From Sphingomonadales bacterium (GTDB lineage Bacteria > Pseudomonadota > Alphaproteobacteria > Sphingomonadales > Sphingomonadaceae), in assembly GCA_043782885.1 (NCBI GenBank), contig JAYVZY010000031.1:1-30922 (forward strand): a stretch of DNA of 30,922 nucleotides, given 5' to 3'. Positions 1 to 30,922 of this stretch are shown in pieces. The first letter of the stretch is position 1; each line of letters starts with the position of its first letter. The notes under the pieces are model-generated. The model was not told the DNA's origin, did not search any database, and saw only the letters and a program-made list of their open reading frames with translations. A program made the translations under genes and the position numbers.

Positions 1-53
1 CCGCCCGCAACGCCAGAGTCAATCGCCATCATTGTATCTGGTAATGCAGCCAT
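1..53 (-). CDS. N-terminus of probable NAD(P)H-quinone oxidoreductase (zeta-crystallin/PIG3 type), runs off the window
   Basis: ATG at 53 reads MAALPDTMMAIDSGVAGG, which resembles the typical M..P.TM.AI....GGPEVL start. It is divergent from DUF1192, a common alphaproteobacterial arrangement. Only 17 codons are visible. Confidence 0.5.
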   Translation of the reverse strand, partial: MAALPDTMMAIDSGVAG

Positions 54-116
54 TCTCGCCCCCTGATTGATCATTCTCTTATTGACTCCGCTCGGCAAAC
101 CGTCAACTTTCAATCG

Positions 117-314
117 ATGAACGGTGACGATCTTTTACCACTGCGCAAAGATGATCCGCTTACTGCGTTGGCGCGGCAGGATCTCGACCCCTTCTCCGTG
201 GCCGAGCTCGAAGCGCGTGTGCTGGCATTGGAGGCGGAAATCGCGCGCACTCGTGCAAAAATAACATTTTCTGTTAACCACAAATCAAGTGCCGACGCGC
301 TATTCAAGCGATAG
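117..314 (+). CDS. DUF1192 family small coiled-coil protein
   Basis: 65 aa with DLDPFSVAELEARVLALEAEIAR and C-terminal ADALFK, typical of DUF1192; lies upstream of clpA. Confidence 0.8.
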   Translation: MNGDDLLPLRKDDPLTALARQDLDPFSVAELEARVLALEAEIARTRAKITFSVNHKSSADALFKR

Positions 315-328
315 CCCAAAGTTTAGGG

Positions 329-357
329 CTTGATGATTGCCCCGACTGTGCCAACAT
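329..357 (+). promoter_or_regulatory. Possible RpoH (sigma32)-type promoter for clpA
   Basis: CTTGAT-N16-CCAACAT, 20 nt before the clpA ATG, resembles the alphaproteobacterial CTTGAA-N16-CCTATAT consensus. Confidence 0.4.
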
Positions 358-377
358 AGGGGTCAAAGGAGTTTCAC

Positions 378-2699
378 ATGCCCTCATTCGCTCGTGAACT
401 AGAAACCACACTGCACAACGCGCTTGCTGCTGCCGCGACCCGCGCGCAAGAATATGCGACGCTCGAACATTTGCTGCTCGCGCTGATCGATGATGAACAC
501 GCCTCGAAGGTGATGATCGCCTGCGGTGTCAATCTGGAAGACCTGAAAGCGGCGGTCGTCCATTACCTTGATACCGAGCTGGAATCGTTGAAGGCGGGGA
601 TGAAATCGGACCCCTCGCCGACCTCGGGCTTCCAGCGGGTTATTCAGCGCGCGATCTTGCATGTGCAATCGTCAGGCCGCGATGATGTGACGGGGGCGAA
701 TGTGCTGGTGGCGTTGTTCTCCGAGCGTGAGAGCTATGCAGTTTACTTTCTCCAGCAGCAGGATATGTCGCGGCTTGATGCCGTGAGCTTTATCAGCCAC
801 GGCGTCGGCAAGGGCATTGAGGTGCCCGAAACGCGAGAGGTTAAGGGTGCGGAGGAACAATCTGAGAAGAAGCCCGACAGCAAGCAAAAGGGCGAATCCG
901 CGCTCAAACTTTATTGCGTTGATCTCAACGAGAAAGCGAAAAAGGGCAAGGTTGATCCGCTGATTGGTCGCGGGCCTGAGGTAGATCGTACGGTGCAAAT
1001 CCTCTGCCGTCGTTCAAAGAACAACCCGCTGTATGTCGGTGAGCCCGGCGTAGGGAAAACCGCGATTGCGGAGGGGCTGGCGCGCAAGATCATCGAGGGC
1101 GATGTGCCCGAGGTGCTGCTGCCTGCCGTGATTTACTCGCTTGATATGGGCGCATTGCTGGCGGGTACGCGCTATCGTGGTGACTTTGAAGAGCGGCTGA
1201 AAGCAGTCGTCAATGAGCTGGAGAAGCTCCCCGACGCGATCCTGTTCATCGATGAAATCCACACCGTTATCGGTGCGGGTGCGACGAGCGGCGGGGCGAT
1301 GGATGCCTCCAATCTGCTCAAGCCCGCGCTCTCTGGTGGCACAATCCGGTGCATCGGCTCGACCACCTATAAGGAATTCCGCAATCATTTTGAGAAGGAT
1401 CGCGCGCTGCTGCGCCGCTTCCAGAAGATTGATGTGAACGAGCCAAGTATCGAGGATACGATCAAAATTCTTGCGGGGCTGCGCTCGGCGTTTGAAGATC
1501 ACCACCATGTGAGATACACGCCGGATGCGATCAAGACGGCGGTGGAGCTCTCCGCGCGCTACATCAACGACCGCAAACTGCCTGATAAGGCGATTGACGT
1601 GATCGATGAGGTCGGCGCGATGCAGATGCTTGTGGCCCCCAACAAGCGCAAGAAGGTCATCACGCCCAAGGAAATCGAGATGGTGATCGCGACGATGGCG
1701 CGCATCCCGCCCAAATCGGTTTCCGCCGATGATACTGCCGCGCTCGCCACGCTCACCACTGACCTCAAGCGCGTCGTGTTTGGGCAGGATGAGGCGATTG
1801 AGCGGCTGTCTTCAGCCATTAAGCTCAGCCGCGCGGGCCTGCGTGATCCAGATAAGCCGATTGGTAATTACCTATTCACCGGGCCAACCGGCGTCGGCAA
1901 AACCGAAGTCGCGCGCCAGCTCGCCAGCATCCTCGGCATTCCGCTGCAACGCTTTGATATGAGCGAATATATGGAGCGGCACTCGGTCAGCCGCCTCATC
2001 GGCGCGCCTCCGGGCTATGTCGGGTTCGACCAAGGCGGGCTGCTCACCGATGCTATTGATCAACAGCCGCATTGCGTGTTGCTGCTGGATGAAATCGAGA
2101 AAGCGCACCCTGATCTGTTCAACATCTTGTTGCAGGTTATGGATCATGGCCGCCTCACCGATCAGCACGGAAAATCGGTCGATTTCCGCAATGTCATCCT
2201 GATTATGACAACCAATGCGGGCGCATCCGACATGGCCAGCGAGGGCATCGGCTTTGGCAACGTCTCGAAGGAAGATGCCGGCGATGAGGCAGTGAAGAAG
2301 ATGTTCACCCCCGAATTCCGCAACCGGCTCGACGCGATTGTGCCGTTCGCCTACCTGCCGCCCGAAGTGGTTGCGCGGGTGGTCGATAAGTTCATCCTGC
2401 AACTTGAGCTGCAACTTGCCGACCGCGATGTCCACATCAAGCTGGAAGATGACGCGCGCGAATGGCTCACCACCAAGGGTTATGACAAGCTCTATGGCGC
2501 GCGGCCGATGGGGCGGCTCATTCAGGAGAAGATCAAGCAACCGCTGGCGGAAGAACTGCTGTTCGGCAAGCTCGTCCACGGTGGCGAGGTGCATGTGCGG
2601 ATGGCGGAGGGCAAGCCCGTATTCGAAGTCACCGCCGCGCCACCCAAAAAGGGGCGCAAAGGAGGCAAATCGAAGGTGAAGGCCGGCGCTGGAGCGTAA
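378..2699 (+). CDS. clpA: ATP-dependent Clp protease ATP-binding subunit ClpA
   Basis: 773 aa with Clp N-domain and two AAA+ modules (GEPGVGKT / LFIDEIH and GPTGVGKT / [10 protein letters not shown]); no ClpB middle coiled coil; AAGGAG RBS. Confidence 0.97.
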
Positions 2700-2702
2700 A
2701 TC

Positions 2703-3365
2703 TTGACCGCTGTTACCAAGGGCGGCGTCGTCCTGTTGCATGGCATCTGGAATTTTGAGCTTGTGATGCGGCCGGTCGCGCGCGCTTTGGCGCGCGAGGG
2801 GTTTGCGGTGCTCAATCTGAGCTATCCGAGCATGACGAAGCCAGTGGTGGATTTGGCGGATGGGCTTGAGGCGCGCGTTGCAGCCTTTGCAAAAAGCATT
2901 GATGGCCCCGTTCATTTCGTGGGTCACTCACTGGGCGGGTTGATAATCCGCGCTTATCTCCAACGCCACCGCCCCACCAATTTGGGCAAGGTGGTGATGC
3001 TCGGCACGCCCAATCACGGCAGCGAAGCGGCGGATTTGGCGCGGACATTGGGACTAGCGCGGATCACGCTTGGCCCGGTTGGCCGGCACCTGTATACGCA
3101 CCGCACCCCGCAGGATGAAGCTTCACTGGGCCAAATTGATTACCCGCTGGGCATCATCGCGGGCAATCGTCCCCGCAATCCGCCGATGTTCGCACTGTGT
3201 TTTCGTGAACCAAATGATGGCAAAGTTTCGATCCGCTCAACCAAGGTTGAGGGTATGGCTGACCATATTATTCTTCCTGTTGCGCATGACGCGATGCCCA
3301 TGAAATCCGCCGTGCACGCACAAATTATCGCGTTCTTGCGCGATGGCCAATTCGCTCACACGTGA
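2703..3365 (+). CDS. Alpha/beta-fold hydrolase (lipase/PGAP1-like esterase)
   Basis: LLHG oxyanion motif, GHSLGG nucleophile elbow, LGTPNHGS, NDGKV Asp and late His (VAHDAM); TTG start 3 nt after the clpA stop. Confidence 0.85.
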   Translation: MTAVTKGGVVLLHGIWNFELVMRPVARALAREGFAVLNLSYPSMTKPVVDLADGLEARVAAFAKSIDGPVHFVGHSLGGLIIRAYLQRHRPTNLGKVVMLGTPNHGSEAADLARTLGLARITLGPVGRHLYTHRTPQDEASLGQIDYPLGIIAGNRPRNPPMFALCFREPNDGKVSIRSTKVEGMADHIILPVAHDAMPMKSAVHAQIIAFLRDGQFAHT

Positions 3366-4255
3366 GAGAGCGCCACGACATCGTGAAAGAGCGTATAGTT
3401 AATCACCCGCCTGCCGCGCTCGTTGACGGAGATGACATCGACAAAATCATGATCGAACAACACAGCACCCGGGGAATAGGCGTGGCGCGCGTGCACGGGC
3501 TGAATAACGCTGGCATCCGTGCCCGTGAGCGTCACGACGATCTCGTCAGCACCATCGAGATAGCTGGAGGCATCGCGCCCGAACAGCGGGCTGTCCTCAT
3601 CAATACGGTGCATCACCAGCCAGCTCATCGCGAACACTTGTGACATGCTGCGCACCAGTGGCAGGGTATAGAAGCGCCGCATATCATTCCCATCAACTGT
3701 CTCACGCCGCAAGATGGAGACACGAATGCTGGCCTCAAGAATGAAATTGCCGCGCTGATTGCCAACGCGGAACATGAGCGTAGGCACGCCCTCGAATGTT
3801 TTGATGATCGCAACGTTGGAGAATAATATCCGCGCCGAGGGGCGCGAGAATCGCGCGAACATAATGCCAGACGTGAGCGCGAAGAACAAAACGCCGATGG
3901 TAATTTCGATCACGACCAACACATTCGCATAGGTGCTCAGCGGGAAGACATCGCCGTATCCCACTGTCGCCACAGTATGTACGCTGAAAAAGAAGGCGTG
4001 CCAGAACGCGCTGAAATGAAGGGTGTCAGGTCGGCTCAGGCCATTTGGATCGAGCGCATACAGTGCCGCAAAGGCGAAGTTGAAAGCAATGAATGCGGCG
4101 ATGAAACCGACGAAAAAGACGGGCCAGCTTAGCCGCGTGAGCGTATGATAAAGATCACCCAGAAACGGCCTTTCCGCGCCGATCATATCAATGTCGAGCC
4201 GATCGTTCCCGATGATAGATTGGGTGAAGTCGCGCGGTGGACTGTCTGGCTTCAT
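3356..4255 (-). CDS. Inward-rectifier potassium channel (KirBac family)
   Basis: Two transmembrane helices flanking FFSVHTVATVGYGD (TVGYG selectivity filter), followed by ARFSRP and a Kir cytoplasmic domain (HRIDEDSPL). Confidence 0.92.
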   Translation of the reverse strand: MKPDSPPRDFTQSIIGNDRLDIDMIGAERPFLGDLYHTLTRLSWPVFFVGFIAAFIAFNFAFAALYALDPNGLSRPDTLHFSAFWHAFFFSVHTVATVGYGDVFPLSTYANVLVVIEITIGVLFFALTSGIMFARFSRPSARILFSNVAIIKTFEGVPTLMFRVGNQRGNFILEASIRVSILRRETVDGNDMRRFYTLPLVRSMSQVFAMSWLVMHRIDEDSPLFGRDASSYLDGADEIVVTLTGTDASVIQPVHARHAYSPGAVLFDHDFVDVISVNERGRRVINYTLFHDVVALSHV

Positions 4256-5571
4256 GCGATGTTGGTGCTCATGAAACGGATCGGCTGACCAGCGGCAGTG
4301 GGCGCGAGCTTACCGTGCCACATCACTTTATGGCCGCGCACAATGGTGCCCACGGGTTGGCCGGTGATCTCCATCCCTGTGAACGGTGACCAACCTGCTT
4401 TGCTCGCGAGCGAATCTTGCGTAATCGTCCATTTCGCTTGGGTGTCAACGATGCTGAAATCGGCGTCATAGCCGACAGCAATCCGGCCTTTGTTGATGAT
4501 ACCGAACACCCGCTGCGGCCCTGCGCTGGTCAGCTCGATCAACCGCTGCATCGTCAACCGCCCAGCCGCGACATGGTTGAGCATCAGCGGGAGGAAGGTT
4601 TGCACGCCAGGCATCCCGCTTGGGCTTTCAGGGTAAGGTTTGGCCTTCTCTTCAACTGTATGCGGCGCATGATCCGTCGCGACAACATCGGCCACGCCTT
4701 GATCCAGCCAATACCAGAGCCCATCGCGATGCGCACCAGAGCGAATCGGCGGGTTCTGCTGCACCAAGGTGCCAAGTCGTGGATAGGCTTCTTCTCCCGC
4801 CAGCGTGAGATGCTGTGGGGTCAGCTCGCAGGTCGCGATGTCCTTGTGCTGGGCGATCAGCTCCAGCTCCGCTGGCGTAGTAACGTGAAGAATATGGATG
4901 CGGCGATTGGCTTGGCGGGCGAGGGCGAGGATGCGCTGGGTGGCCTTGAGCGCGCTCTCATCGTCGCGCCACACGGGGTGGCTGGAAGGATCGCCGGGGA
5001 TGCGCAGGTGGGCGCGGTCGTTCATCCGCGCCTCATCCTCGGCATGAATGGCGACGCGGCGGGTGCCGTGCTGGAGCACGCGGAGCAGGTCAGAATCCTC
5101 GGCGACCAGCAAATCACCTGTTGATGCCCCCATGAAGATTTTCACGCCCGCCGTGCCAGGAATTTTCTCAAGTTCGCCGAGTTCGGTTGCATTCGCTGCC
5201 GTCGCCCCCACGTAAAAGGCATGATCGCACCACATCCGTTTGGCGCGGTTGAGCTTGTCGTACACGCGCTCCGCTGTGTCCGTATTCGGCTTGGTGTTGG
5301 GCATTTCAAACACCGCCGTCACCCCGCCGAGCACCGCTGCGCGGCTGCCCGATTCCAGATCCTCCTTGTGCTCCAGCCCCGGCTCGCGGAAATGCACCTG
5401 TGTGTCGATGACCCCGGGGAGGATGTCGAGGCCCGAGCAATCGAGCGTTTCAGTGGCATCTCCCGATGCACCAAGCGCTACAATTTTTCCTTCGCGGACG
5501 CCGATGTTGGTTTGAGTAGGGCCACCGGGTGTCCAGACGGTGCCGTTGGTCAGGAGGAGGTCGTATGTCAT
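4252..5571 (-). CDS. pyrC: Dihydroorotase-family amidohydrolase
   Basis: DTQVHFREPG, KIFMG, IHAED, HILHVT, NPPIR and TDHAPH motifs. Start placed at ATG 5571 (MTYDLLL), after an AAGGGA RBS. Confidence 0.85.
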   Translation of the reverse strand: MTYDLLLTNGTVWTPGGPTQTNIGVREGKIVALGASGDATETLDCSGLDILPGVIDTQVHFREPGLEHKEDLESGSRAAVLGGVTAVFEMPNTKPNTDTAERVYDKLNRAKRMWCDHAFYVGATAANATELGELEKIPGTAGVKIFMGASTGDLLVAEDSDLLRVLQHGTRRVAIHAEDEARMNDRAHLRIPGDPSSHPVWRDDESALKATQRILALARQANRRIHILHVTTPAELELIAQHKDIATCELTPQHLTLAGEEAYPRLGTLVQQNPPIRSGAHRDGLWYWLDQGVADVVATDHAPHTVEEKAKPYPESPSGMPGVQTFLPLMLNHVAAGRLTMQRLIELTSAGPQRVFGIINKGRIAVGYDADFSIVDTQAKWTITQDSLASKAGWSPFTGMEITGQPVGTIVRGHKVMWHGKLAPTAAGQPIRFMSTNIA

Positions 5572-5612
5572 TGGGGCTTCCCTTGATGCGTCCCGCACCC
5601 TACCTAATCGTG

Positions 5613-6266
5613 ATGACCAAAACTACCCTCATTGATCGTGTCGTCATCCGCGTGAGTGGTGACGGGGTGCGCGACTTTCTGCAAGACCTGATCACCAACG
5701 ATGTGAGTGGTGCGCTGCCTGTGTGGGCCGGGTTGCTCACGCCGCAGGGGAAGGCGCTGTTCGATTTCATCTTGTGGGCGGCGGGAGATGATGTGCTGAT
5801 CGATTGCGAGGCCAGCCAAGCGGCGGCGCTGGTGCGTCGGCTCGCGCTTTATCGGCTGCGGCGAGCGCTGGTGATTGCGGTCGATGCGGGGCTGGCGGTG
5901 CATTGGGCTTTGGGCGGCGCACAGGGTGTTCCCGATCCCCGCAACCCTGCGCTTGGCGCTCGGTGGATAGCTCCGCCATCGGAACCAGCAACTGGCTATC
6001 ATCCACACCGTCTTGCACATGGCGTAATCGAGGGGGTTGCGGAACTCGGCAACGATCAATCGCTCTGGCTGGAATGCAACGCCGAGGTGCAGAATGGCGT
6101 CAGCTTCACCAAAGGTTGCTATATTGGCCAAGAGAATACCGCGCGGATGCACCATCGCGATAAGGTGCGCAAACGGCTGGCGGTGGTGGCTACGAATGCG
6201 GAGCCGGAAGGCGCACGGGCTTGGTATCCAGATTTGGGCTATGCGGTGGTGGTGGAGCGGACGTGA
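5613..6266 (+). CDS. ygfZ: Folate-binding Fe-S cluster repair protein YgfZ/GcvT family
   Basis: G..FLQDLITND, LLTPQGKALFD and the signature SFTKGCYIGQE. Start placed at ATG 5613. Confidence 0.9.
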   Translation: MTKTTLIDRVVIRVSGDGVRDFLQDLITNDVSGALPVWAGLLTPQGKALFDFILWAAGDDVLIDCEASQAAALVRRLALYRLRRALVIAVDAGLAVHWALGGAQGVPDPRNPALGARWIAPPSEPATGYHPHRLAHGVIEGVAELGNDQSLWLECNAEVQNGVSFTKGCYIGQENTARMHHRDKVRKRLAVVATNAEPEGARAWYPDLGYAVVVERT

Positions 6267-7015
6267 TTGAAGTTTTGCAATCCCCCGCCCTTGCCGTCAC
6301 CCCGCACGGCTTCCTCGGACGTAAGGGTGGCGTATCTACCGGCATCTTCGAGAGCCTCAATGTTGGCCTCGGCTCATCAGATGATCCCGCTGTCGTCACC
6401 GAGAACCGTGCGCGCGTGGTGGGTGCAGTGCTCTCCGGCGCCGCACTGACGACCGCGTATCAAATCCATTCACCGCGAGTCGTCACCGTCAACGCTCCGC
6501 TGACCGAGCGCCCCGAGGGTGATGCGCTTGTCACCCGCGCGCCTGGGCTATTGCTCGGCATTCTCACTGCCGATTGCGCTCCCGTGCTGTTTACTGACCA
6601 CGAGGCAGGCGTTATCGGCGCGGCGCATGCGGGCTGGAAGGGCGCATTGGGTGGCGTAACAGACGCAACCATCGCCGCGATGGAAGCGCTTGGCGCGCGC
6701 CGCGAAAACATCGCCGCAGCCATCGGGCCCTGCATCGCGCGCAAATCCTATGAGGTGGATACGAGCTTCATCACAAGGTTCACTGATGACGACCCGGCAA
6801 ACGAACGCTTCTTCTGGGAGGGCCGCGCAGGTCACGCGTGGTTTGATTTGGAGGCATATGTGGCGCACCGCCTCCACGCAGCAGGCTTAACGACGGTACA
6901 TCTGCTGGGGGCAGATACCTACAGCCAGCCAGAATGTTTCTTCTCCTATCGCCGCACCACGCACGCGGGGGAGCCAGATTATGGCCGGCAGATCAGCGTG
7001 ATTGGCCTCCGTTAA
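6263..7015 (+). CDS. pgeF: Peptidoglycan editing factor PgeF (YfiH, laccase-like domain)
   Basis: HGFLGRKGGVS, QIHS, TADCAPV, AHAGWKG and FFSYRR motifs; GTG start overlaps the ygfZ stop (GTGA). Confidence 0.92.
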   Translation: MIEVLQSPALAVTPHGFLGRKGGVSTGIFESLNVGLGSSDDPAVVTENRARVVGAVLSGAALTTAYQIHSPRVVTVNAPLTERPEGDALVTRAPGLLLGILTADCAPVLFTDHEAGVIGAAHAGWKGALGGVTDATIAAMEALGARRENIAAAIGPCIARKSYEVDTSFITRFTDDDPANERFFWEGRAGHAWFDLEAYVAHRLHAAGLTTVHLLGADTYSQPECFFSYRRTTHAGEPDYGRQISVIGLR

Positions 7016-7018
7016 GCG

Positions 7019-7411
7019 CTATTTCTTCTCAAAATCCAACGAGAGCGAGTTCATGCAGTAGCGCAGCCCATTTTCACCCGGCCCGTCGGGAAAGACGTGA
7101 CCGAGATGACCATCACACTTCGTGCAGCGCACTTCGGTGCGCACCCGGCCGTGGCTTTCATCACGAAACTCCGTCACCGCTGCTTCGGTCGCAGGCGCTG
7201 TGAAGCTAGGCCAGCCACTTCCCGAATCATATTTTGTGTCAGATGTGAACAGCAAGGTGCCGCACCCGGCACAATGATATTCGCCCGTGTCTTTGTTATA
7301 ATTCAGCTCCCCCGCAAATGCGCGTTCTGTGCCTGCTTCGCGCAGCACATGGTAGCGTTCGGGGGAGAGTCGGTCGCGCCATTCGGCGTCGGTAAGGCTG
7401 ATTTTTTCCAT
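7019..7411 (-). CDS. msrB: Peptide-methionine (R)-S-oxide reductase MsrB
   Basis: GTERAF, two CxxC zinc motifs (CAGC, CTKC), SGSGWPSF, GHLGHVFPDGP and RYCMNS. Confidence 0.97.
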   Translation of the reverse strand: MEKISLTDAEWRDRLSPERYHVLREAGTERAFAGELNYNKDTGEYHCAGCGTLLFTSDTKYDSGSGWPSFTAPATEAAVTEFRDESHGRVRTEVRCTKCDGHLGHVFPDGPGENGLRYCMNSLSLDFEKK

Positions 7412-7417
7412 ATCACG

Positions 7418-7446
7418 TTTATGCCACGGCGCATTGGAGTCGGCAA
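7418..7446 (-). promoter_or_regulatory. Putative sigma70 promoter of msrB
   Basis: Minus strand TTGCCG-N17-CATAAA ends 6 nt before the ATG; no Shine-Dalgarno sequence is present. Confidence 0.4.
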
Positions 7447-7519
7447 GCGGCTGCGCGCAGGGAGGAAATTTAACTGTTTTAGCTTACATCACACCCGATA
7501 GTCATATAAGTATCTGTGA

Positions 7520-8035
7520 ATGCGTCGCTTTTTTGTCATTGCCCTTGCGAGCATAGCGTTACCCAGCGCGGTTGCGGCGCAATGTCGGTTGTGTGCCGCT
7601 GCGCCGAGCACGTCAGCAAAAGCGTCCGATGCGCTTGAACACCCCCTCACAATCGAAGTGGAGGCGGCGCTCGATTTCAGCCGCATCGCTCAACTCGGCC
7701 CCCAAGGCGGCACAGTGAGCGTCGACCCACGTTCCGGCACGCGCAGTGTCAGTGGTGGGTTAAAGGATTTGGGCGGAGGTGTGCTGAAAGGGCAAGTGCA
7801 CGTGCAAGGCGCTCCGTTGCGTCCAATTCGGGTGGTGTTGCCCAATAGGGTTACCCTGACGGCAGCCGATGGCAGCTGCGTAGACGTCGTTAACCTGACG
7901 ACCGATCTTCCTCCGAATGCCGCACTCGGTCTGAACGGAACGCTGAGTTTCTCGTTCGGCGGGCAGCTCAACATCGTCCGTGCCAATGCTGGCGATTATC
8001 ACGGGCGCATCCCGATTAGTGTTGAATATCAGTAG
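7520..8035 (+). CDS. Secreted DUF4402-like beta-rich protein (spore-coat-U/Csu pilin-like), possible minor subunit
   Basis: Signal peptide (AVAA/QCRLC), LDFSRI, GGTVSVDP, FSFGGQL and C-terminal GDYHGRIPISVEYQ. Confidence 0.75.
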   Translation: MRRFFVIALASIALPSAVAAQCRLCAAAPSTSAKASDALEHPLTIEVEAALDFSRIAQLGPQGGTVSVDPRSGTRSVSGGLKDLGGGVLKGQVHVQGAPLRPIRVVLPNRVTLTAADGSCVDVVNLTTDLPPNAALGLNGTLSFSFGGQLNIVRANAGDYHGRIPISVEYQ

Positions 8036-8075
8036 CTTGACTCACTCCGAAATGGTTTAGTTTTGTTTACACACA

Positions 8076-8091
8076 TTAGTGTTCGCTTAAC
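8076..8091 (+). promoter_or_regulatory. CtrA-like box upstream of the second DUF4402 gene
   Basis: TTAG-N7-TTAAC, one mismatch from TTAA-N7-TTAAC; GANTC sites at 8039-8043 and 8116-8120. Confidence 0.45.
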
Positions 8092-8186
8092 CAATGCTCG
8101 CAGCAATTCTTAAAAGACTCGGCGGGCATAGCGGAGTGCACGGTGGAGGTAGGCTCCGATCGGGTTACGCTTAAAGGGAACACCAA

Positions 8187-8699
8187 ATGAAATTCAACAT
8201 GATCAAGTCAGCGCTTGTGGGTTCAGCCATTTTGGCTGTGAGCTTCGCTGCATCGTCAGCTCAGGCTGCAACCAGCTCAGCAACCGCAAATGCGACCGCC
8301 AAGATTATCTCGGCGATCACTGTGACTAAGAATACCGACCTCAACTTCGGCACAGCTGTCTCAAATGCCACGGGCGGCACTGTCGCAGTGTCAAACGCAG
8401 TTGCTGCCACTCAGACCTGCGTTGGTGTGACCTGCACCGGCGGCGGTCAGACATCAGCACAGTTCTCGATCTCAGGTGCAGCGGCCACAACCGCAGTTAT
8501 CACTGTCCCAACAACAGCGATCACACTGACATCGGGTGCGAACACGATGACCGCGTTGCTCACGTCAAGCGCGCCAACGTTGGCACTGCTCGGCACAGCG
8601 GCCGATGCCTTCCAAGTTGGTGGCACGCTGACCGTTGGTGCAAACCAAGCCACGGGCAGCTACGCGGGAACGTTCACCGTTTCAGTCGCTTATCAATAA
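8187..8699 (+). CDS. Secreted Ala/Thr-rich DUF4402-like protein, possible major pilin-like subunit
   Basis: Signal peptide (SAQA/A), alternating N-terminal strand ATANATAKII, DLNFG, Cys pair CVGVTC, FQVGGTL and C-terminal GSYAGTFTVSVAYQ; own terminator. Confidence 0.8.
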   Translation: MKFNMIKSALVGSAILAVSFAASSAQAATSSATANATAKIISAITVTKNTDLNFGTAVSNATGGTVAVSNAVAATQTCVGVTCTGGGQTSAQFSISGAAATTAVITVPTTAITLTSGANTMTALLTSSAPTLALLGTAADAFQVGGTLTVGANQATGSYAGTFTVSVAYQ

Positions 8700-8725
8700 A
8701 ATTCCCCCGTCAGGGAAACTCCAGA

Positions 8726-8759
8726 CCGCCAGTGCCCCGTGCGCTGGCGGCTTTTGTTT
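8726..8759 (+). terminator. Intrinsic terminator after the second DUF4402 gene
   Basis: 10-bp stem CCGCCAGTGC/GCGCTGGCGG (one G-U pair), 5-nt loop, then CTTTTGTTT. Confidence 0.8.
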
Positions 8760-8820
8760 GTGGACCGCATAAAAATAACACGAAAGCTCAAATCGAGCTT
8801 GAACTCCGAGTGCGGAGTGT

Positions 8821-8833
8821 TTATCTGTGATAA
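8821..8833. promoter_or_regulatory. Palindromic T-N11-A (LysR-type) box upstream of the sRNA
   Basis: Perfect dyad TTATC-TGT-GATAA about 40 nt upstream of the predicted sRNA 5' end. Confidence 0.45.
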
Positions 8834-8872
8834 CGGAAGGTTAGCGCGTTCCCCCCTTTCGCGCTTTCTGAC

Positions 8873-8942
8873 CTGCGCATCTTCGGATGCGCTTCCTCCC
8901 TGAACCTTGGCCACTCCGTGTGAAAACACGGGGTGGTTTTTT
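8873..8942 (+). ncRNA. suhB: SuhB/MmgR (alpha-r8 family) small RNA candidate
   Basis: GCGCATC-TTCG-GATGCGC hairpin, single-stranded TTCCTCCCTGAACCTTGG anti-SD-like seed, terminator CCACTCCGTG/CACGGGGTGG plus T6. It converges on N-formylglutamate amidohydrolase next to cpdR and tRNA-Val, the synteny I recall for alpha-r8. The 5' end is estimated. Confidence 0.75.
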
Positions 8943-9792
8943 ATTCGGCTGCCTCTGCGTAATTTGACGACCGAATTTCGGCGGCCAGCCCAAGTGCTAC
9001 CGACAAGATTAACGCTTGCATTTTTTCAAGACCATATCCCGGCTCAGTCAGTGCGTCATCGAGGTAGAGCCTGCGATCAACTTCCAATTGAAGCGCATGA
9101 ATAGTGTTGGCGGGTCGCCCATGACGCTCGATGAGATAGCCACCGGGATAGGGCGTGTTGAGTGCAACACGAAAACCGGCCGATTCGCATATCGCCCGCG
9201 TAACCTCTGCCATCCGTGCATCGGCGGAGCGCCCAAATCGGTCGCCAATCACAATATCGGCAGGCGGGTCTGTCATGAGCGGCGGCATCGAATGAAGATC
9301 GATCAAAAGTGCACCACCAAAACGGTCCCGCGCCAAAGACAATGCGGCAGACACCGCAGCATGATAGGGACGATGCGCTGTGAGGATACGCGCGACAAGA
9401 TCATCGCGGCTCAGTTTGGCCCGCCAAACATCGCCGACTCCAGCAAGGCGGCGCGGCACCAGTCCCAATCCGCTGCGCACTTTGTGCGACACAGAACTCG
9501 GCACACGCAGCGGCGGATCAATCATCTGCGCGTCCACGTCTGTCTCTGCGCGATTGAGGTCAATCCACAGGCGCGGAAGGTGCGCGATGATCACATGAAA
9601 CCCCGCAGCACGACAGTGTTGCGCAAGCTGATCTGCATAGCGATCCTCAAGCCGGATAAGCCGGTCTATGCCGACACGCGTCAGCGCCGCGCATTCCTGC
9701 GGATAAGCCCGGCCAGCGTGCGGAACAGAGAGCACAATCGGGGTCTGCACAGCATCAGCATTGAAACTGACAAAGGAAGGTTGAGAATCCAT
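8941..9792 (-). CDS. N-formylglutamate amidohydrolase family protein
   Basis: VLSVPHAGRAYP, LEDRYAD, WIDLNRAE, HRPYH, IDLHSMP, NTPYPGG and QLEVDRRLYLD motifs. Confidence 0.92.
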   Translation of the reverse strand: MDSQPSFVSFNADAVQTPIVLSVPHAGRAYPQECAALTRVGIDRLIRLEDRYADQLAQHCRAAGFHVIIAHLPRLWIDLNRAETDVDAQMIDPPLRVPSSVSHKVRSGLGLVPRRLAGVGDVWRAKLSRDDLVARILTAHRPYHAAVSAALSLARDRFGGALLIDLHSMPPLMTDPPADIVIGDRFGRSADARMAEVTRAICESAGFRVALNTPYPGGYLIERHGRPANTIHALQLEVDRRLYLDDALTEPGYGLEKMQALILSVALGLAAEIRSSNYAEAAE

Positions 9793-9908
9793 GCGGCGTT
9801 AACGCTGATTTATATCGCGTCAGATTGCAAGGAATGTTAAGGGTTGGCTCCTAAAGTTAACAGCTCACGCACCAACGTGAGAGCTGCTTGGGCGAATGCG
9901 AGGTTTCA

Positions 9909-10289
9909 ATGATCAAGATTTTGCTTGCCGAAGACGAACAGGCGATGCGCGAATATCTCGTGCGCGCGCTCGAACGCTCGGGCTATGCGGTCACGGCCGT
10001 GGATCGTGGGACGGCAGCATACGCACATTTGACCGCCGGAGAGCACTTCGATCTGTTGCTGACGGACATTGTGATGCCCGAGATGGACGGGATCGAACTC
10101 GCGCAAAAAGCCGCGCTGCTGTTTCCGGACATCAAAGTGATGTTTATTACGGGGTTCTCGGCGGTCTCGCTTCGCGCGGGGCAAACAATGCCGCAAGCAA
10201 AGGTGCTGTCCAAGCCCTTCCACCTGCGCGATCTTGTTCTTGAGGTCGAGCGGTGCTTTGAAACAGGGTTTTGGTCAAAGCATGTCTGA
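9909..10289 (+). CDS. cpdR: Single-domain response regulator CpdR
   Basis: MIKILLAEDE, LLLTDIVMPEMDGIELA, FITGFSAV, VLSKPFHLRDLVLEV; conserved position between the amidohydrolase and tRNA-Val; GAGG RBS before ATG 9909. Confidence 0.9.
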   Translation: MIKILLAEDEQAMREYLVRALERSGYAVTAVDRGTAAYAHLTAGEHFDLLLTDIVMPEMDGIELAQKAALLFPDIKVMFITGFSAVSLRAGQTMPQAKVLSKPFHLRDLVLEVERCFETGFWSKHV

Positions 10290-10368
10290 TATGCTTGCTT
10301 CTTCAAGCGACGCTCGCTAGAGCCTCCCTTCCCGCGCTCGTACCCCGAGAGCGCATTGACACGAATGT

Positions 10369-10443
10369 GGGCGTGTAGCTCAGTGGTAGAGCACTGTGTT
10401 GACATCGCAGGGGTCGCAAGTTCAATCCTTGCCACGCCCACCA
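10369..10443 (+). tRNA. tRNA-Val (anticodon GAC), CCA encoded
   Basis: Cloverleaf: acceptor GGGCGTG/CACGCCC, D-arm GCTC/GAGC, anticodon arm CTGTG-TTGACAT-CGCAG, T-arm GCAAG-TTCAATC-CTTGC. Confidence 0.97.
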
Positions 10444-10607
10444 GTTTTTAGTGCTGATTTTGGCTGTTTCTTACTCCTTCGAGTTTTCTGATGGCTTCGG
10501 GCGCTCACATAATGCGCCTTTCGGTTCGGCCCAATATCCTACGGACGCGGGAAACGCGCGACCCATCATGGGTGCCGCTGTCCGTAGGCATTGCGTGTCG
10601 CCCGGTG

Positions 10608-11921
10608 TTATTTCGTTTCCACCAATGCCGTCTGGAGTGGAATCATTCGGCCTTTGACCATCACAAGATCGATATGAAGCACAGCAGCTGGGTCTGTCAG
10701 CGGATCGCCATCTACCGCGATCAAGTCGGCGGATTTGCCCAAATCTAGCGTGCCGGTTTCATTGCTGAGGCCAAGTAACTCCGCCCCACCTTTTGTGGCG
10801 GCGATCAGCGCGTCACGCGGCGACATCCCGCCTTTGCTCACCATCAGGCCGAGTTCCTGCGCATTCTGGCCATGCGGGAAGACCGCAGCATCAGTGCCGA
10901 GCGCAATCTTGACACCTCCCTTGTAGGCACGGTTGAGCGCTTTGCCCCATTCGCCAAGCGTCTTACGCGCCTTGATTTCGGTGTTTTCGGTGTAGATGCC
11001 CTTGCCCATATAGAGTTGAAGACCTTTGAAGGCCATTAACGTCGCGACCATGTAGGTGCCCTTGCTTTTCATCAGCGTGACGTCCGTATCATCAGCGAAT
11101 GTACCGTGCTCAATTGAGTCGACGCCTGCGCGCACCGCCGCCTCAATGCCGCGCGCGCCATGTGCATGCGCCATCGCCTTGAGGCCCATCTGGTGCGCAG
11201 TGTCGCATATGGCTCTCATCTCGGCATCCGTGAAATGCTGCTCTAGCCCTAGCGCGCCGTCATCAAGCACGCCGCCCGTTGCCATGAACTTAATCACATC
11301 AACACCCTTGGCTGCAAGTTTGCGCACGGCCACAGCGCACTCTGCTGCTCCCGTACACACGCCCGGGTTTAGGCCACTTCTGTTCATTGCACTGGCAATC
11401 TCGGGCGCAAGTCCGACCGTGGCATCAGCATGGCCACCAATGATGGAGAGCGGGTCACCGGCGACCAGAATGCGCGGCCCCAGAAAACTGCCTTCCGCGA
11501 TAGCGTCGCGCATCGCAATGCTCGCGAGCGCTGGCCCGCCGGCATCGCGAACAGTTGTAAAACCGGCGCGGGCGGTGATCAGCGCATTCTTTAAACCGGT
11601 TGTAGCGGCATAGGGTTCAGAGAATTTGGGCCGCAGCGCCGCATACCACGGTAGTCCGGCATCCTGGGTGAGATGGACATGAACGTCAATCAGGCCGGGT
11701 AACACCGTCTTCGTCGCCATATCGATGATCGTAGCGCCAGCGGGTGCATTCATCCCAGGATCAATACGAACGATGCGCCCCTTATCGATAATGATCGTGG
11801 ATGCACCAAGTTCTGGCTTGGCGGCGTCGACAATAACGTGTCCGGCCTGGATCGCCACCATTTGTGCATTTGCGGTGCCAGTGACGGCGAACGCGGCTGA
11901 TAGAAATAAAGCGAGTTTCAT
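10608..11921 (-). CDS. Secreted metal-dependent amidohydrolase (Xaa-Pro dipeptidase-like)
   Basis: Signal peptide (ANA/Q); PGLIDVHVH, AGFTTVRD, VIKFMATGG, AHAHG, SIEHG and GTDA metal-site motifs; GGAG RBS. Confidence 0.88.
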   Translation of the reverse strand: MKLALFLSAAFAVTGTANAQMVAIQAGHVIVDAAKPELGASTIIIDKGRIVRIDPGMNAPAGATIIDMATKTVLPGLIDVHVHLTQDAGLPWYAALRPKFSEPYAATTGLKNALITARAGFTTVRDAGGPALASIAMRDAIAEGSFLGPRILVAGDPLSIIGGHADATVGLAPEIASAMNRSGLNPGVCTGAAECAVAVRKLAAKGVDVIKFMATGGVLDDGALGLEQHFTDAEMRAICDTAHQMGLKAMAHAHGARGIEAAVRAGVDSIEHGTFADDTDVTLMKSKGTYMVATLMAFKGLQLYMGKGIYTENTEIKARKTLGEWGKALNRAYKGGVKIALGTDAAVFPHGQNAQELGLMVSKGGMSPRDALIAATKGGAELLGLSNETGTLDLGKSADLIAVDGDPLTDPAAVLHIDLVMVKGRMIPLQTALVETK

Positions 11922-12109
11922 TTAGATTTCTCCAAGACTGCAGATGATTTAAGCGAGTATGTTGCCATTAGATATCCTCAATAAACAGAGCCGTCATCGG
12001 CCAACAGCCGAATGCTGGCCTCCTGCGCGCTTATGAAGATGTTCAGCAGCTACGAATAGATACGTTCACGCAAATATACCGTTACGCAGCCTATCGCGTG
12101 CACACAAAG

Positions 12110-12137
12110 CTTGGCGCTTGGCGCTTGGCCCTTGGCC
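12110..12137. repeat. Tandem heptamer repeat CTTGGC(G/C) x4
   Basis: CTTGGCG CTTGGCG CTTGGCC CTTGGCC, followed by a degenerate CTCGCCG. Confidence 0.85.
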
Positions 12138-12183
12138 CTCGCCGATGGCCGCCGAAGCCGTGAAGAATATTGCTGAGCGTTAG

Positions 12184-12276
12184 GCCATCGAAGGCGGCAC
12201 AATTCTCTCGGCTGGCGCTGCCGAAATGTGCATCGGTGGTGGTATGGGCGCTGCCACATTGCTAGAGGTTGCCTGA
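12184..12276 (+). pseudogene. 3' relic of a thiolase (acetyl-CoA acyltransferase) gene
   Basis: 12226-12276 reads MCIGGGMGAATLLEVA*, the thiolase C-terminal CxGGGxG motif. There is an in-frame TAG at 12181-12183 and no recognisable upstream domain. Confidence 0.65.
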
Positions 12277-12300
12277 CTTAAGGCTGATGGTTGGAGAGAA

Positions 12301-13701
12301 ATGATGACCTTTACCCGATTGAACCCGCTTACGGGCGATGTGGCGAGCAGTGCGCCTGCGATGAAAGTCGCCGATATTGGCGCTATCACGGCCCGTGCCG
12401 CAGCAGCCTTTCCGGCTTGGGCGGCGACCGGCCCGAATGCGCGGCGCGCGATCATCAACAAGGCCGCCGATTGCCTTATGGCGCGCAAGGACGATTTTGT
12501 TGCGGCGATGATGGGTGAAACCGGCGCAACGGCAGGCTGGGCGATGTTCAATCTCGGGCTTGCGGCGGGCATTGTTCGCGAAGCCGCCGCGATGACCACG
12601 CAGATCACGGGCGAGGTGATCCCCTCGGACAAGCCCGGCTGCCTCGCCATGGCCCTGCGGGAGCCGGTCGGTGTTCTGCTTGGTATCGCGCCGTGGAATG
12701 CGCCGATCATCCTCGGCGTGCGCGCGATTGCGATGCCGCTGGCGTGTGGCAACGCCGTCGTGATGAAGGCATCCGAACTGTGCCCCCGCACGCACTCGTT
12801 GATTATCGAGGCCTTCGCCGAAGCGGGATTCCCTGACGGTGTGGTCAATGTCGTCACCAACGCGCCCGAAGATGCGGCGGATGTTGTCGGCGCGCTGATC
12901 GATGATCCGCACATCAAGCGGATCAACTTCACAGGGTCCACCACGGTGGGCAAGATCATCGCCAAGCGCGCTGCTGAGCATCTCAAGCCGTGCCTGCTCG
13001 AATTGGGCGGTAAAGCGCCGCTGATCGTGCTGGAAGATGCTGATCTTGATGAGGCGGTGAAGGCCGCCGCGTTCGGCGCATTCATGCACCAAGGTCAGAT
13101 TTGCATGTCCACCGAGCGGATCATCGTCGTCGAGGCGGTGGCGGATGCGTTCGCCACCAAATTTGCGGCCAAGGCCAGCACGATGCTGGCGGGTGATCCG
13201 CGTGAGGGTAAAACGCCGCTCGGGGCCGTCATCGGCATCAACACCATCCACCATGTCAACAGCCTGATCGATGATGCAGTGAGCAAGGGTGCTAAAGTCA
13301 TCGCGGGTGGTAAGGGCGAGAGCGTGGTGATGAACGCCACCGTGGTTGATGGCGTGACCGCCACCATGAACCTCTACCGCGACGAGAGCTTTGGCCCGAT
13401 TACGGCGATGATCCGCGCCAAGGATGAGGCGGACGCGATCCGCCTCGCCAACGACAGCGCCTATGGGCTTTCGGCAGCCGTCTTCACCCGCGACACCGCG
13501 CGCGGGCTCGGCGTGGCGCGGCAGATCAACTCGGGCATGTGCCATATCAACGGGCCAACCGTGCATGATGAAGCGCAAATGCCCTTCGGAGGCGTGGGAG
13601 CCTCGGGCTATGGCCGTTTCGGCGGCAAGGCGGGTGTGGACAGCTTCACCGAACTGCGCTGGATCACCATCGAAACGCAGCCCGGCCATTATCCGATTTA
13701 A
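12301..13701 (+). CDS. vdh: Aromatic aldehyde dehydrogenase, vanillin dehydrogenase (LigV/Vdh)-like
   Basis: PWNAP, FTGST, catalytic LELGGK and QICMS, ESFGP; N-terminal FTRLNPLTG and C-terminal ETQPGHYPI closely resemble sphingomonad LigV as I recall it. Confidence 0.85.
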   Translation: MMTFTRLNPLTGDVASSAPAMKVADIGAITARAAAAFPAWAATGPNARRAIINKAADCLMARKDDFVAAMMGETGATAGWAMFNLGLAAGIVREAAAMTTQITGEVIPSDKPGCLAMALREPVGVLLGIAPWNAPIILGVRAIAMPLACGNAVVMKASELCPRTHSLIIEAFAEAGFPDGVVNVVTNAPEDAADVVGALIDDPHIKRINFTGSTTVGKIIAKRAAEHLKPCLLELGGKAPLIVLEDADLDEAVKAAAFGAFMHQGQICMSTERIIVVEAVADAFATKFAAKASTMLAGDPREGKTPLGAVIGINTIHHVNSLIDDAVSKGAKVIAGGKGESVVMNATVVDGVTATMNLYRDESFGPITAMIRAKDEADAIRLANDSAYGLSAAVFTRDTARGLGVARQINSGMCHINGPTVHDEAQMPFGGVGASGYGRFGGKAGVDSFTELRWITIETQPGHYPI

Positions 13702-13711
13702 GCAGTCGCAG

Positions 13712-14242
13712 ATGAAACGCGCAACACTAGGAATAGCGATCATGGCCAACACTTTGACGGGCGCGGCACTTGGACACCCGTCTGCCCCCGCGCCGGAATT
13801 GAGCTATGCCTTTTCCGTGACGGCAACGCTCGCCGCGCCGGTTGAGCAAGGCGAGATCGACGGCAAGCGCAAGCGCTTTATCGCAATCACCGGTGGCACG
13901 GTGCATGGGCCGAAGCTCCAAGGCGAGGTGCTGGCGGGCGGTGGAGATTGGCAGACGATTGCTGCCGATGGTCGCACCGAAGTTTACGCCAAATACAGTC
14001 TGAAAGCTGTGGATGGCACCATCATTGCAGTCACAAACCCGGGCATCCGCATCGGTCCAAAGGATGTGATCGCGCGGCTAGCGAAGGGTGAGGACGTTGA
14101 CCCCTCGCTCTATTATTTCCGCACGACGCCAAGCTTTGATGTCCGCCCCAGCCCTTATGAATGGATGCGCAACAAGGTGTTTGTCGCGCGCGGGATCCGC
14201 AAGCCCGATTCCGTCGTTATCGATTTTTACGAAGTCGATTAG
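13712..14242 (+). CDS. DUF3237 family protein with N-terminal signal-like extension
   Basis: RRFIAITGGTV.GP-like segment, VLAGGGDWQ, YYFRTTPSF and YEWMRNKVFVA. Start placed at ATG 13712, 10 nt after the vdh stop. Confidence 0.82.
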   Translation: MKRATLGIAIMANTLTGAALGHPSAPAPELSYAFSVTATLAAPVEQGEIDGKRKRFIAITGGTVHGPKLQGEVLAGGGDWQTIAADGRTEVYAKYSLKAVDGTIIAVTNPGIRIGPKDVIARLAKGEDVDPSLYYFRTTPSFDVRPSPYEWMRNKVFVARGIRKPDSVVIDFYEVD

Positions 14243-14330
14243 AACCGCCAGGTGATGCCTGCGTTGCCAACAGTTGAGTTGACTGCGGGTAAGCGCTGCC
14301 GATCGCGATAGTCCTCTGTCGCCGCCAACT

Positions 14331-14445
14331 GTGCTCAGTCGCGAGGCTGCTTATGGCGCGTGTCTCCGTGCGGCTGAGGTCACGCCTCAAGATCACGGAC
14401 TTTGACCGCGAGCGGATGATACTGCCGTTAGACGCTCGAATTTGA
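14331..14445 (+). pseudogene. Frameshifted tyrosine recombinase/integrase relic
   Basis: 14331-14384 reads VLSREAAYGACLRAAEVT. After a single-base remnant, 14386-14424 reads LKITDFDRERMIL. Together they match the box-I pattern AYGAGLRxSEVxxLKxxDIDSxRM. Confidence 0.6.
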
Positions 14446-14486
14446 ACTCTCAGCTGGGTAATGCACTTTAGCCGAAGAGTATCGTC

Positions 14487-14527
14487 TTGACATTGGCTAC
14501 CACATGAAACATTATTGGCCTGACCAA
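14487..14527 (+). promoter_or_regulatory. sigma70 promoter of the GH2 gene with overlapping GntR/FadR-type operator O1
   Basis: TTGACA(14487)-N17-CATTAT(14510); operator TTGGCCTGACCAA at 14515-14527. Confidence 0.7.
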
Positions 14528-14540
14528 TATGGAGAGAGCG

Positions 14541-17192
14541 ATGTGGAATCGGACGAAAAGAGTGCGGCTGAAAGCAGCGTTGGTGCTTAGTGTGGCACTG
14601 GTGGGCACCTCCACACTCCAGGCAGAGCAGGTGCAATCGCGTGAGATTAGCTCGCTGAACGAGGGTTGGCGTTTTCGTTATGGCGACGCGCCGGACGCGG
14701 TGACGGGCACTTCATTCGATGACGGCGCTTGGGCGGTCGTAAACGTGCCGCACACATGGAACCGTATCGGCGAATATCGCACGACGCGTTCAGCCGATTC
14801 GAACGACAAGCAAGGCGTGGGCTATTATCGGCGACACCTGAAAGCGCCCGCGAGCTTGAAGGGGCGGCGTGAGTATCTGCAATTTGATGCGGTCGGCAAT
14901 ATCGCCAATGTCTGGGTGAATGGTGTGCATTTGGGCACGCACAAGGGCGCTTTCTCGCGCTTCCGTTTTGATATTACCGATGTGTTGAAGGCCGGTGCGG
15001 ACAATGTGATTGTCGTGAAGGCAGACAACAGCAAGCCCGCTTTGGGGAGTTCCACGCAGGATGTGATCCCATTAGGGGGCGATTTTTTCATCTTCGGCGG
15101 CATCTATCGCGGCGTGTCACTGATCGATGCGGCGGATGTCGGGATTGATCTTCTCGATCATGGCGGGCCGGGGGTTTATGCGCGGGCATTGAGCGTTGCG
15201 CCTGACAATGCAGAAATAAATGTCCATGCGCGACTACGTAATCTGGGCTTTCGCTCACAGGCTTTGGCTGGTGAAATCATTGTTCGCGACGACGCAGGCA
15301 ATACGATCGTATCCAAGTCCTGGCACAGAGCAGTCGGCGCCAAGGCCATAGTGGAAACGGACAATGTGCTGGCGTTGACCAAGCCGCATTTGTGGAACGG
15401 TCGCACCGACCCCTATCAGTATTCAGTTTCAATGACGGTATTTGCCGGCAAGCGAAAAGTCGATGAAATGACCCAGCCGCTCGGCATCCGCTCGTTCAAA
15501 ATCGACACCAACACGGGCTTCTTCCTCAACGGCCAGCATCTCGATCTTCACGGTGCCTCGCGCCACCAAGATCGTCCTGTGAAAGGCTGGGCGCTCACCC
15601 CCGCTGATCATGCCGAGGACATGGCGATTATGGCTGATATGGGTGCGAATACGGTACGGATGGCGCATTATCAGCATGCGCCCGAATGGATGGACGCAGC
15701 GGATAAAACTGGCATGGTCGCTTGGGGCGAAATCCCTTATGTGAATGCGGCGTCATGGGGTGACGATGAGGGCACGCCAGCGCTGCACGCCAATGCGCGC
15801 GAGCAGCTCATCGAGCTGATCCGGCAGAATTACAATCACCCGTCGATCATGATGTGGTCGGTGGGCAATGAGGTGGATATTGGCGCAGCGTTCGGGCGCG
15901 GCGCACCGGCGCATTCGCGTGCACTACTCGCGGAACTCAACACATTGGTGCATCAGGAAGACCCCTCGCGCCCGACCACCTTTGCTGATTGTTGCGAGGA
16001 AACCAACCCGTTGCCAGGCAAGCAGAAGGGCGAGTTGCTCGCGGGCACGACCGATGTGATGGGCTATAACCGCTATTATGGCTGGTATTATGATGCGCCT
16101 GCCAAAATGGGCGAGATGATGGATCATTTTCACGCGCTCCATCCGGCGCTGCCGATGTCTGTTTCGGAATATGGCGCGGGTGGCGCGCTGTCGCAGCATA
16201 GCGATAATGTGTTGGGCGGGCCGATCAGCGCCTTTGGCCGTCCGCACCCTGAGGAATATCAGAGCTATTATCATGAAGAAAATTGGAAACAGCTCAAAGC
16301 GCGACCCTATATCTTCGCCAATTGGGTTTGGAACATGTTCGATTTCTCGTCCGACCTGCGACAAGAGGGCGACGCGATTGACATCAACGACAAGGGCTTG
16401 GTGAGCTATGATCGCAAGACCAAGAAGGACGCCTTCTATTTTTATCGCGCCAATTGGTCGGCCGAGCCGACGCTGCACATAACGGGGCGGCGGTATGTTG
16501 ATCGGGCGTATGCGGTGAATGACATTCGGGTGTATTCCAACGCCGAGAATGCCACGCTGGCGCTCAATGGTGTGGCACTTGGGAGCCAGCCTTGCGCCGA
16601 TCATATTTGTGTCTGGCGGGGTGTCATGTTACTTCCGGGGACCAATGCGCTCGAGGCAGTGGCAACAATCGGCGGCAAATCGGTCAGTGACCGGATAGTG
16701 CTTAACGGCCCCGATCCAAGCAATGGTGTGCGGATAGACGCGGGTGACCTTGGGGCGCACACGACCACTGATGGCCACCGCTTTGGCTCCGACGCCTTCT
16801 TCACAGGCGGCACCGCGAAGGTGCTCAACGTTGCGGGGTTTGGGCATGACCGCAACGCACCGCGTAAGGTGGTATCAGGCACGGCGTCACCGGAGCTGTT
16901 TGAGGGGTGGCGCGAAGGGGCGTTTAGCTATGATATTCCGCTGCCCAATGGCACTTGGACCGTTACGTTGCACAGCTTTGAACCCGATTCCACTCGGTCC
17001 GCAACGCGAGCGTTTGATGTGAACGCCAATGGCCAACCGGTGTTGACCAATTTCAATCCGGCGACGGCAGCAGGCGGCGTGTTGAAGGCCGTATCACGCA
17101 GCTTTCCGGTCAAAATTGAAGGCAATAAAGTGAATCTCACCTTTTCCGGTGCGGCTGTGATTGGCGCAATCGAGATTTTGCCCACACATTAA
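14541..17192 (+). CDS. Secreted GH2 glycoside hydrolase, beta-glucuronidase-like, with C-terminal malectin-like domain
   Basis: Signal peptide; acid/base WSVGNE, nucleophile SEYGAG, NRYYGWY and NDKG uronate-binding motifs; malectin-like tail (FSYDIPLPNG...FDVNANG); GGAGAG RBS before ATG 14541. Confidence 0.88.
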   Translation: MWNRTKRVRLKAALVLSVALVGTSTLQAEQVQSREISSLNEGWRFRYGDAPDAVTGTSFDDGAWAVVNVPHTWNRIGEYRTTRSADSNDKQGVGYYRRHLKAPASLKGRREYLQFDAVGNIANVWVNGVHLGTHKGAFSRFRFDITDVLKAGADNVIVVKADNSKPALGSSTQDVIPLGGDFFIFGGIYRGVSLIDAADVGIDLLDHGGPGVYARALSVAPDNAEINVHARLRNLGFRSQALAGEIIVRDDAGNTIVSKSWHRAVGAKAIVETDNVLALTKPHLWNGRTDPYQYSVSMTVFAGKRKVDEMTQPLGIRSFKIDTNTGFFLNGQHLDLHGASRHQDRPVKGWALTPADHAEDMAIMADMGANTVRMAHYQHAPEWMDAADKTGMVAWGEIPYVNAASWGDDEGTPALHANAREQLIELIRQNYNHPSIMMWSVGNEVDIGAAFGRGAPAHSRALLAELNTLVHQEDPSRPTTFADCCEETNPLPGKQKGELLAGTTDVMGYNRYYGWYYDAPAKMGEMMDHFHALHPALPMSVSEYGAGGALSQHSDNVLGGPISAFGRPHPEEYQSYYHEENWKQLKARPYIFANWVWNMFDFSSDLRQEGDAIDINDKGLVSYDRKTKKDAFYFYRANWSAEPTLHITGRRYVDRAYAVNDIRVYSNAENATLALNGVALGSQPCADHICVWRGVMLLPGTNALEAVATIGGKSVSDRIVLNGPDPSNGVRIDAGDLGAHTTTDGHRFGSDAFFTGGTAKVLNVAGFGHDRNAPRKVVSGTASPELFEGWREGAFSYDIPLPNGTWTVTLHSFEPDSTRSATRAFDVNANGQPVLTNFNPATAAGGVLKAVSRSFPVKIEGNKVNLTFSGAAVIGAIEILPTH

Positions 17193-17194
17193 GC

Positions 17195-17234
17195 TTGACA
17201 GGCATGGCCAGGATCGAATAAGTGGACTGACCAA
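17195..17234 (+). promoter_or_regulatory. Promoter of the TonB receptor with operator O2
   Basis: TTGACA at 17195-17200, AT-rich -10 near 17218, operator GTGGACTGACCAA at 17222-17234 (11/13 identical to O1). Confidence 0.65.
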
Positions 17235-17289
17235 TTAAATGAAACTCGTCTAGCCAGTGACTTGGACGAGCATGGAGAGGGAAGATATT

Positions 17290-19716
17290 ATGAAAGCGAA
17301 ACTGATTCTTTTGGCGAGCGTGAGCCTAATGGCCAGCCCGGCATTTGCGCAAAGCGCGCCAGCGCCGACGACTCCGGTCGCTGGAAGGAGCGATACGGGC
17401 CTGGCTGATATTGTGGTGACCGCTACCAAGCGTGAGCAGAATTTGCAAAACGTGCCCGTGGCCGTAACCGCGCTCACATCAGCGGCATTGGCCAGTCAGC
17501 GGATCAACGCATTCGGCGACCTCTCCCGCGCGGCGGCTTCGCTCACCATTACGCAGGCGACGGCCTCACCAAATAATTCCATCATTCTGCGCGGTATTGG
17601 TACCTTCGCTTTCTCGATTGGTGTTGAGCCGAGTGTCGCCGTCCTCGTTGACGATGTGCCTGTGGTGCAACAAGCGCAGGCGTTTGATAACCTTGGCGAT
17701 GTGGAGCGCATTGAAGTGTTGCGCGGGCCGCAGGGCACGCTGTTCGGTAAAAATGCTTCGGCGGGCGCGATCAGTATCGTGACAAAAGACCCTGGCAAAG
17801 CTTCTGAGTTCGCTGGCGAAGTCACCGCGACCACCGATTCGCAATTTGGTGGCAATGCAAGCTTTTCGGCACCATTGAGTAGTGAGGCTGGCATTCGCGT
17901 GAGTGGATATTACAGCAATTTCAAAGGTTATATCCACAACCTCGCCAACGGCCACACGCTGGGCGATGAGACCAAATACGGCATCCGCGCCAAGCTAAAG
18001 GCCCATCTGACGCCACAACTGACCGCCACGCTGAGCGGCAATTATTCGCAGCTTGATCAAAACGGCACGGCAGGTGCGAGCGGCACGCTGCGGTCTATCA
18101 ATCTGAATTATATTCCGGCGGGTTCGGCGGTTGGAACACTGCCCGTGGTGCCAAAATTTGCTGGTGTATCTATTCTCCCCGCGCTGGTTGGCATTACGCC
18201 GGGAGAGGGCAATTACAACGTCAGCCTCGATAATGATTCACCGACATCAAACGCGCAAGCGACCTTCAGTGGCAAGCTGGTATACGATATGGGTTTTGCC
18301 AATCTGACGTCGGTAACGAGCTATCAGGATTGGAAATATAATTTCTCCGCTGATGTTGATGGAACAGCGCTAAACGTTGTTGGTGCCGGTGTGCCGGTGA
18401 CCAACCCGGTCGGCCCTGCAACGGGTGCCAACCAGAGCGGTCCGTATCACTCGACTGAGTTAACGCAAGAATTGCGTCTGACGTCGAAGGGTGGGGCGCC
18501 GTTCTCCTATGTCGCAGGCCTGTTTTATGCGAATGCGGCCACGTCGCGCACGTTCACGCGCGGCCCCGTGTTCGCACCGGCGAACTGGACAGGCTATCAG
18601 GGCACGCGCAGCCTCGCTGCCTTTGCTAATGTGGATTATAAACTGCCCACAAAGACGACACTGAGTGGCGCAATCCGTGTCAATAATGAGCGCGTTCAGG
18701 ACAGTTTCGTCAATCTGCTGCCCAATGCTACGGTTTATAGCGCGGGGCCACCCGTTGTGAACGGTACGTGCGGCGCGGGCAGCACCCTGTGCGCGGGTCG
18801 CAATGTTGATACTGCAGTCACGTTCAAGGCGTCGATCAGTCAAGAACTTGCGCCTCGCGTTTTGGCTTTCGCCAGTGTGGCTACAGGTTATAAGGGTTTT
18901 GCTTACGATATTTCGTCTGGCTATTCCCCGCTGCGGACGGCCGCTCCCGTGTTGCCTGAACATTCGATTTCATATGAACTCGGCATCAAGAGCCGCTTCC
19001 TTGAAAATCGTGTCCAACTCAACGTGACTGGTTTTTTGACCAATTATAACAACTTCCAGGCGCAATCGGCGCAGTTCCTCAACGGTGCTTTGCAGAATAA
19101 GCTCAACAACGTTGGTAAGTTGCGCACACAAGGCGTTGAGGTTGAACTGCTGACCAAGCCAACCTCATGGCTGCATATCGACGGCTCAGCGGCCTATACC
19201 GATGCGAAAATTGTGTCCTTCCCCGGTGCGGCCTGTTATGCAGGTCAGGGCGCAGATCAAGCGTTGGCTGGGACTGCCGCAGTTTACGGTATCAACACCT
19301 GCGGCTTATACACCCCCCCGGGTGCGGCAGCTGCGGCCAATTTCCAAGATCGGTCTGGAAACCAACTTCCCAACTCGCCAAAATTCAAGTTCAACATTGG
19401 TGCTACGGTTGATCAGGATTTGGGCGGCAACTTTAAGGGCAGCTTTGGTCTGAATTATCAACACCAGAGCGGCGTCAGTTTCGATCTGCTTGGTGATCCG
19501 CTTCTCGTGCAGAGTGCTTATGGTATTCTCAACGGCACTATCGGTATTGAACACGGCCCACTCAAGGTGACCGCATTTGTGAACAACATCTTCGATCAGC
19601 ACTACGTTGCGGGGCTTGGTGATTCATTCGGCACCTATGGCACCCACGCGGTTTACCAATTTCAACCGCGTGACTCACAGCGTTACTTCGGATTAAAAAT
19701 CGGCATTCACTTCTAG
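17290..19716 (+). CDS. TonB-dependent receptor
   Basis: Signal peptide, TonB box DIVVTATKRE, plug motif IEVLRGPQGTLFGKN, beta-barrel, terminal aromatic residue (GIHF); RBS GGAGAGG before ATG 17290. Confidence 0.95.
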   Translation: MKAKLILLASVSLMASPAFAQSAPAPTTPVAGRSDTGLADIVVTATKREQNLQNVPVAVTALTSAALASQRINAFGDLSRAAASLTITQATASPNNSIILRGIGTFAFSIGVEPSVAVLVDDVPVVQQAQAFDNLGDVERIEVLRGPQGTLFGKNASAGAISIVTKDPGKASEFAGEVTATTDSQFGGNASFSAPLSSEAGIRVSGYYSNFKGYIHNLANGHTLGDETKYGIRAKLKAHLTPQLTATLSGNYSQLDQNGTAGASGTLRSINLNYIPAGSAVGTLPVVPKFAGVSILPALVGITPGEGNYNVSLDNDSPTSNAQATFSGKLVYDMGFANLTSVTSYQDWKYNFSADVDGTALNVVGAGVPVTNPVGPATGANQSGPYHSTELTQELRLTSKGGAPFSYVAGLFYANAATSRTFTRGPVFAPANWTGYQGTRSLAAFANVDYKLPTKTTLSGAIRVNNERVQDSFVNLLPNATVYSAGPPVVNGTCGAGSTLCAGRNVDTAVTFKASISQELAPRVLAFASVATGYKGFAYDISSGYSPLRTAAPVLPEHSISYELGIKSRFLENRVQLNVTGFLTNYNNFQAQSAQFLNGALQNKLNNVGKLRTQGVEVELLTKPTSWLHIDGSAAYTDAKIVSFPGAACYAGQGADQALAGTAAVYGINTCGLYTPPGAAAAANFQDRSGNQLPNSPKFKFNIGATVDQDLGGNFKGSFGLNYQHQSGVSFDLLGDPLLVQSAYGILNGTIGIEHGPLKVTAFVNNIFDQHYVAGLGDSFGTYGTHAVYQFQPRDSQRYFGLKIGIHF

Positions 19717-19741
19717 GTTCTCCCTGAACCCTAGGCACTCT

Positions 19742-19772
19742 GGCCGGGCGGAGCAATCTGCCCGGCCTTTTT
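19742..19772 (+). terminator. Intrinsic terminator after the TonB receptor
   Basis: 11-bp stem GGCCGGGCGGA/TCTGCCCGGCC with GCAA tetraloop, followed by T5. Confidence 0.88.
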
Positions 19773-19788
19773 CTTCGGGATCAACCGT

Positions 19789-20709
19789 TCAAAGCGGAAC
19801 GTAGGGTGCGTAGGTTGTTCGCGGCGGTATTGCCCCCGGATGCATGACCACCCATCCGGCGAGGCGATGCCCCTGCATTGCCGCGTCTGCGACGTTCGCC
19901 CCAGAGAGCCGTGCGCCAAGATAGCCGCCATTGAATGCATCGCCTGCCCCGCTCGTGTCTAGGGGTGATAGCACGCGCGGTGGCGCAATAATCTGCCCGT
20001 TGGGTAGGCGGCAGCCGTTTGCACCGAGCTTTACCAATGTCTCATCGCATCCCAGCCCCTGCCAGTGTGCCGCTACGGCGACGGCAGAGCGTGCGCCAGC
20101 GAGCAAGGCCTCATCCTCAAGCGTCGGCAGCCCAATATCTGCACATGCGAGCGCCGCGTCTCGTGCTGCGATGGCTTCCGCTGGCGCGGCCCAGAGGCGC
20201 GGGCGGTAATTGCCATCGAACACGATTTTCCCACCAGAGCCACGCACGTGCTTGCACAGCGCGAACAGCTTCTCGCGGGCAGTGGGCGCAAGAATAGCGA
20301 GGGTGATGAGTGAATATGCGATCACATCTGCTTGGGCTACTTCTGCCACAGCTGCTTCACTCCCGCTCAAATCAAACATCTGTCGCGCCGCACTGTCCGA
20401 GCGCCAATAGGCAAAGTTGCGTTCGCCGTGTGCATCGGTGGAAATGGCGTAAAGTCCGGTGGTGCGCAGCGGGTCAGTCAGCACCAGCGATGTGTCGATT
20501 CCTTCCGCCCGCCACCGCGTCTTCAAATCGTCGCTAAATGGATCCGCACCCAGAGCGGTAAAGTAAGCAACATCATGCCCCGATCGCGCCATGTGGATTG
20601 CGGTATTGAGCGTATCGCCACCATAACCCATCCGCCAAATGTTGGCGTCATTGATCCCCTGCGGCCGAGATAACTCCAGCATTGCCTCACCGATAAAGAC
20701 TATCCGCAC
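19789..20709 (-). CDS. kdgK: PfkB-family sugar kinase, 2-keto-3-deoxygluconate kinase
   Basis: IGEAMLEL, GGDTLNTA, F.YWRSDSAAR, FDGNYRPRLW and DTSGAGDAFNGG. True start placed at GTG 20709; the longer ORF call overlaps manD. Confidence 0.85.
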   Translation of the reverse strand: MRIVFIGEAMLELSRPQGINDANIWRMGYGGDTLNTAIHMARSGHDVAYFTALGADPFSDDLKTRWRAEGIDTSLVLTDPLRTTGLYAISTDAHGERNFAYWRSDSAARQMFDLSGSEAAVAEVAQADVIAYSLITLAILAPTAREKLFALCKHVRGSGGKIVFDGNYRPRLWAAPAEAIAARDAALACADIGLPTLEDEALLAGARSAVAVAAHWQGLGCDETLVKLGANGCRLPNGQIIAPPRVLSPLDTSGAGDAFNGGYLGARLSGANVADAAMQGHRLAGWVVMHPGAIPPRTTYAPYVPL

Positions 20710-20728
20710 CTGCTGACCTGTCCCACTT

Positions 20729-21937
20729 TCACCAATTCCACATCGTGCCATCTTCCAGCCGCGCGACGGGGAGATAGGCGGGCTTATACGGGTATTTCGC
20801 TGCCAGAGCTTCATCAATGTCCACGCCGTGTCCCGGTTTTTCGCCGCAGAACAATTCGCCCTTGTCAAACCGATAGTCGTGCGGGAAGACCGAGTCGGTT
20901 TCGGGCGTGTGGCGCATATATTCCTGAATACCGAAATTGGGCACCCATGTGTCGAAATGCAGCGCGCAGCCCATCGTGACTGGCGACAGATCAGTTGCAC
21001 CGTGGCAGCCGGTACGCACCTGATACAGCGCCGCAAAATCAGCGATCCGCCGCATATGCGTAATGCCGCCCGCACCAACGATGGTGCAACGGATATAGTC
21101 GATCAACTGGTTCTGGATCAGATCTTTGCAATCCCAGATCGTGTTAAAAATCTCGCCCACCGCGAGCGGCGTTACGGTGTGCTGGCGCACTAATTTGAAT
21201 GCCTCTTGGTTTTCAGCTGGAGTGCAATCTTCCAACCAGAAAAGCTGGTAAGGCTCCAGCATCTTGCCGAGATTGGCGGCTTCTTGCGGCGTGTAACGGT
21301 GGTGACCGTCGTGCAGCAAATGGTGATCGAAGCCGTAGGTCTCACGCAGCTTCTCAAACAGCTTTGGAACGGTGTTGAGCGCTTTGCGCGTGTCCCATCC
21401 GGTCACAGATGGCAGTGCGGCGTCAGCAGGTTCATAGAACAGTTTGCCACGGCCCACGCCATAGGCATCTTTGATTCCGGGCACGCCCGTTTGCGCGCGG
21501 ATCGCCTTATATCCCATGTCGATATACTGACCGACGGCCTCGACTGTCTCGGATATGTCGCTGCCATTGGCATGGCCGTAGACCATGATGCCATCGCGCG
21601 ATCGCCCGCCGAGAAGATCGTAAAGCGGCATTCCGGCCATTTTCGCCTTGATGTCCCAGAGTGCCATATCGACGGCAGCGATGGCGCGCATCGTCACCGG
21701 CCCACGCCGCCAATAGGCCCCACGATAAAGATACTGCCAGATGTCCTCAATGCGGCGCGGATCCATGCCAATCAGGCACGGAATGACATGACCTTCGAGA
21801 TAGGACACGATCGAGAGTTCGCGCCCGTTGAGTGTCGCATCGCCAATGCCATAGACACCCTGATCCGTCTCGATCTTCAGTGTCACGAAATTGCGCCCCG
21901 GGCAGGTCACGATCACTTTGGCGGAATGAATGCGCAT
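20729..21937 (-). CDS. manD: D-mannonate dehydratase, enolase superfamily (ManD/RspA)
   Basis: [20 protein letters not shown]147, Y159, D210/H212, E236, E262, CHGATD (A314) and EDGTMWNW; closely resembles Novosphingobium ManD as I recall it. Confidence 0.95.
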
Positions 21938-21977
21938 CGTGGCAAGAGTCCTTTTGTTCAGTTCGATGGAACAGCGC

Positions 21978-22026
21978 TTGACCGCATGCCCGATTCCGAT
22001 TATAAATTGGTCAGGCCAAAATGCAA
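21978..22026. promoter_or_regulatory. Overlapping divergent sigma70 promoters (gntR and manD) sharing operator O3
   Basis: Plus strand TTGACC(21978)-N17-TATAAA(22001); minus strand TTGCAT(22026)-N16-TATAAT(22004-21999); operator TTGGTCAGGCCAA at 22007-22019 is the exact reverse complement of O1. Confidence 0.75.
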
Positions 22027-22037
22027 GAGATTGTTAA

Positions 22038-22820
22038 ATGTCATCCGAAAAAAATGCTGCAAAAATTGAAATCGCCAGTGGATCGCAAGATCGGCTTTAC
22101 CAAGAGTTGGCACGCAGCCTGATTGGCGAGCTGAGTTCGGGGCGTTATGCTGTGGGGGATCGGCTCCCCGCCGAGCGCGAGCTGGCCGTGGACTATAACG
22201 TCAGTCGCCCCACCGTGCGCGAGGCGGTAATCGCGCTAGAGGTGCAAGGCTTGGTCGAAGTGCGTGTGGGTTCCGGTGCCTATGTAAAACGCATTCCCGG
22301 CAACAACGATACACCGGGCTTCAATGTGACCGCGTTCGAGCTCACAGAAGCGCGGTTGTTGATTGAGGGGGAAGCTGCGGCATTGGCGGCAACGCAGATC
22401 ACGGTGGCAGAGCTCGCCACGCTTGAAACGCTGATCGAGGATATTGCAACCGAGAATCAGACACAAGGCGGACAAGAAGAAGCAGATCGAGCCTTTCACT
22501 TGGCCATCGCACACGCCACGCGCAACACCGCACTCTATAATTCGATCGAAGAATTGTGGCGCTTGCGCAAAACCTCTCCCGAAAGTGCGCTGCTGCATGA
22601 GAAGGCGCGCACGGCCAATGTAAAGCCGGTGGTAGATGAGCATTCGGCCATTTTGGAGGCGTTGCGCGCGCATGATCCCGCCAAAGCCCGTGCCGCGATG
22701 CGCACCCACCTCAGCGCGGTGATCGAAAGCCTATTGTTCGCGACCGAAGAGGCGGCGATTGCAGAGGCGCGGAAGGCCGCCAATGCCAAACGAGCGCGCT
22801 ATGCGCGGGCGACCGCGTGA
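22038..22820 (+). CDS. GntR/FadR-family transcriptional regulator (UxuR/ExuR-like role)
   Basis: wHTH GDRLPAERELA...VSRPTVREA...GSGAYV and FCD domain (ADRAFHLAIA, EHSAIL, AMRTHL). Confidence 0.93.
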   Translation: MSSEKNAAKIEIASGSQDRLYQELARSLIGELSSGRYAVGDRLPAERELAVDYNVSRPTVREAVIALEVQGLVEVRVGSGAYVKRIPGNNDTPGFNVTAFELTEARLLIEGEAAALAATQITVAELATLETLIEDIATENQTQGGQEEADRAFHLAIAHATRNTALYNSIEELWRLRKTSPESALLHEKARTANVKPVVDEHSAILEALRAHDPAKARAAMRTHLSAVIESLLFATEEAAIAEARKAANAKRARYARATA

Positions 22821-23794
22821 TGCTCACGCGAAGATATCTTATCGGTTCGGTCGGCCTTTCGGGCTTGGTTCTCTCCGCAGTGGCACGCGCTGCGGATCCT
22901 TTGCGCGAGGCGACAATATTTGAGCGCGTCATGCTCTGGCCCAACGGCGCGCCGGAACCAGTTCCCCATGGGTTGACGCAGGCGTTTGTAGAGCGATCAC
23001 CTGCACCAGATACAGTCAAGGATCGCGCCTTAAAAGGAGTTACGGAGCCGTTTATGGATGCGTATCGCCCACCCCAATCGAACGGCGCGGCGCTTTTGAT
23101 CATGCCCGGCGGCGGCTATCGGCGTATGGTGTGGGACAAAGAGGGCATTGATATCGCGAGCTGGTTTATGTCGCGCGGTGTGACCTGCTTCATCCTCGGA
23201 TATCGCCTACCACCGGAAGGATGGGCGTCCGGTGCTGATGCACCGCTCGCTGACGCCCAGCGGGCCATGCGGCTCATCCGGCGAGATGCAAAAAAATGGG
23301 GTATTGATCCGTCGCGGATTGCGGCAATCGGGTTTTCGGCTGGCGGACATCTGTGTGCAAATCTTGCAGCGCAGTTTGATCGACTCGCCGCGCCGCACAT
23401 TGATGCAGCGGATGCGCTCACAGCGCGCCCCTGTTTTGCGGCGCTAATTTATCCGGCAATCTTGCTTGAGTCACTTAACGGTGCTTTTCCAGCTGGTGAA
23501 ACTCTGTTCGGCAAAAATAGACCAGTTGCAGAGCTGGTGCAACACAGTCCACATCTGCATGTGCCCGATACTGCGCCACCCCATATTATGATACAGGCGG
23601 AAGACGACCCCACCGTGGCACCGGACAATGTTCTGGCGCTTCGATCCGCGCTCAAAGCTAAGAAAATCGTCGTTGAAACGCATATGTTTGAAAAAGGCGG
23701 GCATGGCTTTGGCATTCGCTTCACCACCAATCTCCCTGTTGCTGATTGGCCGCAACGGGTGCTCTCTTTTGGCCAAAATCATGGATGGCTTTGA
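22820..23794 (+). CDS. Tat-exported alpha/beta hydrolase, carbohydrate esterase-like
   Basis: Twin-arginine signal LTRRYLIG, PGGGY oxyanion motif, GFSAGG nucleophile, DPTV and GGHGF catalytic Asp/His; TGATG coupling to gntR. Confidence 0.85.
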   Translation: MLTRRYLIGSVGLSGLVLSAVARAADPLREATIFERVMLWPNGAPEPVPHGLTQAFVERSPAPDTVKDRALKGVTEPFMDAYRPPQSNGAALLIMPGGGYRRMVWDKEGIDIASWFMSRGVTCFILGYRLPPEGWASGADAPLADAQRAMRLIRRDAKKWGIDPSRIAAIGFSAGGHLCANLAAQFDRLAAPHIDAADALTARPCFAALIYPAILLESLNGAFPAGETLFGKNRPVAELVQHSPHLHVPDTAPPHIMIQAEDDPTVAPDNVLALRSALKAKKIVVETHMFEKGGHGFGIRFTTNLPVADWPQRVLSFGQNHGWL

Positions 23795-25195
23795 ATGACA
23801 CGCCAGTTATCGCTCCACCCCGATCGGCTATTTCCTGCGGAACCATCTACGCGCGCCATTACCCGGCGGCTGTATGCCGAGGTGGCAGCGTTGCCGATTG
23901 TCAGCCCGCACGGCCATACTGATCCTGAATGGTTCGCGACGAACGCAAGCTTTGGCAATGCCTACGAACTGCTGTTGAAGCCCGATCATTATGTGTTTCG
24001 GATGCTCTATTCGCAGGGTGTGCCGCTGGAGGCGCTGGGCATTGGCAAGTATACGGTTGATCCGCGCGCAGCTTGGAAACTGTTGGCGGAACGCTATCAT
24101 TTGTTCAGGGGCACGCCTTCGCGGATGTGGCTAGATTGGGTGTTTGCCGAGGGCTTTGGGCTGGATGTGCAGTTTGATGCGACGACGGCAGATCATTATT
24201 ACGATGTGATCACCGAAAAATTGGCGACCGCTGCCTATAAACCCCGCGCGCTGTTTGAGCGGTTCAACATCGAGGTGATCGCAACGACGGAGTCGCCGAT
24301 TGATGATCTCCGGCATCATGCAGCAATCAAAAGCAGTGAATGGCGCGGCAAAGTGATCACAGCCTACCGCCCTGATCCCGTGGTTGACCCTGAGTTTGAG
24401 GGATTCTTGGATAATCTCAAAACCCTGTCCACTCTGACGGGCGAAGACAGCTTCTCGTGGCAGGGCTATCTCGCCGCGCATCGCAAGCGGCGGGCGTTTT
24501 TCGCCACGATGGGCGCAACCTCAACCGATCACGGCCACCCGACCGCGCTGACGGCTGACCTTTCCGCGACCGAGGCTGAGGCGCTGTTCAAACGCGTCAC
24601 GTCAGGCGCGCCAACAGCCCAAGACGCCGAGCTGTTCCGCGCGCAGATGCTTACCGAAATGGCGGGGATGAGTCTGGAAGACGGACTGGTGATGCAAATT
24701 CATCCCGGCTCTTTCCGCAACCATAACGCACAGGTATTCGCCACATTCGGGCGTGACAAAGGCGCGGATATTCCCACAGAGACGGGCTATGTGCATGAAC
24801 TTCGGCCACTACTCAACCGCTACGGCAATGCGGCGGGGCTGACGATCATCCTCTTCACACTCGATGAAACCGCCTATGCGCGCGAACTGGCACCGCTGGC
24901 GGGGCACTACCCTGCGCTCAAGCTCGGCCCGGCATGGTGGTTCCATGACTCGCCAGAAGGGATGCGCCGATTCCGGCTGAACATGACGGAGACGGCAGGT
25001 TTCTATAATACCGTGGGCTTTAATGATGACACGCGCGCCTTCATGTCCATCCCCGCGCGGCACGATATGGCGCGGCGGATCGATTGTGGGTTCCTTGCGG
25101 GACTGGTGGCCGAGCATCGGCTGGAAGAATGGGAAGCAGCGGAATTGGCAGTTGATCTGAGCTATGGATTGGCAAAGCGGGCGTATCGGTTGTGA
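23795..25195 (+). CDS. uxaC: Glucuronate isomerase
   Basis: SPHGHTDP, PDHYVFRML, TDHGH, MQIHPG, GPAWWFHDS, FNDDTRAF and ARHDMARR. Confidence 0.96.
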   Translation: MTRQLSLHPDRLFPAEPSTRAITRRLYAEVAALPIVSPHGHTDPEWFATNASFGNAYELLLKPDHYVFRMLYSQGVPLEALGIGKYTVDPRAAWKLLAERYHLFRGTPSRMWLDWVFAEGFGLDVQFDATTADHYYDVITEKLATAAYKPRALFERFNIEVIATTESPIDDLRHHAAIKSSEWRGKVITAYRPDPVVDPEFEGFLDNLKTLSTLTGEDSFSWQGYLAAHRKRRAFFATMGATSTDHGHPTALTADLSATEAEALFKRVTSGAPTAQDAELFRAQMLTEMAGMSLEDGLVMQIHPGSFRNHNAQVFATFGRDKGADIPTETGYVHELRPLLNRYGNAAGLTIILFTLDETAYARELAPLAGHYPALKLGPAWWFHDSPEGMRRFRLNMTETAGFYNTVGFNDDTRAFMSIPARHDMARRIDCGFLAGLVAEHRLEEWEAAELAVDLSYGLAKRAYRL

Positions 25196-26574
25196 GATTG
25201 TCGTCGGATACGTTAGCGCATGTTCTCGCCGACGTCGCCCACCCCCAATACGACCGCGCCTCCCAGAAGGTGGGCATTGTCCATTTCGGCATCGGCGCGT
25301 TCCATCGCGCGCATCAGGCCTGCTATACCGATGCGGCGATGAATGCGGGAGAGAGAGATTGGGGCATCATTGGAGTCTCGCTGCGTTCACCAGATGTCGC
25401 TGGACAGATGAACCCGCAGGATGGTCTTTATACGGTCACCGAGCGGAGCGGGAGCGGGGTGGCCCTCAGGATCATCGGCAGCGTTCAACGCGTCCTGGTG
25501 GCCTCCCAGGAGCCTTCAGGGGTGGTTGCTGCTCTTGCATCACCTAACACGCACATCGTCAGCTTTACGGTGACGGAAAAGGGCTATTGTCGTGCCGCGA
25601 ATGGGTCGTTAGATATGCGGCTTGCGGGTGTGGGCAGCGCCTATGCCTTTCTCGCCGCCGGCTTTGCCAAGCGCAAGGCAGCGGGGTTGTGCGGCCTTAC
25701 GCTCCTCAGTTGTGACAATCTGGCCAATAACGGCGCGCAGCTTGAGCGGTTGACAACCGAATATCTGGAACACGAAGCCCCCAATCTCCTCGAGTGGTTC
25801 GCCGAAGAATGCACGTGTCCTTCGACGATGGTGGATCGCATCGTCCCCGCCACAACATCGGAAGACCGTACCGCGCTTGCCGCCGCCCTCGGCATCACCG
25901 ATGATGCCGCCGTCGTGACGGAACCCTTCAGCCAATGGGTGATCGAAGACAAATTTGCCGGCCCGCGTCCGAGTTGGGAAGTCGGCGGCGCGCAGTTCAC
26001 GTCCGATGTTGCGCCGTTTGAAACCGCGAAATTGCGTATGCTCAACGGTGCGCATTCGGCGCTGGCCTATCTCGGGTTAGAACGGGGGCACACTTACGTT
26101 CACCAAGCCATTGCCGATCCGGCGCTGCGTCCCCTGATCGAAACGCTGATGCGCGACGAGGCCGCCACCAGCTTCACTCCCGCAAATGGGCAAGATTTGG
26201 CGAGCTATCAATCCGCCCTGCTCACCCGCTTCGCCAACCCCGCGCTCAATCACAAGCTCATCCAAATCGCGATGGATGGCAGCCAGAAAATTCCGCAGCG
26301 CTGGCTAGAGACGCTCAGCTTTCACCAGCGCAATCACCGCCAATGCCCCATGATCCACCGCGCACTCGCCGCGTGGATCAGGCATGTGCGCGGCAATGGC
26401 GCGCCGGTGAACGACCCGATGGCCGCGCCACTCGCGGCGCTCTGGGCAGAAGCGGGACAGGCTGGCATCGTCGAGGCGCTGTTTGGCGCGCGCGGCATGT
26501 TTTGCGCGCATTATGTTGCGAACGAGGACGCAAAAGCGCTCCTTCAACAATGGGTGAATGGGCAGGATGTATGA
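25192..26574 (+). CDS. uxuB: D-mannonate oxidoreductase (mannitol dehydrogenase family)
   Basis: HFGIGAFHRAHQ, TVTEKGY, LSCDNL, MVDRIVP, EPFSQWVIED, KLRMLNGAHS and DGSQKIPQR; GTGA overlap with uxaC. Confidence 0.9.
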   Translation: MRLSSDTLAHVLADVAHPQYDRASQKVGIVHFGIGAFHRAHQACYTDAAMNAGERDWGIIGVSLRSPDVAGQMNPQDGLYTVTERSGSGVALRIIGSVQRVLVASQEPSGVVAALASPNTHIVSFTVTEKGYCRAANGSLDMRLAGVGSAYAFLAAGFAKRKAAGLCGLTLLSCDNLANNGAQLERLTTEYLEHEAPNLLEWFAEECTCPSTMVDRIVPATTSEDRTALAAALGITDDAAVVTEPFSQWVIEDKFAGPRPSWEVGGAQFTSDVAPFETAKLRMLNGAHSALAYLGLERGHTYVHQAIADPALRPLIETLMRDEAATSFTPANGQDLASYQSALLTRFANPALNHKLIQIAMDGSQKIPQRWLETLSFHQRNHRQCPMIHRALAAWIRHVRGNGAPVNDPMAAPLAALWAEAGQAGIVEALFGARGMFCAHYVANEDAKALLQQWVNGQDV

Positions 26575-27833
26575 TGAAAATAAAAGGCCTGCGTTGGTGG
26601 ATCATCTCGCTGATCACATTGGGCACCATCGTCAATTATCTTGCGCGCAACACGCTGAGCGTGCTCGCGCCGCAACTGCAAACACAAATGCACGTCACAA
26701 CGGCGCAATACAGCTATGTCGTCGGCGCGTTTCAGCTCGCTTATACCGTGATGCAGCCGGTGTGCGGCTTTGTGGTGGATCGGCTCGGGCTGCGGCTTGG
26801 CTTTGCGCTGTTTGCCGTCGCTTGGTCGCTCGCCAATATGGCGCATGCGCTGGCGACGGGGTGGATGGGGCTGGCGGCTTTCCGTGGCTTGCTTGGCATG
26901 AGCGAGGCGGCGGCGATTCCGTCGGGCGTCAAAGCCTCGTCGATGTGGTTTCCGGCGCGCGAACGGTCGATGGCGGTAGGCTGGTTCAATCTCGGCACAT
27001 CACTGGGCGCGATGATCGCGCCCGTGCTCGTGGTGGCCGTCACGCTTGCGTATAACTGGCAGATGGCGTTTATCGTCACCGGCGCGATGGGGCTGGTTTG
27101 GGCGGCACTCTGGTATGCTTTCTATCGCGATCCGGCAGACCACCCGGCATTGGGCGATGCGGAGCGCACGCTCATCATGACGGATCGACCACCGGTGCGG
27201 AAGTCAACACTAACGCCGCTCCAATTGCTGCGCACGCCAAAATTCTGGACAATCGCCATCCCGCGCTTCCTCTCTGAGCCCGCTTGGCAGGTATTCAGCT
27301 TTTGGATTCCGCTCTATCTCGCGCACGAGCGGGGCATGGATTTGAAGCATATCGCTGCCTTCGCTTGGCTGCCATTCCTCGCGGCGGATGCGGGTGCGCT
27401 TACGGGCGGCTATATCGCGCCGTTTTTGATCAAGACTTTCGGCGTACGAATCATCCCCTCGCGCGTCTATGGCGTTGCGGGAGCGGCGTTGTTGATGATT
27501 GGGCCCGGCTGCATTGGGCTGGTCGCCAGCCCCTATATGGCGATTGCGCTGTTCTGCGTAGGCGGCTTCGCGCATCAAACGCTTTCGATCCTCATCAACA
27601 CGCTCACCGCCGATGTCTATGCCCCTGAGGACGTCGGTATGGCGAATGGCTTTGTCGGGCAAATGGGCTGGATTGGCGGGCTTTTGTTCTCGCTACTCAT
27701 CGGGCAATTGGCGGATAAGGTCGGCTTTGGCCCGCTGTTCGGCGCGCTGGGGGTGTTCGATCTGATTGGTGCGGCGGTTTTGATACTGGCGATTAAACAG
27801 CTCGTCCCCTTTGGAGCGGAGTCCAAGGCGTGA
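26571..27833 (+). CDS. exuT: MFS hexuronate transporter, ExuT-like
   Basis: KGLRWWII...NYLARN, about 12 hydrophobic segments, WFPARERS, RFLSEPAW and FWIPLYL; ATGA overlap with uxuB places the start at 26571. Confidence 0.88.
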   Translation: MMKIKGLRWWIISLITLGTIVNYLARNTLSVLAPQLQTQMHVTTAQYSYVVGAFQLAYTVMQPVCGFVVDRLGLRLGFALFAVAWSLANMAHALATGWMGLAAFRGLLGMSEAAAIPSGVKASSMWFPARERSMAVGWFNLGTSLGAMIAPVLVVAVTLAYNWQMAFIVTGAMGLVWAALWYAFYRDPADHPALGDAERTLIMTDRPPVRKSTLTPLQLLRTPKFWTIAIPRFLSEPAWQVFSFWIPLYLAHERGMDLKHIAAFAWLPFLAADAGALTGGYIAPFLIKTFGVRIIPSRVYGVAGAALLMIGPGCIGLVASPYMAIALFCVGGFAHQTLSILINTLTADVYAPEDVGMANGFVGQMGWIGGLLFSLLIGQLADKVGFGPLFGALGVFDLIGAAVLILAIKQLVPFGAESKA

Positions 27834-29917
27834 GGGTGGCGAAGCTCTCCGCACCGCCGCTGTTCCATATTGCTGCGCACGAAGGCGCCATCGTCACACT
27901 CGCGTCGGATACCGTGGCGGTCGCGCATGTATTTGTGTTGGAAGAAGACATCATCCGTCTGATGCTGCTCCCCGGTGGAAACATCAAAAGCCCGCCAAGC
28001 TGGGCGATTGCGCCGGGGATGGAGGACATCACCGAACCGGGACGCGACCGGATGAGTGTTGAGGACTTTGCCTGCCCTGCGTTCAAGCTAGCCGAGACGG
28101 AAGGGCAATTGACCATCGAGACTGCGCGCCTGCGTCTTGAAATTACCGTCAACGGCTTCCACTGCCGCTGGTTCCAGTGCGAAGGTGAGGCGTGGCGGCT
28201 GATCGCGCAAGATCGCCCGACACAGGCCTATAATTTTGGCTGGTGGGACGGCAAGGTTCACCATTATGTCGCGCGCGAACCCGGCGAACGCTATTATGGC
28301 TTGGGCGAGCGGAGCGGGGCGATAGATCGAGCTGGACGCCGCTTCCGGCTCGCGAACATCGATGCTATGGGCTATGACGCGGCGCGCACCGATCCGCTCT
28401 ATAAATCGATTCCCTATCTGCTGGTGGCGAATGCGGATGGCGCGTGCCACGGCGCGTTCTACGACAGTATGGCCGATGGCTTCATCGATTTGGGGCAGGA
28501 GCTTGACAATTATCACGGCCCTTATCGGCATTTTTGCGCCGATCATGGCGATTTTGACCTGTATATGATCGCGGGGCCAGACCCGCTTTCCGTCACGAAG
28601 CGATTCACATGGCTGACGGGCAAACCGGCCCTCATGCCGCGATGGTCGCTCGGCTATTCCGGCTCGACGATGAGCTATACCGATGCGCCCGATGCGCAGG
28701 CGCAAATGGGGCAGTTCCTTGCAAAACTGGCGGAATATGGCATCGGCTGCACATCGTTCCATTTATCCTCGGGCTACACATCAATCGGCGATAAACGCTA
28801 TGTGTTCAATTGGAACCGCGACAAATTCCCCGATCCAGCCGGATTTGTGCGAAGCTATATGCAGGCGGGTGTGCGGCTGGTGGCGAACATCAAGCCCGCT
28901 CTGCTGACCGATCATCCGCGCTATGCCGGTTTGGCAGCGGAGGGATTGTTCGTGCACAATCCCGATGGCGAACCAACTGAAATCCAATATTGGGACGCAC
29001 TCGGTTCTGCGGTTGATTTCACCAATCCAAGGGCATGCCGCTGGTGGCAAGCCCAAGTGAAAACTGCCCTGCTCGACCTTGGCATAGTCGCGACATGGAA
29101 TGATAACAACGAGTATGAAGTGTGGGACTCGCTTGCCCTCACCCACGGGTTCGGCACGTCACGGCCGATAATCGAAGCTCGCGCGCTGCAACCCTTGCTA
29201 ATGATGCGCGCGTCGCGCGCCGCGCAGATGGCATATGCTCCCGACGCTCTGCCGTATGTTGTCACTCGCTCTGGCATGGCGGGACTCCACCGTTATGCAC
29301 AAACGTGGACGGGCGACAACCACACGAGTTGGGAAACACTACGCTTTAACATCAAGATGGGGTTGGGACTCGCGCTCTCTGGCATATCAAACATTGGCCA
29401 TGACGTGGGCGGTTTTGCAGGGCCAAAGCCCGATGCCGAACTCTTCCTGCGTTGGCTGCAAGCGGGCATACTGATGCCGCGCTTTAGCATCCACAGCTGG
29501 AACGAGGATGGCTCAGCCAACGAGCCTTGGATGTATCCCGAAATCCTCCCGAAGGTGCGCATGCTCATGAAGCTGCGCGAGAAGCTAGAGCCGTTTCTCT
29601 ATGACCTGATGCAACGCTATCACTCCGACTACGAACCCATCAGCCGCCCGATCTGGTTGAATTACCCTGAAGATGCAGAGGCCTGGGCGGATGGCGATGA
29701 CCATATGCTCGGGGCCGATCTGATGGTTTCCCTGGTCGTGGAGGAGGGAGCAATTACTCGCGCCGTGCGTTTCCCGGGCAAGGATGAATGGATCAATGTC
29801 TGGACAGGCGAGGTATATGGTGGCGGGAGCATTGCAATACTTCCCGCTCCGATTGACGGCCCGCCCTTGATGTTCCGGCGCGCGGGATCAGATATAATGC
29901 TAAATCTCGTACCGTAG
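27830..29917 (+). CDS. GH31 glycoside hydrolase, no signal peptide, specificity unknown
   Basis: YGLGERSG, DPLYKSIPY, nucleophile WNDNNE (D425), acid/base WTGDN (D496), GHDVGGF and PRFSIHSW; GTGA overlap with exuT. Confidence 0.9.
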   Translation: MRVAKLSAPPLFHIAAHEGAIVTLASDTVAVAHVFVLEEDIIRLMLLPGGNIKSPPSWAIAPGMEDITEPGRDRMSVEDFACPAFKLAETEGQLTIETARLRLEITVNGFHCRWFQCEGEAWRLIAQDRPTQAYNFGWWDGKVHHYVAREPGERYYGLGERSGAIDRAGRRFRLANIDAMGYDAARTDPLYKSIPYLLVANADGACHGAFYDSMADGFIDLGQELDNYHGPYRHFCADHGDFDLYMIAGPDPLSVTKRFTWLTGKPALMPRWSLGYSGSTMSYTDAPDAQAQMGQFLAKLAEYGIGCTSFHLSSGYTSIGDKRYVFNWNRDKFPDPAGFVRSYMQAGVRLVANIKPALLTDHPRYAGLAAEGLFVHNPDGEPTEIQYWDALGSAVDFTNPRACRWWQAQVKTALLDLGIVATWNDNNEYEVWDSLALTHGFGTSRPIIEARALQPLLMMRASRAAQMAYAPDALPYVVTRSGMAGLHRYAQTWTGDNHTSWETLRFNIKMGLGLALSGISNIGHDVGGFAGPKPDAELFLRWLQAGILMPRFSIHSWNEDGSANEPWMYPEILPKVRMLMKLREKLEPFLYDLMQRYHSDYEPISRPIWLNYPEDAEAWADGDDHMLGADLMVSLVVEEGAITRAVRFPGKDEWINVWTGEVYGGGSIAILPAPIDGPPLMFRRAGSDIMLNLVP

Positions 29918-30070
29918 CTCCATACGTATTTTCCGCTGCAAGTAAAAATCAGCGTTTACACAATTTTCTATGTCTTTGAAATCGTAAAACCGTATCCGCC
30001 AGTGAGTAGTGCCGCTGCGGTATGTTTCTTGGTTGGCTCAATGTTAATGCAGGTGATCAACGACCGAAGT

Positions 30071-30922
30071 TCAACTGGTTGCCATTTTCGGCACGCCAGC
30101 GCCGCTTGCGGCTGCCTTCAACTGTTCACGCAACCAGCAAAGCCCCGGATCGTCCGTTCGTGCCGAATGATGTTGCATCATCTCGTTCATCACAGGCAAC
30201 GGAATTGGACATTCCGCTATCGCCAATGCGAGTGGAACACTAAGCAGATTTGCCAGCCGTTCATGCATCAATGCAAGACGGCTGGTGTTGCGCAGCATCC
30301 ACGGTGCCTGAATGAACGACGGTGCGACAATTTCGATGCGGCGACGATCGCCTGTTGCCTGAAGCGCTGCCTCGATAAAAGTTGGCTGTCCCTGAATTTG
30401 CACGCTGACATGGCCGCAATTATAAAAGTCTTCAACTGATGGCGGGCCACGCAAGATCGGATTGCTCGCGCAGCCGACAACCACGTGGCGCTCTACGAAC
30501 AGACGCTCGCTCGGATGGTCGGGAGCCAGAAATTGCTCGGGCGTCAGCAACAGATCGAGGTCCCCTTCTTCCATCGCCTTGCTGCTGGACGCGTCTGGCA
30601 AGCGCACTTCTATCTCGACCGAGGGCGCTTCGATTTGCAGATGTTCGAGCATAGGCGCGATGAGGACTGTTGTGATATAGTCCGAAGCGGCGATCTTAAA
30701 ACGCCGATCGGATCGGGCCGGGTCGAACGAGGTGGACGAAGCGATTAGGCTGCGCAGATTCTGTACGACCGCCGCAATCTCAGGCGCGAGTGCCAAAGCG
30801 CGTACGGTGGGAATCATCTTCTTGCCATGTTGTGCAAGAATCTCGTCGTTCAGTGCTTCGCGCAGTCGTTTGAGAGCAGCGCTCATTGCCGATTGAGTCA
30901 CGTTGAGCCGCCGTGCTGCCTG
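30071..30922 (-). CDS. LysR-family regulator (NodD-like), 5' end outside the window
   Basis: Frame is open to the window edge: QAARRLNVTQSAMSAALKRLRE HTH, then IAASDY and a substrate-binding domain. Confidence 0.9.
   Translation of the reverse strand, partial: QAARRLNVTQSAMSAALKRLREALNDEILAQHGKKMIPTVRALALAPEIAAVVQNLRSLIASSTSFDPARSDRRFKIAASDYITTVLIAPMLEHLQIEAPSVEIEVRLPDASSSKAMEEGDLDLLLTPEQFLAPDHPSERLFVERHVVVGCASNPILRGPPSVEDFYNCGHVSVQIQGQPTFIEAALQATGDRRRIEIVAPSFIQAPWMLRNTSRLALMHERLANLLSVPLALAIAECPIPLPVMNEMMQHHSARTDDPGLCWLREQLKAAASGAGVPKMATS

What the first reader, a model, noticed from the sequence alone, without database searches (positions are those of the whole stretch)
27830..29917. GH31 with a sulfoquinovosidase-like anion-binding loop inside a glucuronate operon: candidate alpha-glucuronidase
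Seen in sequence: the gene is coupled to exuT, has no signal peptide, and keeps both catalytic Asp residues (D425, D496). Where typical GH31 glucosidases have a W-x-D-I-D-Y-type motif, it reads FHLSSGYTSIGDKRYVFNW (within 28751-28816). From memory, E. coli sulfoquinovosidase YihQ reads AQDWSGIRMTSFGKRVMWNW, with Q288/R301/W304 binding the C6 sulfonate; H311/R323/F326 align to those positions here. Inference: the pocket binds a C6 carboxylate, so the enzyme would cleave imported alpha-glucuronides. Candidate substrates are glucuronosyl-glycerol from glucuronosyl diacylglycerol (parallel to SQ-glycerol) or head groups of sphingomonad alpha-glucuronosyl ceramide. I know of no established alpha-glucuronidase activity in GH31, but this must be checked.
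Basis: partly seen in the sequence, partly recalled or inferred. Interest (0 to 1): 0.8.

Follow-up and report, generated by a model that had tools for sequence, protein, structure and literature searches.

The report
Predicted GH31 alpha-glucuronidase for glucuronosyl-glycerol
This cytoplasmic family-31 glycosidase belongs to a large, uncharacterised clade with a remodelled, positively charged sugar pocket, and its gene neighbours in many bacteria point to cleavage of imported alpha-glucuronides, most likely glucuronosyl-glycerol from anionic membrane glycolipids, an activity not yet recorded for this enzyme family.

Summary
Its GTG start overlaps the stop of an ExuT-type transporter gene. 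It keeps the catalytic Asp pair D425/D496 and replaces the canonical W-x-D-I-D-Y block with F-H-L-S-S-G-Y...K-R-Y-V-F-N-W.

Two alignments to the real E. coli YihQ sequence equate R323 with R301 and F326 with W304. H311 does not equate with Q288.

S314, G315, R323, N353, K355 and N426 are invariant in 104 of 104 clade representatives and 81 of 81 orthologues. No solved or reviewed protein belongs to the clade.

Gene context is the main evidence. Among 80 orthologue loci:
- 60 have a distinct ExuT-like gene directly upstream.
- 6 have a TRAP transporter there, and 4 an ABC system.
- About a third carry uxaC, uxuB, manD or kdgK.
- 14, in several separate lineages, carry glpK/glpD.

Members at 37-50% identity, in Vibrio and two other distant organisms, also sit inside glucuronate operons. 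Six ordinary GH31 paralogues do not. The one control with glp genes is a true sulfoquinovosyl-glycerol hydrolase.

Best reading: a retaining alpha-glucuronidase acting on small imported glucuronides, chiefly glucuronosyl-glycerol. This is inferred, not assayed. I could not measure pocket geometry, and I found no literature precedent.

The parts
27830..29917 (+). GH31 gene, 695 aa, cytoplasmic; a natural short form lacking the distal C-terminal domain
   Evidence: Pfam PF13802/PF01055/PF21365. AF2 model pLDDT 94.3. Other 695-aa homologues end at the same residue, and there is no remnant of the domain downstream.
28757..28813 (+). Strand beta-3 plus loop, F-H-L-S-S-G-Y-T-S-I-G-D-K-R-Y-V-F-N-W (aa 310-328), replacing the canonical W-x-D-I-D-Y block
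   Evidence: HMMER alignment to glucosidase II puts S313 opposite the conserved Asp.
28796..28798 (+). R323, invariant Arg aligned with the sulfonate-binding R301 of YihQ; proposed carboxylate ligand
   Evidence: hhalign and MAFFT. Invariant in 104/104 and 81/81 sequences. Its role is inferred.
28886..28894 (+). N353-I354-K355 at the end of strand beta-4, where canonical enzymes have I-V-D; proposed second cationic/polar ligand for C6
   Evidence: Invariant. Opposite I-V-D of glucosidase II. The strand ends at residue 354 in the model.
29096..29113 (+). W-N-D-N-N-E with nucleophile D425; N426 replaces the canonical Met
29315..29317 (+). D496, general acid/base in W-T-G-D-N
   Evidence: Aligned with YihQ D472 and the glucosidase II motif.
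26571..27833 (+). ExuT-like MFS transporter of the anion:cation symporter type, translationally coupled to the GH31 gene
   Evidence: 50% identity to E. coli ExuT. The GH31-adjacent copies form their own clade apart from E. coli ExuT and second paralogues.
25192..26574 (+). UxuB-like fructuronate reductase
23795..25195 (+). UxaC glucuronate isomerase
   Evidence: NF002794, 573 bits against a cut-off of 387.
22817..23794 (+). Exported alpha/beta-hydrolase esterase (Tat-type signal T-R-R-Y-L-I-G, G-F-S-A-G-G serine motif); possible deacylase upstream of the GH31 step
   Evidence: Esterases recur near orthologues. The deacylase role is inferred.
22038..22820 (+). GntR/FCD regulator, ExuR-like
20729..21937 (-). 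ManD D-mannonate dehydratase
   Evidence: NF043051, 735 bits.
19789..20710 (-). KdgK 2-dehydro-3-deoxygluconokinase (start coordinate approximate)
   Evidence: PfkB and NF052444.

Best explanation
The gene encodes a cytoplasmic, retaining alpha-D-glucuronidase of a previously uncharacterised GH31 clade. A small alpha-glucuronide, most likely 3-O-alpha-D-glucuronosyl-glycerol, is imported by the coupled ExuT-like symporter; other lineages use a TRAP or ABC system instead. Glucuronosyl-glycerol is the deacylated head group of glucuronosyl-diacylglycerol lipids. D425 attacks C1 and D496 acts as acid/base. The C6 carboxylate would sit in a pocket where the canonical Asp, Ile, Asp and Met are replaced by Ser313/Ser314, Asn353, Lys355 and Asn426, and where Arg323 projects from the loop after strand 3, as Arg301 does for the sulfonate in YihQ. 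The released glucuronate goes through UxaC, UxuB, ManD and KdgK, all encoded in the same regulon. The glycerol goes to GlpK/GlpD. Shown here: the sequence signature, the alignments and the gene-neighbourhood statistics. Inferred: the substrate, the role of each pocket residue and the transporter's cargo.
For: (1) The signature S314/G315/R323/N353/K355/N426 is invariant in 104/104 representatives and 81/81 orthologues, while canonical GH31s have D/I/D, I, D or E, and M at these positions. In human GAA, D404, I441 and M519 are listed as direct -1 contacts (PMC5653652). (2) R323=R301 and F326=W304 by two alignment methods. (3) Of 80 orthologue loci, 60 have the ExuT-like gene directly upstream, 6 have a TRAP DctPQM there, 4 have an ABC system, and 9 have manD, uxaC, uxuB or kdgK as the nearest upstream gene. 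About 27 carry uronate catabolic genes within 10 kb. (4) glpK/glpD(/glpR) flank the pair in 14 loci in at least five places on the GH31 tree. One is a Rhodoferax glpD-dctPQM-GH31 run; another is a Sphingomonas formosensis cluster that holds glp, uronate, ExuT-like and GH31 genes together. With a GlcA-glycerol substrate, GlcA must occupy the -1 subsite. (5) Members at 37-50% identity lie inside glucuronate operons in Vibrio mediterranei and in two other organisms, including GntR-DctPQM-GH31-UxuA-SDR-UxaC. (6) Control: 6 non-clade GH31 loci have no uronate genes. The one with glp genes is a YihQ orthologue with the E-R-W-Y motif, an enzyme whose known substrate is a glycosyl-glycerol. (7) The GH31-adjacent transporters form a clade separate from E. 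coli ExuT and from second ExuT paralogues. (8) No GH67 was found in this 80%-complete genome.
Against: No biochemical data exist for any clade member. An Arg also aligns at this position in neutral glucosidase II (G-K-R-Y), so the Arg alone is not diagnostic. The window's own locus has no glp genes; GlpK lies on another contig. The transporter is 50% identical to a monosaccharide hexuronate carrier, and in this genome it may carry free glucuronate as well. Two distant members (P0209, P0195) show no uronate genes nearby. Related loci are not phylogenetically independent.
Confidence: 0.6

Rival explanations
1. It is an alpha-glucuronidase, but its physiological aglycone is not glycerol. Candidates are xylan-derived aldouronic acids (MeGlcA-alpha-1,2-Xyl), GlcA-alpha-1,2-inositol from plant or fungal GIPC sphingolipids, or alpha-glucuronosyl-ceramide fragments.
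For: The window locus has no glp genes but does have a TonB receptor, a GH2 with the glucuronidase N-x-K motif and an exported esterase. Two distant members sit beside PIG-L-type deacetylases and uxaC. One sits beside GFO/IDH/MocA oxidoreductases. One has a phosphoesterase-family (PF04185, phospholipase C-type) gene upstream.
Against: glp genes are the only recurrent aglycone-related genes, at 14/80 loci. No xylose or inositol catabolic genes were seen next to orthologues. TRAP and MFS carriers favour a very small substrate. The clade extends far beyond sphingomonads, which argues against a ceramide-specific role.
Confidence: 0.2
2. It removes a neutral alpha-linked sugar (Glc, Gal or Xyl) from a glucuronate-containing disaccharide or glycolipid head group. 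The uronate would then sit in the +1 subsite, and R323/K355 would bind it there.
For: This would equally explain the linkage to anion transporters and to uronate catabolism. Glc-alpha-1,4-GlcA-diacylglycerol lipids are known from my own knowledge of Brevundimonas lipids.
Against: The changes fall on residues that are -1 contacts in canonical enzymes (D404-, I441- and M519-equivalents). No hexose or pentose catabolic genes recur nearby. With a glycerol plus GlcA product pair, a second enzyme would still be needed to free GlcA, and none is encoded nearby.
Confidence: 0.1
3. It is an ordinary neutral alpha-glucosidase or alpha-xylosidase that merely travels with hexuronate genes.
For: Source annotations call it 'alpha-glucosidase'. 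NCBIfam gives sub-threshold hits to MalA and YicI. The best structural matches are neutral GH31s.
Against: All those hits are at or below 26% identity and below the curated cut-offs. The canonical -1 residues are replaced and the replacements are invariant. The linkage holds across phyla and with three transporter types, and it is absent for canonical paralogues.
Confidence: 0.05
4. It is a third type of GH31 sulfoquinovosidase.
For: It shares an Arg with YihQ. GH31 has evolved sulfonate recognition at least twice (PMC12780224). One distant member lies next to a PfkB kinase and a DeoC/LacD-family aldolase.
Against: The W and Y of the R-W-Y triad are both Phe. No sulfoglycolysis genes occur in the window or in the 80 orthologue loci, and uronate genes are there instead. 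Novosphingobium guangzhouense has a separate true YihQ orthologue.
Confidence: 0.03

Closest known systems
E. coli YihQ / GH31_13 sulfoquinovosidases
   Same: Same fold and the same catalytic Asp pair. A loop Arg (R301 / R323) follows strand 3. Both are cytoplasmic, coupled to a dedicated permease, and would act on the glycerol glycoside of an anionic C6-modified glucose derived from a membrane lipid. In Novosphingobium guangzhouense both enzyme types sit near their own glpK/glpD copies.
   Different: Profile alignment identity is only about 25%. W304 becomes F326 and Y508 becomes F529, and Q288 has no clear counterpart. N353, K355 and N426 are extra. The context is glucuronate catabolism, not sulfoglycolysis.
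Canonical GH31_1 alpha-glucosidases (glucosidase II, GAA, MalA)
   Same: Best sequence and structure matches (E about 1e-60, TM 0.85). The Trp, Arg, His, Asp and Phe residues of the O2/O3 side of the -1 subsite are shared: W423, R480, D496, D525, F529, H555.
   Different: The Asp of W-x-D, the Ile and Asp of I-V-D-P and the Met after the nucleophile are replaced by S313/S314, N353, K355 and N426. The loop after strand 3 is two residues longer.
GH67 / GH115 / GH4 alpha-glucuronidases
   Same: The proposed reaction is the same, release of alpha-linked D-glucuronic acid. As with Geobacillus GH67 AguA (my own knowledge), the enzyme is embedded in a uxaC/uxuB/kdgK cluster.
   Different: These families are unrelated in fold and mechanism: GH67 and GH115 are inverting and GH4 is NAD-dependent. 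No GH67 domain was found in this genome.
E. coli uidA-uidB-uidC beta-glucuronide system
   Same: The logic is glycosidase plus permease plus outer-membrane porin. Burkholderia orthologues show ExuT-like-GH31-porin in 24 loci. An N-x-K triplet recognises the carboxylate in GH2 glucuronidases (bioRxiv 10.1101/2022.04.25.489410), and the GH31 clade has an invariant N-I-K.
   Different: Opposite anomer, a different GH family and a different transporter family. The N-I-K parallel is a resemblance only and is untested.

Membership tests
Glycoside hydrolase family 31 | N-terminal beta-sandwich, (beta/alpha)8 barrel and proximal C-domain matching the Pfam GH31 models | tested here: met
   PF13802 1.9e-32, PF01055 2.6e-80, PF21365 9.8e-16. 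Foldseek TM 0.83-0.87 to GH31 structures.
Glycoside hydrolase family 31 | Catalytic Asp nucleophile and Asp acid/base | tested here: met
   D425 and D496 align with YihQ D405/D472 and with the glucosidase II motifs, and are invariant.
GH31_13 sulfoquinovosidase | Q/E-R-W-Y sulfonate-binding motif (Q288, R301, W304, Y508; PMC12780224) | tested here: not met
   Only the Arg is kept (R323). W becomes F326 and Y becomes F529. Q288 falls in a gap or opposite S313.
GH31_13 sulfoquinovosidase | Location in a sulfoquinovose catabolic cluster | tested here: not met
   The window and the 80 orthologue loci carry uronate or glycerol genes instead.
Canonical GH31 alpha-glucosidase (GH31_1) | W-x-D-I-D-Y block and W-x-D-M-N-E nucleophile motif | tested here: not met
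   The window enzyme has F-H-L-S-S-G-Y and W-N-D-N-N-E. NCBIfam MalA scores 281 bits against a cut-off of 800.
YicI-type alpha-xylosidase (GH31_3) | Match to the equivalog model above its cut-off | tested here: not met
   NF007940 scores 212 bits against a cut-off of 606.
CAZy GH31 numbered subfamily | Assignment by the CAZy/dbCAN subfamily HMMs | not testable with these tools
   The subfamily models are not available here and the subfamily paper is not held.
Alpha-glucuronidase (functional class, EC 3.2.1.139-like) | Release of D-glucuronate from an alpha-glucuronide | not testable with these tools
   Only contextual and sequence evidence is available.

The most novel reading that the evidence does not exclude
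The 'S-S-G / R / N-I-K / D-N-N-E' GH31 clade is a family of alpha-glucuronidases. Together with its dedicated ExuT-like, TRAP or ABC importers, exported esterases, GlpK/GlpD and the isomerase pathway for glucuronate, it forms a widespread and so far undescribed route for eating the head group of glucuronosyl-diacylglycerol. Plants, algae and many bacteria make this phosphorus-sparing anionic lipid. The route would be the carboxylate counterpart of the SQDG to SQ-glycerol to sulfoquinovose pathway, with the same Arg position recruited for the anion.
Probability: 0.45. Interest if true: 0.8.

Novelty: new variant of a known kind. Interest (0 to 1): 0.72.

Why it matters
Alpha-glucuronidase activity is currently placed in GH4, GH67 and GH115, and the papers searched record none in GH31. 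A GH31 clade with more than a hundred 50%-identity clusters, spanning Proteobacteria, Verrucomicrobia, Acidobacteria, a likely Firmicute and fungi, would gain a function. The fate of glucuronosyl-diacylglycerol would gain a testable catabolic pathway; this is a major phosphate-starvation lipid of plants, algae and bacteria. The signature residues would let such genes be annotated instead of being called 'alpha-glucosidase'. The case also gives a second example, beside sulfoquinovosidases, of GH31 recognising a C6 anion, which is useful for understanding how specificity evolves in this family.

Tried and rejected
- The search for related loci with the 36-sequence alignment failed because it had no conserved stretch. 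An 11-sequence alignment worked.
- The GH31 subfamily paper and the 2018 sulfoquinovosidase structure paper are not held, so I could not assign a CAZy subfamily number.
- Model coordinates are not exposed to scripts, so there is no superposition on YihQ and no distance from R323 to the -1 site. Only secondary-structure placement was available.
- H311=Q288 is rejected by both alignments.
- A truncated pseudogene is rejected. A lineage of 695-aa forms ends at the same residue and no remnant lies downstream.
- Glucosyl-glycerol hydrolase is rejected. The substrate would be neutral, while 66 of 80 loci use anion-type carriers (ExuT-like or TRAP) and uronate genes are linked.
- The sulfoquinovosidase reading is rejected on motif and context.
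- Several representative proteins lay on contigs too short to be informative.
- Literature searches for a GH31 alpha-glucuronidase or for glucuronosyl-glycerol catabolism found nothing relevant. This holds only for the held library.
Full report
**The object.** window:27830-29917(+) is an open frame of 695 codons. It carries the three GH31 Pfam domains at E 2e-32, 3e-80 and 1e-15. It scores far below the curated cut-offs of the NCBIfam equivalogs for MalA alpha-glucosidase, YicI alpha-xylosidase and YihQ. Its GTG start overlaps the TGA of the preceding gene as GTGA.

That preceding gene encodes an MFS protein 50% identical over its whole length to E. coli ExuT. Upstream on the same strand are a UxuB-like reductase, UxaC, an alpha/beta-hydrolase esterase and a GntR/FCD regulator. 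ManD and KdgK lie divergently, and a TonB-dependent receptor and a GH2 lie further upstream.

The protein has no signal peptide. An AlphaFold2 model built on 36 homologues (mean pLDDT 94.3) places residues 11-18 in a confident strand of the N-terminal domain, and homologues begin at the same residue.

Most homologues are about 800 aa. This one lacks the distal C-terminal domain, but so does a lineage of 695-696-aa proteins that end at the same position, and no remnant lies downstream. The short form is therefore natural.

**The sequence observation.** The motif F-H-L-S-S-G-Y-T-S-I-G-D-K-R-Y-V-F-N-W is at residues 310-328. D425 lies in W-N-D-N-N-E and D496 in W-T-G-D-N.

HMMER alignment to mouse glucosidase II puts S313 opposite the conserved Asp of W-L-D-I-E-H. 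It puts N353-I-K355 opposite I-V-D, and N426 opposite the Met that follows the nucleophile. In human GAA, D404, I441 and M519 are listed among the direct contacts of the -1 sugar (PMC5653652). That these are the motif positions just named rests on my knowledge of the GAA sequence.

I took the real YihQ sequence from E. coli K-12. A profile-profile alignment and an independent MAFFT L-INS-i alignment agree on these equivalences:
- R323 = R301
- F326 = W304
- F529 = Y508
- D425 = D405
- D496 = D472

H311 aligns to W286, not Q288. So of the published Q/E-R-W-Y sulfonate motif (PMC12780224) only the Arg is retained.

**A clade, not a single gene.** An exhaustive HMMER search of 1.8 billion cluster representatives gave 1850 hits at E<=1e-30. 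Of the 114 best full-length ones, 104 share the S-S-G block. In all 104, S314, G315, R323, N353, K355 and N426 are invariant. The ten canonical sequences in the same alignment instead have mostly D, I, D, Y or R, I, D or E, and M at S313, S314, G315, R323, N353, K355 and N426.

The same residues are invariant in 81 orthologues. Members include Vibrio and a dothideomycete fungus. No PDB chain or Swiss-Prot entry is closer than 26% identity, so the clade has no characterised member in those sources.

In the model, S313/S314 follow strand 309-312, N353-K355 end strand 349-354, and D425 follows strand 421-424. All therefore lie on the catalytic face of the barrel. I could not get coordinates, so the orientation of R323 remains untested.

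**Gene neighbourhoods.** A scan of one genome per prokaryotic species returned more than 586 relatives. The best 80 (53-76% identity) come from sphingomonads, Caulobacterales, Azospirillum, Rhizobium, Burkholderia, Paraburkholderia, Caballeronia, Rhodoferax and other Betaproteobacteria, Verrucomicrobia and Bryobacteraceae. tblastn with the window's proteins and Pfam checks classify the gene directly upstream of GH31 as follows:

| Gene directly upstream of GH31 | Loci (of 80) |
|---|---|
| ExuT-like MFS | 60 |
| TRAP DctPQM | 6 |
| ABC system with LacI regulator | 4 |
| manD, uxaC, uxuB or kdgK as the nearest upstream gene | 9 |
| Locus starts at the gene (no upstream data) | 1 |

About 27 loci have uronate-pathway genes within 10 kb. 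TRAP systems and the ExuT family carry organic anions; this is established knowledge of these transporter families. In Burkholderia the unit is ExuT-like-GH31-porin (24 loci). This mirrors the E. coli beta-glucuronide operon uidA-uidB-uidC, whose third gene is a porin.

The GH31-adjacent transporters form a clade that excludes E. coli ExuT and the second ExuT paralogues found in Sphingomonas sp. HT-1 and Caulobacter sp. Root343. This fits a shifted cargo.

**The glycerol link.** In Rhodoferax sp. BLA1 the order is glpK and a DeoR regulator on one strand, then glpD-dctP-dctQ-dctM-GH31 on the other.

Searching all loci with these proteins found glpK and/or glpD, often with the DeoR regulator, beside the transporter-GH31 pair in 14 of 80 loci. 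Examples:
- glpK / glpD-glpR-MFS-GH31 in Sphingomonas sp. HT-1 and S. elodea.
- glpK / glpD-MFS-GH31 in three Novosphingobium species.
- A Sphingomonas formosensis cluster that joins glpK, glpD, uxuB, uxaC, manD, kdgK, the MFS and GH31.
- Downstream copies in a Caulobacter and in two Caballeronia.

On a GH31 tree these loci fall in at least five separate places. If each genome has about one glp locus, a random 20-kb window would include it well under 1% of the time. This background figure is an estimate, not a measurement.

The simplest substrate yielding both glucuronate and glycerol is glucuronosyl-glycerol. In that compound glucuronate must occupy the -1 subsite. Carboxylesterase or alpha/beta-hydrolase genes also recur nearby (window, L012, L026, L103). 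The window's esterase carries a Tat-type signal and a G-F-S-A-G-G serine motif. It could deacylate the parent lipid in the periplasm, but that is an inference.

**Distant members and controls.** Clade members at 37-50% identity are again inside glucuronate operons:
- Vibrio mediterranei: UxuA and GntR, then DctPQM-GH31 followed by UxuB, UxaC, KdgK and Eda.
- A metagenomic contig: UxuB, UxaC, ManD, KdgK, Eda, DctQM-GH31-DctP.
- A genome that encodes RNase Y: GntR-DctPQM-GH31-UxuA-SDR-UxaC.

Two others have uxaC and a PIG-L-type deacetylase nearby. Two show no uronate genes.

As a control I took the non-clade GH31 paralogues from three of the orthologue-bearing genomes, plus the second GH31 of this genome, six loci in all. 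None has ExuT, UxaC, UxuB, ManD or KdgK within about 9.5 kb. One control, in Novosphingobium guangzhouense, does lie near glpK/glpD. It turns out to be a 44%-identical YihQ orthologue with the E-R-W-Y motif, the enzyme that hydrolyses sulfoquinovosyl-glycerol. This is a useful precedent for reading glp adjacency as a mark of a glycosyl-glycerol substrate.

**Interpretation.** The evidence fits a retaining alpha-glucuronidase that works in the cytoplasm on a small imported alpha-glucuronide, most probably glucuronosyl-glycerol. Its products feed the UxaC-UxuB-ManD-KdgK route and glycerol catabolism. The cationic R323/K355 pair, the polar N353/N426 and the loss of the beta-3 Asp are what one would expect for a C6 carboxylate. 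They recall the Arg/Lys ligands of other glucuronidases and the N-x-K motif of GH2 enzymes, but that is a resemblance, not a test.

An Arg also aligns here in neutral glucosidase II, so the Arg alone proves nothing. The window's own locus lacks glp genes; GlpK is on contig 162. It combines the GH31 with a receptor, a GH2 that keeps the N-x-K motif and an esterase, so in this organism other alpha-glucuronides may be used too. No GH67 domain was found in this 80%-complete genome.

**Novelty.** Searches of the held literature for GH31 with glucuronidase or glucuronosyl, and for glucuronosyl-glycerol or GlcADG with glucuronidase, found no report of such an enzyme or pathway. A July 2026 review of sulfoquinovose cycling mentions GlcADG only as a product of plant SQD2. 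This absence holds only for that library.

I class the finding as a new variant of a known kind: a GH31 glycosidase with a predicted new specificity and a predicted new catabolic module. An earlier first-stage note on the same window (e1-5316884) described the locus as a glucuronide foraging system, and my checks agree with it.

Noticed in passing
window:14529-17192 (+): The GH2 with C-terminal DUF4982 and malectin domains is 27% identical to E. coli beta-glucuronidase. It keeps an N-D-K triplet opposite the N-K-K (N-x-K) carboxylate motif of GUS, so it is probably a beta-glucuronidase. The regulon would then cover both anomers.
   Followed up: partly
window:22817-23794 (+): The PaeX-like / BD-FAE esterase has a Tat-type signal (T-R-R-Y-L-I-G ... 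A-R-A/A-D) and a G-F-S-A-G-G serine motif. Carboxylesterase genes recur next to GH31 orthologues (L012:16050-17747, L026:12479-13477, L103:11583-12920).
   Followed up: partly
L118:8703-10700 (Novosphingobium guangzhouense, contig 73): This is a true YihQ-type sulfoquinovosidase: 44% identical, with the E-R-W-Y motif. It lies about 6 kb from a second glpK/glpD pair, with an MFS, a TonB receptor and a LacI regulator. The genome therefore has separate glp-linked GH31 modules for two anionic glycosyl-glycerols.
   Followed up: partly
L098:11383-14072 and L100:6399-9008: Two distant clade members (46% and 44% identity) sit beside a PIG-L/LmbE-type deacetylase, and one also beside a GDE_C/MGH1-like hydrolase, with uxaC nearby. 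This hints at a GlcNAc- and GlcA-containing substrate such as a GIPC-type head group.
   Followed up: no
L050:6629-8416: A phosphoesterase-family (PF04185, phospholipase C / acid phosphatase) gene lies divergently upstream of a UxaC-like-GH31 pair in a deltaproteobacterial MAG.
   Followed up: no
L027:6981-8210: Novosphingobium sp. SG707 has a second ExuT paralogue next to GH2 genes, a few kb from the ExuT-like-GH31-glpK-glpD unit. On the transporter tree it branches just outside the GH31-linked clade.
   Followed up: partly
G000:C167:1760-3682 (L005): The same genome has a second, canonical GH31 (L-D-I-D-Y and W-N-D-M-N-E, 32% identical) on a short contig with no uronate genes visible.
   Followed up: partly
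L097:11495-12388; contig of P0131; L103:12917-13753: An AP_endonuc_2 (xylose-isomerase-like TIM barrel) gene follows or neighbours the GH31 in three distant clade members. Its role is unknown.
   Followed up: no
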